Positions 1 through 64,000 are shown, counted from the stretch's first letter. The stretch: 64,000 nucleotides of DNA from Thermodesulfobacteriota bacterium (GCA_040757175.1 JBFLXM010000032.1:7448-71447); one strand, 5' to 3'. Notes: generated from the letters alone by a model not told the origin. Program-made: numbers and translations.

Positions 1-224
1 AGGGCATTGTGAACGATCTCATGGCCATGGTGGCCGGAGGCAGCAATGGACGGAGCCAGGAAAGAAACGGCAGGCACATCTTAGGGGAGCCCCTGACCCT
101 GGTGCGGCAGGCTGTCGGTAGCCCCTCCAGGGACAACAATATCCTGATCCACGACTCCCCCTCCGGGGAAGTACACCCGGCCCAGGTCATCCCTCTGGAA
201 GGGGATAATTTTAAGAAAATATAA
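1..224 (+). CDS. 3' end of an upstream gene, probably another methyl-accepting chemotaxis protein (partial)
   Basis: The open frame runs off the left edge. Its C-terminal tail (..[14 protein letters not shown]) resembles the tail of the MCP at 274-1911 (..[14 protein letters not shown]). Confidence 0.4.
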
Positions 225-273
225 GGGACCGGCCCTGAGGGAATCCCTGAAGAATAAAATTTGGAGGCTGCAT

Positions 274-1911
274 ATGCGCTTACATATCCGTTACAAGATT
301 TTAGCGGAGTTCGCACTGGTTATCCTGGTGTTCATGGGCTTGATTTTCCTGTGGGTGCTGCCGACCATGAAAAAGGCGATTTTCAAGGAAAAGCAGACCC
401 AGATCCAGTTTATGACTCAATCGGTTTTCAGCCTGATGGAGCAATTTCATGCCCGGGAGCAAAAAGGGGAGTTTACCCGGGAGGAAGCCCAGGCAAGATG
501 CCTGGACCGGATCAAAACCTTGCGATACGGCCCGGAGAATAAGGACTATTTCTGGGTCAATGACTTCGGTCCCAAGATGTTGATGCATCCATACGCCACG
601 CATTTGAACGGCAAGGATCTCAACGATTTCAAAGACCCCAAGGGCAAGCACCTGTTCGTGGAGTTTGTCAAGACCTGCAAAGACAAGGGTGAGGGGTTCG
701 TGGATTACATGTGGCAGTGGAAAGACAACAAGGACCTCATCGTCCCCAAGATTTCCTTTGTCAAGGGCTTTACTCCCTGGGGCTGGATTGTGGGCACCGG
801 AGTATATGTCAATGACGTGGACGAGCAGATTGCCGGCTTGAGGAACAACCTGTTGCTGGTGATTATTCCGGTGGTCTTGCTCCTGACGATGATGCTCTAC
901 CTGCCCCTGCGCAGCCTGGGGCGCCTGGGGGAAGTGACCCAGCAGATGCAGCGGGCTTCGGAAGAGGTGTACAGCGCCTCCTCAGAGGTGGCCGCCACTT
1001 CCCAGACCTTATCCCAGGGAGCCTCCGAGCAGGCCGCCAGTCTGGAGCAGACCTCCGCGTCCCTGGAAGAGCTGACGGCCATGACCCGGCAAAACGCGGA
1101 TAATGCCCGGGAGGCCAACCAGATGATGCGGGATACCACCCAGGTGGTGAAAAAAGCCAATGAGACCATGGCGGCCACCCAGAAGGCCATGGATGCGGTG
1201 TCCCAGGCAGGGTCGGAGATTGCCAAGATCATCAAGACCATTGATGAGATTTCCTTCCAGACCAACCTGTTGTCCCTGAACGCGGCGGTGGAAGCGGCCC
1301 GGGCCGGGGAGGCGGGGAAGGGTTTTGCCGTGGTGGCGGAAGAGGTCCGCTCCCTGGCGCAAAGAGCCGCCACCGCCGCCAAGACTACCTCGCAATTGAT
1401 CGAGGGGACGGTGACCCGCATTGCCGAAGGTGCGGGCCTGGTGAAACAGGCCGAGGCCGCGTTCCAAGAGTTGAGCAAGGGAGCGCAAAGGGTGGCCCAG
1501 TTGGTGGACGAGATCACCGCAGCCAGCCAGGAGCAAGCCCACGGCTTGGATCAGATCTCCCAGTCCATGTCCCATATGGATCAGGTGGTGCAGAGCACCG
1601 CAGCCAGCGCTGAGGAAGCCGCAGCCACCAGCCGGGAGCTCTCCTCCCAAAGCCGTAACATGCAAACAATTATGCAACAATTAGACGATTTGGTGGGGAC
1701 CGCCCAGCAAAACGGCAACAAGTCTGCAGATTCTGGGGGACCTGGGGTCTATGCCGGGAAACGGACTCCCCAGATTGCCGGCAGGGGGGCGGAGAAAAAA
1801 AAGGCCCAGAAACCTGGGACCACAGCCGGAGCCCTGCCTCCCCCCAAAGGCAAGGCACTATCGCCGGAGCAAGTGATTCCTTTTGATGAGGAGCATTTTA
1901 AGGAATTCTAG
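274..1911 (+). CDS. Methyl-accepting chemotaxis protein with a periplasmic single-Cache-like sensor
   Basis: 545 aa. It has an N-terminal TM, a Cache-like segment ([26 protein letters not shown]) and a second TM. The MCP signalling domain is canonical ([38 protein letters not shown]). A GGAGG RBS precedes the ATG. Confidence 0.9.
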
Positions 1912-2030
1912 GACAGCCGCCGATATTCTAATTGTAAACATTACCCCTTGGGGCGAACCTATCCCGGGGTGGCTGAGCCGAAGGCCGGCGACCCCGTGAT
2001 TGATGCAGATTATGCAGGAGGTATAAACCC

Positions 2031-2546
2031 GTGTCTCAAGCAGCAAGGCAGATCCAACAAGATGTCAACGCCCTCCAAGAGAAAGAGGGAAAATATCTCA
2101 CCTTTACCCTGGCCCAAGAGGATTATGGCCTGGAGATTTTGAAGGTCAGGGAAATCATCGGCATGATGGATATCACCGCGGTGCCCCAAACCCCGGAATA
2201 CGTCAAAGGGGTGATCAATCTCCGGGGCCGGGTGATCCCGGTCATTGACCTGCGGCTCAAGTTTGGACTGGAAGCTGCAGAATATGGAGAACGCACCTGC
2301 ATCATCGTGGTGGAGGTGCAAAGTGAGATGGGGCCGGTACAAATGGGAGTGGTGGTGGATTCGGTCTCAGAAGTCTTGAACATCAATGGGGACGACATCG
2401 AACCTGCCCCCTCTTTCGGTACCCGCTTGAAGAACCAGTACATCCTGGGCATCGCCAAGGCCAAGGGGACTATCAAGATCCTTTTGGATATCGATCGGGT
2501 GTTGACCAGCGAAGAAATGACCGGGCTTGAGGGCCTGGGGGGATAA
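2031..2546 (+). CDS. cheW: Chemotaxis coupling protein CheW
   Basis: 171 aa with a typical CheW fold signature (YLTFTLAQEDYGLEILKVREIIG..VINLRGRVIPVIDLR). GTG start 9 nt after AGGAGG. Confidence 0.9.
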   Translation: MSQAARQIQQDVNALQEKEGKYLTFTLAQEDYGLEILKVREIIGMMDITAVPQTPEYVKGVINLRGRVIPVIDLRLKFGLEAAEYGERTCIIVVEVQSEMGPVQMGVVVDSVSEVLNINGDDIEPAPSFGTRLKNQYILGIAKAKGTIKILLDIDRVLTSEEMTGLEGLGG

Positions 2547-2639
2547 GAGGTTGGTAAGGATGTAATGGTCGTCACCTTTGCCAGGGGAAAAACCCGGCAA
2601 ACCAGAGGAGAACCGGCGGGCGGCGCCCCCGGTCTCGGT

Positions 2640-3464
2640 ATGGTAATGCCGGAGATCACCGATGCTGAATTTAACCAGTTGAGCCAACTGGTTTACCAGC
2701 ATGCCGGCATTCATCTGCCACCCCAGAAAAAGGAGCTGGTGCGTTCTCGGTTGACCAAATTTCTCAGGAATCGAAAGCTTACCAGCTTCCATGAGTATTA
2801 CCGGCAGGTGCTGGATGATACCTCCGGGCTTGAGCTCATCGATCTCCTGGATGCCATCTCCACCAACATGACGGCATTTTGGAGGGAACCTAAGCACTTC
2901 GAATTCTTGGGCCAGGAACTGCTGCCGGCACTGCGGCAAAAGTGTAACCGGACGCCGCAGTGGCGTTTCTGGAGCGCCGGGTGTTCCAGCGGCGAAGAGC
3001 CTTACACCATGGCCATGGTCCTCTTAAACGCCATAACTGACAAGGATATGTCCGGGGTCAAGATCTATGCCTCGGATATCAATACTCAAGTACTGAACCA
3101 GGCCCAACGGGGCATCTACCCTTTGAGCCGGGTGGAACCTTTGTCCCCGGAATGGCGGCGGCGTTTTTTTCAAAAAGGGGTCAACCAGTTTGAAGGGTAC
3201 GTCCGGGTGAAGCCGGAAGTGAAACAAATGGTGGAATTCTTCCGCTTGAACCTGATGGAGCCTTTCCCCTTTAAAGAGGGTTTCGACGTCATCTTTTGCC
3301 GCAATGTGATGATTTATTTTGAAAAAAGTACGCAGACAGAGCTGGTCAGAAAATTTCATCACTGTCTGAAACCTGGCGGTTATCTTTTTATTGGACATTC
3401 GGAGAGCTTGTGCAACATCAGCCATCAGTTTGCGTACGTCAAACCGACCATCTATCGGAAATAG
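2640..3464 (+). CDS. cheR: Chemotaxis protein methyltransferase CheR
   Basis: CheR N-terminal helical domain plus SAM-MTase core (FWSAGCSSGEEPYTMAM..IFCRNVMIYF). Start moved to the internal ATG at 2640; the ORF-track N-terminal extension is G/P/R-rich and has no CheR-like sequence. Confidence 0.9.
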   Translation: MVMPEITDAEFNQLSQLVYQHAGIHLPPQKKELVRSRLTKFLRNRKLTSFHEYYRQVLDDTSGLELIDLLDAISTNMTAFWREPKHFEFLGQELLPALRQKCNRTPQWRFWSAGCSSGEEPYTMAMVLLNAITDKDMSGVKIYASDINTQVLNQAQRGIYPLSRVEPLSPEWRRRFFQKGVNQFEGYVRVKPEVKQMVEFFRLNLMEPFPFKEGFDVIFCRNVMIYFEKSTQTELVRKFHHCLKPGGYLFIGHSESLCNISHQFAYVKPTIYRK

Positions 3465-3475
3465 GGGCCCGGAGA

Positions 3476-3961
3476 ATGCAACTTGTGGTGGGCGTCGCCG
3501 ATATGAAGATCGGCAACCAGGCGGAACAAGTGATTATTACCCATGCCCTGGGGTCGTGCATCGGCGTGGCGATCTATGATCCCCACGTCAGAGTGGGCGG
3601 TCTCCTCCATTATATGCTGCCGGAGTCCTCCTTGGATGAAGAAAAAAGCCGGGAGAACCCTTTCATGTTTGCGGACACCGGCATTCCCAGACTCTTCAAG
3701 GAATGCTACCGCCTGGGCGCTTTGAAGCAGCGGATGCTGGTGAAGGTGGCCGGGGGCAGTCAAGTCCTGGGGGGACCCGAGCATTTCAATATCGGCCGGC
3801 GGAATTATGCGGCCTTACGGAAGATCTTTTTAAAGAACAATGTCCTTATTGGCAAGGAAGATGTGGGTGGGACTAAAGCCAGGACGATGTATCTGGAGAT
3901 CGCCACAGGCAAGGTGTGGGTAAAAATCATCGGTCAAACTCAGACCATTATCGAGTTATAG
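3476..3961 (+). CDS. cheD: Chemoreceptor glutamine deamidase CheD
   Basis: MQLVVGVADMKIG..ITHALGSCIGV..GGLLHYMLP is the conserved CheD core. The ATG at 3476 is preceded by GGAGA. The track's longer ORF overlaps cheR. Confidence 0.85.
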   Translation: MQLVVGVADMKIGNQAEQVIITHALGSCIGVAIYDPHVRVGGLLHYMLPESSLDEEKSRENPFMFADTGIPRLFKECYRLGALKQRMLVKVAGGSQVLGGPEHFNIGRRNYAALRKIFLKNNVLIGKEDVGGTKARTMYLEIATGKVWVKIIGQTQTIIEL

Positions 3962-3973
3962 GAGAACAGGGCC

Positions 3974-4858
3974 ATGAGTCTTGTGCCGCAAGTCCTTAGG
4001 TCATTGAAGAATCTACCGCCATTCCCGATGGTGGCCCAACGGACCTTGGTTCTGCTCAATAAACCGGAGGTGAGCATCCAGGAACTGGTGGAGGTGGTGA
4101 AATTCGACCCCGCCATTACCGCCAACATCCTGCGCATCAGCAATTCCGCTTACTTCGGTTTGCGGCGGGAGATTCATTCGCTGCACCAGGCCCTGCTCCT
4201 GCTGGGCACCCAAGAACTTTTGAAGATCATTATCGCCAGCGGGGCCACCCGCCTTTTCTCCGCACCCACTCCTGGCTATTTTACCGAACGCCAGGGCTTA
4301 TGGCGGCACTCCGTGAGCTGCGCCTTGATGGTGGACGTGCTCTCCCGGGAGCTCTCCTTGCCGGATCAAGCTACGGGATTTACCGCGGGGCTGATGCACG
4401 ACATCGGTAAAATTGTGCTGAGCCTCTTTGTGGAGCAGAAATTCCATGAAATCATGGAGGTGGTGGAACAGCAGGGCGTCTCCTTCCAGGCTGCGGAAAA
4501 GATCATCCTGGGAGTAGACCACGCCGAAATGGGGGGAGAGATGGCCCGCATGTGGGATTTTCCCGACCGCCTGCGCCTGGCCATCACCTATCATCACCTG
4601 GATAAACCTGAAGCCTATACCGACGATCTGATCCTGCTTGTTTACCTGGCCGACATCCTTTGTTTGATGTTCGGCCAGGATCTGGGGTCAGACGGCCTGG
4701 CTTATACCGGCTATCCCGAAGTGCTGCGCCACTTTCATTTGCGCGAGCGGAACTTGCAAAAAGTCTTATTGCAATTCGGCAGCGCCTGGGATGAAGCGCA
4801 AATTCTCTTCGGCCTTATGGGACAACAAGATGGCGTACAACGTGCTAATCGTGGATGA
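3974..4858 (+). CDS. HDOD domain protein (HD-related output domain) embedded in the che cluster
   Basis: N-terminal LPPFPMVAQRTLVLLNKPEVSIQELVEVVKFDPAITANILRISNSAYFGL and a later GLMHDIGKIVL are typical HDOD motifs. Confidence 0.8.
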   Translation: MSLVPQVLRSLKNLPPFPMVAQRTLVLLNKPEVSIQELVEVVKFDPAITANILRISNSAYFGLRREIHSLHQALLLLGTQELLKIIIASGATRLFSAPTPGYFTERQGLWRHSVSCALMVDVLSRELSLPDQATGFTAGLMHDIGKIVLSLFVEQKFHEIMEVVEQQGVSFQAAEKIILGVDHAEMGGEMARMWDFPDRLRLAITYHHLDKPEAYTDDLILLVYLADILCLMFGQDLGSDGLAYTGYPEVLRHFHLRERNLQKVLLQFGSAWDEAQILFGLMGQQDGVQRANRG

Positions 4859-5249
4859 TTCGGCCACCATGCGGGCCTTGATCCGCAAGGTGCTGGTAAT
4901 TTCCGGCTTCGATATCGGGGAGTATTTTGAAGGGGCCAATGGTCTCGAAGCCCTGGAAATCCTGGAGCAGAACTGGGTGGACATTATCCTCTCCGACCTG
5001 CACATGCCGGAAATGGATGGCGCCGGTCTGGTGCAGGAGTTAAAGAAACACGAAATGTGGCGCAACATCCCGGTGGTTCTCATCACCACCGAGGCCCGGC
5101 CGGAGGTCATCAAACCCTTCATGAATCTCGGGGTCCAGGATTATATCCAGAAACCTTTTCGTCCGGAACTCATCAGGCAGAAGCTATCCGGACTCTTAGG
5201 GGAGGCCCGTACAACGGATGCTAGCGAAATTGAAAGCTGCGACTTTTGA
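4830..5249 (+). CDS. cheY: CheY-like single-domain response regulator
   Basis: MAYNVLIVDDS..ILSDLHMPEMDG..IQKPF receiver-domain motifs. Start set at the ATG at 4830. Confidence 0.85.
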   Translation: MAYNVLIVDDSATMRALIRKVLVISGFDIGEYFEGANGLEALEILEQNWVDIILSDLHMPEMDGAGLVQELKKHEMWRNIPVVLITTEARPEVIKPFMNLGVQDYIQKPFRPELIRQKLSGLLGEARTTDASEIESCDF

Positions 5250-5655
5250 GGTATTAGAGACCATGTTTTACCTCTTTCCCGAAAGTTTGGAAGGAGGTGA
5301 GACACTGCGCTCCCGGGGACCGTTTCTTCGCTCCTCGGTGACCATAGCCGGCCCTCAAGCCATTCGCATCGGCTTGCAGGTCCCCCAAAGCTTGGCCTGC
5401 AAAATGGCCGCCAATTTTCTCGGCGCTACCGAAGCGGAAATATCCCAGACGGAAATGGAAGACATACTCAAAGAGACCACCAACATGATAGCCGGCTCTT
5501 TCCTCAGCAAGTTAGAGGCCTCAGCAGCTTTTAAACTGCAAACACCTTTGATCCAGGTGCTCGGTGCTAAAGATAAAAATAAAAAAGAGCCGGAAAAAAG
5601 TCTGCGCTTTGAGGTGGACGAAGAAGTGATGGAACTATTTGTGGAGAAGGGGTAG
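5218..5655 (+). CDS. CheX/CheC-like chemotaxis phosphatase domain protein
   Basis: 145 aa. The N-terminal ..FEVLETMFY.. and central TNMIAGSF segments resemble the CheX family, and the gene lies between cheY and cheB. The assignment comes from remembered family patterns only. Confidence 0.55.
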   Translation: MLAKLKAATFEVLETMFYLFPESLEGGETLRSRGPFLRSSVTIAGPQAIRIGLQVPQSLACKMAANFLGATEAEISQTEMEDILKETTNMIAGSFLSKLEASAAFKLQTPLIQVLGAKDKNKKEPEKSLRFEVDEEVMELFVEKG

Positions 5656-6696
<1,041 letters not shown>

Positions 6697-6871
6697 ACGT
6701 AACTGCGGGTAGGATAAATGTTTTTTCCTCCAGGCCCTGCCTCTCCCGGAAGGATTCCTTATTGACAAGACCGTGATTGGACAGTAACTTAAGTATGGCG
6801 AGACGGGTGGCGGCTTAATTCCGGCCCCGGCTCCGCCCACTTCATCAAGCCCCATTACCGGGATTAATAAT

Positions 6872-7519
6872 TTGCTGAAACTGATAGCCTTTGATTGCGA
6901 CGGGGTGCTATTCGACTCCCGCCAAGCCAATATTGCCTTCTATAATGCCATCCTGGAACAGTTCGGGCAGCCGCGCCTGAGCCCTGCAGCCACGGATTTC
7001 GTGCACAGCCACACCGTTATCCAATCCCTGGAATACCTCTTCCAGGGCTATCCCCATCTGGACGCGGTCTGGCAGTATACCCGCAGCCTGGATTACCACC
7101 AGTTCATCCCCATGATGGTGGAAGAGCCCCACTTAAGGGAGTTTCTCCAGTTCCTGCGCCCCACTTTTGCCAGGGCACTGGCCACCAACCGCACCACCAC
7201 CACCAAAGCGGTGCTGCAATACCACCGTTTGGAGGATCAATTCGACCTGGTGGTCTCGGCCCAGGATGTGACGCATCCTAAACCGCATCCTGAGTCTTTC
7301 TGGCGCATCCTGGATCATTTCGGCCTGAAACCCCGGCAAGCCATCTTCTTCGGTGACTCCCGGGTGGACGAAGAGTTCGCCAAAAATGCCGGGGTACCCC
7401 TGGTGGCTTACCGCAACCCGGAGCTCCATGCTGACTTCTTCCTGGATTCCTTTGCCGGCGCTCCGGCCTTGATCACCGACCTGGTGTCAGGAAAAATCGG
7501 CCTGCCGGAGGGGCCGTAG
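6872..7519 (+). CDS. HAD-superfamily hydrolase (phosphatase-like)
   Basis: DxDG motif I (IAFDCDGVLFDS) and a C-terminal FFGDSRVDEEFA motif. TTG start as in the track. Confidence 0.75.
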   Translation: MLKLIAFDCDGVLFDSRQANIAFYNAILEQFGQPRLSPAATDFVHSHTVIQSLEYLFQGYPHLDAVWQYTRSLDYHQFIPMMVEEPHLREFLQFLRPTFARALATNRTTTTKAVLQYHRLEDQFDLVVSAQDVTHPKPHPESFWRILDHFGLKPRQAIFFGDSRVDEEFAKNAGVPLVAYRNPELHADFFLDSFAGAPALITDLVSGKIGLPEGP

Positions 7520-7592
7520 GTCTTTGGTCTTCGCCTAAATAAGGATAAAAAAATCATTGGCTTAACGGGCAAGGCGGAAAAGGAGGACGGCC

Positions 7593-7754
7593 ATGGAAAA
7601 ATATCAATGTAACATCTGCGGCTACATTTACGATCCCGAACTGGGAGACCCGGACAACAATATCCCCCCCAATACTCCCTTTGAGAACCTGCCGGCGGAT
7701 TGGGTCTGTCCCATCTGCGGGGCTGCCAAAGACCAGTTCTCCCCGGTGGATTAA
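7593..7754 (+). CDS. rub: Rubredoxin (53 aa; below the ORF-track length cutoff)
   Basis: My translation is [53 protein letters not shown]. It has two CxxCG knuckles with rubredoxin spacing. An AAGGAGGA RBS lies 5 nt upstream of the ATG. Confidence 0.9.
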
Positions 7755-7756
7755 TA

Positions 7757-7784
7757 CGGTTTTCCGTTTTCCGTTTTCCGTTGG
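7757..7784. repeat. Heptamer tandem array (TTTTCCG-type, about 3.5 units)
   Basis: cggttttccgttttccgttttccgtt lies directly after the rubredoxin stop codon. Confidence 0.9.
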
Positions 7785-7864
7785 AAAGGCGTTGGCTCAA
7801 TAGGCAGGGAGAATTAAGATAAACCTGTTTATCGTGTGGTTAAATAATATCAAGGCATGGGAAT

Positions 7865-8596
7865 ATGGCCTTCATGGCTCTGAACAACCAAGACAAAAGC
7901 CGGCAGAATAACGCCCTGAAAAAACCCTTTTGGCGGGAATATGGCGAAGCTCTGTTCATCGCCCTGGTGCTGGCCCTGGTCATCCGGGCCTTCGTGGTCC
8001 AGGCCTTCTCCATTCCCTCCGGCTCCATGATCCCCACCCTCCTGGTGGGGGATTACCTGTTGGTGAACAAATTCAGTTACGGCATCCGCAACCCCTTCTC
8101 CAACAAGGTCTTGGTCCCCACCTGGAAACCCCAGCGGGGGGACGTGGCGGTCTTCATCTTCCCCCAGGACCCTTCCAAAGACTATATCAAGAGGCTTATC
8201 GGGCTGCCGGGAGACCGAGTGCAGATCATCAACAAGAAAGTCTTGATCAACGGCCAACCTTATGAGGTTCCCCAGGCCCGTTTTGCCGATAAAGAACTCA
8301 TTCCCGCCAACCAATCCCCCCGGGACAACTTCGGGCCGGTGGTGGTGCCCAAAGACTCCTATTTCTTCATGGGGGACAACCGGGACCAGAGTTATGACAG
8401 CCGGTTCTGGGGCTTCGTGCCCATGGACGATCTCCGGGGCAAGGCTGTGGTTATTTACTTTTCCTGGGAGGGTTCGGACCACCAACCCCTCTACCTGGCC
8501 TTCCTGGGCGGCCTCAAGGGCTTGATCACCCACCAGGCCTGGGATGCCGGCTATTTCAAGGTGCGCTGGGGCCGCATCGGCAAGTTGATCCATTAA
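7865..8596 (+). CDS. lepB: Signal peptidase I
   Basis: IPSGSMIPTL (catalytic Ser box), KRLIGLPGD and GDNRDQSYDSRFWGFVP boxes. Confidence 0.92.
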   Translation: MAFMALNNQDKSRQNNALKKPFWREYGEALFIALVLALVIRAFVVQAFSIPSGSMIPTLLVGDYLLVNKFSYGIRNPFSNKVLVPTWKPQRGDVAVFIFPQDPSKDYIKRLIGLPGDRVQIINKKVLINGQPYEVPQARFADKELIPANQSPRDNFGPVVVPKDSYFFMGDNRDQSYDSRFWGFVPMDDLRGKAVVIYFSWEGSDHQPLYLAFLGGLKGLITHQAWDAGYFKVRWGRIGKLIH

Positions 8597-8712
8597 AAGC
8601 AGTTTTCGGTTTTTTTTGAACACTTCCTTTTTCTGCATCGACAGGATAAAAGATTGTTATTGGAGTTTATTCAACAAAAATTAGGAAGTGCCCCTATTTT
8701 AAGAAGGTACTA

Positions 8713-9147
8713 ATGCCCATCCCCCGCCTGACCGTTATTACTCTTGGGGTCACTGACTTAGCGAAGGCCACCAGGTTCTACGAGACTATCTTCGGGATTG
8801 GCCCTTACCCGGGGTATGAAGGGGTCTCGTTTTTCGAGCTCCCCGGCGTCTGGCTGACGCTCTATCCGGTCGATAAGTTGGCCGCAGACATCTCGCCGCA
8901 ATTGTCTCCCGACGGCAGTGGTTTCAGTGGCATAACCCTGGCGTACAACGCCCGCAGCAAGGACGAAGTCATTGCCATTTTCGAGGAAGTCAGGGCTGCG
9001 GGCGCGTCTATCGTTAAACCCCCGCAAGACACTTTCTGGGGTGGCTTTAGCGGCTACTTCGCCGACCTGGATGGCTATTACTGGGAAGTGGTTTGGGGGC
9101 CGATGTTTGACTTTGCGCCTGACGGGTCTTTACGCTTTAAAAAGTAG
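8713..9147 (+). CDS. VOC/glyoxalase-family protein
   Basis: 144 aa with a glyoxalase-like beta-alpha-beta pattern (ITLGVTDLAKATRFYE..GYFADLDGYYWEV). Confidence 0.7.
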   Translation: MPIPRLTVITLGVTDLAKATRFYETIFGIGPYPGYEGVSFFELPGVWLTLYPVDKLAADISPQLSPDGSGFSGITLAYNARSKDEVIAIFEEVRAAGASIVKPPQDTFWGGFSGYFADLDGYYWEVVWGPMFDFAPDGSLRFKK

Positions 9148-9155
9148 CGGGAAGA

Positions 9156-10187
9156 ATGCCATCGGCCCACCGTGATAAACCATTGTGGCCAGGTTTATCC
9201 CTCCCCGCCATGAAGTTCAGAAATACACTTATACATATGCCTTTTGTCTTTTCCAACCGAAAACGGCAAACCAAAAATCGAAATCACCTATGGACCTTGC
9301 CACTATTGATGTTTTTATTGGCGGCCGCCTGTGGCCCTGCCTCTGCCCCTATAATTGTCTTTTGTTCCCCGGATTCGCCCCGGATGCGCCAGGCCATCGC
9401 CGGGCTGGAAGCGTCTTTGGGGCAGGGCCGGCTGGAAGTGGTCTGCATCCCGGAGTTCGGCGGCCAGGGAGACGAGGAGTTGCGCCGCCTGCGGAGCCGC
9501 AACCCCCGGCTGCTGGTAGTCCTGGGCACCCCGGCCCTGATCCGGGTGGCCCCGGTGGAAAAACGGACGCCCGTGGTCTTCGCGTTGGTGGCCAATCCCT
9601 ATTTCACCGGCGCCGCGTATGAACCGGAGCATCCGGAGATTCACCAGGGAAATATCACCGGCGTCTTCTCCCCGCCGCCCCTGGACACGGCTTTGGAGCA
9701 GGGGGCCGCGCTCTTGGGCGCGGGTTCCTGGGGCCTGCTCTACGACCCCAATGACGGGGTGGCGGTGGAGCTCCAAAAGCGCTTCCGGCAAGAGGCCCCG
9801 GGCTATGGCCTGAAGCCCTTGACTGCCGCCAGCGCCGCGGCCGCCACGGATCGCCAGGGACTGGAGAAGCTGCTGGCCCAGGGGGCCAGGGTGATTTATC
9901 TCCCCCCCACTCCCGGCGCGGCCCGGTATGCCCCCCTGCTGCTGGAGTGGGGCAGGAAACAAAAGGTGATGGTGGTGAGCAGCCACCCGGAGTTTCACCA
10001 GGGCGCGATTCTCTGGGTGGCCCTGGATTACCGCCGCCTGGGGGAGGAGGCCGGGGCCCTGGCTCGGCGGGTCCTGAACGGGGAGGCCCCGGACAAAATT
10101 CCCATTGCGGAAAAGGCCCCCCTTAAGGTACAAGTGGACGAGCGGCTGCTCCGGAAATGGAGCGGGTATCCTGCAGCCCGAAAATAA
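9156..10187 (+). CDS. ABC transporter substrate-binding lipoprotein (ABC_sub_bind-like family)
   Basis: Lipobox-like LLAAAC. The central VVFALVANPY..QGNITGVFSPPP resembles the conserved NvTGv segment of that family. The true start is probably an internal Met. Confidence 0.55.
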   Translation: MPSAHRDKPLWPGLSLPAMKFRNTLIHMPFVFSNRKRQTKNRNHLWTLPLLMFLLAAACGPASAPIIVFCSPDSPRMRQAIAGLEASLGQGRLEVVCIPEFGGQGDEELRRLRSRNPRLLVVLGTPALIRVAPVEKRTPVVFALVANPYFTGAAYEPEHPEIHQGNITGVFSPPPLDTALEQGAALLGAGSWGLLYDPNDGVAVELQKRFRQEAPGYGLKPLTAASAAAATDRQGLEKLLAQGARVIYLPPTPGAARYAPLLLEWGRKQKVMVVSSHPEFHQGAILWVALDYRRLGEEAGALARRVLNGEAPDKIPIAEKAPLKVQVDERLLRKWSGYPAARK

Positions 10188-10243
10188 ATGATTTCTCACG
10201 CAAAGACGCCAAGGCGCAAAGACGCAAGAATTTTTCTTTCCTC

Positions 10244-10266
10244 GTTCCCAAGCTGCGCTTGGGAAC
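10244..10266. repeat. REP-type hairpin (GTTCCCAAGC..GCTTGGGAAC family)
   Basis: gttcccaagctgcgcttgggaac, followed by a related cccgaagcttggcttcgg hairpin. The same family recurs at 42661-42683 and 55347-55369. Confidence 0.75.
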
Positions 10267-10304
10267 GCACTTGGACCCGAAGCTTGGCTTCGGAACATAA
10301 CCGA

Positions 10305-10391
10305 ATGAGAACCCGGTATAAGATTAACGATGCAGGTCAAATATATTTCATCACTTGCACTATTGTTGAATGGATTCCAGTATACCCATAA
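10305..10391 (+). pseudogene. N-terminal remnant of an IS200/RAYT-like (Y1) transposase
   Basis: The 28-codon ORF MRTRYKINDAGQIYFITCTIVEWIPVYP* matches the conserved N-terminal strand of the YKF..g.YF.T...v.W..vF transposase family and then stops. It is preceded by REP hairpins and an 8-nt repeat (acgcaaag acgccaag gcgcaaag acgcaaga, about 10195-10230). Confidence 0.5.
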
Positions 10392-10406
10392 TCAAATTCA
10401 AGAATA

Positions 10407-10434
10407 GGAACTTTGAACCTGGAACCTGGAACTT
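10407..10434. repeat. Heptamer tandem array (GGAACCT/CTGGAAC type)
   Basis: ggaactttgaacctggaacctggaactt lies just upstream of the first M16 peptidase start. Confidence 0.85.
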
Positions 10435-10451
10435 CTCTCTGGAGGACTTGC

Positions 10452-11780
10452 ATGACCCTTGCTCCCAAGTTGGACCCCGCGGTCTGGCAGCCGGAAATCG
10501 AGATAATCCCCTACCGGCTGGATAACGGCCTGCAATTATTCGTGCTCCCCGACCACCGGGTGCCCATGGTCTCTTTGCAGCTCCACTACCACGTGGGCTC
10601 CCGGTTTGAGCTCCAGGGCATCACCGGCATCAGCCACCTCTTCGAGCACCTGATGTTCCGGGGGTCGGAGACCCTGGGCCCCGAGGAATTCTCCCGCATC
10701 CTCCAGGCCAAGGGCGGGGAGATCAACGCCTTCACCACCCGGGACCACACCTCCTACTTCGAAAACCTGCCCGCGGAGCACCTGGAACTGGGTCTGCAAT
10801 TGGAGGCCGACCGCCTGGCCAACCTGAAGCTGAACGATGAGAACTTCCAGACCGAACGCCAGGTGGTCATCAGCGAGCGGAAGCTGCGCTCCGTGGACAG
10901 TCCCTTCGGCCTGGTCCTGGAGCAGCTCTTTGCCGGGGCCTTCACCCAGCACCCCTACCAGTGGCCGGTGATCGGCTGGGACCAGGACCTCAAGCGCATG
11001 AGCCTGCGGGAATGCCTGTCCTATTACCAGACCTATTATCACCCCGGCAACCTGACGGTGGTCGTCGCCGGGGACGCGGAGCCGGACGCGGCCCGGGACC
11101 TGGTGGACCGATACCTGGGGAAGCTCCCCAGCCCGGGGCCCCCCCGCCCTCTCATCGTCCAGGAGCCCCCCCAGCGGGGGGAGCGCCGCGCGGTCCTCAA
11201 GAAGGTGTCCCAGGTGGAGGCCCTGTTCGCGGGGTTTCATATCGTGGGCATGGATCATCCGGACATCTATCCCCTCTCTCTTTTGGCCATCATCCTCTCC
11301 GGGGGCAAATCCTCCCGCTTCTACCAGGAGTTCGTGCGGCCGGGCCGGGCGGTGGAGATGGAGGCGGAGATCGCGCCGCCCCCCTGGACCAGCGAAGACC
11401 CGGACCTGATGGTCATGACCGCCATTGCCGCGCCCGGGCAACCTCTGCCCCAACTGGAAGAAGACCTGTGGGCCGCGCTGGCCCGTCTCCAGAAAGACGG
11501 CGCACAGCCGGGGGAACTGGCCCGGGCCCAGAAACTTCTCCGGGCCCAGGCCGCCCGGGGCTTGTCCCAGAATTTCTACCGGGGCCTGCTGGTGGGCCTC
11601 TTCCACCTGAAGACCGGGGACGCCGGCCGGGTCAACCAACTGCTTAAACTCTACGAGGCGGTCACCCTGGAAGACGTGCAGCGGGTGGCCCAACAGTACC
11701 TCCGGGAAGACAACCGCACCGTCGTCACCCTGAAACCGGTCTCTCCGGAAGAGAGCCAGGCTTTGGGGGAGATGGTTTGA
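10452..11780 (+). CDS. M16 (pitrilysin/insulinase) family zinc peptidase, catalytic-type subunit
   Basis: HxxEH zinc motif (ISHLFEHLMFRGS) and M16 architecture. ATG at 10452 after GGAGGA; the track's TTG start lies inside the heptamer array. Confidence 0.85.
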   Translation: MTLAPKLDPAVWQPEIEIIPYRLDNGLQLFVLPDHRVPMVSLQLHYHVGSRFELQGITGISHLFEHLMFRGSETLGPEEFSRILQAKGGEINAFTTRDHTSYFENLPAEHLELGLQLEADRLANLKLNDENFQTERQVVISERKLRSVDSPFGLVLEQLFAGAFTQHPYQWPVIGWDQDLKRMSLRECLSYYQTYYHPGNLTVVVAGDAEPDAARDLVDRYLGKLPSPGPPRPLIVQEPPQRGERRAVLKKVSQVEALFAGFHIVGMDHPDIYPLSLLAIILSGGKSSRFYQEFVRPGRAVEMEAEIAPPPWTSEDPDLMVMTAIAAPGQPLPQLEEDLWAALARLQKDGAQPGELARAQKLLRAQAARGLSQNFYRGLLVGLFHLKTGDAGRVNQLLKLYEAVTLEDVQRVAQQYLREDNRTVVTLKPVSPEESQALGEMV

Positions 11781-11783
11781 GAC

Positions 11784-11861
11784 GAGTTCCGAGTTCCAGG
11801 TTCCCAGTTCCAAGTTAAACTTCGAACTCGAACCTGGAATCTGGAACTTGGAACTTGCAAC
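11784..11861. repeat. Inverted pair of heptamer arrays (GTTCCAG-type arm / CTGGAAC-type arm)
   Basis: gagttccgagttccaggttcccagttccaagtt followed by aacttcgaactcgaacctggaatctggaacttggaacttgcaac. The two arms are reverse complements in repeat unit and fill the gap between the two M16 genes. Confidence 0.85.
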
Positions 11862-11880
11862 TTTAAAAAGGATTAACCAC

Positions 11881-13188
11881 ATGGCGGAGTATATTCCAGA
11901 GATTCATCAAGCAGTCTTGCCTGGAGGGATGCGTCTTTTAGGGGTGGAGTACGACCGGGTCCCCTGGCTGAGCCTCACTTTTATGGCCAAACGGGGGGCG
12001 GAGGCCGATCCTCCGGCCAAGGGGGGAGTGGCGGATTGGACCGCGGAGTTTCTCACCCTGGGCACCCGCAAACGGACCCAGTTGCAGTTGGCCACGGACA
12101 TCGAGGCCCGGGGCGCGGCCCTGTCCGCCCGGGGCGGCTGGGATGCCACCCTGGTAAGCCTGGAAGGGCTGGCCGAGGATCTCCCGGAACTCATGGCCAC
12201 CCTGGCGGAGGTGGTGCAGACCCCTGCGTTTCCGGCAGAAGAGTTTCCCCTGCTGCAGGACCGGCGGGCCGCGGAGTTGGCCCATCTCCTGGATGACCCC
12301 CGGGAATTGGCCAACCGCCGCTTTACCCGTCTCTTTTTCGGGGACGCGGCCTATGGCCATCCGGTGACCGGGGACCTGGAGACCCTGGAGGCCATCGGCC
12401 TGGAGGACCTGAAGAAATTCTACCACCGGGAATTCACCCCCGGGGACTCCACCCTGGTGGTGGTGGGCATGGCGCCATTTGCCCGGATGCAAGAGGAAGC
12501 CGGAAAACTCTGGGGGGGCTGGCAGGGCGGCGGCCCGGCCAGCGCCCCTTACACCCAGGCTCCGGAGCGGCTCTGCTCCCCCGGCGTCTACCTCCTGGAC
12601 CGCCCGGACCTGACCCAGAGCGAGATCCGGCTGGGGCACCTGGGCCTGCCCCGGTCCCATCCGGATTACTTTCCCTTAAGGCTGGTGAACTATATTTTGG
12701 GTGAAGGGGGGTTTTCCTCCCGGCTGATGACCCGCATCCGCTCGGATTTGGGGTGCACTTACGGCATTCGCAGCACCTTCCACTTCCGCCGGGCCCCCGG
12801 TCCTTTTGTGATCTCCACCTTCACCCCCGGGGCCCAGACCGCGCTGGTGGTCAAGGAGATCAAGGCGGTGGTGCAAGAGGTCATGGAAAACGGCATTACT
12901 GAACAGGAACTGGCCGAAGCACAAAGTTACTATGTGGGGCACTTCCCCTTGGGTCTGGAGACCCCCCGGCACCTGGGCAGCCGGGTGGTGTCCATGGATC
13001 TTTATAACCTGGGGTGGGATTATCTGCGGCGCTACCGGGAACGGATCCAGGAAGTTACCCTGAGTGCGGCCCAGGAAGCGGCCCGGAAGCATCTGCAACC
13101 GGACGCTTTGGTGGCGCTGGTGGTGGGGCCTGCGGCCCAATGCGCCAAAGACCTGGAAGGCTTGGGGCCCTTGGAGATGATTAGCTGA
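11881..13188 (+). CDS. M16 family peptidase, second (non-HxxEH) subunit
   Basis: 436 aa. It pairs with the upstream M16 gene, has the M16 C-terminal domain pattern and no HxxEH motif. ATG at 11881. Confidence 0.8.
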   Translation: MAEYIPEIHQAVLPGGMRLLGVEYDRVPWLSLTFMAKRGAEADPPAKGGVADWTAEFLTLGTRKRTQLQLATDIEARGAALSARGGWDATLVSLEGLAEDLPELMATLAEVVQTPAFPAEEFPLLQDRRAAELAHLLDDPRELANRRFTRLFFGDAAYGHPVTGDLETLEAIGLEDLKKFYHREFTPGDSTLVVVGMAPFARMQEEAGKLWGGWQGGGPASAPYTQAPERLCSPGVYLLDRPDLTQSEIRLGHLGLPRSHPDYFPLRLVNYILGEGGFSSRLMTRIRSDLGCTYGIRSTFHFRRAPGPFVISTFTPGAQTALVVKEIKAVVQEVMENGITEQELAEAQSYYVGHFPLGLETPRHLGSRVVSMDLYNLGWDYLRRYRERIQEVTLSAAQEAARKHLQPDALVALVVGPAAQCAKDLEGLGPLEMIS

Positions 13189-13209
13189 AATTAGGTCTAT
13201 ATTTTTTAG

Positions 13210-13238
13210 TTGACAAATCTTTTGCGATGTTATGAGAT
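13210..13238 (+). promoter_or_regulatory. Candidate sigma70-type promoter of dsrA
   Basis: TTGACA (13210-13215), a 17-nt spacer, then TGAGAT, about 70 nt upstream of the dsrA ATG in an AT-rich gap. Confidence 0.4.
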
Positions 13239-13304
13239 AGGAAAGATATTGTGAAAAAAAGGATAAGCCCTTTGGGGACCATTTAACAAGGGAGGAGAGT
13301 TTTC

Positions 13305-14543
13305 ATGCATAAAACCCCGTTGTTGGATCAACTGGAGTCCGGTCCGTGGCCCAGCTTCATTACAGACTTGAAGCGGGTTGCCGCCCGGAAAAAATCCGCC
13401 GCGGATTTGTTAGGAGTGTTGGAACGGTCCTACAAGGACAAGATCACCCACTGGAAGCACGGCGGCATCGTCGGCGTCCTGGGGTACGGCTCCGGCATCA
13501 TCGGCCGCTACACCGATCTGCCCGAAGAATTTCCCGGCGTGGAGCATTTCCACACGGTGCGCGTCAACCAGCCCTCCGGCTGGTTTTATACCACCCAGGC
13601 CCTGCGGGAACTGTGCGAGATCTGGGATGAGCACGGCAGCAGCATTTTAAACGTGCACGGCTCCACCGGGGACATGATCTTCCTGGGCACCACCACCGAT
13701 CAGTTGGAACCCTGTTTCGCCAAGCTGACCGCCAAGGGCTGGGACCTGGGCGGCTCCGGTTCGGCCATGCGCAGCCCCTCTTGCTGCGTGGGCATGGCCC
13801 GCTGCGAATGGTCCTGCTATGACACCATGGACCTGTGCTACCAGGCTACCCAGAACTTCCAGTTCGAGATGCACCGCCCGTCCTTCCCCTATAAATTCAA
13901 GATCAAATGCTCCGGCTGCCCCAACGACTGTGTGGCTGCCGTGGCCCGGGCGGACATGAGCGTCATCGGCGTCTGGAAAGACGACATCCGCATCGACCAG
14001 GCTGCAGTGAAGGCCTATGCCGGTGGCGAACTGAAGCCCCGGGGCGGCGCCACCAAGTACGCCAAGATAGATGTCAAGGCCGACGTCACCGACCTCTGCC
14101 CCACCGCCTGCATGAGCTATGACGGCAGCAAGCTGAGCATCGACAACAAGAACTGCAACCATTGCATGCACTGCATCAGCCTGATGCCCCAGGCCCTGCG
14201 CCCCGGCACCGAGACCGGCGCCACCCTGCTCCTGGGCTCCCACGCCCCCATCCTGGAAGGCGCGCAGATGAGCTGGGTCATCGTGCCTTTCATGGCCATG
14301 GAGCCGCCTTATGATGATTTCATGGAACTGGTCACCAACATCACCGAGTGGTGGTCGGAAAACGGCAAAAACCGGGAGCGCGTGGGCGAACTCATGCTGC
14401 GCCTGGGCATGCGGGCCTTCTTCCAAGGTGTAGGACTGGAACCCCCGGCGCAGACCGTCAGAACTCCCCGGGCCAACCCCTTCTTCTTCTGGCACCAGGA
14501 AGACTTTGACGCTGAGGCCGCGGGCCGCAAGTACATTAAATAA
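13305..14543 (+). CDS. dsrA: Dissimilatory sulfite reductase alpha subunit
   Basis: MHKTPLLDQLESGPWPSFITDLKR.., siroheme/FeS cysteine clusters (CCVGMARCEW, CSGCPNDC) and a ferredoxin-like insert. Immediately followed by dsrB. Confidence 0.95.
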   Translation: MHKTPLLDQLESGPWPSFITDLKRVAARKKSAADLLGVLERSYKDKITHWKHGGIVGVLGYGSGIIGRYTDLPEEFPGVEHFHTVRVNQPSGWFYTTQALRELCEIWDEHGSSILNVHGSTGDMIFLGTTTDQLEPCFAKLTAKGWDLGGSGSAMRSPSCCVGMARCEWSCYDTMDLCYQATQNFQFEMHRPSFPYKFKIKCSGCPNDCVAAVARADMSVIGVWKDDIRIDQAAVKAYAGGELKPRGGATKYAKIDVKADVTDLCPTACMSYDGSKLSIDNKNCNHCMHCISLMPQALRPGTETGATLLLGSHAPILEGAQMSWVIVPFMAMEPPYDDFMELVTNITEWWSENGKNRERVGELMLRLGMRAFFQGVGLEPPAQTVRTPRANPFFFWHQEDFDAEAAGRKYIK

Positions 14544-14614
14544 TCAGGCTGTGCTTCCCACAGCTCCATGATCCGGCCCCGTGCCGATTGCCTAAGTAAG
14601 GAGGAATAAGGAAA

Positions 14615-15685
14615 ATGGCTGAGCGTATTACTGATATCGGTCCCCCGAAATATGACAAGTTCTTGCCGCCCGTCATCAAAGACAACTACGGCAAGTGGAA
14701 ATACCACGAAATTCTGGAACCCGGCGTGCTGATGCATGTCTCGGAATCCGGGGCGAAAATCTTTTCCGTGCGGGGTGGCTCCGGCCGCCTGGTAACCACC
14801 GATTTCATCAAAGACGTCTGCGATATCGCCGACAAGTTCTGTGACGGTTATCTGCGGTTTACCAGCCGGAATAACGTGGAGTTCCTGCTCACCGACCAGA
14901 GCAAGATCGCCGGCGTGAAAGACGCTTGCAAAAAGATGGGCATCCCCATCGGCGCCACCGGCCACTCGGTGAGCAACATCGTCCACACCCAGGGCTGGGT
15001 GCACTGCCACACCCCGGCCATCGACGCCTCCGGGATCGTCAAGGCGGTGATGGACGACTTGTTCGATTACTTCGGCAGCCACCAACTGCCGGCCCAGGTG
15101 AGGATCGCCCTGGCTTGCTGCCTCAACATGTGCGGCGCGGTGCACTGCTCCGACATCGCCATCCTGGGGATTCACCGCACGGCCCCCAAAGTGGCCCACG
15201 AAAAACTGCGCCACCTTTGCGAAATTCCCACCACCATCGCTTCTTGCCCCACCGGCGCCATCCGGCCCCATCCGGACAAGAACATCAAGAGCGTGGTGAT
15301 CAACGAGCCCCGTTGCATGTACTGCGGCAACTGCTACACCATGTGCCCGGCCCTGCCGGTGTTCGACTCCGAGAAAGGCGGCGTGGCCCTGCTGGTGGGC
15401 GGCAAGGTCTCCAACTCCAAGAGCCCGCCCATCTTCTCCAAGCTGGCGGTGCCTTATCTGCCCAACAATCCGCCCCGGTGGCCGGAAGTGGTCCAGGCCA
15501 TCCGCAAGATCCTCACCAAGTACGCGGAAGGCGCCAACAAGTGGGAGCGCGTGGGCGAGTGGGTTAACCGCATCGGTTGGGAGAAGTTCTTCGAGGTTTG
15601 CGAGATTCCTTTCGTCTTCCAGCACATTGACGACTACCGGTGGGCCTATGACACCTACCGGACGTCGATGCATTTTAAATTCTAA
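14615..15685 (+). CDS. dsrB: Dissimilatory sulfite reductase beta subunit
   Basis: [32 protein letters not shown].., cysteine clusters ([33 protein letters not shown]). AAGGAGGA RBS. Confidence 0.95.
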
Positions 15686-15698
15686 GCAGGTGAGATAA

Positions 15699-15944
15699 AT
15701 GGCACTATCCAAAGCAGAGTTGGTGGAATTCATCTATGAAATGGTGGCCAAGGCCCAGGGCAAGAAAAACCTGAAGGCCATGGACGTCCAAAAAGCCGTA
15801 CTCAAAGAGCATCCTGACCAGCCCAAGAACGACATCAAGTTCGCCATCAAGGATCTCATTGACGGCGGCCGTTGCGTCTACACCTACTTCGGCGGGAGCT
15901 ACATCGAAATCCCCCACGAGGAAGGCGCCGCCAAGAACATCTGA
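15699..15944 (+). CDS. dsrD: DsrD
   Basis: 81-aa winged-helix-like protein (..KKNLKAMDVQKAV..DIKFAIKDLIDGGRCVYTYFGGSYIEIP) directly after dsrB, the canonical position in reductive dsr operons. Confidence 0.85.
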   Translation: MALSKAELVEFIYEMVAKAQGKKNLKAMDVQKAVLKEHPDQPKNDIKFAIKDLIDGGRCVYTYFGGSYIEIPHEEGAAKNI

Positions 15945-17413
15945 TGTCTCGGTCCTGTCCCCGACTGCTGCTGGCAGCTCTCCGGGGCGGGGCCGGCAAG
16001 ACCACCTTGACCCTGGGGCTCCTGGCCGCTTGGCGGGACCAGGGGCGACGACTGGTGCCTTTTAAAAAGGGACCGGACTATATCGACCCCGCCTGGCACG
16101 CCCTGGCGGCCGGATGCCCCAGCCATAATCTGGACCCCTTCCTCATGGAGGGGGACCAGATTTTGGCTTTGGTGGCCCGCTACGCCCAAGCCGCAGACGG
16201 CATCCTGATTGAAGGCAACCGGGGGCTGTACGACGGCCTGGACGCCGAAGGCACCTCCAGTACCGCGGAACTTGCCAAAGCACTGGCCACGCCGGTGGTG
16301 CTGGTGGTGGACTGCACCATGCGCACCCGCACCACTGCGGCGCTGGTGCTCGGCTGTCAGCACTTCGATCCCCTTACTCCCATCCGGGGCGTCATCCTCA
16401 ACCAAATCGCCCGTCCCCGCCACGAAGCCCTGATCCGCAACGCCATCGAGCATTATTGCGGCCTGCCGGTGCTGGGGGCGTTGCCCCGGCTGAAGTGCGC
16501 GGTCTTTCCGGAGCGGCACATGGGCCTGGTGCCGCCCCAGGAGCACGCCAAGGCCCTGAAGGCGGTGGACACCGCCCGGGACCTGGCCCAGCGTTATCTG
16601 GACCTGGAGGGCCTCTGGCAGGTGGCCACCCAAGCCCCGCCGCTGCCCGAAGCGCAGATTTCCGAGCCGTTGCCGGTTAGCGGAGAACCGGTGACCATCG
16701 GCATTATCCGGGATTCCGCCTTCCAGTTCTATTATCCGGAGAACCTGGAGGCCCTGGAGCAAGAGGGGGCCAGATTGGTGGAGATCAGCGCCCTGGAGGA
16801 CCCTCTCCTCCCTGGGCAGATGGATGCCCTCTATATCGGCGGCGGCTTCCCGGAGACCCATGCCCGGCAGCTCTCGGAAAATCTGAGCTTCCGGAATGCC
16901 CTTAAAGCCGCGGCCCGGGCCGGCCTCCCCATTTACGCGGAATGCGGCGGCCTCATGTACCTGGGGGAGGCCATCGTCACCCAGGAGGGAAAATTTCCCA
17001 TGGTGGGCATCTTTCCCTATGAATTCATCATGGATAAAAGGCCCCAGGGGCACGGTTACACCATCCTGGAGGTGGCCCGGGATAATCCTTTCTTTTCCAC
17101 GGGGACCGTCCTCAAAGGCCATGAATTCCATTATTCCCGGATCCAACCGGAGCCGGGCCCCCAGGAGAACCTGGTCTTTACGGTCAACCGGGGCGCGGGC
17201 CTGGGGGGGCAGCGGGAAGGTTTGGTGTATCAAAACGTCCTGGCCACTTACACCCATCTCCATGCCCTGGGTTCGCCCCACTGGGCCCCCGCCCTGGTGC
17301 GCCGGGCCCGGGAATACCGCCGGGCCGCGCACCTCCCTGAAGCAAATCACCAACAAGGGGGGCATGAGGCCCCGGCGGCCCCTGACTCAAACCGGGTGAC
17401 GATTTTTTCCTAA
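15944..17413 (+). CDS. dsrN: Cobyrinic acid a,c-diamide synthase homologue (DsrN-type siroheme amidase by context)
   Basis: CbiA/CobB-like ATP-binding N-terminus (LLLAALRGGAGKTTLTLGL) and a C-terminal glutamine amidotransferase (ECGGLMYLG). The ATG overlaps the dsrD stop (cTGATG). The dsrN call rests on operon position. Confidence 0.8.
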   Translation: MSRSCPRLLLAALRGGAGKTTLTLGLLAAWRDQGRRLVPFKKGPDYIDPAWHALAAGCPSHNLDPFLMEGDQILALVARYAQAADGILIEGNRGLYDGLDAEGTSSTAELAKALATPVVLVVDCTMRTRTTAALVLGCQHFDPLTPIRGVILNQIARPRHEALIRNAIEHYCGLPVLGALPRLKCAVFPERHMGLVPPQEHAKALKAVDTARDLAQRYLDLEGLWQVATQAPPLPEAQISEPLPVSGEPVTIGIIRDSAFQFYYPENLEALEQEGARLVEISALEDPLLPGQMDALYIGGGFPETHARQLSENLSFRNALKAAARAGLPIYAECGGLMYLGEAIVTQEGKFPMVGIFPYEFIMDKRPQGHGYTILEVARDNPFFSTGTVLKGHEFHYSRIQPEPGPQENLVFTVNRGAGLGGQREGLVYQNVLATYTHLHALGSPHWAPALVRRAREYRRAAHLPEANHQQGGHEAPAAPDSNRVTIFS

Positions 17414-17494
17414 CCTTCCAGCCAGGTTTCCTGGCCGCAATTTTATCCACCGGCAGGGTTAGAATTTCTCGGCCCCTGGCCCCCAAAAGGGCAC

Positions 17495-17523
17495 TTGACC
17501 GAACCAGCCCGGCAGAATAAAAT
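17495..17523 (+). promoter_or_regulatory. Candidate sigma70-type promoter in the dsrN-ferredoxin gap
   Basis: TTGACC (17495-17500), an exact 17-nt spacer, then TAAAAT (17518-17523), about 190 nt upstream of the ferredoxin ATG. Confidence 0.5.
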
Positions 17524-17720
17524 GAAAATGGATCTGCGTGCGGCCTGGCAAGCGGCCGTATGGCCATCAAACCGGTGGAAGGTCCCCGGCCCTGGACCCG
17601 GGCCGCAAACTTGGCGCGGCTGGCAGGGCTTTTGGTAACGGGCCGCAGCCGCCGGATTTTTTCCCCGCCTGAATTGCACCAATTTCGGCTGGATGATTTT
17701 CTTAAAGGAGGAAAAGGTTA

Positions 17721-17909
17721 ATGGCTTGGCGTGTGGAAGTGGACACGGATAAATGCACCGGTGACGAAGAATGTGTTAATGTTTGCCCCGTGGGTGTTTT
17801 CGAGATGAAGGATGATAAAGCCGAGGTGGTCAACGAAGAAGAATGCCTGGGCTGCGAAAGCTGCATCGAGGTGTGCCCCTCCGCTGCACTTACCGTGACC
17901 GAAACTTAA
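17721..17909 (+). CDS. 2x[4Fe-4S]-type small ferredoxin
   Basis: 62 aa with CTGDEECVNVCP and CLGCESCIEVCP motifs. AAGGAGGA RBS. Confidence 0.88.
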   Translation: MAWRVEVDTDKCTGDEECVNVCPVGVFEMKDDKAEVVNEEECLGCESCIEVCPSAALTVTET

Positions 17910-17927
17910 AAGGCTTACTGAGTCGAC

Positions 17928-17965
17928 GAGGGCAGGAACCTCCGGTCCCTGCCCTCCCCTTTTTT
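17928..17965. terminator. Intrinsic terminator hairpin between the convergent ferredoxin and FKBP genes
   Basis: A 9-bp stem, GAGGGCAGG..CCTGCCCTC, followed by cccTTTTTT on the plus strand. Confidence 0.7.
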
Positions 17966-17988
17966 CCAACCCCGATTAAGCTGGAGTG

Positions 17989-18495
17989 TCAGGCCCTTCC
18001 CTCCATTTCCTCCTGGCAGGATTGGCATTCCTTCCGGGGGGTCAACTCCTCGGGGGTGGCCGGCCGCACTAAGATTACCCGCACTTCATAGTGCAGGTCA
18101 TGTCCGGCCAGGGGATGGTTCATATCCAAAATGACCCGGTCGCCGTCCACTTCCTTGACGGTCAGGGGATATTCCGGCGGAAAAGGCAGATTGGCGGGCA
18201 CCATTTTCTGGCCGGGACTGAGGTCCATCTCCGGCGGAAAGGATTTGCGGCTCCACTCCTGGGTGAAGTCAGGGTCGTAGGCGCCAAAGGCCTCGGCCGC
18301 AGGAATGATAAACTCCAGGGAGTCGTTCTCTGGTAAGCCCCAGAGACGCCGTTCCAGGCCCGGGAGAAGCTCCCCGCAGCCGGCCACAAAGGTGAGTAAT
18401 TCCGGTTCCTGGGCCGTCCCCCGGAGCCATTCCCCGTCATCCAGGCGCACCCGGTACTCCAGTTCCACATATTGATCCTGGGCAATGATTGCCAT
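17989..18495 (-). CDS. FKBP-type peptidyl-prolyl cis-trans isomerase (SlyD-like)
   Basis: MAIIAQDQYVELEYRVRLDDGE.. and NHPLAGHDLHYEVRV are typical of SlyD/FKBP2-type PPIases. The ATG at 18495 follows AAGGAG. Confidence 0.8.
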   Translation of the reverse strand: MAIIAQDQYVELEYRVRLDDGEWLRGTAQEPELLTFVAGCGELLPGLERRLWGLPENDSLEFIIPAAEAFGAYDPDFTQEWSRKSFPPEMDLSPGQKMVPANLPFPPEYPLTVKEVDGDRVILDMNHPLAGHDLHYEVRVILVRPATPEELTPRKECQSCQEEMEGRA

Positions 18496-18564
18496 CTTTT
18501 TCTCCTTGAAGAGTGTGTTATAATTGTCACCAAAGGGTGTCATTCTGTCAAGCGACCCTCAGCC

Positions 18565-19029
18565 ATGGATATGATTCGCAAGGCCCTGATTAAAGAAGTT
18601 CCGGAAATCTGGCGGATGCTCCACGATTTCGCCGATCATGACGTCTTGCCGCGCACCATGGCGGACCTGTACAGCCAGGTGCGGGAATATTTCATATTCC
18701 GGGAAGACCAGGGCCCCATCATCGGCGTGGCCGCGCTCCACGTCTTTTGGGAGGACCTGGGGGAAATCCGCTCCGTGGCGGTGATGCCGGATTTTCAACA
18801 AAAAGGCGTTGGCTCCCGCCTGGTGCAAAAATGCATTGCGGAAGCAGAATCCCTGGGGTTGCAAAAGGTCTTCGCCCTCACCACCCGGCCCCAATTTTTT
18901 CAACGCCTGGGTTTCCGCCAGGTTCCCAATGATGATCTCCCCAAGATTATCTGGAGCGAGTGTAAGGACTGCCTCAAGTTCCCGGATAAATGCAACGAAA
19001 TCCCCATGATTTTGGAATTGAGGGCATGA
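18565..19029 (+). CDS. GNAT family N-acetyltransferase
   Basis: Acetyl-CoA binding motif (VAVMPDFQQKGVGSRLV). Start set at the ATG at 18565; the longer track ORF overlaps the divergent FKBP gene. Confidence 0.75.
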   Translation: MDMIRKALIKEVPEIWRMLHDFADHDVLPRTMADLYSQVREYFIFREDQGPIIGVAALHVFWEDLGEIRSVAVMPDFQQKGVGSRLVQKCIAEAESLGLQKVFALTTRPQFFQRLGFRQVPNDDLPKIIWSECKDCLKFPDKCNEIPMILELRA

Positions 19030-19207
19030 GCTGAAAAATTTAATCTTTAAATAATTTATTAATGAATTAAGCTTATTAAGTGGAAATAACTGCGACCATC
19101 CCTTGCCCTGACTATAAATCGGGCATAAAATTAAATGAGGAAAGCGAGCGGCATATTTTAAATGACATCCGGATTATCGTCGCAGTTGCAATACTGAGGT
19201 GAGAATT

Positions 19208-19489
19208 ATGCGACCTAAAGTCACTATTGACTATACCATTCATATTTGGCAGGAAGGCAGTCAGTTTATTGCCCACGCCATGCCCCTGGATGTCATGAGC
19301 TCGGGTCCCACCCCGGATGTGGCCAGAAAGGCCTTGGACGAAGCCGTCAGGCTCTTCCTCCTTACCCTGGAGGATATGGGTACTACGGCCGTAATCCTTC
19401 AGGAATGCGGCTATCAATTGGATCAGGGAAGTTGGAAAAGCCCTTCTTGGGTTGCAACCGAAAGGCACTCCGCAGTGGTCGGTATTTAA
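19208..19489 (+). CDS. hicB: HicB-like (UPF0150) antitoxin
   Basis: Small protein with a HicB-like N-terminal fold pattern (YTIHIWQEGSQFIAHAMPLDVMSSGPTPDVARKALDEAV). It lies immediately upstream of and overlaps a HicA-like gene. Confidence 0.6.
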   Translation: MRPKVTIDYTIHIWQEGSQFIAHAMPLDVMSSGPTPDVARKALDEAVRLFLLTLEDMGTTAVILQECGYQLDQGSWKSPSWVATERHSAVVGI

Positions 19490-19727
19490 ATATCTGACCA
19501 GGATTGCTCCGGTCCATTGGAAGCTCCTGGAAAAGTTATTCCTGAACGCAGGATTTAAATTTGCCCGGCAGGAAGGTAATCATCGATCTTACATAAAACC
19601 CGGCATTTCCAGGCCCATCGTAATTCCCACTTATGACGAAGTCCCGGTTTCCATCATTAAAAACAATCTTAAAACTGCGGGAATTTCGAGAGAAGAATAC
19701 CTGGCGTTATTAAAAGACGCTTCATAA
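19452..19727 (+). CDS. hicA: HicA-family mRNA interferase toxin (start codon uncertain, probably near 19490)
   Basis: ..HWKLLEKLFLNAGFKFARQEGNHRSYIKPG..VIPTYDEVPVSIIKNNLKTAGISREEY matches the HicA/YcfA pattern (G-[ST/N]-H..., ..IP.H.e...g....Il...gi). Confidence 0.7.
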   Translation: MQPKGTPQWSVFKYLTRIAPVHWKLLEKLFLNAGFKFARQEGNHRSYIKPGISRPIVIPTYDEVPVSIIKNNLKTAGISREEYLALLKDAS

Positions 19728-19781
19728 ATAATCTACTAGACAGCCAGACCAAATCTGGTTCTTTGGTGATAACTAACAGAT

Positions 19782-22289
<2,508 letters not shown>

Positions 22290-22298
22290 ACAGACTTA

Positions 22299-22414
22299 AC
22301 CACAGAGGCACAAAGAGCACAGAGAAACACAGAGAGATATTTTTAGCCTTGGCGGCCAGGCCGCCAAGGCAAATTTTTTCTCTGTGGCCCTTTGTGCTCT
22401 CTGTGTCTTTGTGG
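22299..22414. repeat. Composite element: CACAGAG-type heptamer arm, GC hairpin, inverted CTCTGTG-type arm
   Basis: Left arm accacagaggcacaaagagcacagagaaacacagagag. Centre gccttggcggccaggccgccaaggc. Right arm ctctgtggccctttgtgctctctgtgtctttgtgg. A sister copy lies at 37992-38112. Confidence 0.85.
22346..22379 (+). terminator. Likely secA intrinsic terminator (the central hairpin of the composite element)
   Basis: Perfect 12-bp palindrome GCCTTGGCGGCC a GGCCGCCAAGGC, followed by aaaTTTTTT. Confidence 0.6.
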
Positions 22415-22445
22415 TAAATTTTTATTTTTTCTTAAAGAGGCTGAC

Positions 22446-23627
22446 ATGCTTATTCCAGGATTTCGCTTTGCCGCGGCCATGGCCGGCATCAAGAAGGCCG
22501 GTGTTTGGGACCTGGCCTTAATGGCCGCAGAAAAACCGGTGGCCGCGGCCGCGGTCTACACCCGGAACCGGGTGAAGGCCGCGCCGGTGCTCCTGACCCG
22601 GCAGCGCCTCCGGTCCGGCCGGGCCCAGGCCATTTTGGTGAACGCGGGCAACGCCAACGCCTGCACCGGAGACCAGGGCATGGACGCGGCCCGGGAGACC
22701 ACCGGCATAGCCGCGGAATTGCTGGGGATACCCCCGGGCCTGGTCCTCCCGGCCTCCACCGGGGTCATCGGCCAGCCCCTGCCGGCGGCGAAAATCAAGG
22801 CCGCGCTCCCGGATTTGGTGGCCAATCTGAAGGCGGAGGGTTTGCCGGACGCGGCCCGGGCCATCATGACCACGGACACCCGGCCCAAGACCGCATCTTT
22901 TCAAGGAATAATCGGCGGCCGGGCATTCACCCTGGCGGGCATCGCCAAGGGCGCGGGCATGATCCACCCGGATCTGGCCACCCTCCTGGTCTTTATCTTC
23001 ACCGACGCGGCCGCCGCGCCGGCGGTCCTGAAAACCTTGCTGCGCCAGGCCAGTGCCAAAAGCTTCAACCGCATCACCGTGGATGGGGACACCTCCACCA
23101 ATGACACCATCTTGTGGCTGGCCAGCGGCCAGGCGGGGAACCCCCTAATTGCCGGGGCCGGGCCGGAGATGGCGGTCCTGGGCGCAGGGTTGAACCAGGT
23201 GATGGGTGACCTGGCCCGGCAGGTGGTGGCCGACGGCGAAGGGGCCCGGCATATCTTCCGGGTGGAGGTTAAGGGCGCGGCCACAGCCGGCGACGCCAAA
23301 AAGGCCGCGGCCACCGTGGCGCTGTCCCCCCTGGTGAAGACGGCCATGGCCGGGGAAGACGTCAATTGGGGCCGCATCATGGCCGCGTTGGGGCGCTCCG
23401 GGGCCCGGTTCGATCCGGCGCGGGTGGACATCGCCTTCGGGGTTTGTCAGGTGGTAAAAAGCGGCCTGGGGCTGGGGGCCGCAGCCGAAGCCCGGGCCCA
23501 GCAGGTGATCAAGTCCGGGGCCTTTACCCTGCATATCGACCTTCAGGCCGGGGCCTTCACCGACTACTACGACACCTGCGACTACACCGAGGACTATATC
23601 CGCATCAACGCCGATTACCGGAGTTGA
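22446..23627 (+). CDS. argJ: Bifunctional ornithine acetyltransferase / N-acetylglutamate synthase ArgJ
   Basis: MLIPGFRFAAAMAGIKK.., autoproteolytic ATLL motif region (HPDLATLLVFIFTDA), ends ..YIRINADYRS. ATG at 22446 after AAGAGG. Confidence 0.93.
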   Translation: MLIPGFRFAAAMAGIKKAGVWDLALMAAEKPVAAAAVYTRNRVKAAPVLLTRQRLRSGRAQAILVNAGNANACTGDQGMDAARETTGIAAELLGIPPGLVLPASTGVIGQPLPAAKIKAALPDLVANLKAEGLPDAARAIMTTDTRPKTASFQGIIGGRAFTLAGIAKGAGMIHPDLATLLVFIFTDAAAAPAVLKTLLRQASAKSFNRITVDGDTSTNDTILWLASGQAGNPLIAGAGPEMAVLGAGLNQVMGDLARQVVADGEGARHIFRVEVKGAATAGDAKKAAATVALSPLVKTAMAGEDVNWGRIMAALGRSGARFDPARVDIAFGVCQVVKSGLGLGAAAEARAQQVIKSGAFTLHIDLQAGAFTDYYDTCDYTEDYIRINADYRS

Positions 23628-23649
23628 GCGGCGCTTTCGAGATCATCAG

Positions 23650-23683
23650 GCGCGCCTGACCAGGACGATGGCAGGCGCGCTTT
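23650..23683 (+). terminator. Possible argJ terminator hairpin
   Basis: A 9-bp GC stem, GCGCGCCTG..CAGGCGCGC, followed by only TTT. Weak T-tract. Confidence 0.35.
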
Positions 23684-23763
23684 AATGCCTCCAAATCCTG
23701 AGTTGTCACCCGCGCTGGCAATGCTTATTCTTAGGGTTCAAAAGAACTCAGGACGATAACCTG

Positions 23764-24345
23764 ATGCGAAGATTTGTTTCTTTCCTTATCGCTGGTCTGT
23801 GCCTCCAGCTTTTTCCCGTACTTTCTTATGCGGATTTATTCCAGAAGTATGCCAAAATAATTTGGATCGACCAGGAAAACCAGGTGGGGGGAGCCTACGG
23901 GCGGGGGAGAAAGCTGTTGGAATTCCCCATCTTGACCGGTGACGATGAAACCCCGACGCCTCCGGGAACTTACGTCATTAAAAAGAAGGAACCCCATTAT
24001 TATTCCCGTAAATACAAGGTGCCCATGCCCTACTCCCTCTTTTTCGATTTAAAGGGAATGCGGGCCATTCACGAAGGAGACGTGCCCGAACCTAACGAAA
24101 AAGGAGACTGGGCCACTCACGGCTGCATCCACGTGGAAAGGCCTTACATGAAATGGTTGTACGATTGGGCGGAGCAAGGCAAGACCGTGGTGGTAGTCAA
24201 AGGACGGCGAGTGTGGGAAGAGGAGGGGAAGAAGGAAGGAGTCGAAAACAGGGAAGGAAAGGAGAGCGTAGGATCAGAACCTGAAGCCGCAGCCGAGCAC
24301 GAGTCCGAACCCGAAGCCGCACCCGAGTCCGAGTCCGAAGACTGA
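23764..24345 (+). CDS. L,D-transpeptidase (YkuD) domain protein with an acidic SEPEAA-repeat tail
   Basis: Signal peptide and a catalytic-like H..THGCIHVE motif. The C-terminus carries repeated SEPEAA(A/P)E units. Confidence 0.6.
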   Translation: MRRFVSFLIAGLCLQLFPVLSYADLFQKYAKIIWIDQENQVGGAYGRGRKLLEFPILTGDDETPTPPGTYVIKKKEPHYYSRKYKVPMPYSLFFDLKGMRAIHEGDVPEPNEKGDWATHGCIHVERPYMKWLYDWAEQGKTVVVVKGRRVWEEEGKKEGVENREGKESVGSEPEAAAEHESEPEAAPESESED

Positions 24346-24362
24346 TTCCCTCTACCGGCAGT

Positions 24363-25412
24363 TCATCGAGGGCCCAGATGCTGAATGATCATCTCCGCGA
24401 TCACCCGGTTGCCCCGTTGATTATAGTGGCCGTTCAGCAGGAAGATGTCGGTCTTTTCATTAAGATATTTCCCGGCGTCCATGATGATCATCTTCTTGAT
24501 AAAGGGGGGGTACTGTCCGGTGGAGATTTTCTCCCGCAGGGAATCCACAAATCTGCTGTCCCGGGGATCGAAGGAATTGGCCTTGAAGACCATGAGCTGC
24601 ACCCCAGAAAAGTCGAGGCCGCAATTAAGAAGCACCTCCAGGAAGGCCTCCACTTCACCTTTTTCCAGTTTATAGCGGCCTTCTTCCACCTGCTTATAAT
24701 CCCTTATCTTAAAAAGATAATTAAAATTACTGCTGATCACGTTGGCCGCGCTCCAGAGATATTTTCCGGGATAGTATTGTCTGATCTCCCGGTTCTGTTT
24801 AACCAGCTCTTCATACTTTTCCCGGGGCATGGTGGTCAGTTGATTGCCATTATTTAAGAAGCTCAGATTTTCCTCATAATCATTGTTGCAGTACTGGATT
24901 ATGAGATATTGCAACCGCTCCCTGTTGACCTTTTTGAGCAACATCATTTCCCGGGCCGTGCCATAGGAAGAACAGGAGCAATTGAGAACGGTCAGGCCCG
25001 TCCTGGCCTCAATGATCTTGGCAAAAGTTTCGTTCTGCCGCGCGCCCCAGCCCATGGCGTAGGAATCCCCCACCACCACCATCTGGGGGGAATCCAGGGC
25101 CTCTTCGCTGTCTCTCACTCCCAGGCTGTTGATGGTGTATGGGGTGGAAAATTCGTAGTCGGAGAAAAGACAGGTGCCGGGCTTTAAGGTATATCCCAGC
25201 AGGGGGTCAAATCTGGCGCATTCCGGCAAGTATTGAATACTATTCATATCAAAATTAAAATATATTCTCCGGGATATTTTGGTGATGAGACCCGGCAGTA
25301 TCTTATGGACCCCCGGATATTTTACGGTAATAAAGAAAAACAGCTCTACTATCCCTAATAAAAAAATAATAATGACTAGGTTGATGAGAATACCTTTACC
25401 CAGTTTAGACAT
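24363..25412 (-). CDS. SGNH/GDSL-like hydrolase with an N-terminal membrane anchor
   Basis: VVVGDSYAMGWG (GDS block I), an N-terminal TM (ILINLVIIIFLLGIVELFFF) and a C-terminal GHYN. Start set at the ATG at 25412. Confidence 0.55.
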   Translation of the reverse strand: MSKLGKGILINLVIIIFLLGIVELFFFITVKYPGVHKILPGLITKISRRIYFNFDMNSIQYLPECARFDPLLGYTLKPGTCLFSDYEFSTPYTINSLGVRDSEEALDSPQMVVVGDSYAMGWGARQNETFAKIIEARTGLTVLNCSCSSYGTAREMMLLKKVNRERLQYLIIQYCNNDYEENLSFLNNGNQLTTMPREKYEELVKQNREIRQYYPGKYLWSAANVISSNFNYLFKIRDYKQVEEGRYKLEKGEVEAFLEVLLNCGLDFSGVQLMVFKANSFDPRDSRFVDSLREKISTGQYPPFIKKMIIMDAGKYLNEKTDIFLLNGHYNQRGNRVIAEMIIQHLGPR

Positions 25413-25713
25413 GCCGGCCCATCCTGAAAAAATCGACGCTCCCCCGGGGCAGGGTGGGCAACCGCGTTTGGTCAGCCGCCATCGCCAAAGCCGGAGAATG
25501 CTGCCTGCGGGCAGTGAAACCGAGTCCCCTAATTCACCCATGGGCCCGCCTAATCCCACCGGGGACCCTAGCTATTTTACTTGGTGCGGCCGGTGGGGCC
25601 AAGGGAAAACCAGGGTCTGAACTTGCATCGGCGCGGATAAGTTCTTAACATCATGTCAATCACTGGAATAATCACGCAACCCGAGTACGCCATTAACCAG
25701 GGGAGGAAAAGAA

Positions 25714-26493
25714 ATGCCTTATAAGTCCGCCGCGGCCAAATTGAAGGAGGCCTTGCGCCTGCGCACCGAACCCCTGGGGATCGCTTATCTTAAGGACCTG
25801 GCCGCGTTGCCCAAATGTCGGCGGCCCTCCCAGGTCTTCGGGAAAAAGGTGACCATCTGCCAGGGAGTCACCATGGCCCGGGTTTACGGCTGGTCCGTGG
25901 GCCTGACCCGGGAGGATCTGATCTGCGTCCCCGGCATGCTGGCCTTCGGGTTTACCCCGGCCGCGGATCCGATTCTGGAATTGGCCCAACTCTTCTGCGA
26001 GGTGGGATTCAACCGGGAGATGGGGCCGGCTCTGAAAGAGGTGGAGTCCCTGCCCCGCTTCGCGCCGGAAGAGATCGCCGCCATTTATCTCTCTCCCCTG
26101 GAGCGCCTGGCCTTGGAACCGGAGGTCGTGGCCGTCTGGGGCAATCCGGCCCAGATGATGCGCCTCATTCAGGCGGCCAACTTCAGCCTGGGAGAACAAG
26201 CCAGCGGCGATTTCAGCGGCAAGGTGGAATGCGCCTCTTATCTTCTGGGCCCTTATAGAACCGGCAAGGTAATCGTGACCATTCCCGGCATGGGGGACCG
26301 CATCTTTTCCATGACCCAGGATGATGAAATGGTGACCAGCTTCCCGGCAGCCCTCTTGGAGCCCATTCTTGAGGGCCTCCAGGAAGCCGGCCGGAAAATC
26401 GGCGCCCGCTATCCCGTCACCGTGTACCAGAATTTTACCCCGGCCTTCCCTCCACCCTATGAAGAGCGGGCCAAAAAGTGGGGGATTATTTAA
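25714..26493 (+). CDS. DUF169-like (COG2043-type) protein
   Basis: 259 aa. The N-terminal ..LKEALRLRTEPLGIAYLKD.. and overall size recall the DUF169 family. Assignment from memory only. Confidence 0.45.
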   Translation: MPYKSAAAKLKEALRLRTEPLGIAYLKDLAALPKCRRPSQVFGKKVTICQGVTMARVYGWSVGLTREDLICVPGMLAFGFTPAADPILELAQLFCEVGFNREMGPALKEVESLPRFAPEEIAAIYLSPLERLALEPEVVAVWGNPAQMMRLIQAANFSLGEQASGDFSGKVECASYLLGPYRTGKVIVTIPGMGDRIFSMTQDDEMVTSFPAALLEPILEGLQEAGRKIGARYPVTVYQNFTPAFPPPYEERAKKWGII

Positions 26494-26536
26494 GGGTGAG
26501 CAGTAAACAGTGAACTTTTAAGTCAGGGAGATCGCC

Positions 26537-28315
26537 TTGTCCGCTCGGTCCAACATCTCCTTCCGTCCCATTGCTCTGCGGGTGCTCGAAGAGCGCTATC
26601 TGCGGCGGGACCCCCAGGGGCGGGTGATGGAAAATCCGGAGGAGCTGTTCCGCCGCGTGGCCCGGGGGGTGGCCGCGGCGGAGGCCCGCTATGGCGGGAC
26701 CGGGGCGGTGGCCCGCCAGACCGAGGCTTTCTATGAAGCCCTGGCCTCTTTGAAATTCCTCCCCAATACTCCCACCTTGATGAATGCGGACATCCCGGAA
26801 GGACAACTGGCCGCCTGCTTCGTCATTCCCGTGCAGGACGATATGCGCAGCATCCTGGAGGGAGTGCGGGACATGGCCCTCATCCACCAGACGGGCGGCG
26901 GCACCGGGTTCAGCTTCACCCATCTGCGGCCCCGGGGAGACCAGGTGCGCACCACCGGCCGGGTGGCCTCCGGCCCCCTGGGGTTTATGCGCATCTACGA
27001 CGTCACCACGGAGGTGGTCAAGCAGGGGGGACGCCGCCGGGGCGCCAATATGGGCATTCTCAACGTGGACCACCCCGATATCCTGGAGTTCATCAAGGTC
27101 AAGGCCGACCTGGGCATGCTCACCAATTTCAACCTGTCGGTGGCGGTCACCGATACCTTTATGGACCGGGTGGAAACAGATGGCACCTACCCCCTCGTCA
27201 ACCCCCGCACCGGCCAGGAGGTTAAGCGGCTGCCGGCCCGGGAGGTCTTCGATCTCCTCTGCCGCTACGCCCTCAAGACCGGCGACCCGGGCCTAATTTT
27301 TCTGGATGCCATCAACCGGGTCAACCCCACCCCGGATTTGGGTCCCATGGAGGCTACCAATCCCTGCGGAGAACAGCCCCTGCTCCCCTATGAATCCTGC
27401 AACCTGGGGTCCATCAATCTGGCCCGGCTGGTGCGAAATGGCGATCTGGATTGGGAGGAACTGGATCACCTGACCCGCCTGGGGGTCATCTTTCTGGATG
27501 ACGTCATCGACCGGAGCCATTATCCCCTGCCCCAGATTACCGCCATCACCCGGGGCAACCGCAAGATCGGCCTGGGGGTCATGGGCCTGGCGGACATGTT
27601 CATCCAGTTGGGGATGGCCTACGATTCCCCGGAGGCCCTGGAGCTGGGAGAAAAAGTGATGGCCCGCATCCAGGCCGCGGCCGTGGCCCAATCCGAGGCC
27701 CTGGCCCGGGAACGGGGACCCTTCCCCAACTTCCCCGGCAGCCGCTGGCACCATGAGGGCCGCCCCCCCCGGCGCAACGCCACCGTCACCACTGTGGCCC
27801 CCACCGGCACCATCAGCATCATTGCCGGCACCTCCAGCGGCATCGAGCCCCTCTTCGCGGTGGCTTACCGCCGCCGGGCCCTGGAAGGGGAGGAATTTAA
27901 CGAAGTTCATCCATTATTTTTGCAAAAATTGCGGACCCTGGGCCTCAAGGAAGAAGAGTGGCTCCCCCAGGTCCTGGGAACCGGGCGGGTGCGCCCCCTC
28001 ACTGCTTTTCCGGAGGAAATGCACCGCCTCTTTCCCACCACCTTTGAGGTGAGTGTGGACCACCAGGTGCAGATGCAGGCCGCGTTTCAACGGCACGTGG
28101 AAAACGCGGTGTCCAAGACCATCAATCTGGCCCCGGAGACTACCGTGGAGGAGGTGGCCCGGGCCTTCAAACTGGCTCACCAACTGGGGCTGAAGGGCAT
28201 CACCGTCTACCGCTACGGCTCCAAGCCCGGCCAGGTGCTGAGCCTACCCCCCCAGGCGGAGGCCCTGACTCTGGCCCACGAGTTCGCGGAAGAATGCCGG
28301 CAGTGCTCGGTGTAG
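26537..28315 (+). CDS. nrdJ: Class II (adenosylcobalamin-dependent) ribonucleotide reductase, short form
   Basis: ATNPCGEQPLLPYESCNLGSINL active-site block, TVAPTGTISIIAGTSSGIEP, KTINL. TTG start as in the track. Confidence 0.9.
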   Translation: MSARSNISFRPIALRVLEERYLRRDPQGRVMENPEELFRRVARGVAAAEARYGGTGAVARQTEAFYEALASLKFLPNTPTLMNADIPEGQLAACFVIPVQDDMRSILEGVRDMALIHQTGGGTGFSFTHLRPRGDQVRTTGRVASGPLGFMRIYDVTTEVVKQGGRRRGANMGILNVDHPDILEFIKVKADLGMLTNFNLSVAVTDTFMDRVETDGTYPLVNPRTGQEVKRLPAREVFDLLCRYALKTGDPGLIFLDAINRVNPTPDLGPMEATNPCGEQPLLPYESCNLGSINLARLVRNGDLDWEELDHLTRLGVIFLDDVIDRSHYPLPQITAITRGNRKIGLGVMGLADMFIQLGMAYDSPEALELGEKVMARIQAAAVAQSEALARERGPFPNFPGSRWHHEGRPPRRNATVTTVAPTGTISIIAGTSSGIEPLFAVAYRRRALEGEEFNEVHPLFLQKLRTLGLKEEEWLPQVLGTGRVRPLTAFPEEMHRLFPTTFEVSVDHQVQMQAAFQRHVENAVSKTINLAPETTVEEVARAFKLAHQLGLKGITVYRYGSKPGQVLSLPPQAEALTLAHEFAEECRQCSV

Positions 28316-28474
28316 AAAGAAACTCCTGAGGAGGAGAGGCTAAGGGCCATAAGCCGTTAACGCTGGATGAAACCATTTTTTAGACGTATTGTCATTTCCA
28401 TTGCGATTTTTATGAGAATAATTCAAATTATCAATAATAGGCCCTTAGAGATTTAACTAAGCAGGTGTAAAAAA

Positions 28475-28693
28475 ATGAAAAAGTCATTTACTATGGTCGT
28501 AGAACGTGATCCCGAAAGTAATTGGCTGGTGGGAGAAGTAGTGGAACTCCCCGGCTGCTATACCCAAGCGCCGGATTTGCCCACGCTGGTTGCCAATATG
28601 CAAGAAGCAATCCGCGGCTATCTGCGGACGATCGAGTTGAAGGAACCAACGGCTGCCTTTGTGGGCACCTGGCAGGTTGAGGTGGCTATTTGA
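28475..28693 (+). CDS. hicB: HicB-like (UPF0150) antitoxin
   Basis: MKKSFTMVVERDPESNWLVGEVVELPGCYTQAPDLPTLVANMQEAIRGYL is a typical short HicB pattern. Confidence 0.65.
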   Translation: MKKSFTMVVERDPESNWLVGEVVELPGCYTQAPDLPTLVANMQEAIRGYLRTIELKEPTAAFVGTWQVEVAI

Positions 28694-28800
28694 CGAAACT
28701 ACGCTTGGTTCCTTATCGGGACTTGCGCAAAATAGTTGAGAAAGTGGGCTTCCACTGGGTAAGACGTGAGGGAAGTCACAATATATGCAGCATTGGTTGA
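28690..28800 (+). pseudogene. hicA: Truncated hicA toxin remnant (36 codons)
   Basis: The TTG overlaps the hicB stop (ATTTGA). The translation LTKLRLVPYRDLRKIVEKVGFHWVRREGSHNICSIG* keeps the HicA N-terminal half up to the GSH motif, then hits a stop. The C-terminal half is missing. Confidence 0.55.
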
Positions 28801-28806
28801 CCGGCG

Positions 28807-29124
28807 CTACCGACCCGGAGTGCCGGCGGGACCGCCCCGCAGGGCTTTCGTGGGCGGCTGGTATTGGCCGGCAGGTTTTGCTCCCTGCTGGCGTCCTTTC
28901 TTCTGGGTTTGGGGGTTCCGGATTTTCTTCTGTATCTGCTGCTGCTGCCGCCCCTTCTTTTGCTGGTCCGTGGTGAAGGACTTATCGGCTTGGTGGGGGC
29001 TATCGCCATAGCGGCCCTGGGATTGCGTCCCCTGGGCCCCTGAGATTCCCGGCAAGCCCAAAACTACTGCCAGCACCACTGCCAGCAGTCCCTTAATAGA
29101 TACCCTGGCCCCGGTTTTCTGCAT
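28807..29124 (-). CDS. Hypothetical secreted Q/K-rich low-complexity protein
   Basis: Signal-peptide-like N-terminus (LLAVVLAVVLGLPGISGAQG) followed by a QQKKGRQQQQIQKK tract. It starts 19 nt downstream of the hisG stop. It could be spurious. Confidence 0.3.
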   Translation of the reverse strand: MQKTGARVSIKGLLAVVLAVVLGLPGISGAQGTQSQGRYGDSPHQADKSFTTDQQKKGRQQQQIQKKIRNPQTQKKGRQQGAKPAGQYQPPTKALRGGPAGTPGR

Positions 29125-29143
29125 TTGCCGAGATTCCCCCTGG

Positions 29144-30019
29144 CTAGATTACTTTGTGCAAAGGATACTCCACGATGCCCTGGGCCCCAATTCGGATGAG
29201 GCGGGGGATGAGAACCCGCACCTCGGATTGGTTCACCACCACTTCCACGGAGAACCAGTCCGTCTCGTATAGAGAGGCGATGGTGGGGGCCAGGAGGCTG
29301 GGGAGGAGGTCGACGATCTCTTTCAATTGCTTCTCCGGGATATTCATTTTCAGGCCCACCATCTTTTCCGCCCGGAGGGCCCCCAGGAGCAGCACCGCGA
29401 TATTCTCCATCTTCTCCCGCTTGACGGGATTGTTTTGCCAGACCTGGGGGTTGGCGATAAACTGCGTATTGCTCTGGAAGAGTTCGTGGATGATCTTCAG
29501 GCCGTGGGCTTTAATGGTGCTGCCGGTCTCCGTCACTTCCACCACCGCGTCCACCAGCCCCGCGGCTACCTTGGCTTCCGTGGCTCCCCAGGAAAATTCC
29601 ACCTTCACCGGGATTTGCCGCTGTGCGAAAAAGCGGCGGGTGTAGTTCACCAGTTCGGTGGCGATCTTTTTGTCGGCCAGGTCTCTAATAGACCGCACCT
29701 CGGAGTCCGCGGGCACCGCCACCACCCAGCGCACCGGGTTCTGGCTGGACTTGGAGTACATGAGATCGGCCACCACTTCCACCTGGGAGTCGTTTTCCAT
29801 GGTCCAATCCAGGCCCGTGAGGCCGCAATCCAGGGTGCCGTCGGCCACATAGCGGCTCATCTCCTGGGCCCGGCACATGGAGCAGGTGATCTCCGGGTCG
29901 TCGATGTCCGGGAAATAGCTGCGCCCGTTGACCTTGATGTGCCAGCCGGAACGGCGGAAAAGTTCGATGGTGGCCTTTTCCAGGCTGCCCTTGGGAATAC
30001 CCAGTCGTAATTTATCCAC
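29144..30019 (-). CDS. hisG: ATP phosphoribosyltransferase, long form
   Basis: [21 protein letters not shown].. and a C-terminal regulatory domain. GTG at 30019 lies 9 nt after AGGAGG and overlaps the hisI stop by 8 nt. Confidence 0.9.
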
Positions 30020-30401
30020 CCCTGTATACCTCCTGGGGATCAAAGATCGGGGCACCTTCCGGCCGCCAGCCCTCGTTTTCCCGGCGGCGGTAAAAACAAC
30101 TGCGGTAGCCGGTATGGCAGGCAGCCCCGCCCACCTGCTCCACCTTCAGGAGCACCGTATCCGCATCGCAATCAAGGTAGATGGCCTTGACCCGCTGCAC
30201 ATGGCCGGAGGTTTCCCCCTTATGCCAGATTTTGCCCCGGGTGCGGCTGTAGTAATGGGCCTCTCCGGTCTTTAAGGTCAGATCCCAGGCCCCGGGGTCC
30301 ATGAAAGCCAGCATCAATACCTCCCCCGAAGCCGCATCCTGAACAATGGCGGGGATCAACCCCCCCATTTTGGCGAAATCCAATTCTTCTTTTGAGTTCA
30401 T
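30012..30401 (-). CDS. hisI: Phosphoribosyl-AMP cyclohydrolase
   Basis: ..[63 protein letters not shown] conserved HisI blocks. Confidence 0.9.
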
Positions 30402-30474
30402 ATCTCGAAAAATTACCCTTTTTCATTTTAATCTGCAAGGTTGGATGCTAAATTTTAGGCAGCGGGAGGGAAAT

Positions 30475-30852
30475 ATGGGAAAGGTCATCCCTTACGGCGA
30501 TCTGGCCCGGCAGCACCGCCTCAATTTATTGGCGCATAAACGCCGGGAATATCGGGAACGGGAAGACTACCTGGCCGGCCTCAGAAAATTGCTTTTTCAA
30601 GTGGAGGGCCAGATGCGCCAGGCGGAGATGCGGCAGTTGCAAGTCTTCCATGACTTAGCCGAGAGCCTCAAAATTACCCTGGAGTTTCCCAGCCTGGGGG
30701 ATCGGGTGGCCCTGGAGGAGTTTTTCGCCACCGACCCCTTCCTGCAGATTCTCAAGGAATTTCTGGCGGAGCGCCTCAGCCCCGATGAATGTCTGCAAAG
30801 CATCACGGATCTGCGCCAGAAATTGACTGCCCCGGAGGGAGAGGGGGCATAA
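30475..30852 (+). CDS. Hypothetical protein (125 aa)
   Basis: The ATG at 30475 is preceded by GGGAGGG. Helical, charged sequence with no family recognised. Confidence 0.45.
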   Translation: MGKVIPYGDLARQHRLNLLAHKRREYREREDYLAGLRKLLFQVEGQMRQAEMRQLQVFHDLAESLKITLEFPSLGDRVALEEFFATDPFLQILKEFLAERLSPDECLQSITDLRQKLTAPEGEGA

Positions 30853-30967
30853 AAAAAACTGGCCGGGTGGGGGAGGAACCCGGCCAGTCGGTGAAAGGAG
30901 AAAATGGTATATGAACTTTGATTAAGGGGGGGATGTGGGTACCTTAATAAGGGTCATATACTCGCTT
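30851..30967 (-). ncRNA. Candidate sigma54-dependent small RNA, copy 1 (about 115 nt)
   Basis: On the minus strand, the region downstream of the sigma54-like promoter forms a long hairpin. It has an outer stem GTATATGA/TCATATAC, an inner stem ATTAAGG/CCTTAAT and a C-rich apical loop TACCCACATCCCCC. A CU-rich stretch (TTCTCCTTTC) follows, then the terminator CTGGCCGGGT..ACCCGGCCAG plus T8. The 5' end is inferred, not observed. Confidence 0.55.
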
Positions 30968-30976
30968 TATTAAATA

Positions 30977-30992
30977 TGCAGCAACCGTGCCA
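30977..30992 (-). promoter_or_regulatory. Sigma54 (-24/-12) promoter of sRNA copy 1
   Basis: The minus strand reads TGGCACGGTTGCTGCA against the consensus TGGCACG-N4-TTGCW. There is one mismatch, and GG and GC are correctly spaced. Confidence 0.6.
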
Positions 30993-31163
30993 AACTGCGA
31001 CTACTTAATATATTCTGCAATAACAATATGTTATCCAGCAATTAAGCCCGTAGCGAATCCTTTTCAGTTCAATATTTTTTACCGTAGCCAGGTGGATAAT
31101 TTTTCTTCGTAGCTTAATTGATTAATATTACTACCAATAACAAGTTTACAATTATTTTTCCCC

Positions 31164-31280
31164 AAAAAAAAACTGGCCAGGAGGGGGAGGGACCCGGCCA
31201 GTCTCTAGTAGGAGAAATTGGTACATGAACTCCGATTAAGGGGGGGATGTGGGTACCTTAATTAGGGTCACATACTCACC
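31164..31280 (-). ncRNA. Candidate sigma54-dependent small RNA, copy 2 (about 115 nt)
   Basis: Paralogue of copy 1, with roughly 80 percent identity by eye. A 29-nt core is identical (gattaagggggggatgtgggtaccttaat on the plus strand). Substitutions in the outer stem keep pairing through G-U wobbles. Terminator CTGGCCAGG..CCCGGCCAG plus T9. Confidence 0.55.
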
Positions 31281-31289
31281 AATTAAGAA

Positions 31290-31305
31290 TGCAATAACCC
31301 TGCCA
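31290..31305 (-). promoter_or_regulatory. Sigma54 (-24/-12) promoter of sRNA copy 2
   Basis: The minus strand reads TGGCAGGGTTATTGCA against the consensus TGGCACG-N4-TTGCW, with one mismatch. Confidence 0.65.
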
Positions 31306-31490
31306 AAGAGATGAAATTAAAAATACCATTGATTACAGCATGTTGCCTTTTACTAACTTTGACCTCAGTCGTGCTCGGTTCAATATTTTTTACTAGAACT
31401 TCCCCCAATAGACAAATTTCTGTAATCACAGTTTGGCGGGGGGCTACGGGAAGGGACCGGATTCCCCCTCCTCCTGCCTCAGCAGGTGCC

Positions 31491-33455
31491 TCAACGGCTC
31501 AGAAGCAGGTGGCCTGGGGGCCGGACTTCCACCTGGAAGCCCGGTAGAATCAAGAGGGTAGCGTAATCCTCCACCACCAGGGCCGGCCCGGAGAAAGTTT
31601 CTCCGGGTTGCAGTTCCCGGCGTTCATAAAAAGGCAGGGTGGCCGGGCCCTCCGGCAGCCACACCGTGCCCTCAGGCGGCAGGAAAGAGCGGCGGGAGGA
31701 GGGGGAGGTCATCCCGGGCAGGGCCGCCGTGGACGCGGGAGCCTGGAAGTTTAGGCGCAGGCTCAGGACTTCCACTTCCCGGTGGGGAAAATCATGACCA
31801 TAGAGGTGCCGGTGGCGGCCATGGAAGGTGGGCAGGAAATCCGGGCGGCAAGGCACGGTCAGGGTGTCGCTCTGGCCCCGGTAGCGCAACTCCAGCTCTC
31901 CGGACATGGTCAGCCCTGCAACCGGCAACCCTTCCCGTTCCATCTCCGCCAACCCTTTCATTTTAAGAGACTGGACCTCCTGCTTAAGTCTGTCCCAGGT
32001 CAGCTTGGGGCCGGATAAGAGCAGGGTCCGGGTCCAATCCCGTCGGAATCCCGCCAGAGCCATGCCCAGGGCGGAAAGCACCCCGGCCTGGGCCGGGACC
32101 AGGATGCGGCGCAGGTCCAACTCCAGGGCCAACTCACATACTTGCAAACCGGCAGCCCCCCCGAAACAGCAGAGGGTGAAATCCCGGGGGTCAAAGCCCC
32201 GCTCCAGGCTCACGGCCCGCAGGGCCTTGGCCATGTGGCTGTTGGCCACCCGGATGATGCCCAGGGCCAACTCTTCCGGGGCCACCCCAAAAACGGACCC
32301 CAGCCGGGTCAGGGCCCGGGCCGTGGCCTCAGGGTCGAGGGGCATGCGGCCGCCCAAAAAGTTTTCCGGCCGCAGTCTGCCCAAAAAAAGATGGGCGTCG
32401 GTTACCGTGACTTCGTCCCCCCGGCCGTAACAGACCGGCCCGGGGTCGGCTCCCGCACTCCGGGGCCCCACCCGCAGCGCCCCGCCCCGGTCCTGAAAGG
32501 CAATGGAGCCGCCCCCCGCGCCCACGGTATGGATGTCCATCACCGGAATACCCAGGGGGTAGCCCTCCAGGAGATATTCCCGGGTAAAGGGAATCTCCCC
32601 GGCCAGGAGGGCCACGTCCGTGGAAGTCCCCCCCATGTCCAGGGTGAGGAGATTGGGTATGCCCAGTTCCTGCCCCAGGCGCCAGGCCCCATAGACCCCC
32701 CCGGCGGGACCCGAAAGGATGGTCTGCAGCCCCCAGGCCCCGGCCTGGGACGCGGGCAGAAAACCGCCGTTCGACTGCTGGATGAAAAGCGACACCCCGG
32801 GCAGCCGCCGGGACCAGTCCGCCAGATATTGTTGGATTACCGGCCCCAGATAGGCGTTCAAGACCGTGGCCGCGCTGCGTTCATACTCCCGGACTTCCGG
32901 CAAGATGCAGTTGGAGAGGGACAAAGGGATTCCCAAGTCCGCCAGGGCCGCGGCCAGGCGCTCTTCATGACGCGGGTAGGCATAGGCGTGGAGCAGGCAG
33001 ACGGCCACGGCTTCCGGGGCCAGTTCCCGGACCCGGGCCTTTACCCGGGAGATTTCTGCATTAGTCAAAGAGATGAGCGCCGCGCCGTCAGCCCCCAGGC
33101 GCTCCTGAACCCCCAGAACCCGCTCCCGGGGCAGGATCTCCGGGGGCTTTTCCACCATCAGGTTGAAGAGCTCCGGCCGGGTCTGGCGGCCGATGAACAA
33201 AACATCCTCAAACCCGGCGGTGGTGAGCAGGGCCACCCTGGCCCCTTTTCTCTCCAAAAAGGCGTTGGTGCCCCGGGTGGTGCCGTGGACCACCTCCACC
33301 CCGGCCAGGCCCTGGGGCCGCATCTCCGCCACCCCTGAGAGAATGGCTTGCAAGGGGTCTACCGGCGTGGAAGGCACTTTATGCACCCACCCCTCCCCTT
33401 CCTCCAGGAAGACGAAGTCAGTGAAGGTGCCGCCGCTGTCAATGCCGAGTCGCAT
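31491..33455 (-). CDS. Hydantoinase/oxoprolinase family protein (HyuA-like)
   Basis: MRLGIDSGGTFTDFVFL.. N-terminal ASKHA motif, DMGGTSTDV and HTVGAGGGSIA blocks. Start set at the ATG at 33455; the track extension runs into a REP element. Confidence 0.85.
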   Translation of the reverse strand: MRLGIDSGGTFTDFVFLEEGEGWVHKVPSTPVDPLQAILSGVAEMRPQGLAGVEVVHGTTRGTNAFLERKGARVALLTTAGFEDVLFIGRQTRPELFNLMVEKPPEILPRERVLGVQERLGADGAALISLTNAEISRVKARVRELAPEAVAVCLLHAYAYPRHEERLAAALADLGIPLSLSNCILPEVREYERSAATVLNAYLGPVIQQYLADWSRRLPGVSLFIQQSNGGFLPASQAGAWGLQTILSGPAGGVYGAWRLGQELGIPNLLTLDMGGTSTDVALLAGEIPFTREYLLEGYPLGIPVMDIHTVGAGGGSIAFQDRGGALRVGPRSAGADPGPVCYGRGDEVTVTDAHLFLGRLRPENFLGGRMPLDPEATARALTRLGSVFGVAPEELALGIIRVANSHMAKALRAVSLERGFDPRDFTLCCFGGAAGLQVCELALELDLRRILVPAQAGVLSALGMALAGFRRDWTRTLLLSGPKLTWDRLKQEVQSLKMKGLAEMEREGLPVAGLTMSGELELRYRGQSDTLTVPCRPDFLPTFHGRHRHLYGHDFPHREVEVLSLRLNFQAPASTAALPGMTSPSSRRSFLPPEGTVWLPEGPATLPFYERRELQPGETFSGPALVVEDYATLLILPGFQVEVRPPGHLLLSR

Positions 33456-33481
33456 AATTTTTAAGTGAGCGATGAGCGGAT

Positions 33482-33545
33482 GTAGGGTGGGCACGGCCCA
33501 CCAGCAGACTGCATTCTTAAAAAGGTGGGCCATGCCCACCCTACA
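33482..33545. repeat. Inverted pair of REP hairpins (GTAGGGTGGGCA..GCCCACC family)
   Basis: gtagggtgggcacggcccacc .. ggtgggccatgcccaccctaca. Family members are also at 52881-52903 and 55211-55233. Confidence 0.8.
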
Positions 33546-33578
33546 TCAATCTTTGAACCTTGACCTTTTCAAGTCAGT

Positions 33579-33591
33579 AATTATTATAATT
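33579..33591. promoter_or_regulatory. Possible Zur/Fur-type operator
   Basis: Perfect AT-rich palindrome AATTAT-t-ATAATT, 34 nt upstream of the zur start. Functional assignment is inference only. Confidence 0.3.
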
Positions 33592-33624
33592 GCAACTAAG
33601 TTGATTTTGGGATATTTCCTTGCC

Positions 33625-34055
33625 ATGAGCGATCTTTGTGATTTTCCCCAGTTGTTGGCCGGGCAGGGAGTGAAGGCCACGGCCTTGCGCCTGGCCGTCC
33701 TGGAAGTCTTGGGGGCTGCGCCCCGGGCCTTGCGGGCCCAGGAAATCATGGAGGCGATCCGGGCCCGCCGCCGGGTGAATAAGGTGACCGTTTACCGCAT
33801 CCTGGACGATTTCACCCGCCGGGGCATTCTCCGGCGTCTGGCCGTGGAGGACCGGGCCTCCCTCTATGAGCTGGCCTGCGAACACCACCCGCCCCACCCC
33901 CATTTCCAGTGCCGGGAGTGCGGCCAGGTGCAGTGCCTGGAGCCCGCGCCCCTGGAGCGCATGTGGGCGGAACTTAAAGGCCCCCTGGGCAATCGCGCCG
34001 ATCGCATCGAGGTCCGGGTAGCCGGGGTGTGCCATAAGTGCCGGGAGACGAGTTG

Positions 34056-34056
<1 letters not shown>
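33625..34056 (+). CDS. zur: Fur-family metalloregulator (Zur by context)
   Basis: ..LRLAVLEVLGAAPRALRAQEIMEAI..VNKVTVYRILDDFTRRGIL.. winged helix plus HFQCRECGQVQC..CHKC metal sites. It heads the znu operon. Confidence 0.8.
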
Positions 34057-35075
<1,019 letters not shown>

Positions 35076-35082
35076 GGGTTCC

Positions 35083-35859
35083 GTGGCGCAATTAGCAGTG
35101 GACATTCATGACCTCCTGGTCTCCTATAACGGCGTGCCCGCGCTGGAGGAGATCAATTTGGAGATCGAGACCGGCAAATACGTGGGGGTCCTGGGCCCCA
35201 ACGGCGCGGGCAAGAGCACCCTGCTGAAGGTGATCCTGGGCCTGATCCCGCCCACCCGGGGCCGGGTCCTGGTGTTCGGGGAAGCCCCCCAAAAATTGCG
35301 GCGCCGGGGGGAAGTGCTGGGATATCTCCCCCAGCGGCCCCTGGGAAACCCCCATTTCCCGGTGACGGTGCTGGACATGGTGCTCATGGGCCGCTACGGC
35401 CGGGTGGGCCTCCTGCGCCGGCCCGGGTCTCAGGATCGGGAGATCGCCAGGAAAAACCTGGAGCGGGTGGGCATCCCCCATCTGGCGAAGAGGGCCATCG
35501 GCGAGATCTCCGGAGGGGAGCAGCAGCGGGTCTTTATCGCCCGGGCCCTATGCGTAGAGCCCCGGCTCCTGGTCTTGGACGAGCCCACCGTCTCCTTAGA
35601 CGCCTGCGCCCAGGACGATGTTTTTGAACTGGTAAACAGGCTCAAGGAAGAGTTGAACCTCACGGTGCTCATGGTCTCCCACGACATCGGCGGCGTGGCC
35701 CGCCACGTGGACGACATCGTCTGTATCAACCGCCGCATCCATGTGCATCAGGCCCCCCCCATCGGCCGCCTGGGTCTGGAGAGCGCGTTCGGCTGCAGCG
35801 TGGAGTACCTCTTCCACGGAGAGATTCCGCACCGGGTGGTGAAGGTGCAAGATGACTGA
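35083..35859 (+). CDS. znuC: Zinc ABC transporter ATP-binding protein
   Basis: Walker A GPNGAGKST, signature SGGEQQRV, Walker B LLVLDEP. Confidence 0.9.
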   Translation: MAQLAVDIHDLLVSYNGVPALEEINLEIETGKYVGVLGPNGAGKSTLLKVILGLIPPTRGRVLVFGEAPQKLRRRGEVLGYLPQRPLGNPHFPVTVLDMVLMGRYGRVGLLRRPGSQDREIARKNLERVGIPHLAKRAIGEISGGEQQRVFIARALCVEPRLLVLDEPTVSLDACAQDDVFELVNRLKEELNLTVLMVSHDIGGVARHVDDIVCINRRIHVHQAPPIGRLGLESAFGCSVEYLFHGEIPHRVVKVQDD

Positions 35860-36670
35860 ACTGCTGTCCCTGGGCTTCCTGCAGCGGGCGCTGTTGGCGG
35901 GGATTATGGTGAGCCTGCTGTGCGGGGTGCTCTCCGTCTTCGTGATCCTGCGGCGCATGGCCTTCATCGGCGTGGGCATCTCCCATTCCGCGTTCGGGGG
36001 GGTGGCCCTGGGCTTTCTGCTGGCCGTTGATCCCCTGTGGACCGGGGTCGGCTTTTCGGTGTTGGTGGCCCTGGCTATTGAGTGGGCCCAAACCCACAGC
36101 CGGGTGGAGGAGGATACCGCCATCGGCATCTTTTTCGCGGCCTCCATGGCCCTGGGGCTGGTTTTTCTCCACCTCTCCCGGACCTATAACGTGGACGTCT
36201 TCGGCTTTCTCTTCGGCAACATCCTGGCCATCGGCCCCCAACAGGTGATGGAAATTTTTTATGTTACCGCCGCGGTCCTGGCCATCACCCTGGCCTTTTA
36301 CAAAGAACTGGTTTTTATAAGCTTTGATGAAGAAATGGCCTGGGTCAGCGGGGTGCCGGTCCGGGCTTTGCGCTATCTGTTCCTGGTGATGCTGGCCCTG
36401 GTGGTCATCATCTCCATCTACCTGGTGGGCATCGTCCTGGTCTCGGCCCTGCTGGTGATCCCCGGGGCCACCGCCCAGAACCTGACCGGGCATATCCGCA
36501 GCATGATCATCGCCTCCACCGCGGTGGCCGTGGGCTGCGTGGCCGGCGGGCTCTGGCTCTCCTACCTCCTGGATTTTCCCTCCGGGGCCACCATCGTGCT
36601 GCTGCTGGCGCTGCTCTACCTCCTAACCACCGCCGCGCCCTGGGTCCGTTCCCACCTGGTGAAGGCTTGA
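35852..36670 (+). CDS. znuB: Zinc ABC transporter permease
   Basis: 272-aa polytopic membrane protein of the ABC-3 type. It overlaps the znuC stop by 8 nt. Confidence 0.88.
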   Translation: MTELLSLGFLQRALLAGIMVSLLCGVLSVFVILRRMAFIGVGISHSAFGGVALGFLLAVDPLWTGVGFSVLVALAIEWAQTHSRVEEDTAIGIFFAASMALGLVFLHLSRTYNVDVFGFLFGNILAIGPQQVMEIFYVTAAVLAITLAFYKELVFISFDEEMAWVSGVPVRALRYLFLVMLALVVIISIYLVGIVLVSALLVIPGATAQNLTGHIRSMIIASTAVAVGCVAGGLWLSYLLDFPSGATIVLLLALLYLLTTAAPWVRSHLVKA

Positions 36671-36769
36671 CCCGGGCCTTTTCCCGGCACCGATATTGTC
36701 AACCTCATTATCAGTGATTAGCTTTTTGACAAATCTAATTTTTGTTAAAGGTGTATAAGGAGGAGGACT

Positions 36770-37294
36770 GTGAAATATCGCGCGCTAATAGCCTTAATGG
36801 CTTTCCTGCTATTACTCGTTTGGGGATGCGGAGGACCCACGCCGGAGAAGGCCAAGGCCACCCTGGTCAACGCCCAGGGCCAGAAGGTGGGCGAAGCCCA
36901 ATTAGTGGAGACCCCCCATGGCGTCAAAATCACCCTCAAGGTGGAAAATCTGCCCCCGGGAGTGCATGCCTTCCATATCCATGAAAAAGGGGATTGCCAT
37001 TGCCCGGATTTTATGAGCAGTGGGGGCCACTTCAATCCCTTCGGTAAAAAGCATGGCCTGAAAAATCAGGAGGGACCCCACGCCGGCGACCTTCCCAACC
37101 TGGTGGTGGGAGAGGACGGCAAAGAGACTCTGGAGGTCATAGCCTCCCGGGTGACCCTGAAGCCGGGGAAGAATTCCCTGCTGCAACCCGGGGGCACCTC
37201 TCTGATGATCCATGCCAACCCCGATGATTACCTGACCGATCCCGCGGGCAATGCCGGACCCCGCATCGCTTGCGGGACGATTATTAAGCAGTAA
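36770..37294 (+). CDS. sodC: Periplasmic Cu,Zn superoxide dismutase
   Basis: Signal/lipobox (LLLVWGCG), HAFHIHEKGDC, GGHFNP and GPHAGDLPNL copper/zinc ligand blocks. Confidence 0.9.
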   Translation: MKYRALIALMAFLLLLVWGCGGPTPEKAKATLVNAQGQKVGEAQLVETPHGVKITLKVENLPPGVHAFHIHEKGDCHCPDFMSSGGHFNPFGKKHGLKNQEGPHAGDLPNLVVGEDGKETLEVIASRVTLKPGKNSLLQPGGTSLMIHANPDDYLTDPAGNAGPRIACGTIIKQ

Positions 37295-37372
37295 AAGAGA
37301 CGACGGGGGAAGATTAAGACAAGGGCGGGATAGACATGGCGACATAAATAATTGCGCCTCTCCAAATATCTT

Positions 37373-37517
37373 CGAATAAGAGAATAATCTCCTTATCCTC
37401 TTATTCCCTCCCCCTTGAGGTGGGAGGGTTAGGGTGGGGGTGGCGTCTTTGGGGCCGGGTGAGCGCTAAAAATCGCCACCCTCCCCCCAACCCCCTCCTC
37501 CCCTCACAGGGAGGGGG
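37373..37517. repeat. G/C-tract inverted repeat with nested hairpins
   Basis: GAATAAGAG..CTCTTATTC hairpin. Then arm ccctcccccttgaggtgggagggttagggtgggggtggcg and, after about 30 nt, its imperfect inverse cgccaccctccccccaaccccctcctcccctcacagggaggggg. Confidence 0.65.
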
Positions 37518-37664
37518 AGATTGTCAGTCCAGTCCCCGGGAATATAATTAGAATATCGAAAATAAATGACGCTGCCTGTAAGAGCTCTCCGGGGGCACAA
37601 CAAGGGCTCCTCCTATAACGTGCGCCCGGAAAATGATATAGTTTTTTTCGTTTCCCAAGAACCT

Positions 37665-37985
37665 ATGGAGAAGCAGCCCCCCATACCCCGGGAAACCGCC
37701 ACCACCTCCCGCCAGGCCATCAGGGAGGTGCTCCTGGATCAACCCCGCTCCGCCCTGGAAATCTCCCAACTCCTCGCCCTCCCCGAAAAGGAAGTGCTGG
37801 CTCACCTAAACCACCTCGCCCGGGCCCCGGGGCCGGGCCTCCATTTCCAAATAACCCCGGCGGCCTGCAAATCCTGCGGTTTTATCTTTCGGAAACGGGA
37901 ACGCCTCACCAGCCCCTCCCGCTGCCCGGTTTGCCGCCACGAATCCATCCGCCGCCCGCGCTTTGCCTTGGCAAAGAAAAAATAA
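37665..37985 (+). CDS. Small HTH plus C-terminal zinc-ribbon transcriptional regulator-like protein
   Basis: 106 aa. ArsR-like wHTH segment (SRQAIREVLLDQPRSALEISQLLALPEKEVLAHLNHL) and CKSCG..CPVCRH. Confidence 0.55.
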   Translation: MEKQPPIPRETATTSRQAIREVLLDQPRSALEISQLLALPEKEVLAHLNHLARAPGPGLHFQITPAACKSCGFIFRKRERLTSPSRCPVCRHESIRRPRFALAKKK

Positions 37986-37991
37986 AGACTT

Positions 37992-38112
37992 ACCACGGAG
38001 ACACAGGGGACACAGGGATTCACAGAGGATAAAAAATTGAGGTCCGGCGGTTCACCGCCGGACCTCAAATATTTTCTCTGTGGCCCTCTGTGCTCTCTGT
38101 GCCTCTGTGGTG
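37992..38112. repeat. Composite element, second copy: CACAGAG-type arm, GC hairpin, CTCTGTG-type arm
   Basis: Left arm accacggagacacaggggacacagggattcacagagg. Centre gaggtccggcggttcaccgccggacctc. The right arm ctctgtggccctctgtgctctctgtgcctctgtggtg is about 90 percent identical to the right arm at 22379-22414. It lies between convergent genes. Confidence 0.85.
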
Positions 38113-38119
38113 AATCTTT

Positions 38120-39949
<1,830 letters not shown>

Positions 39950-39965
39950 AGTCGCCTCTCCTGAA

Positions 39966-40048
39966 GTGGTCAGTGGCCAGTGGTCAGTAGTCAGTAAAAA
40001 ATAGGCTGCAATCTTTACTGACCACTGGCCACTGATCACTGCTCACTG
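39966..40048. repeat. Inverted pair of heptamer arrays (GGTCAGT-type arm / ACTGACC-type arm)
   Basis: gtggtcagtggccagtggtcagtagtcagta .. tactgaccactggccactgatcactgctcactg. It fills the glmU-glmS intergenic gap; the right arm ends 1 nt from the glmU stop. Confidence 0.88.
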
Positions 40049-40049
40049 T

Positions 40050-41447
40050 CTATTCTTCCTTCTTCTTGCCGATGAGCCGCCGCTCCAGGTTTACCTGCCG
40101 GGCCCGGGAGATGCCCAGCTTGCCCGGAGGCACGTCCTTGGTGATGGTGGAGCCCGCGCCCACGTAGGCCCCGGCCCCGATGGTCACCGGGGCCACCAAG
40201 GAAGTATTGCTGCCGATGAAGGCCCCCTCTTCAATGGTGGTCTTATGCTTCCTGACGCCGTCGTAGTTGCAGGTAATGGTGCCCGCGCCCACGTTGGTGC
40301 CGGCCCCCACCTCCGCGTCCCCCAGATAGGTGAGATGCCCGGCCTTCACCCCTTCGTGGAGCACCGATTTTTTCACCTCCACGAAGTTGCCCACATGCAC
40401 CTTGGACCGGAGGTCGGCGCCAGGCCGCAGATGCGCAAAAGGACCCATATCAGACCCGGGCCCCAGGCGGCTCTGGTTGATGACGCAGCCCATCTTGATA
40501 TGGACCCCGTTTTCCAGAGTCGAGTCCACGATCTTCACGGTGGGCTCAATGATACAGTTTTCGCCGATAACTGTTTTTCCCTGGAGATAGACGTTGGGAT
40601 AGATCACCGTATCCCGGCCAATGGTCACCAGGGACTCGATATAGGTGGATTCGGGGTCTACCAAGGTGACCCCTTGGTCCATGTGCCGGGCGTTGATTTT
40701 CCGTTTCACGGTCTGGGTGGCCGCGGCCAGCTCGGCCCGGCTGTTGATGCCCATGAGGCTGTCCACGTCCGGGTCGATGAGGGCCTCCACGGCCCGACCC
40801 TGCGCCTTAGCGATGTGAATCAGGTCGGTGAGATAGATTTCCCCGGTGACCGGGCTCTTGGGGATTTTATCCAGCGCTTGCCGGAGAAATGGGGCGTCAA
40901 AGCTGTAAGCCCCGGTGTTGATCTCCCGGATGGATAGAATCTCTGGGCGGTCCTTAGAATCCTTGGACTGAAGCACCGCTCTCACCCGGCCCGCCTCATC
41001 CCGCACCACCCGGCCGTAGTGCAGGCCGTCCGGCAGCACCACGGTCTGAATGGTCACCGCGGCCTGGTGGTTTTTATGCAACCGCCGGAGTGCGCCGATG
41101 CTCTCCCCGGAGATCAAGGGCGCGTCGCCGCAGAGGACCATAACTTCTTGAGTTTCTTCAGGGACCGCAGCCATGGCCACCTGCACCGCGTGGCCGGTCC
41201 CCAACTGCGGCTCCTGGACCACGAAGCGCACCGGGTAATTCTTCAGGGCCTCCTGGACCTTCTCAGCGTGATAACCCACCACCACCAGGATATCGTCAAT
41301 TCCCAAATCGATAAGGGTATCCAGGAGGTAGGCGATCATGGGCCGGCCCAGGATTTGATGCAGGACCTTGGGCTGGCTGGATTTCATGCGGGTCCCCTGC
41401 CCCGCGGCCAGGATGACGGCGGTGATTTTGTCGGTCAACATCTCCAT
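40050..41447 (-). CDS. glmU: Bifunctional UDP-N-acetylglucosamine pyrophosphorylase / GlcN-1-P N-acetyltransferase
   Basis: AVILAAGQGTRMKS nucleotidyltransferase motif and C-terminal left-handed beta-helix hexapeptide repeats. Confidence 0.95.
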   Translation of the reverse strand: MEMLTDKITAVILAAGQGTRMKSSQPKVLHQILGRPMIAYLLDTLIDLGIDDILVVVGYHAEKVQEALKNYPVRFVVQEPQLGTGHAVQVAMAAVPEETQEVMVLCGDAPLISGESIGALRRLHKNHQAAVTIQTVVLPDGLHYGRVVRDEAGRVRAVLQSKDSKDRPEILSIREINTGAYSFDAPFLRQALDKIPKSPVTGEIYLTDLIHIAKAQGRAVEALIDPDVDSLMGINSRAELAAATQTVKRKINARHMDQGVTLVDPESTYIESLVTIGRDTVIYPNVYLQGKTVIGENCIIEPTVKIVDSTLENGVHIKMGCVINQSRLGPGSDMGPFAHLRPGADLRSKVHVGNFVEVKKSVLHEGVKAGHLTYLGDAEVGAGTNVGAGTITCNYDGVRKHKTTIEEGAFIGSNTSLVAPVTIGAGAYVGAGSTITKDVPPGKLGISRARQVNLERRLIGKKKEE

Positions 41448-41530
41448 CCTTTATTTTTATGCACTCATTGTGCCATATTATTAGCCGGAAACGCTCCATA
41501 GGGACTGGAACTCCGCTAACGCGCATATTA

Positions 41531-41878
41531 TTAAAGTTTGAATGAGAGCGGATACACCTCATATAAATATGCATGAGCAAGTGAGAAAGGATCAATAAAT
41601 GCGAGTTCACGCCTGTCGGTTTCGGCCTGTATGTAAGGTATTACAACAGCACCTCCATCAATAACAGAAATATTGTCTGGCAACGACTCGAAGCCAACCA
41701 ATAGCTTTTTGGCATGAATTATTCTGTTCAAAGCATCCCAAAGCTCGGAAACCACCTCTCCTTTTTTAGTCGGCTTCCATTTCCAGCGTTTCTGAGAGAG
41801 TATAAATTTTGGTCTATTTTTAACAGATTCTAGTATGCGACGTGCATTAAGGGCATATGCACTTATTACCTCAATCAT
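41531..41878 (-). CDS. Hypothetical protein in an AT-rich islet
   Basis: 115-aa ORF with no recognised family. Its composition contrasts strongly with the flanking genes. Confidence 0.4.
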   Translation of the reverse strand: MIEVISAYALNARRILESVKNRPKFILSQKRWKWKPTKKGEVVSELWDALNRIIHAKKLLVGFESLPDNISVIDGGAVVIPYIQAETDRRELAFIDPFSLAHAYLYEVYPLSFKL

Positions 41879-42001
41879 TCATGCAGAAGCTTCTTCTAAA
41901 AAACCAGAATTATTTTTTGGAAACTGCGTACTTGCAAGACTCCACAGGACCACTGCTTCTTCGGCCGCTCTACGTGCTGAATGCTTTGTAATTGCTTCCA
42001 T
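41879..42001 (-). CDS. Hypothetical 40-aa ORF abutting the 115-aa ORF
   Basis: My translation is MEAITKHSARRAAEEAVVLWSLASTQFPKNNSGFLEEASA*. GGAG lies 7 nt upstream. Its TGA is immediately followed by the ATG of the next ORF. Confidence 0.3.
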   Translation of the reverse strand: MEAITKHSARRAAEEAVVLWSLASTQFPKNNSGFLEEASA

Positions 42002-42038
42002 TCTGTACTCCTGCGCCCACTACATTAGTAAATCTTAA

Positions 42039-42683
42039 GTAGGGTGCGTCTCACGCACCATTATTTTTTCTCATTCACCAAAACCAATATCCTTTATTTC
42101 TTCCTCATTAATGCCGCCCCAATCGGACGGATATATTCCCTTACCTACGAATCGATGAAAAGTTGAATAAGGCCATTCTATCACTCGATTCACATAACCA
42201 TGTTTCACGGGATTCCAATGAATATAATCCAGGTGCCTTTGTAAATCCAGTTCATCCCGGATGCAATGCTCCCAGAACCTTCTTTGCCAAAATGGACCCT
42301 CACCGCGATTACCGCGAGAACTGCTAACTGGCACCCTCATCCCTTCAAGAGAACCGCAACGCTTGCTTACGATTCGTTTAATAACAGCCCACCGGGAACC
42401 ATAATTGTCGTCATTTTCCGGCAAAGTCCAGATGGTATGAAGATGATCCGGCAATAACACCCAGGCTTCGATGGTGAAGGGCAAAGATTGGCGGACCTCT
42501 TGAATCCCCTCCCGCATGGCTGCCCGGACCTGATCGTGTGTCAGTATGGGTTGGCGGCCAAAGGTGACCACGGTAAAGAAATAGGTGCCGCCTTTTAATT
42601 TGGTTCGCCGATATTCAGGCATATTTATTGGTGCGTAAGACGCACCCTACAAGGACCCACTTCCCAAGCGCAGCTTGGGAACC
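42039..42683. mobile_element. RAYT gene bracketed by inverted REP hairpins (REP/RAYT unit)
   Basis: Left GTAGGGTGCGTCTCACGCACC (42039-42059). Right GGTGCGTAAGACGCACCCTAC (42630-42652) in inverse orientation, plus a GTTCCCAAGC-type hairpin (42661-42683). Confidence 0.8.
42071..42622 (-). CDS. REP-associated tyrosine transposase (RAYT, IS200/Y1 superfamily)
   Basis: HUH motif (LLPDHLHTIW), catalytic Tyr region (LDYIHWNPVKHGY), and an N-terminal GGTYFFTVVTFGRQP strand. Confidence 0.85.
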   Translation of the reverse strand: MPEYRRTKLKGGTYFFTVVTFGRQPILTHDQVRAAMREGIQEVRQSLPFTIEAWVLLPDHLHTIWTLPENDDNYGSRWAVIKRIVSKRCGSLEGMRVPVSSSRGNRGEGPFWQRRFWEHCIRDELDLQRHLDYIHWNPVKHGYVNRVIEWPYSTFHRFVGKGIYPSDWGGINEEEIKDIGFGE

Positions 42684-42693
42684 AGGGGAAATA

Positions 42694-42927
42694 TCATCCC
42701 CATTCAGAGCGAATATTTTGCTGATATTCCAGGCTGTTTCCCCTTTTCCAGAGACCTCTGGTACTTTCCAACAATCGTTGATAGGTCTTTTGTCGTTGCT
42801 CTTCCTTCAAAAAATCAATCCCTTGACGGATAGCCGCAGCCACTGAAATCTTGTGAACTCTGCAATAGGCGTCAAGCCACTCTTTATCCGCTTCCGGGAT
42901 GGTGAAAGTAATCCGTTTAGCAGACAT
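42694..42927 (-). CDS. Ribbon-helix-helix (CopG-like) antitoxin, apparently orphan
   Basis: MSAKRITFTIPEADKEWLDAYCRVHKISVAAAIRQGI is a typical RHH N-terminus. No toxin ORF follows; REP hairpins and the RAYT gene come next. Confidence 0.65.
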   Translation of the reverse strand: MSAKRITFTIPEADKEWLDAYCRVHKISVAAAIRQGIDFLKEEQRQKTYQRLLESTRGLWKRGNSLEYQQNIRSEWG

Positions 42928-43055
42928 ACCCCAAAATCCTTTTTCTCACACTGATACAGAAAACATATAAGAAAAAAGGCAATTTGTAAAAATGAAAAGG
43001 CAAGCCCGGATTTCCAGGCTTGCCTTTTTGTTTTATCGGTTAAACGTCGGTTTGG

Positions 43056-43463
43056 TTACCGGCCGGCCACCTTGGCGCGGATCAGGGAGCGGCGCAGCGC
43101 GGCTTCGGCCCGGGCCCAGTCGACGTCTGCGGTCTTGCCCGCAGCCAGGCGCTTTTCCGCCCGCTCCCGGGCCCGTTTGGCCCGCTCCACGTCGATCATA
43201 TGGCCCAGTTCCGCGGATTCGGCGACAATGGTCACCTTGGCGCCGGTGACTTCGGCGAAGCCGCCCGAGACCGCCAGGTATTCCGTCTTGCCGCCGAGCT
43301 TATAGTACATCTCGCCGATGTCCAGGGCGCTCAGGAAGGGGATGTGGCCCACCAGGACGCCGAACTGGCCCTCCACGCCCGGGCACACCACCACATCCGC
43401 GTCGGTGGCAAGCACCTTGCGGTCGGGAGTCACCACCTCCAACAGGAGTTGTTTCTCTGCCAT
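43056..43463 (-). CDS. atpC: F1 ATP synthase epsilon subunit
   Basis: 135 aa, [24 protein letters not shown] pattern; last gene of the F1 cluster. Confidence 0.9.
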
Positions 43464-43481
43464 GGTTTTGGGCCTCCTGCC

Positions 43482-45790
<2,309 letters not shown>

Positions 45791-45805
45791 CTTTAGCCCC
45801 TGGTC

Positions 45806-47329
45806 TTACGATGCGCTGGTTTCAGGCTGGAAGACGGATTTGAACTCTTCCAGGGCAGCCTTCATTTGGGCATCGAGGTCCGGGGTAAACTCTTTGACAT
45901 CCTTGATGCTGGCCAGGATGTCGGCATATTTGGATTCCAGGAAGGAATAGAGCTGCTTTTCGTAAGATTGCAGCACGTCCACCGGATATGCGTCCAGGAA
46001 GCCCCGGGTGCCGGCGTAGAGGATGGCGATTTCCTTCTCCATGGGCAGCGGCTCATACTGGGGCTGCTTCAGGACTTCCACCAGCCGGATGCCCCGGTTG
46101 AGCTGCTGCTGGGTGGATTTGTCCAGCTCGGAGCCGAACTGGGCGAACGCGGCCAGTTCCCGGTACTGGGCCAGATCCAGGCGCAGCGACCCGGCTACCT
46201 GTTTCATGGCCTTCACCTGGGCGGCGCCGCCGACCCGGGATACGGAGAGACCCACGTTGATGGCGGGCCGGACGCCGGAGAAGAACAACCCCGGTTCCAG
46301 ATACACCTGGCCATCGGTGATGGAAATCACGTTAGTGGGAATGTAGGCGGACACGTCGCCCTGCTGGGTCTCGATGATGGGCAGAGCCGTCAGGGAGCCG
46401 CCTCCCAGGGCGTCGTTCAATTTCGCGGCCCGCTCCAGCAACCGGGAATGGTTGTAGAAAATGTCACCGGGATAGGCCTCACGACCTGGAGGACGGCGGA
46501 GCAGCAGGGAGATCTGCCGGTAGGCCTGGGCCTGCTTGGTGAGGTCGTCATAAATGATCAGGGCGTGGCGCCCGGTGTCCCGGTAGTATTCACCCATGGC
46601 GCAACCGGCGAACGCGGCTACGTACTGCAAGGGCGCGGGCTCGGAGGCCGAGGCGTTGACCACGATGGTGTGCTTCATGGCGCCGTGGCGCTCCAGGGCG
46701 TCCACCACCTGGGCCACGGTGGATTTTTTCTGGCCCACGGCCACATAAATGCAGAGAACGCCGGAGTCTTTCTGGTTGATGATGGCGTCCACGCAGAGCG
46801 CGGTCTTGCCGATTTGGCGGTCGCCGATGACCAGTTCCCGCTGGCCCCGGCCCACCGGGGTCATGGCGTCGATGGCCTTGTAGCCGGTGTACATGGGCTC
46901 ATTCACTGGCTGGCGTTCGATGACGCCGGGGGCCTTGACCTCGATGCGCCGGAATTCTTTGGCCTCGATGGGGCCCTTGCCGTCCAGGGGGGCGCCCACC
47001 GGGTCGACGACCCGGCCGAGGACCGCGTCCCCTACGGGCACCTGGGCGATACGGCCGGTGCGTTTGACGATGTCCCCTTCCTTGATGTGGGTATCTTCAC
47101 CCAGGATGGCGACACCAACGTTGTCTTCTTCCAGGTTGAGGGCGATGCCGAACATGCCTCCGGGGAATTCCAGAAGCTCCATGGCCATGCACTTTTCCAC
47201 GCCGTGGACCCGGGCGATGCCGTCACCCACGGACAGGACGGTGCCGGTTTCGGCTACCTCCACCTTTTTCTCATAATCCCGGATTTGGGAGCGAATAATT
47301 TGGCTGATTTCCTCGGCTCTGATTTCCAT
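45806..47329 (-). CDS. atpA: F1 ATP synthase alpha subunit
   Basis: Walker [10 protein letters not shown] and canonical alpha-subunit blocks. Confidence 0.98.
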
Positions 47330-47330
47330 T

Positions 47331-47882
47331 CTATAAGACCTCGCCTTTTATTAATGATTCCCTTAAGGAAAAGAGCTGCGTGCGCACGCTGCCGTCCAGC
47401 ACCAGGTCTCCCACCCGGGCCAGGACCCCGCCGATGATCCCGGGGTCTTCCTCCACTTCCATCACCACGGTGGTGCCGGTGAGTTTCTCCAGGGTCTGGC
47501 GCAACCGCTCCCGGGCGCCTTCATCCAGGGGGATGGCGGCCTTCACCTGGGCCCGGCTCACCTTCTCCAGTTCATCCGTCAGTTGCTGATAGGCCTGGGA
47601 GACTCCGGCCACGGCCCCCAACCGATGTTTGTCGAACAGCAGTTTCAGCAGATTGCCCAACAGGGGGGACATCTGTAAAAGTTTGATCATCTTGAGGAGG
47701 AGTTTCCGGCGGTCCTCCCGTCCATAAACAGGATTGAGCAGGGCGTCCTTGAGTTCCGGCTCCCGCTCCAGGAGAAGGGCGAAGCCTTGCAGCCCTTCCC
47801 CGTAGGCTTTGTAATTGCCGTCTTCCTTACCCAAGGTGAGCAAGGCCTTAGCATAGCGTCGGGGTACGGTCATGTCGATCAA
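47331..47882 (-). CDS. atpH: F1 ATP synthase delta (OSCP) subunit
   Basis: 183 aa, RYAKALL N-terminus and position between atpF and atpA. Confidence 0.85.
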
Positions 47883-48469
47883 TGGGCTTCCACCACCTTC
47901 TGTAAATATTCCTCCACCAACTGCAACTGGTCGGCGTAGGTGACTTTCTCTTTAAGGAGATCTTCGGCCAATTTTGTGGAGAGGTCGGCGATTTCCTTTT
48001 TCAGATCCTGGGTCGCCTTCTTGGTCTCCTGCTCAATGGTCATGGCCGCCATCTCTTTGATGCGGGCCGCCACCATTTCCGCCTTCTCCACGATCTTGGC
48101 CTTCTCCAGTTCGCCTTCGGAGATGTATTGCCGGATAATCCTCTCCCGCTCCCCGGCAACCTGGGCCAGCTTGGCTTCCGCTTCCGCCAGGGCCTGGGCC
48201 GCGGCCGCTTTCTGGGCCTCCAGCTCCTCCAGCGATTGGGCGATATCCTGGGAACGTTTGGCGAAGAAGTTCTTGGCGGGTTTGGCCACCAGTTTGATGA
48301 GGATGCCGGCAAAGACCAGGAAGTTTACCGTCCGCAGAATAAGGTCCGTAACTTTGGCCGGATCAATGGCTCCGTGAGCGGCCTCGCTGGCTCCCGCCAC
48401 CCCGGCCAGGAGCAGCGCCGGGCCGAGCAGCAGTGACCCCAATCCCGCAATTCGTTTTGCCAGGTTCAT
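47879..48469 (-). CDS. atpF: Fo ATP synthase b subunit
   Basis: Single N-terminal TM followed by a long charged coiled coil. Overlaps neighbouring genes by 4 nt. Confidence 0.8.
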   Translation of the reverse strand: MNLAKRIAGLGSLLLGPALLLAGVAGASEAAHGAIDPAKVTDLILRTVNFLVFAGILIKLVAKPAKNFFAKRSQDIAQSLEELEAQKAAAAQALAEAEAKLAQVAGERERIIRQYISEGELEKAKIVEKAEMVAARIKEMAAMTIEQETKKATQDLKKEIADLSTKLAEDLLKEKVTYADQLQLVEEYLQKVVEAH

Positions 48470-48894
48470 GAGAGCTCCCTCCCCAAAATCTTGGCGGCCA
48501 TCACCTGGGCAAAGGATTGGGCCTGAGTTTTTAAGGATTTCCTGGCCTTATCAATGTCTCCCTTGATCTTCTTCTCCACCCGGGTCCATTCCGCGTCCAC
48601 TTCCTGCTTCACCTTCTCCAGCAGAGAAGCTTCAGCCTGGGCCCCCTCCTGGCGCAGGCCCTCCTTCTGGCCTAAACCCTCGCGTCGGGCCGCGGCCAGG
48701 TTTTCCTGGATCTCGCCGGCAATACCTTGACCCTGCGCGGCGAGTTGGGCCACTGCGGTTTCATACGCCTGCAACCGGGCCTGACGTTCTTTGAGGCTTT
48801 TACGGATGGGCCTGAACAGGACCAGGTTCAGAAGATAGACCAAAACCAAGAAATTGATGATTTGTGCGCCTAAAGTCCAGTCAAGATCAATCAT
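48466..48894 (-). CDS. Fo ATP synthase b' subunit
   Basis: A second b-like protein (N-terminal TM plus coiled coil) directly upstream of atpF. Genes for the a and c subunits are not in this cluster. Confidence 0.75.
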   Translation of the reverse strand: MIDLDWTLGAQIINFLVLVYLLNLVLFRPIRKSLKERQARLQAYETAVAQLAAQGQGIAGEIQENLAAARREGLGQKEGLRQEGAQAEASLLEKVKQEVDAEWTRVEKKIKGDIDKARKSLKTQAQSFAQVMAAKILGRELS

Positions 48895-49033
48895 CCTGGG
48901 CTGCCACCTTGTTATTTATTATTATTTCAAAGCCTTTGCGGATTTAGCGGAAGCAGAATACATGTGTAACTTTTCACGAATTCAACTTTTAACCTATTTT
49001 CACCCCACTGTCAAAAATTTTTTTCAAAAAAAA

Positions 49034-50140
49034 TTATCCCCCGAAAAGGAAGCGGCGCATACGGATATTCAAGAGAAATCCCACCCCCAGAAAGGTGGTG
49101 ATCAGGGAGGAACCGCCGTAACTGAAAAAGGGCAGGGGAATGCCCACCACCGGCAGCAAGCCGGTGACCATCCCCAGGTTAATGAAAAACTGCCAGAAGA
49201 GCAGGGAGGACACCCCCAGGGCCAGGAGATGGCCGAAATTTTCCTTGCAATCCCGGGCGATCTGCAGGCCCCAGAGAGTCAGTCCGGTGAACAGGAGGAG
49301 CAGGAGCACCGAGCCGATAAAGCCCCACTCCTCGGCAAAGACCGAGAACACGAAATCCGTGTGCTGTTCCGGGAGAAACTGAAGCTGGCTCTGGGTGCCA
49401 TGGAGGAATCCCTTGCCCCAGAACTGGCCGGAGCCCACCGCGATCTTGGACTGAATGATGTGGTAGCCCGCGCCCAGGGGGTCATGCTCGGGATTGAGAA
49501 AAGTCAGCACCCGTTGGCGTTGGTAGTCTTTCAAGAAATGCCAAATCACCGGGGAGAGCAACACCAGGGACAGGGTGCCCCCCAACAGGGTGCGCCAGTT
49601 GACGCCCACAAAAAGAATCATGGACATGGCCGTCAGCAGGACCAGGAGGCCGGAGCCCAAATCCGGCTGCTTGACGATCATTAGGACGGGAATCATCACC
49701 AGGCTCACCGGGACCAGAAGGTCCCTGAAGCCCAGCGGCGAAGTAGGCAGACCCCGATGGAAATAGCGGGCCATCACCAGGACGATGGAAATTTTGGCCA
49801 GCTCCGCGGGCTGGAAAGAAAGGGGGCCCAGGGGCAGCCAGCGCCTGGAGCCGGAGACCATCTTCCCCCCGAACATTACCGCCAGCAACAATATCACGGT
49901 CAGGATGTATAAGGGGTAGGCCAGCTTCTCCAGATGGCGATAATCATAAAGCAGGGTCAGGCACATGAGGGTCATCCCCACCGCCAGCCAATAGATCTGC
50001 TTGAGATAAACAGGGGTGCTGCCCGGAGGGGTGCGGTTGAACCCGGCGCTGTAGAGATTGATGATGCCCATGGCGGCGATAATCGCCACCAGGACCAGGA
50101 GGAGCCAATCAAAGTTTTGGAGCAATCTGCGGTCGAACAT
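49034..50140 (-). CDS. rodA: SEDS-family peptidoglycan polymerase (RodA/FtsW)
   Basis: 368-aa polytopic protein with SEDS blocks (QPAELAKI, EQHTDFVFSVFAEEWGF, PLPFFSYGGSS). Confidence 0.85.
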   Translation of the reverse strand: MFDRRLLQNFDWLLLVLVAIIAAMGIINLYSAGFNRTPPGSTPVYLKQIYWLAVGMTLMCLTLLYDYRHLEKLAYPLYILTVILLLAVMFGGKMVSGSRRWLPLGPLSFQPAELAKISIVLVMARYFHRGLPTSPLGFRDLLVPVSLVMIPVLMIVKQPDLGSGLLVLLTAMSMILFVGVNWRTLLGGTLSLVLLSPVIWHFLKDYQRQRVLTFLNPEHDPLGAGYHIIQSKIAVGSGQFWGKGFLHGTQSQLQFLPEQHTDFVFSVFAEEWGFIGSVLLLLLFTGLTLWGLQIARDCKENFGHLLALGVSSLLFWQFFINLGMVTGLLPVVGIPLPFFSYGGSSLITTFLGVGFLLNIRMRRFLFGG

Positions 50141-50821
50141 TTAAAGAACGTTTTCCGTTTTGCGTTTTCCGTTTTCCGTTAAGTATATCGTAACGAAATA
50201 GTCCCGGGCAAGGCGCTGGAGCTCCCAGCGGGCCCCGGTCCGGGAAAATATTTTTCTCAGGTCGGATTCGGAGTACAAGAACAGCTCGCAGCGCCGCTGA
50301 TAGCGCAGCCGCCGCTGCCAGGCCAGGAAGCCCCCGGCCGCGGGGAAGCTGAAGAAGGCCTTCTCCCGGGTGGCCTGGAGCACCTTGGCAATCACCGCCC
50401 CGGGCTCCCGCACGTAGTCCATGAAGCCCATGATGACAGCAAAATCAAAGGTTTCCGCAAGGGGATAGGTCAAAAAATCCGCGAGTTCAAAGCGGCAGCG
50501 GTCGGCCACCCCTGAGAGCTCCGCCCGGGCCCGGGCCAACTCCAGCATCCCCGGGGCAAAGTCCAGGCCCAGAACGAAGCCCGCGCCCCTCTGGGCCAGG
50601 GCCACGGCGTAGTGCCCGGGGCCGCAGCCCACGTCCAGCACCTTTTTCCCGGCGATGGGCGTGCAACCTGCCAGGGTCGCCTCATACCGCAGTTTCATGC
50701 TGCGGCGCCATAAGGTATTGATGAGCCGGTTCAGCCAGGTGTTCCGGGTCCCATAGATGGCGTCGAAGTCCCGAGCATAAGACTCAAAAAACTCCGAGGT
50801 GCGGTCTGCGGCTGCCGGCAT
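50141..50821 (-). CDS. Class I SAM-dependent methyltransferase
   Basis: Motif I VLDVGCGPGHYA. The last 14 codons (YLTENGKRKTENVL) are encoded by the heptamer array at 50149-50180. Confidence 0.75.
   Translation of the reverse strand: MPAAADRTSEFFESYARDFDAIYGTRNTWLNRLINTLWRRSMKLRYEATLAGCTPIAGKKVLDVGCGPGHYAVALAQRGAGFVLGLDFAPGMLELARARAELSGVADRCRFELADFLTYPLAETFDFAVIMGFMDYVREPGAVIAKVLQATREKAFFSFPAAGGFLAWQRRLRYQRRCELFLYSESDLRKIFSRTGARWELQRLARDYFVTIYLTENGKRKTENVL
50149..50180. repeat. Heptamer tandem array (CGTTTTC type)
   Basis: cgttttccgttttgcgttttccgttttccgtt. It overlaps the 3' end of the methyltransferase ORF and ends 9 nt from the rodA start. Confidence 0.9.
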
Positions 50822-50829
50822 GGGTAATA

Positions 50830-50848
50830 CCGTTTTTCGTTTTTCGTT
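50830..50848. repeat. Heptamer tandem array (CGTTTTT type, short)
   Basis: ccgtttttcgtttttcgtt, 9 nt upstream of the methyltransferase start. Confidence 0.8.
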
Positions 50849-50909
50849 AAAAAATATCTTATCAATAAGTTACATTACAAGCTTGTTTGTTTTAGACGTG
50901 AATTTGGCA

Positions 50910-51755
50910 TTAATCCTCTATCGAGTTCCCGAAGTCCGCCAGGAAACGGGCAAAGCTGGTAATGGGAAAATCTTTGAGAATCCGGCGGATTTTCCCCTCC
51001 ATGCTCTTGAGCCCCACGTAAGATTTGAACCGCCGCCTGAAATTCATGGGCAGGCGGGGATGGTCCGGGTCAATTTCCCGGGGATGGGCGTAAAAGACCG
51101 CGGGCCGGCCTTCTTGCAGCACCCGCCGGGTCATCAGCCGCACCAGGACATAAGGAAAGAGGCGGAGATAGCCGCCGCCGAAAAGACATATGGGCCTGCC
51201 GCCAACCGCCGTCACGGTGATGGGAAACTCCACCAGGGGTCCGGAGGGGGTCCTGATCCGATAAGGGCCATAGCGGTTCTGCCGCAGGCCCCCGTGCCCC
51301 CGGGCCGCGGGAAAAACGGAGGAATCGTACCCATAACCGGCCTTTACCAGCTCCTCAAAAAACCAGGGGGTGTCCTGGGTGACGGAGAACCCCGCGCCGC
51401 GATAGCCCCGGACCGGCAGGCCGCTGATATCCTCCAACAGCAGCCGGGCCCGGCGGGCGTCTTCATAAAACTCAGCCGGGCTCTGGTCATAAACCAGCCG
51501 GTGCCCGTAACCATGGGAGGCCACTTCGTGGCCCTGGGCCGCGGCTTCCCGCACCAGATGGGGAAAACGTTCCGCCACCCAGCCCAGGAAAAAGCAGGTA
51601 ACCCCCACCCCTGCCGCCGCCAACAGGTCCAGGAACCGCCGGAAGTTGGCCTCCACCCGGCTGGGGAGCCGGTCCCAATCGTCTAAGGCCGGTGCCCCAA
51701 CGTCCAGGATGTGAAACCAGTCCTCCACGTCCACGGTGAAGATAACGGGGATCAT
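50910..51755 (-). CDS. Polysaccharide deacetylase family protein
   Basis: IFTVDVEDWFH N-terminal block and NodB-like HGYGH histidines. Confidence 0.8.
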   Translation of the reverse strand: MIPVIFTVDVEDWFHILDVGAPALDDWDRLPSRVEANFRRFLDLLAAAGVGVTCFFLGWVAERFPHLVREAAAQGHEVASHGYGHRLVYDQSPAEFYEDARRARLLLEDISGLPVRGYRGAGFSVTQDTPWFFEELVKAGYGYDSSVFPAARGHGGLRQNRYGPYRIRTPSGPLVEFPITVTAVGGRPICLFGGGYLRLFPYVLVRLMTRRVLQEGRPAVFYAHPREIDPDHPRLPMNFRRRFKSYVGLKSMEGKIRRILKDFPITSFARFLADFGNSIED

Positions 51756-51760
51756 GAATA

Positions 51761-51784
51761 GGGGTCAGGGGTCAGGGGCCAGGG
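51761..51784. repeat. Heptamer tandem array (GGGGTCA type)
   Basis: ggggtcaggggtcaggggccaggg. It starts 6 nt upstream of the deacetylase ATG and lies downstream of the MNT gene. Confidence 0.88.
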
Positions 51785-51820
51785 AGGTCCCGATACGGAT
51801 GAGACCCGAAGCCTATACTT

Positions 51821-52141
51821 TCAGTTTTCGGCATACTGCACTACTGCCTCTTGCAAAACTTTATCTCGAAAATAACGGCTCAAACATTGAGGGGTGTTGA
51901 GATCTACTTTTCTGCCAAGAATTGCCGATAACTCATCTTCCATGGTGAAAAATGATAAGCCGGGGATATGATCGGGGTCGAATTCCACCAGCACGTCGAT
52001 ATCGCTATCTGCACGGAAATCCGGGCGCAGGACAGACCCAAAGACCGCCAATTTCTTGATATGATACCTCCGGCAAAATTCGGCAATCTTTTCTTCGGGA
52101 AAGGGAACCTGAAGCTTCGATTTCTCGCTGGTCTGTTTCAT
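51821..52141 (-). CDS. Minimal nucleotidyltransferase (MNT-type, HEPN/MNT TA-like), no partner seen
   Basis: GS..DxD motif ([24 protein letters not shown]). No DUF86/HEPN ORF is adjacent. Confidence 0.8.
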
Positions 52142-52158
52142 AATTAAGCGGTTTTTTA

Positions 52159-52201
52159 CTGACCCCTGATCCCTGACCCCTGACCCCTGGCCCCTGACCC
52201 C
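52159..52201. repeat. Heptamer tandem array (CTGACCC type, 6 units), inverted relative to 51761-51784
   Basis: ctgacccctgatccctgacccctgacccctggcccctgacccc, between the recR stop and the MNT start. Confidence 0.9.
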
Positions 52202-52205
52202 TTCT

Positions 52206-52814
52206 CTACGCCTCCACCCGATGGCTCAACGCCTCTTTCAAGGTCTGCTGGTCGGTGTATTTGATGTCTCCCCCCATGGGCAGGCCGTAGGCGATGCGGC
52301 TCACCTTCACGCCCAGGGGCTTCAACTCCTGGCCCAGGTACGTGGTAGTGGCTTCCCCTTCCAGGCTGGGGTTGAGGGCCAGGATCACCTCCTGGATGCC
52401 CTCCGACCGGACCCGCTCCAGGAGTTCCCGGAGGCGCAGATCATCCGGCCCCACCCCTTCCAGGGGAGAAAGCAGGCCCCCCAGGACATGGTACTGGCCC
52501 CGAAACCACCCCACCTTCTCCAGGGCCAGCAGATCCCCGGGGTCCGCCACCACCAGGAGTTGGCCGGTGCGCCGCTCCGGATCGGCGCACAAGGGGCAGA
52601 GGTCCGCGTCCGCAAACGCGAAGCAGCGGCGGCAGAGGCGGATTTTTTCTTTTAATTCCAGCAACGCCTGGGACAGTTCTCCCACTTCCCCCCGGGGGGC
52701 CCGGAGCAGGTACATGGCCATCCGGGCCGCGGTCTTTTCGCCGATTCCCGGCCATTTGCTCAAAGCAGCGATGACGCGTCGCAACGCCGCGGGATATGCG
52801 CCTTTGGACATCAA
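52206..52814 (-). CDS. recR: Recombination protein RecR
   Basis: HhH ([16 protein letters not shown]), Cys4 zinc finger ([16 protein letters not shown]) and Toprim domain. Confidence 0.95.
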
Positions 52815-52880
52815 TTTTCCTTAATTTATTTTAAGTTAAAGGGGTAATCGAAATCGGGGTCAATAGAATCCCAAGGAATT

Positions 52881-52934
52881 GGTGGGCAGTGCCCACCCTA
52901 CATTTCTGACCCCTGATCCCTGGCCCCTGCCCCC
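52881..52934. repeat. REP hairpin followed by a TGACCCC-type heptamer array
   Basis: ggtgggcagtgcccaccctacat followed by ctgacccctgatccctggcccctgccccc, between ybaB and recR. Confidence 0.85.
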
Positions 52935-52938
52935 TACG

Positions 52939-53250
52939 TTAAAACATTCCCGGTATCTGCAAGCCGCCGGTCAGCTTCGCCATTTCCTGGGCCATCATTT
53001 CCCGGGCCCGGTTCAGGGCTTCGTTGACCGCGGCCAGGATCAGGTCCTGGAGCATGTCCACGTCTTCGGGATTGGCCACTTCCGGGTCGATGCGCAGGCT
53101 CACCAGTTCCAGGCGGCCGTTGACCACGGCTTCCACCATGCCGCCGCCGGCTTGGGCGCTCACCGTGCGGTTGCCCACCTCCGCCTGCATTTCCGCCATC
53201 TTGGATTGCAGTTTCTGGGCCTGTTTCATCAGGCCCGCCAGGTTCTTCAC
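52939..53250 (-). CDS. ybaB: Nucleoid-associated protein YbaB/EbfC
   Basis: ..NLAGLMKQAQKLQSKMAEMQ.. and C-terminal GGLQIPGMF. The GTG at 53250 overlaps the dnaX stop (GTGA). Confidence 0.85.
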   Translation of the reverse strand: MKNLAGLMKQAQKLQSKMAEMQAEVGNRTVSAQAGGGMVEAVVNGRLELVSLRIDPEVANPEDVDMLQDLILAAVNEALNRAREMMAQEMAKLTGGLQIPGMF

Positions 53251-54905
53251 TGGGGTTCCTCCTTCCCGCCAGGGCCGGCCCATTGTCCCCCGAAAATCTC
53301 TAAAGCCTGCTGCTTGAGGGTTTCCAGGTCCACCGGCTTTTTGGCGGCAGCCGGGGCTTTCCCGGCCTTCTTGGCCTCCTGGGCCTTGACTTCCAGGGAA
53401 TACTCAGGGCCGAAAAAGGCCCGGGCCAGTTCCTGCAAGCGGGCCTCGTGGCGCGGCCCCGCGGCGTTCCAGGAACGCCCCGCCTCCACCTGCAGGCGAT
53501 GGTCGGCCATGCCCAACAGGCGGCACTTGGAAATCTTGCCGTAGAGGGGGCCGTCGCCGTGCTCCTGGACATAGTTTAAGAATTGCTGCCACCTGGCTTC
53601 CAGATCCCCTTCAGCCCCGGAGACCGGCGGGGTGGGGGGCGAAGATGCGGGGACGTCTGGGTGGGGTGCCGGGGGATCGGGCGCCGGGGAGGCCGCGGCT
53701 GCGGTTACCGGCGCCACGGCTGCCTCAGGGGCCGGGGCCACCTTTCGTCGGGCCCCGGGACCCAGGCGCTTTTCCAGGTCCTCCAGGCGGGCCAGCCAGA
53801 CGCTCACCGGCTGCAGCGGCTCCAGGTGGATCAGACGGAGGAGGAGCACCTCCAGGGCCAGCCGGGGCTGGGGAGCCCGCTTCAGCTCCTCTTCCCCCTG
53901 GAGCAGCACGCTGAGCAGGTTCTGGAGATGGACCGGGGGAGTCTGGCTGGCAAGTTGGGCGATCTCTTCAAACTCCTGGTCGGCCACGGCCACCAGGTGC
54001 CGGGCCTCGGGGTGCAGCCCGGCCAGGAGCAGGTGCCGGGCGTATAAAGTCAAATCCTGGTAAAAGCGCTGCAAATCGTGGCCCTGGTTATAAAGGTCGT
54101 CGATCAACTCCAGGAGCGCCGGTCCCTCGCGCTGGATAATAGCCTGCAAAGCCTTGAGAAGGGACCCCCGCTCCGTGACCCCCAGGATGCGGGCGATTTC
54201 CCCGGCCGTGATCTTCTCGCCCCCAAAAGTCACCACCTGGTCCAGGAACCCCTGGGCGTCCCGGAGGCCCCCTTCTGCCTCCCGGGCGATCAGGGCCAGG
54301 CCCTCGGGGTCGATCTGCCAGCCTTCCTGGCGGGCCAGCTTCTCCAACTGCCCCTGGATCAGGGCCGTGGGAATGCGCCGGAAATCGTAGCGCTGGCAGC
54401 GGGAGAGGATGGTGGCCGGCACCTTGTGGGGCTCGGTGGTGGCCAGGACAAAGACCGCGTGGGCCGGGGGCTCTTCCAGGGTCTTCAACAGGGCGTTGAA
54501 GGCCTCCTTGGTGAGCATGTGCACTTCGTCGATGATATAGACCTTGTATTGGCCGTGGGTGGGGAGATACTTGATCTTCTCCCGGAGGTCCCGGACCTCG
54601 TCGATGCCCCGGTTGGAGGCGCCGTCGATTTCCAGGACGTCCAGGGAGGAGCCGCCGGTGATCTCCCGGCAGGCCTGGCACTGGTTGCAGGGGTGGGGGG
54701 TGGGCCCTTCCTGGCAGTTCAGGGCCTTGGCCAGGATGCGGGCCACCGAGGTCTTGCCCACGCCCCGGGGGCCGCTGAACAAAAAGGCATGGGCGATGCG
54801 GCCCTGGGTGATGGCGTTTTGCAGGGTGCGGGTGATGGGCTCCTGGCCCACCACTTCCTCAAAGTTTTGGGGACGCCATTTCCGGGCCAGGACTTGGTAG
54901 GTCAT
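53247..54905 (-). CDS. dnaX: DNA polymerase III gamma/tau subunit
   Basis: MTYQVLARKWRPQNFEEVVGQE.., Walker A GPRGVGKTS, zinc module CNQCQAC, DEVHML. Confidence 0.95.
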   Translation of the reverse strand: MTYQVLARKWRPQNFEEVVGQEPITRTLQNAITQGRIAHAFLFSGPRGVGKTSVARILAKALNCQEGPTPHPCNQCQACREITGGSSLDVLEIDGASNRGIDEVRDLREKIKYLPTHGQYKVYIIDEVHMLTKEAFNALLKTLEEPPAHAVFVLATTEPHKVPATILSRCQRYDFRRIPTALIQGQLEKLARQEGWQIDPEGLALIAREAEGGLRDAQGFLDQVVTFGGEKITAGEIARILGVTERGSLLKALQAIIQREGPALLELIDDLYNQGHDLQRFYQDLTLYARHLLLAGLHPEARHLVAVADQEFEEIAQLASQTPPVHLQNLLSVLLQGEEELKRAPQPRLALEVLLLRLIHLEPLQPVSVWLARLEDLEKRLGPGARRKVAPAPEAAVAPVTAAAASPAPDPPAPHPDVPASSPPTPPVSGAEGDLEARWQQFLNYVQEHGDGPLYGKISKCRLLGMADHRLQVEAGRSWNAAGPRHEARLQELARAFFGPEYSLEVKAQEAKKAGKAPAAAKKPVDLETLKQQALEIFGGQWAGPGGKEEPQ

Positions 54906-54913
54906 GAAAGGAT

Positions 54914-55051
54914 CGTTTTTCGTATTCCGTTTTTCGTTTTGCGTATTAAAACAATAACATATCTTGAGCGAAATTTGTTGGATCTTCTTCGAAATATCTC
55001 AAGCGGGCAAAAGTGATTTTTTACGAAAAACGCAAAACGAAAAACGCAAAA
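54914..55051. repeat. Inverted pair of heptamer arrays (CGTTTTT-type arm / ACGAAAA-type arm) around a roughly 75-nt centre
   Basis: cgtttttcgtattccgtttttcgttttgcgtatt .. acgaaaaacgcaaaacgaaaaacgcaaaacc, between the dnaX start and the tRNA-Ser 3' end. Confidence 0.88.
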
Positions 55052-55061
55052 CCGCCTTTAG

Positions 55062-55154
55062 TGGCGGAGAGAGAGGGATTCGAACCCTCGGAGCACTTAT
55101 TAGGCACTCACACGATTTCCAATCGTGCCCCTTCAGCCTCTCGGGCATCTCTCC
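55062..55154 (-). tRNA. tRNA-Ser (anticodon GGA), class II with a long variable arm, CCA encoded
   Basis: The reverse complement reads GGAGAGATGCCCGAGAGGCTGAAGGGGCACGATTGGAAATCGTGTGAGTGCCTAATAAGTGCTCCGAGGGTTCGAATCCCTCTCTCTCCGCCA. Anticodon arm CACGA-TTGGAAA-TCGTG; T-arm GAGGG-TTCGAAT-CCCTC. Confidence 0.9.
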
Positions 55155-55210
55155 GCAAGGATGAACTTGGATTATCACACGGCGGCACAGGCGTCTCGCC
55201 TGCGCAGTAT

Positions 55211-55543
55211 GGTGGGCCATGCCCACCCTACAACTGCTCTGAAAATGTCCTTCGTAGGGCGCGTCTCACGCGCCATAATGGTGCGTAGGACGCACCCTAC
55301 AACAATTTTCATCCTTCTGGGTGTTCCCTTGGAACATGAATTGCTCGTTCCCAAGCTTGGCTTGGGAACGGTGATTATCCGTCCAAGCTTTGCTTGGACA
55401 CCTTATATTATATACCCGGCTTTAATCCGCTTAACCAGAAAATTGACAATAAAGGGTTGGAGCGCACCAAAATGGCGGGCCAGGCCCGCCCCACACCGCT
55501 GTCCACAAATAACTAAGCAGCGGGCGAGGACGCCCGCCCTACG
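55211..55543. repeat. Cluster of REP-type hairpins from at least four families (BIME-like)
   Basis: The cluster contains seven hairpins: ggtgggccatgcccaccctac (55211-), gtagggcgcgtctcacgcgcc (55254-), ggtgcgtaggacgcaccctac (55280-), gttcccaagcttggcttgggaac (55347-), gtccaagctttgcttggac (55381-), ggcgggccaggcccgcc (55474-) and gcgggcgaggacgcccgccctac (55520-). Confidence 0.8.
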
Positions 55544-55560
55544 CCCCCGGCTCCTGCCTC

Positions 55561-55737
55561 CTATTTCTCCGGTTTGGGCACCAGGACCTCGTAATCCTTC
55601 CTCTTCTCCGGCGGCAGGTCGTTATATTCCTCTTCGGTGATAATACAATCCAGGGGGAGGGAGCCCATGTCCTCCCGGTAGGTGTTCTTCTCCCCCAGGT
55701 AGATTTCGCAATTTTTATTGATATAGGTGAGTCCCAT
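55561..55737 (-). CDS. Hypothetical small protein (58 aa; below the track cutoff)
   Basis: My translation is MGLTYINKNCEIYLGEKNTYREDMGSLPLDCIITEEEYNDLPPEKRKDYEVLVPKPEK*. GGAGG lies 6 nt upstream of the ATG. No family recognised. Confidence 0.45.
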   Translation of the reverse strand: MGLTYINKNCEIYLGEKNTYREDMGSLPLDCIITEEEYNDLPPEKRKDYEVLVPKPEK

Positions 55738-55764
55738 GCGGACCTCCGGTGGTTTCCGGTCTTT

Positions 55765-55797
55765 TACTGATCACTGACCACTGACCACTGATCACTG
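55765..55797. repeat. Heptamer tandem array (ACTGACC type)
   Basis: tactgatcactgaccactgaccactgatcactg, immediately left of the tRNA-fragment/att candidate. Confidence 0.88.
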
Positions 55798-55803
55798 TAT
55801 TTA

Positions 55804-55835
55804 TGGCGGAGGGGGTGGGATTCGAACCCACGCCA
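55804..55835 (-). other. tRNA 3'-end fragment (T-arm, acceptor 3' strand and CCA): candidate att site of the integrase island
   Basis: The reverse complement reads GGCGTGGGTTCGAATCCCACCCCCTCCGCCA. No matching 5' acceptor strand (GGAGGGG) or anticodon arm exists upstream, and the integrase stop lies 7 nt away. Confidence 0.6.
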
Positions 55836-55841
55836 TAAGCA

Positions 55842-57065
55842 TCATTTATTCTTAAAATCCAATAGCTTGGCTTTCTTATTTTTTGTCTTGGGGCTACTTT
55901 GGGGATAGTCGGGGCGATCCCAGTAAGATTTCAACTTCTCGGTGCAAACTTCTAGATAGCGCGCAGTGGTGCGTGGGTCTTTGTGTCCCATCATTTCCTG
56001 GATGATTTTCAGGTCCACCCCGGCATTAATGGCCTGGGAACCTCCCGAATGCTTGGTTCCTTGATAAAGGCTGATCTTAATCCCTGCTCTGGCGGTAGCA
56101 CGTCTCCAATAGTCTTGAACTGTATTTTCCTTGAGGGGTTCCCCCCGATAGGTAAAGACATAACCGCTCAAGGCCCGGGTGGGAATAGCTTCCATGGCTG
56201 CTCTTACTTCCGGATGTATGGGCAGGGTCCGAATATCCCGGGTCTTAGTATGTTCCCGGAATACCCCTTCGTCCATGGCTGCATCAATTCTAACCAGATT
56301 GCGCTCGAAATTTATCCGGTCCCATTTAAGGGCTCTGGCCTCGTTGGGCCGGCAAGCTTGTCTCATCAAGAAGAGGAAGAGAGCCCGGTAAACCGGATCA
56401 TGTACTTCGGCCAGGATGAGCGCCTGGTCTTCCTCATCGATCCACTTGATTGGGGGAATGACAAATTTTATTACCGGGAACTCAGGAAAGCGTTGAATGT
56501 CCCCAGCGCGCAGAGCATCCCGGAGGATTTTATGAAGCAAGCCAAAGATATTTTTTTTTGTTTTGGCGCTCAAACTCCGGGGTAGCTGGCGGCGAAATTT
56601 TTCAAGCTGCCCGTCTTCAATTTCCCTGATATTCATGCCGCCAAAAAATGGCAGCAAGTGATTGCGGGCATAAGACTCCGCCCCTTTTAAATACGATCTG
56701 GAAATGCCCTCAGGCAAATCAATTTCCTCGGCCCGCCAGGCAAACCAGGTCCGTACATAATTTTCAAATTTCAGCTTATTCAGGTCCCGGCGCACATAAT
56801 TCTTGGGGTCGAAACGGAACTTCCCTTTGCTTTTCTGATCCCGGTCGATCTCGTGACGGATGTGGGTCAACAAGCGGTCAGCCTGTTCCCATGAACTTAA
56901 GGAGTAGCCATCTTCGTCGGAATAGAGTTTGTGCTGCTTTTTCCAATAGAAATCAATATAGTATCGGGTGGGGATGGTTTTGCAGGCGGGACAGGTTAAA
57001 GGCTCTCCCTGGAAACGTCCCTTACACTGCGGACATTTCTCCTTGGTGCGAATGATCCCGAGCAT
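55842..57065 (-). CDS. Tyrosine recombinase / phage-type integrase with an N-terminal Cys4 zinc ribbon
   Basis: C-terminal catalytic region (..GTKHSGGSQAINAGVDLKIIQEMMGHKDPRTTARYLEV, the HxxR..Y pattern). N-terminal CPQCKG..CPACKT. The start could be 57065 or 57101. Confidence 0.9.
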   Translation of the reverse strand: MLGIIRTKEKCPQCKGRFQGEPLTCPACKTIPTRYYIDFYWKKQHKLYSDEDGYSLSSWEQADRLLTHIRHEIDRDQKSKGKFRFDPKNYVRRDLNKLKFENYVRTWFAWRAEEIDLPEGISRSYLKGAESYARNHLLPFFGGMNIREIEDGQLEKFRRQLPRSLSAKTKKNIFGLLHKILRDALRAGDIQRFPEFPVIKFVIPPIKWIDEEDQALILAEVHDPVYRALFLFLMRQACRPNEARALKWDRINFERNLVRIDAAMDEGVFREHTKTRDIRTLPIHPEVRAAMEAIPTRALSGYVFTYRGEPLKENTVQDYWRRATARAGIKISLYQGTKHSGGSQAINAGVDLKIIQEMMGHKDPRTTARYLEVCTEKLKSYWDRPDYPQSSPKTKNKKAKLLDFKNK

Positions 57066-57306
57066 GGAAAGATTATAGGGAAGAGGGTGTTCCAAGTGCA
57101 ACCTTTTTCGTCAAAAGTCCTAACTTAGGTTGAGAGTTGAGGGTCTATTTGGGGGGTCTTTTCCTTGAGTAAGGGGTTACCTCCCACCCCCCCTGCGGTG
57201 CAGGTTTTTGCCCAGCCGATAGGTGTAACTCTCTTACAACGCAGACTAATCGCGATTAATCAAATACGGAAAAGAGTTATGGAAAAGAGGGATAAATGAG
57301 GTGGTG

Positions 57307-57738
57307 TTAACGAGGAGCGCTTAAGAGTTGCGGAGAAAGATTCAGGTCGATTATACCCAGTTTATGGAGGATTTTTTCTCGAGCCAGGAGATATATCGGC
57401 GCTGCCGATAGATAAGCGCCTGAGGCTCCTTCCTCGGCCAGGTGTAATCTGACCGGGGTCCACCACCAGGCGGCCAAGGCCAGAAGCAGCTCTGTCCCAA
57501 GCCGGGCGACTGGATCCATCAGAAGGCTTAAGCCCAGGAATATCCCAAGCACCGCGGCCCCCATAGAGCCGGGAGGACCACTTACCACTATAAGCATCAC
57601 ACCCAGGCCTACGACGACCGGCATAGACCAACCGTCGAGCTTATTAAGCAGGGCCAGCCGCGCTCTGATATATGGCAAGTATGGGAATGGTAAAAACATA
57701 TCGAACTTTCTGTTAACAGAGCGAAGATCAGATGTCAA
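57307..57738 (-). CDS. Hypothetical membrane protein
   Basis: 143 aa with three hydrophobic stretches (VVVGLGVMLIVV, AAVLGIFLGLSLL, LLLALAAWWW). No family recognised. Confidence 0.35.
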   Translation of the reverse strand: MTSDLRSVNRKFDMFLPFPYLPYIRARLALLNKLDGWSMPVVVGLGVMLIVVSGPPGSMGAAVLGIFLGLSLLMDPVARLGTELLLALAAWWWTPVRLHLAEEGASGAYLSAAPIYLLAREKILHKLGIIDLNLSPQLLSAPR

Positions 57739-58659
57739 GACATTTTATCATTTATTATAATTTATTGAGAAAAGGTCGCATAAGGCTAAAAAAAAAGAGG
57801 ATCGATTTTACAAGCCTATCGGCTATTGTTATTTATAGAAGTCAGGAGGCAGCTTCCATAGCAACTCCAGGCTTTCTCCGGTTTATTTGTTGTAAATGCC
57901 AGAAAATGCCAGGAGTACCCTCTCCGGAAGCTTCATTTTTCTCTCCAGCTTTTTTACTTAATTTTATCCAATGCTTACATGATCACAATTTAGCTGATTT
58001 GCCTATCCTCGCTTTTTCATGCTTTTACCTTATTGCTTACGGACAAGGGGGTGCTATATCCGTTGTAGGTGACAAATTTTCATTTTCATCAGTTTTTGCT
58101 CACGCTTACCCCTTAATAAACGGATATGAGGGTGCAAATCCCGGCAACGGATATGGGGTTTCTCGATCTACTGATGATCCCAGCCTATGCCTGAAAAAGG
58201 AACCGGCTCAAAGGCTCCGGAGACCAGCAACCCCAATACCTACAATTCCACCGGGTCAACACCAGCCCGTTTATGCCTATGCGGTATCCACCCGCACGGC
58301 CGAGGACGCCTTGAGGATACAGCTGGGGTGGAGTTTGATTAGATTGTTCGATGGATTTGGCAGGCTGATCTGCTGAAATGATTGGGGGCACGGGAAAATT
58401 CTAAATATGTACAGAGTCTTATTTCTATCTATGATAAGCATAACATAACCAAAAAGCCTGATGATGAAGTGCGCAGATAGAGCAGCTATTCAACTATGAG
58501 CGCAGACGAAAACTGGTGTCATCGAAACTATCCCCTCCGGATGGTCATTTTGTGAAAACGGGGAGATTGTTCATCCTCTCCTCTCCTTATTTTTGTCCAA
58601 CGTACGCATAAACCTCGGCGAGCCTGCCTTAGTGTTCTATGCGCTGCTTCGATGTTGCC

Positions 58660-59121
58660 TTACCTTCTTATCGCCTGCAAAGCGTACTTGGCCAGTTGTT
58701 TGTGCAGGTCGGACTCTTTCGGATCATCAACAAGAGCCTGTAATGCAGGGATGGCTTCGCTTGCCTTATGGCCGATGAGTTCGAGTGTCATTATCGCGTT
58801 CGCACCCATTTCTCCGGCAGGACCACTGCCTTGAGCCGTTGATCTGATGACCTTGACGAGAGATGGAACTGCGGGTGCACCGATCCTGACGAGTGCTTCA
58901 TGCGCACCCTGCGAGATGTTAGACCCGAGTTCGCCAACAGTCTGGGAGATCATCTCGTTGGAGGCATGCTGAATTCGGTAGTTGACGTTCTGGGCAGTGA
59001 TTGAGTCGAAGGCGTCTTCAATCTGCGCGTCTACTTTCTTCCAGGCTATCGATTTCTTCCCCGTACGTGACGAGGCAGAGGTTTCACTTTGTGCAAACAA
59101 ACGTTTCAGCCATGCGAACAT
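58660..59121 (-). CDS. HEAT-repeat protein (153 aa)
   Basis: C-terminal half with HEAT/PBS-lyase-like repeats (AVPSLVKVIRS.., AIPALQALVDDPKESDLHKQLAKYALQAI). The N-terminal MFAWLKRLFAQS tag is shared with the upstream gene. Confidence 0.55.
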   Translation of the reverse strand: MFAWLKRLFAQSETSASSRTGKKSIAWKKVDAQIEDAFDSITAQNVNYRIQHASNEMISQTVGELGSNISQGAHEALVRIGAPAVPSLVKVIRSTAQGSGPAGEMGANAIMTLELIGHKASEAIPALQALVDDPKESDLHKQLAKYALQAIRR

Positions 59122-59145
59122 TTTAGATTCCCCCTTTTGAAAGGC

Positions 59146-59421
59146 TTAGCCTTTCATTTTCAAGAACTGACTCACGCAAGGTTTATGAACATCGACAATG
59201 GTCTCTTTGCCAAAGACAGTTGTCTTGACCGCCTTAGTGTCACTTGCGCGACAGTAGTATTCTCCGCAAAGGCGGCATTTCCTTGCGCCATGGCTGTCAC
59301 TGCCACAGACCTTACATGGTGCGGCATCTAATGCGGCGAATTCGGAGAAGTTGCCCCTGCGTGACCCTGGTTCACTTGAGTCCCGGGAGTCCGCAAAAAG
59401 AAATTTGATCCACCGAAGCAT
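59146..59421 (-). CDS. Small zinc-ribbon protein (91 aa from the ATG at 59421)
   Basis: CKVCGSDSHGARKCRLCGEYYC. An AAGGAGAG RBS lies 7 nt upstream of the ATG at 59421. N-terminal MLRWIKFLFADS tag. Confidence 0.5.
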   Translation of the reverse strand: MLRWIKFLFADSRDSSEPGSRRGNFSEFAALDAAPCKVCGSDSHGARKCRLCGEYYCRASDTKAVKTTVFGKETIVDVHKPCVSQFLKMKG

Positions 59422-59538
59422 TTTAGTCTCTCCTTTCCTTCTTCGAACGTCAGGGGTGAGCAGATGGTGAGCCGCACAGAGAGTCATCGCTTGACTACAC
59501 AGGCTTTAAGGGCGCGTCGTCTACATGGCTTTTTTCGG

Positions 59539-59679
59539 CTACTTCTTCCATGCAATTTTCCGTATAACACCATTGTAACCCCATACGATATCAAGATCAT
59601 CTTCATGTTCCAGTTCCCGAAGAACTCTCGTATATTCTGACTGGATTTCGCTGGCACACCCTGGCAGCACTTCTTTCAA
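59539..59679 (-). CDS. Possible 46-aa ORF (TTG start) between the DUF4062-like and Zn-ribbon genes
   Basis: My translation is (M)KEVLPGCASEIQSEYTRVLRELEHEDDLDIVWGYNGVIRKIAWKK*. The composition is protein-like, but the RBS is weak and the start is non-ATG. Confidence 0.2.
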   Translation of the reverse strand: MKEVLPGCASEIQSEYTRVLRELEHEDDLDIVWGYNGVIRKIAWKK

Positions 59680-59726
59680 GTAATCTTTACAATGTCAGAA
59701 TATGTGATTTATCCAATACTTCCTCT

Positions 59727-60587
59727 TCATTGCTGGGAGCGATTCTGCCATGCCACAAAAATGCGGCCCTCAATTGGCTTAGATTTCTCCGATAGGTCGC
59801 CGGGCTCGGGGATGAAAAAACGGTTTTTGTCAGCTATCTCTAATACAAGGCGGCGAGCGCGAAATTGCGCTTCAAGCTTTGCACGAGTGTATTTCCTCTC
59901 CCAAAAGTACATGACATCGCCTTCCTCGAATCTTAGATGAGGATTGACAATCCAATTTTGAAACATGCCGACGGCGTTTGCAATATCTCTAACCTCATTT
60001 ATCCCTGGAACCTTTCCTGCGACGTTCGGATCGGTCGGCATTTTTTCCGCCTCCGAGACGATGACCGGTTCTGGTGGGGAGAAATACCCGACCTCCCTTT
60101 CAAAGAGTGAGCATAATAGTTCTAGTTGCTTCAGGAGCGATAATTCCAGCTGGGCCATATTTCTGAATACATTGTAAAATTGCCCATCGCCTTCAATCTG
60201 TTGTCTCATCTTCTGAATATCGAGGATGGCCTTATCGATCAAATGAATCGCTACGCGGGCATGTTTAAAGTACACAAGTATATGGCGAGGATTATGGCCT
60301 TCCCTGAAATTATTATAGGCGAAATCGAACTCCTGCTTAGTGAAACGACCAACCTTTTTATGGAAAAGCACAATCATCGCGTCGCATTCAAGTATCTCGG
60401 CGTTGAATCTAGCTTGCACACCGTCCGGTCCAAAAATGAGCAGAAGCTCCTCCCATCGAACTACCTCCAGAAAGAAGCCCTTATCGATGACTGTCGAGTT
60501 CTTTCTCTGAATTACGCGTTCGACCAGATCACGTTCCCCCGCAAGTTCGTTGGACGATGCCAGAAATAATCGCTTCTTAAGAATCAT
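59727..60587 (-). CDS. DUF4062-like (TIR/flavodoxin-like fold) N-terminal domain protein with an unknown C-terminal half
   Basis: RLFLASSNELAGERDLVERVI and ECDAMIVLFHKKVGRFTKQEFDFA parallel the remembered DUF4062 consensus (FISSTF.DL..ER ... CDIFIGIIG.RYG..TE.E). A GAGGAGAA RBS follows a 21-nt gap after the GT2 gene. Confidence 0.5.
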   Translation of the reverse strand: MILKKRLFLASSNELAGERDLVERVIQRKNSTVIDKGFFLEVVRWEELLLIFGPDGVQARFNAEILECDAMIVLFHKKVGRFTKQEFDFAYNNFREGHNPRHILVYFKHARVAIHLIDKAILDIQKMRQQIEGDGQFYNVFRNMAQLELSLLKQLELLCSLFEREVGYFSPPEPVIVSEAEKMPTDPNVAGKVPGINEVRDIANAVGMFQNWIVNPHLRFEEGDVMYFWERKYTRAKLEAQFRARRLVLEIADKNRFFIPEPGDLSEKSKPIEGRIFVAWQNRSQQ

Positions 60588-60608
60588 CGGCTTTTCTCCT
60601 CTTCATAG

Positions 60609-61481
60609 CTACGCCTGGTCAGAGAAACCTGCCGCAATGGCCGGAATCTGCGGCAAGTTGTTTTCTTCGAGGAAGAAGCGAAGCAGACTCCGTCTTCCAG
60701 ACCATGCAGTTGGGAATTTCTGTCTGAAGTAGCGCACATTTCGATCTAAAGTGTCCAGTCGCTCATCCCAATTTGTTGGGTGATCCAGATGGTATGCAGC
60801 CCCATGCTTGCGATGGGGGTAGACGAAGCTCAGTCCGTTAAGATGCAGGCGGTAGGCAAGTTCCAGGTCTTCTTCGCCCCAGCCGAGGAAGCTCTCATCC
60901 CATCCACCGACATCCTCAACTTCATGGCGTTCGATACTTGTGCAGTGGCTTGCACAAAGAACCCAGATATTCGTTTTTTTCCCTCGTAGTCTTCTGGGAA
61001 GCGGCCGTGTGTCGATGCCGCAGTGTTTTGTTACAAACGGACCAAGTCTTGGAAGGTCCTGGGAAATGACCAGCGGTGCGAGGAGGCCAATCGACGCTGT
61101 GTGATCTTGCTCTGGGATGCTGTAGACAGGATATTTGACGACCACCTTACGATGTCTCGCGTGTAGATGGATCGCCGCTCGGATGATGCGAGGCTCAGGG
61201 ACTATATCACCGTCGAGATAAAGGGTCACTTGTCCATGAGCGACTTGATGCCCAAGGTTTCGTGCCATGGCTCGACGACCTGGTTCGCCCTCGCCCAGAC
61301 GGATGTAACGTGCGCCGAATGTTTCGACAATAGGGGCGATGTCTTCGGCGGAGGCGTCATCAACGCAAATGATTTCCAGTCCAGCGCATTCGGACGCGCG
61401 GAGAGCGCGCAAAATCCACGGTAAGACTCGCTGGTTGTTGTGGCATGGAATGATGACTGAGATTGAATGCATGCACATCAC
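60609..61481 (-). CDS. Family 2 glycosyltransferase
   Basis: ISVIIPCHNN..LEIICVDDAS..YLDGD, the GT-A DxD architecture. Confidence 0.85.
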   Translation of the reverse strand: MMCMHSISVIIPCHNNQRVLPWILRALRASECAGLEIICVDDASAEDIAPIVETFGARYIRLGEGEPGRRAMARNLGHQVAHGQVTLYLDGDIVPEPRIIRAAIHLHARHRKVVVKYPVYSIPEQDHTASIGLLAPLVISQDLPRLGPFVTKHCGIDTRPLPRRLRGKKTNIWVLCASHCTSIERHEVEDVGGWDESFLGWGEEDLELAYRLHLNGLSFVYPHRKHGAAYHLDHPTNWDERLDTLDRNVRYFRQKFPTAWSGRRSLLRFFLEENNLPQIPAIAAGFSDQA

Positions 61482-61808
61482 CTGTGCGGGTTTGTCAGGG
61501 CAGCTAACAATCCGAGTCTATCGATGACGGCATATTAACACAAGTTTCTTTGAAAGAACAATTTTTCCCTGAATTCCAGGAGATAGCATAATCCCACAAT
61601 CCATCAGTCAGTCGATTTTGGCAATGCCTTTTGGGGGCTTAAATTAGGGCCGTCAGTAGATGATAACTTGCCAATTGTTGGAATTATCGACGGGGAGACA
61701 AGAAATCCTGGTATGATCACCTTATAGAAACCTCACACTCCACTTTCGCAATTTCAATCGTCAGAAACTCTTAAAAATATAAGTCTTTTTTTTCATCATA
61801 AAATATGA

Positions 61809-61902
61809 TTTCACCAAACGGTGAAAATATCATAATTAGTGAAAATGAGATTGACAGGAATAGATTTTCACTATAGATTTAATTTTCAGCAAATGGTGAA
61901 AA
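61809..61902. promoter_or_regulatory. Promoter region with five GTGAAAA/TTTTCAC operator-like heptads upstream of the AbiE-like pair
   Basis: TTTCACC-aaac-GGTGAAA inverted repeat (61809-61826); GTGAAAA (61839-45); TTGACA (61851-56), then 17 nt, then TAGATT, with TTTTCAC (61865-71) in the spacer; GTGAAAA (61896-902) just before the ATG. Confidence 0.45.
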
Positions 61903-61913
61903 GGTTGTTTTAA

Positions 61914-62999
61914 ATGAAATTATCTGAACGGGAACTATTCGAACTGGTAGAAGAGGCTCTTTCTTCCTGCCTGGCAAAGGTCCCTTTCCTCAAGATACGA
62001 GATATCGAACAGGAGTCCGCTCAAGAAGCTGCCAGGCCGGATTTTTTAATCACCCTGGAGGTCCCGGCAGGCACCCAAACTTTTGTAGTTGAAGTTAAAA
62101 ACGCCGGTCAGCCACGAGTGGCTAGGGATGCGGTAAATCAACTCCTGCGATTTTCCCAAGCATTTCCCCAAGCTTTTCCTGTCTTCATTGCTCCTTACAT
62201 TTCTCCAAAAGCAGCGGAAATCTGTGAACAGGCAGGAGTCGGATACCTAGACTTTTCCGGCAACTGCCGCCTTTGCTTTCAGGAGGTCTATATTGAAAAA
62301 ACGGGCAACCCCAATATTTTTTCCGAGAAGAGAGACCTGCGTTCGCTCTATTCTCCAAAAGCGGAAAACGTTCTGCGTGTACTCCTGACAACTCCCCTAA
62401 AGGCTTGGAAAATTCAGGAACTGGCCGATGAGGCCGGGGTGAGTGTTGGCCAGGTTGCCAAGGTAAAAAACCTCCTGCTCAACCGTGAGTGCCTCAGCGA
62501 AGCCGATGGTATGGTCCTGTCCAAACCGGAAGAGCTTCTGTCTGAGTGGGCCAAGAATTATAATTTCCGCAAAAACCGGGTGAGAGACTTTTATTCTCTG
62601 AAAAGTGTCTCGGAAATAGAATTCGCTTTGGCCAACTTATGCAAATCAGAGAAGTTGACCTATGCCCTGACGTCCTTCTCCGGAGCAGCCAGGCTGGCTC
62701 CTGCGGTGCGTTATCAGCGCGTTTTTGCCTATTTGGAAGAGACGGAAAAGGATGTGGCCGGCTTACTTAACTTGAAAGAAGTGCCCAGCGGCGCCAATAT
62801 CAGCCTGTTGACCCCCTATGATGAAGGGATTTTTTACGGCAGTAAAGATATTAACGGTATCCGTATCGCTTCCCCCATTCAGATTTATCTTGATCTGAAA
62901 ACTTACCGCGGCCGGGGTGAGGAAGCAGCCGACATGCTTCTTGAGCAGGTGATCAGGAAAAGATGGCAACAAGAACAGATTACAATGAAATTGCTGTAA
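61914..62999 (+). CDS. AbiEi-like antitoxin/regulator with an N-terminal PD-(D/E)xK-like domain
   Basis: N-terminus: ..ARPDFLITLEV..FVVEVKNAG..NQL, a D..EVK nuclease-fold pattern. Middle: wHTH (WKIQELADEAGVSVGQVAKVKNLL). C-terminus: ..GIRIASPIQIYLDLKTYRGRGEEAADMLLEQV, resembling AbiEi C-terminal domains. It overlaps the next gene by 37 nt. Confidence 0.5.
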   Translation: MKLSERELFELVEEALSSCLAKVPFLKIRDIEQESAQEAARPDFLITLEVPAGTQTFVVEVKNAGQPRVARDAVNQLLRFSQAFPQAFPVFIAPYISPKAAEICEQAGVGYLDFSGNCRLCFQEVYIEKTGNPNIFSEKRDLRSLYSPKAENVLRVLLTTPLKAWKIQELADEAGVSVGQVAKVKNLLLNRECLSEADGMVLSKPEELLSEWAKNYNFRKNRVRDFYSLKSVSEIEFALANLCKSEKLTYALTSFSGAARLAPAVRYQRVFAYLEETEKDVAGLLNLKEVPSGANISLLTPYDEGIFYGSKDINGIRIASPIQIYLDLKTYRGRGEEAADMLLEQVIRKRWQQEQITMKLL

Positions 63000-63787
63000 A
63001 AGCAGCCCGGTCGGTGTTACTTGAACTTGCCCACCTCTTGGGGGAATACCGTGAAGATATGGTACTGGTGGGAGGGTGGGTTCCGGAATTTATCTTCGCT
63101 AACAAGGTCAAGCCACACTGCGGCAGCATAGACGTGGATCTCGCCCTGGATCACCGCAAGCTCCAGGAGCAAGGATACAAGTCTATTCAGAAACTCCTCC
63201 TGAGCAGGGGATATGAGCAAGGAAAGCAACCATACATATTTCACAGACGGGTTTTCGTAGAAGACCAGGAGATTATTGTTCAGGTAGATTTGTTAGCCGG
63301 AGAATATGAAGGAACCGGGAAAAGTCACCGCACTCAAAGGATGCAAGATGTCCTGGCCCGCAAAGCCAGAGGATGCGATTTGGCTTTTGATATGGTTATG
63401 GAAGTGCCGATTGAGGGAGAACTTCCAGGGGGCGGCAAGGACTCTGTAACTATCCGGGTGGCTACGATAGTGCCATTTCTAATTATGAAAGGCATGGCTT
63501 TAGAGGACCGCTTGAAAGAAAAGGATTCCTGGGACATTTATTACAGCATAACAAACTATCCCGGTGGACTCGATGGTCTGGTTGAAGTATTCAGACCTTA
63601 TCTGAAACATGGATTGGTCCGGGAGGGATTGGAAAAAATTGCCAAGAAATTCGCAACGGAAAAAGATATAGGTCCGAAATTTGTCGCTGATTTTGAAGAG
63701 ATCACCGACCCGGAAGAACGTGAAATCTTGCAGCGTGACGCTTATGAGCGGGTGAACTACCTTCTGACAAAATTGGGTATCGTATGA
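62963..63787 (+). CDS. AbiEii-like nucleotidyltransferase (type IV TA toxin family)
   Basis: ..MVLVGGWVPEFIF..HCGSIDVDLALDH.. resembles the GG..x..S.DhD nucleotidyltransferase motif of the AbiEii/DUF1814-like family. Its position downstream of an AbiEi-like gene supports the call. Confidence 0.55.
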   Translation: MATRTDYNEIAVKAARSVLLELAHLLGEYREDMVLVGGWVPEFIFANKVKPHCGSIDVDLALDHRKLQEQGYKSIQKLLLSRGYEQGKQPYIFHRRVFVEDQEIIVQVDLLAGEYEGTGKSHRTQRMQDVLARKARGCDLAFDMVMEVPIEGELPGGGKDSVTIRVATIVPFLIMKGMALEDRLKEKDSWDIYYSITNYPGGLDGLVEVFRPYLKHGLVREGLEKIAKKFATEKDIGPKFVADFEEITDPEEREILQRDAYERVNYLLTKLGIV

Positions 63788-64000
63788 CGCAAAACTGAAA
63801 GAGGTGTTCCGAGGCTCCCTCAGAGTAAAGTATTCACCTGCCATATTTCTCCACGAGGGGGGCTTATCGAAGGAGTAGCATAAGTTGCAGGTATGGAGAT
63901 GGAACGATTTTAGATTCCTGACAATCCCAGCATCATAGTAGCATCATAGGGGATGATTTTTGCCTTGACGGTCCTGGACTGCCTCAAGCGATCACTTAAG

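Follow-up and report, generated by a model that had tools for sequence, protein, structure and literature searches.

We examined a locus in the window, that is, the whole 64,000-nt stretch of Thermodesulfobacteriota DNA analysed here, and confirmed on the sequence all four minus-strand open reading frames listed for positions 58660-61481 in a preliminary description (Table 1). The GT2 glycosyltransferase gene may begin at GTG 61481, giving the reading frame 60609-61481, or at ATG 61472, giving 287 aa; the ATG is judged the better start because AGGTGA lies 8 nt upstream of it and both the NCBI protein and the N-termini of orthologues agree. The reported gaps of 21 and 24 nt were exact, and the one given as 240 nt measured 305 nt to the start of the 91-aa gene, coming to 239 nt only with an alternative 113-aa reading from 59487, which is also open. 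Shine-Dalgarno-like sequences, described as good, were found ahead of the 286-aa (GAGGAG), 91-aa (AAGGAGAG) and 153-aa (AGGGGGA) starts, and a search for a terminator-like site on the minus strand of the 305-nt spacer found none. GC content around the genes was ~0.48 versus ~0.60, and the same stretch carries a tRNA-Ser, an integrase and an AbiEi/AbiEii-like pair, which bears out the placement of the genes in an integrase island beside an AbiE-like module.

Table 1. Features of the locus, in window coordinates.
Feature	Position	Strand	Remark
GT2 (GT-A fold), 287 aa	60609..61472	-	First gene of conserved pair; Pfam Glycos_transf_2
286-aa partner	59727..60587	-	Predicted TIR-superfamily N-terminal part (~1-165) and helical C-terminal part (~170-286)
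N-terminal TIR-like/DUF4062-like domain, residues 1-165	60093..60587	-	AF2 topology; candidate catalytic Glu is E86
C-terminal all-helical domain, residues ~166-286	59730..60092	-	AF2; candidate sensor or ligand-binding domain
Remnant of deleted 457-aa HEAT-repeat gene	59513..59689	-	90% identity to L010:2812-2988
91-aa Cys/His-rich zinc-finger protein	59146..59421	-	Lineage-specific neighbour, outside conserved module
153-aa HEAT-like protein	58660..59121	-	Lineage-specific neighbour, outside conserved module

Comparison with other genomes showed that the conserved unit comprises two genes only, GT2 followed by the 286-aa gene. GT2 lay directly upstream, on the same strand, of all 13 distinct homologues of the 286-aa protein with readable upstream DNA, at a spacing of -4 to +78 nt in which a 4-nt overlap was frequent, and the pairwise identities of the two proteins rose together (r=0.90 over 28 comparisons); the co-occurrence of GT2 and a DUF4062-like gene across genomes, put forward earlier as a check, thus held. 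The closest relative, locus L010, shares 91% DNA identity across both genes. The distribution of the pair is rare and patchy across phyla: homologues of the 286-aa protein formed only 23 clusters among 5.8 billion, and neither phage nor IMG/VR contained the family, which almost all reference genomes lacked as well.

The zinc-finger gene, the 153-aa HEAT gene and a 46-aa ORF (59539-59679) suggested for the gap lie outside this module. The last was rejected as a gene: it would start at a TTG that lacks a Shine-Dalgarno site, and its translation is the C-terminus of a 457-aa HEAT-repeat protein whose intact gene directly follows the pair in L010, the only relative with HEAT at that place. About 1.3 kb (L010:1487-2811) is missing from the window, and the ORF is the 3' remnant left by this deletion. 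The 91-aa protein shows the pattern C36-x2-C39-x9-C49-x2-C52-x4-C57...H80-x2-C83 (CxxC-x9-CxxC plus further Cys/His) and a sub-threshold match to FYVE (0.028), and relatives were found neither in JGI metagenome contigs nor in any fetched locus; it has an N-terminal motif, MxxW[IL]KxLFAxS, in common with the 153-aa protein. The latter, described as a HEAT-repeat protein, does match HEAT_2 (9.6e-4; 19.8 bits against a cutoff of 27.7) and HEAT_PBS (3.1e-3; 18.3 against 20.9), but both scores fall below the curated cutoffs. Its homologues amounted to two clusters in 5.8 billion, namely itself and one 113-aa fragment, and it resembled neither the L010 HEAT protein nor anything in any fetched locus. 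These two near-orphan genes accompanied the pair in none of the 13 other contexts, and the proposed cassette of four or five genes did not survive this comparison.

The identification of the first gene as a GT-A family 2 glycosyltransferase was confirmed by Pfam matches to Glycos_transf_2 (1.5e-16; 61.2 bits, over the gathering cutoff of 23.3), Glyco_tranf_2_2 (2.8e-12) and Glyco_transf_7C (1.6e-8), by the presence of both the DxD and the C-terminal acidic catalytic motif, and by its closest PDB relative, the A1 domain (GT-A) of K4 chondroitin polymerase (4.8e-14). The motifs D87-G-D89, W198-G-E-E-D202 and H228-x-D-H231 were invariant in 34 of 34 close homologues, which form a dedicated and tight subfamily of proteins at least 53% identical, the next standing at 42%. 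The protein is a bare 287-aa catalytic domain without a sensor or regulatory extension; it has no membrane segment and matched no PADLOC model. The nearest named families, the exopolysaccharide enzyme EpsD and the mycofactocin glycosyltransferase MftF, were both far under cutoff. Two close homologues (L015 and L016; 65 and 57% identity) occur without the 286-aa partner, and the closest outgroup GT2, 40% identical, follows a TIR_2-NACHT-TPR gene after 8 nt, in an operon (L024) of TIR-NACHT, GT2 and methyltransferase genes.

The N-terminus of the partner had been read as a DUF4062, TIR-like domain, and this reading stood at the superfamily level but not as strict Pfam membership. The gathering score of PF13271 (DUF4062) is 24.7 bits. 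The window protein matched no Pfam family at a limit as loose as E<=10, 15 of 21 orthologues matched weakly (best E 1.1e-4) and short relatives scored 15-24 bits; DUF4062, TIR_2 and NPHP3 matched orthologues and short relatives over the same region, and no DUF4062 or TIR match across the family reached the gathering score. The domain was 35% identical to Acaryochloris WP_235112701.1, which RefSeq names a 'DUF4062 domain-containing protein' and which itself scored 22.5 bits against PF13271, under the same threshold. In the AF2 model (pLDDT 89.5), five parallel strands (DSSP, residues 3-11, 38-44, 70-75, 102-108 and 139-141) alternate with helices in a TIR-type topology, in structural agreement with DUF4062/NIR, and E86 lies where such a glutamate would be expected, in the first turn of the helix following strand 3. 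When 29 sequences from the wider domain family were aligned, residues F8, W45, Q58, T83 and E86 showed no variation, and F8, W45, Q58 and E86 resemble the aromatic, Q/W/E and catalytic-Glu motifs of DUF4062 in kind and spacing; the 78 residues from F8 to E86 come near the reported F11 and E87 of Eva01, a DUF4062 protein (doi 10.64898/2026.06.25.731849), characterised proteins being compared by published positions only.

Foldseek neighbours of the N-terminal domain were generic flavodoxin-like folds (E ~1e-2 to 1e-4). They include plant TIR domains, the TIR entries being 4c6r, 7xoz and 7crc with weak E-values, as well as phage nucleoside 2-deoxyribosyltransferases (NDT) and CMP/hydroxymethyl-CMP hydrolase. 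Profile searches for a related solved structure found none, and hhalign against one canonical TIR sequence was not significant. A further profile search collected 6596 proteins with this domain, in fusions to NACHT/STAND, Roc-COR, FGE-sulfatase, kinase and CHAT, and the other architectures of the family were overwhelmingly STAND/NLR-type conflict proteins. The combined evidence suggests that the domain belongs to the TIR superfamily as a divergent relative at the edge of DUF4062/NIR, with a predicted NADase activity.

The C-terminal domain modelled alone was all helical (AF2; pLDDT 95.1, pTM 0.88), and it matched neither PDB folds by Foldseek (best E 2.2, TM <0.4) nor PDB sequences. It is strongly conserved, with N215, L218, G223, D224, R243, L249 and G263 invariant, and tandem copies of it are found in proteins with a signal peptide (P0070, P0080, P0112 and L014:8342-9364).

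Support for the idea of a conflict system came from the genes beside relatives of the pair, among them restriction-modification, retron, NLR-like, CBASS-E2 and toxin-antitoxin genes. In about 13 loci, many of them on short contigs, we found NACHT-HEAT, HerA-like and CBASS E2 genes (L004), a type II methyltransferase (L010), GmrSD and type I restriction-modification fragments (L014), a retron reverse transcriptase (L022) and PIN or PemK toxin-antitoxin genes (L001, L007 and the P0011 contig). Defence or toxin-antitoxin neighbours were thus present in these seven contexts and in the window, and absent from L005, L011 and L017, with housekeeping neighbours in L005 and L017. The neighbours differed in every locus, and no biosynthetic, transporter or polysaccharide genes were conserved beside the pair.

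DUF4062/NIR has been shown experimentally to be the NADase effector of Swarozyc, Evangelion, Avs, Vulcan and Vesta (10.64898/2026.05.01.722283, 10.64898/2026.06.25.731849, 10.64898/2026.09.04.749371), and these three preprints contain no mention of a glycosyltransferase. The earlier statement that no described system has this combination therefore needs to be divided: the domain has been an established NADase defence domain since 2026, but its partnership with GT2 is undescribed in the literature searched. A close parallel is Vesta (VstA/VstB; 10.64898/2026.09.04.749371), likewise a two-gene operon. In both cases one gene encodes a small protein whose N-terminus is of the DUF4062 type and whose uncharacterised C-terminal domain may, it is suggested, bind a ligand, and the other encodes a tightly associated stand-alone enzyme. 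In Vesta that enzyme is an alkaline phosphatase, whereas here it is a GT2 encoded upstream; moreover, the C-terminal domain of our protein has a different, unmatched helical fold, and its N-terminal domain falls below the Pfam DUF4062 threshold. Swarozyc (10.64898/2026.05.01.722283) and Evangelion (10.64898/2026.06.25.731849) appear to share with the 286-aa protein an N-terminal TIR-like core with the conserved aromatic, the Q/W/E motif and the catalytic Glu, a helical stalk, a C-terminal auxiliary domain and a length of ~200-300 aa. Each of them consists of a single gene and recognises phage proteins through a rapidly diverging AUX sensor, in contrast to the highly conserved C-terminal domain, obligately linked GT2 and marginal PF13271 relation found here.

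Vulcan (10.64898/2026.09.04.749371) is a NIR-HEAT fusion without GT2, and L010 likewise combines a DUF4062-type protein with HEAT repeats; there, however, HEAT is a separate gene, seen in one relative only and deleted in the window, which keeps its remnant and an unrelated small HEAT-like gene. In PADLOC-DB v2 no system was matched by all genes, and the zinc-finger and HEAT proteins matched nothing; only the N-terminal domain matched, to the single-gene candidate PDC-S60, whose N-terminal ~170 model residues correspond to residues 5-163 of the window protein (5.1e-10) and which also matched 8 of 21 orthologues. PDC-S60, for which we found no paper, is a single protein of ~906 aa without GT2 and without the C-terminal helical domain, and relatives of ~900 aa such as P0031 join the N-terminal domain to a C-terminal FGE-sulfatase domain. 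Finally, Kaur et al. 2021 (PMC8195603) linked GT4 glycosyltransferases to TIR- and STAND-type immunity proteins and proposed that glycosylated invader molecules are neutralised or made readable by lectin-like domains. Their enzymes have a GT-B fold and are usually fused to an NTPase, in contrast to the separate GT-A-fold GT2 described here, and both sets of predictions are computational only.

From sequence and structural models, we propose that the pair is a rare candidate antiviral module of new design, mobile and made of two genes, and we give about an even chance to its most likely identity, an anti-phage abortive-infection system. The putative effector would be the TIR-superfamily domain, whose invariant Glu86 would serve to hydrolyse NAD+ upon activation; sensing or regulation would fall to the conserved helical domain at the C-terminus, with phage as the presumed trigger. 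GT2, always co-inherited and with intact catalytic motifs, would use a UDP-sugar as an accessory enzyme, making or removing a small molecule or glyco-tag read by the C-terminal domain, in a role that parallels the accessory phosphatases of Vesta and Metis. The proposal draws on the linkage and co-divergence of the two genes, the folds and motifs of their products, defence-island surroundings in unrelated genomes and the sister GT2 beside TIR-NACHT; it is weakened by the sub-threshold Pfam scores, the generic Foldseek neighbours, the two GT2 homologues that lack the partner, the housekeeping context of L005 and a C-terminal domain whose strong conservation differs from the AUX sensors of Swarozyc and Evangelion. 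A more specific and tentative suggestion, which we consider unlikely as it stands, is that GT2 adds a step absent from known NADase defence systems, either by tagging or by locking a product. In the first version, GT2 may attach sugar to an infection-derived molecule, and the C-terminal domain may read the tag and fire the NADase; that domain may then have a lectin-like or ligand-binding fold not seen before, one that exported tandem-repeat proteins also use. In the second, GT2 may glycosylate the ADP-ribose product and thereby keep the NAD+-reconstitution pathways of phage from restoring NAD+.

The roles may also be reversed. In the manner of those GT-A-fold toxins that glycosylate proteins, GT2 could be the effector, on infection glycosylating and so blocking invader or host DNA, protein or a nucleotide under the control of the TIR-like protein as regulator or sensor. 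Consistent with this, GT2 is more conserved between lineages than its partner (~55 versus ~45% identity) with invariant catalytic motifs, two homologues lack the partner, its sister belongs to an operon with TIR-NACHT-TPR and methyltransferase genes, and Kaur et al. 2021 (PMC8195603) predicted GT4 effectors fused to STAND NTPases, some with TIR. However, an active site in the TIR-like domain itself is suggested by its invariant Glu86 together with its further DUF4062-type motifs, all DUF4062 systems so far studied by experiment have the NADase as their effector, and GT2 has neither a regulatory extension nor a PADLOC match; we hold this reversal to be rather improbable.

A still less probable explanation is that an enzyme of N-glycosidase or deoxyribosyltransferase-like type works with a glycosyltransferase in a small metabolic or tailoring pathway, carried on mobile DNA by chance, that modifies a nucleoside, cofactor or envelope component and has no part in immunity. 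The NDT and CMP/hydroxymethyl-CMP hydrolase neighbours of the N-terminal fold, the distant EpsD and MftF similarity of GT2, the housekeeping surroundings of L005 and L017 and the occurrence of the C-terminal domain in exported proteins all fit such a pathway. Against it stand the lack of conserved pathway genes beside the pair and of a membrane segment in GT2, the STAND/NLR-type company of the N-terminal domain, and the patchy distribution, typical of mobile defence genes. The remaining view, that GT2, DUF4062-like, zinc-ribbon and HEAT proteins act as one four- or five-gene operon, is very improbable: shared strand, short gaps, good Shine-Dalgarno sites, a spacer without a terminator-like site and the large HEAT gene behind the pair in L010 speak for it, and the proven NIR-HEAT fusion Vulcan makes a HEAT partner not implausible in this sub-lineage, but the missing co-occurrence largely refutes the model, the two small genes are essentially without homologues, the 153-aa protein differs from the L010 HEAT protein, and the present adjacency is secondary, since what is left of a deleted gene lies in the spacer.

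The role of DUF4062/NIR as an immune domain that degrades NAD+ came to light only in 2026; bacteria share the domain with the human vault protein TEP1, and in the known systems its partners are protein sensors or a phosphatase. If the two-gene immune module is real, its obligate, co-evolving glycosyltransferase would bring nucleotide-sugar metabolism into the chemistry of NADase immunity, and the sister GT2 joined to a classical TIR-NACHT receptor is a pointer in that direction. Should GT2 act by tagging or product-locking as suggested above, the independent L024 operon would represent a wider class of TIR-superfamily immune systems, so far unrecognised, that use sugar chemistry. As a compact two-gene system, the pair would also lend itself to the question of how TIR-like effectors are controlled by small-molecule or glyco-ligands. 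The analysis also yielded a helical domain predicted to fold confidently and without a structural relative, and a large TIR-like domain family of ~6,600 representative proteins missed by current Pfam thresholds.

The family 2 glycosyltransferase (GT2) and its 286-aa partner form a conserved gene pair. The partner family is small, with 23 homologous clusters among 5.8 billion, and a GT2 of the same subfamily was found directly upstream, on the same strand, for 13 of the 13 distinct partner proteins with readable upstream DNA (the window, L001/2, L004, L005/6, L007, the P0011 contig, L008/9, L010, L011-13, L014, L017, L018/23 and L021; L-numbers are loci of other genomes and P-numbers related proteins). 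The spacing ranged from a 4-nt overlap to 78 nt at these loci, and the two proteins co-diverge (r=0.90 between pairwise identities over 28 comparisons, which are non-independent). The genes downstream vary by lineage, TMEM175, PIN, alpha/beta hydrolase, DUF4416 and an EF-hand protein being among them. Among the GT2 homologues, 34 clusters with ≥53% identity group tightly, and the next identity below them is 42%; two loci, L015 and L016, carry close GT2 homologues without the partner, and no fusion of the GT2 to the TIR-like domain was detected among the GT2 homologues. The preliminary description had proposed a cassette of four or five genes, with neighbourhood conservation of the GT2 and the DUF4062-like gene as a check; the pair is conserved at every readable locus, but the zinc-finger gene, the 153-aa HEAT gene and the 46-aa ORF do not belong to it.

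As already read from the sequence, the GT2 has a GT-A fold; it is a bare, soluble domain (Glycos_transf_2 1.5e-16, Glyco_transf_7C 1.6e-8), and among solved structures the A1 domain of K4 chondroitin polymerase is closest to it (4.8e-14). With its DxD, WGEED and HxDH motifs all invariant, it very probably works as a UDP-sugar transferase. It came near the cutoff of no named NCBIfam family, no PADLOC model matched, and plasmids yielded generic glycosyltransferases only, ∼30% identical. The nearest outgroup GT2, P0208, is 40% identical to that of the window, and its gene lies between two others: a TIR_2-NACHT-TPR gene 8 nt upstream and a Methyltransf_24 gene 12 nt downstream. Together with the pair, this one outgroup locus links the GT2 clade to TIR-superfamily proteins in two architectures. 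The operon itself (L024 725-5044, also L025), comprising the 895-aa TIR_2-NACHT-TPR protein, P0208 and Methyltransf_24, pairs an immune receptor of NLR-like type with two tailoring enzymes of small-molecule type and is apparently undescribed.

The AlphaFold2 model of the partner, a confident one (21-sequence alignment, pLDDT 89.5), divides into three parts: at the N-terminus an alpha/beta domain in which helices alternate with five parallel strands, then a long helix, and at the C-terminus a helical domain. Scans of the window partner against Pfam, NCBIfam, PHROGs and PADLOC gave a single match, the PADLOC candidate PDC-S60, to the N-terminal domain (5.1e-10). Among 21 orthologues, Pfam detected DUF4062 weakly in 15 (best 1.1e-4), the NPHP3 domain in seven and TIR_2 in one, and in short domain-only relatives these three models matched the same residues, all under curated cutoffs. 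PDB sequences searched with profiles of the full partner family, the C-terminal domain and the wide N-terminal-domain set yielded nothing meaningful; hhalign gave no significant match between the full-family alignment and the canonical TIR of L024 (probability 0.14), and the Foldseek neighbours of the N-terminal domain were weak and generic (flavodoxin-like proteins, small GTPases, plant TIR, phage nucleoside deoxyribosyltransferases and CMP hydrolase). A tblastn search of plasmids found an Acaryochloris "DUF4062 domain-containing protein" (WP_235112701.1; 35% identity over 163 residues, pairwise E 3e-30), encoded after LRR and COR genes. Among 1.84 billion representatives, a profile search recovered 6596 proteins at E<0.001, most of which have only the N-terminal domain in common, placed at either end and combined with NACHT/nSTAND, NB-ARC, Roc-COR, FGE-sulfatase, CHAT, kinase, TPR or LRR modules. 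This ∼6,600-representative family of the TIR-like domain (proteins P0027-P0168), whose fusions also include GUN4 and HATPase-TPR, is missed by current Pfam thresholds.

Residues F8, A10, S11, R19, N30, W45, Q58, G80, T83, E86 and A90 are invariant in 29 diverse members. In the model, strand 3 is followed by a helix whose first turn holds E86; the surrounding G-x-F-T-x-x-E-F appears to correspond to the "acidic-SYT" motif of DUF4062, which bears the catalytic Glu, as F8 and W45/Q58 appear to do to the aromatic and Q/W/E motifs (10.64898/2026.06.25.731849). We concluded that the N-terminal domain belongs to the TIR superfamily as a divergent clade, sister to DUF4062 or at its fringe, and is probably catalytic. 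The DUF4062-like assignment made earlier holds as a likeness to the TIR superfamily, on the weak Pfam matches, the model and the motifs, but the domain falls outside strict Pfam DUF4062.

The C-terminal domain, modelled alone (residues ∼166-286; pLDDT 95, pTM 0.88), had neither a fold match (best E 2.2) nor a sequence match in the PDB. Its polar invariants are N215, D224, R243 and G263-D264-L-S. Two tandem copies of the domain, with these invariants kept, occur in signal-peptide or lipoprotein-like exported proteins (P0070, P0080, P0112 and L014:8342-9364), one of which is encoded two genes upstream of a GT2-partner pair, and the domain may also work outside the cytoplasm. Conservation of the polar invariants in the exported proteins too suggests a putative ligand-binding site more than a fast-evolving protein sensor.

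Defence or toxin-antitoxin genes lie near the pair at several loci. It is accompanied by an AbiE-like pair in the integrase island of the window, by NACHT-HEAT, HerA-like and CBASS-type E2 genes in L004, by GmrSD, type I restriction-modification fragments and a TIR-effector-like protein in L014, by a type II methyltransferase in L010, by PIN or PemK toxin-antitoxin pairs, DUF6414 and CoiA in L001, L007 and the P0011 contig, and by an IS110 transposase in L008/9; the neighbours are housekeeping or uninformative in L005, L011 and L017. The pair occurs in Nitrospirota and deltaproteobacterial metagenome-assembled genomes (MAGs), and the GT2 subfamily also in one archaeal MAG. Partner relatives numbered one in 185,579 species genomes and none in IMG/VR or GenBank phages. 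This patchy distribution, the defence contexts and the absence from phage collections fit a rare module that moves horizontally and tends to land in defence islands, in a sample too small for statistics. In L014 (1-3762 and 11876-14130), the pair lies between the GmrSD/type I fragments and a 393-aa protein (PADLOC 'Effector TIR' 2.2e-10), and the partner has a one-base frameshift near its start; a 358-aa protein after the 393-aa one was considered as a GT-B glycosyltransferase and dropped, being supported by neither Pfam nor PDB. In L022 (2896-4571), on a contig that carries no GT2, the partner is truncated to its C-terminal half, with a retron-type reverse transcriptase directly upstream (PADLOC RT_VI 3.7e-54); the locus resembles a degenerate copy within a defence island.

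DUF4062 is a TIR-like NADase effector of phage defence (10.64898/2026.05.01.722283; 10.64898/2026.06.25.731849; 10.64898/2026.09.04.749371). Swarozyc is activated by the phage portal (10.64898/2026.05.01.722283), and Evangelion consists of a DUF4062 core and an AUX region (10.64898/2026.06.25.731849). The DUF4062-type NADase domain, NIR, is found in Avs proteins, in Vulcan (a NIR-HEAT fusion) and in Vesta, where a small NIR protein, its C-terminal domain uncharacterised, is joined by an alkaline phosphatase that is tightly associated yet dispensable and is likened to the ligand-clearing phosphatase of Metis (10.64898/2026.09.04.749371). None of the three preprints mentions a glycosyltransferase, and our literature searches found no description of one in a TIR/NADase defence system, nor of PDC-S60. 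The pair is best described as a rare, putative defence module of DUF4062/NIR-like type, with the obligate GT2 partner and the novel C-terminal domain as its undescribed features.

Linkage, folds, motifs and genomic contexts are shown by the analysis; for enzymology, trigger and the role of the GT2, we infer, at about an even chance, a two-gene abortive-infection module: the TIR-like domain would be the effector, degrading NAD+ through Glu86, the conserved C-terminal domain would be the switch, and the GT2 would make or remove the ligand read by that switch. Roles could be reversed, with the GT2 as effector and the TIR-like protein as its regulator. Glycosyltransferases have been predicted as effectors in STAND/TIR conflict systems, where glycosylation may disable molecules of the invader or make them readable for lectin-like sensors (Kaur et al., 2021; PMC8195603); those enzymes are GT4, of GT-B fold. 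As the partner retains the glutamate motif, we consider the reversal unlikely. A non-immune tailoring pathway, to which the loci with housekeeping neighbours would be congenial, appears improbable. The defence contexts and the TIR-like domain favour the anti-phage or conflict role first proposed, but not its four-gene make-up: a four-gene system is highly improbable, both additional proteins having proved near-orphans in homologue searches (one partial homologue for the 153-aa HEAT protein, none for the zinc-finger protein in the collections scanned).

The closest relative, L010, shares 91% DNA identity with the window across GT2 and partner, and there a 457-aa HEAT-repeat gene follows the pair. 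The window is without ∼1.3 kb of this gene and has kept its last ∼150 nt, whose translation is the "46-aa ORF"; what had been taken for a possible gene in the gap is, by this comparison, a remnant of a deleted HEAT-repeat gene. Beyond it the two loci are unrelated, L010 continuing into the type II DNA methyltransferase gene and the window into the zinc-finger and 153-aa HEAT genes. The latter two proteins have in common a 12-residue N-terminal motif, MxxW[IL]KxLFAxS, which no other ORF of the window carries. This motif and their near-orphan status suggest that the two genes constitute a separate small pair specific to this lineage, and the motif also supports the 91-aa start.

All four minus-strand ORFs first described are real, with Shine-Dalgarno-like sequences 5' of the partner, 91-aa and 153-aa gene starts. 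Two of the reported gaps (21 and 24 nt) are exact, but the third, given as 240 nt, measures 305 nt up to the 91-aa start. For the GT2, the ATG is the better start, given an upstream AGGTGA, agreement with the 287-aa NCBI protein and the orthologue N-termini (MHSISVIIPCHN). The integrase island and AbiE-like neighbour were likewise recovered, in a stretch with GC ∼0.48 vs ∼0.60 in the flanking genome. Sequence identical to the window is present in a Nitrospirota MAG.

Features of the cassette and its surroundings in the window
Feature	Position	Strand	Remarks
153-aa HEAT-like protein	58660-59121	minus	ORF reading
91-aa Cys-rich (zinc-finger) protein	59146-59421	minus	ORF reading; 113-aa alternative open from 59487
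286-aa partner	59727-60587	minus	ORF reading
GT2	60609-61481 from GTG	minus	ORF reading; ATG at 61472 better
tRNA-Ser(GGA)	55062-55154		low-GC stretch starts after tRNA and integrase
29-nt copy of tRNA-Ser(GGA) 3' end (55062-55090)	55804-55832		86% identical; candidate att site
Tyrosine integrase	55842-57101		near start of low-GC stretch
AbiEi / AbiEii-like pair	61914-63787		AbiEi 2.6e-19; AbiEii-like weak; low-GC stretch runs into pair
REP-like element copies	33482-33544, 52882-52901, 55207-55231, 55475-55494		palindrome GTGGGCnnnGCCCACCCTAC
106-aa ORF	51821-52141	minus	just before recR

The 29-nt tRNA copy adjoins the integrase stop codon and is also a candidate for the left boundary of the low-GC island, whose opposite boundary lies past the window end. 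The REP-like palindrome has seven copies in the window vs 0.39 expected by chance, all of them within the high-GC host part and none inside the island. In addition, the 106-aa ORF carries a nucleotidyltransferase-type motif and, in sequence, resembles the MNT antitoxins of HEPN/MNT pairs.
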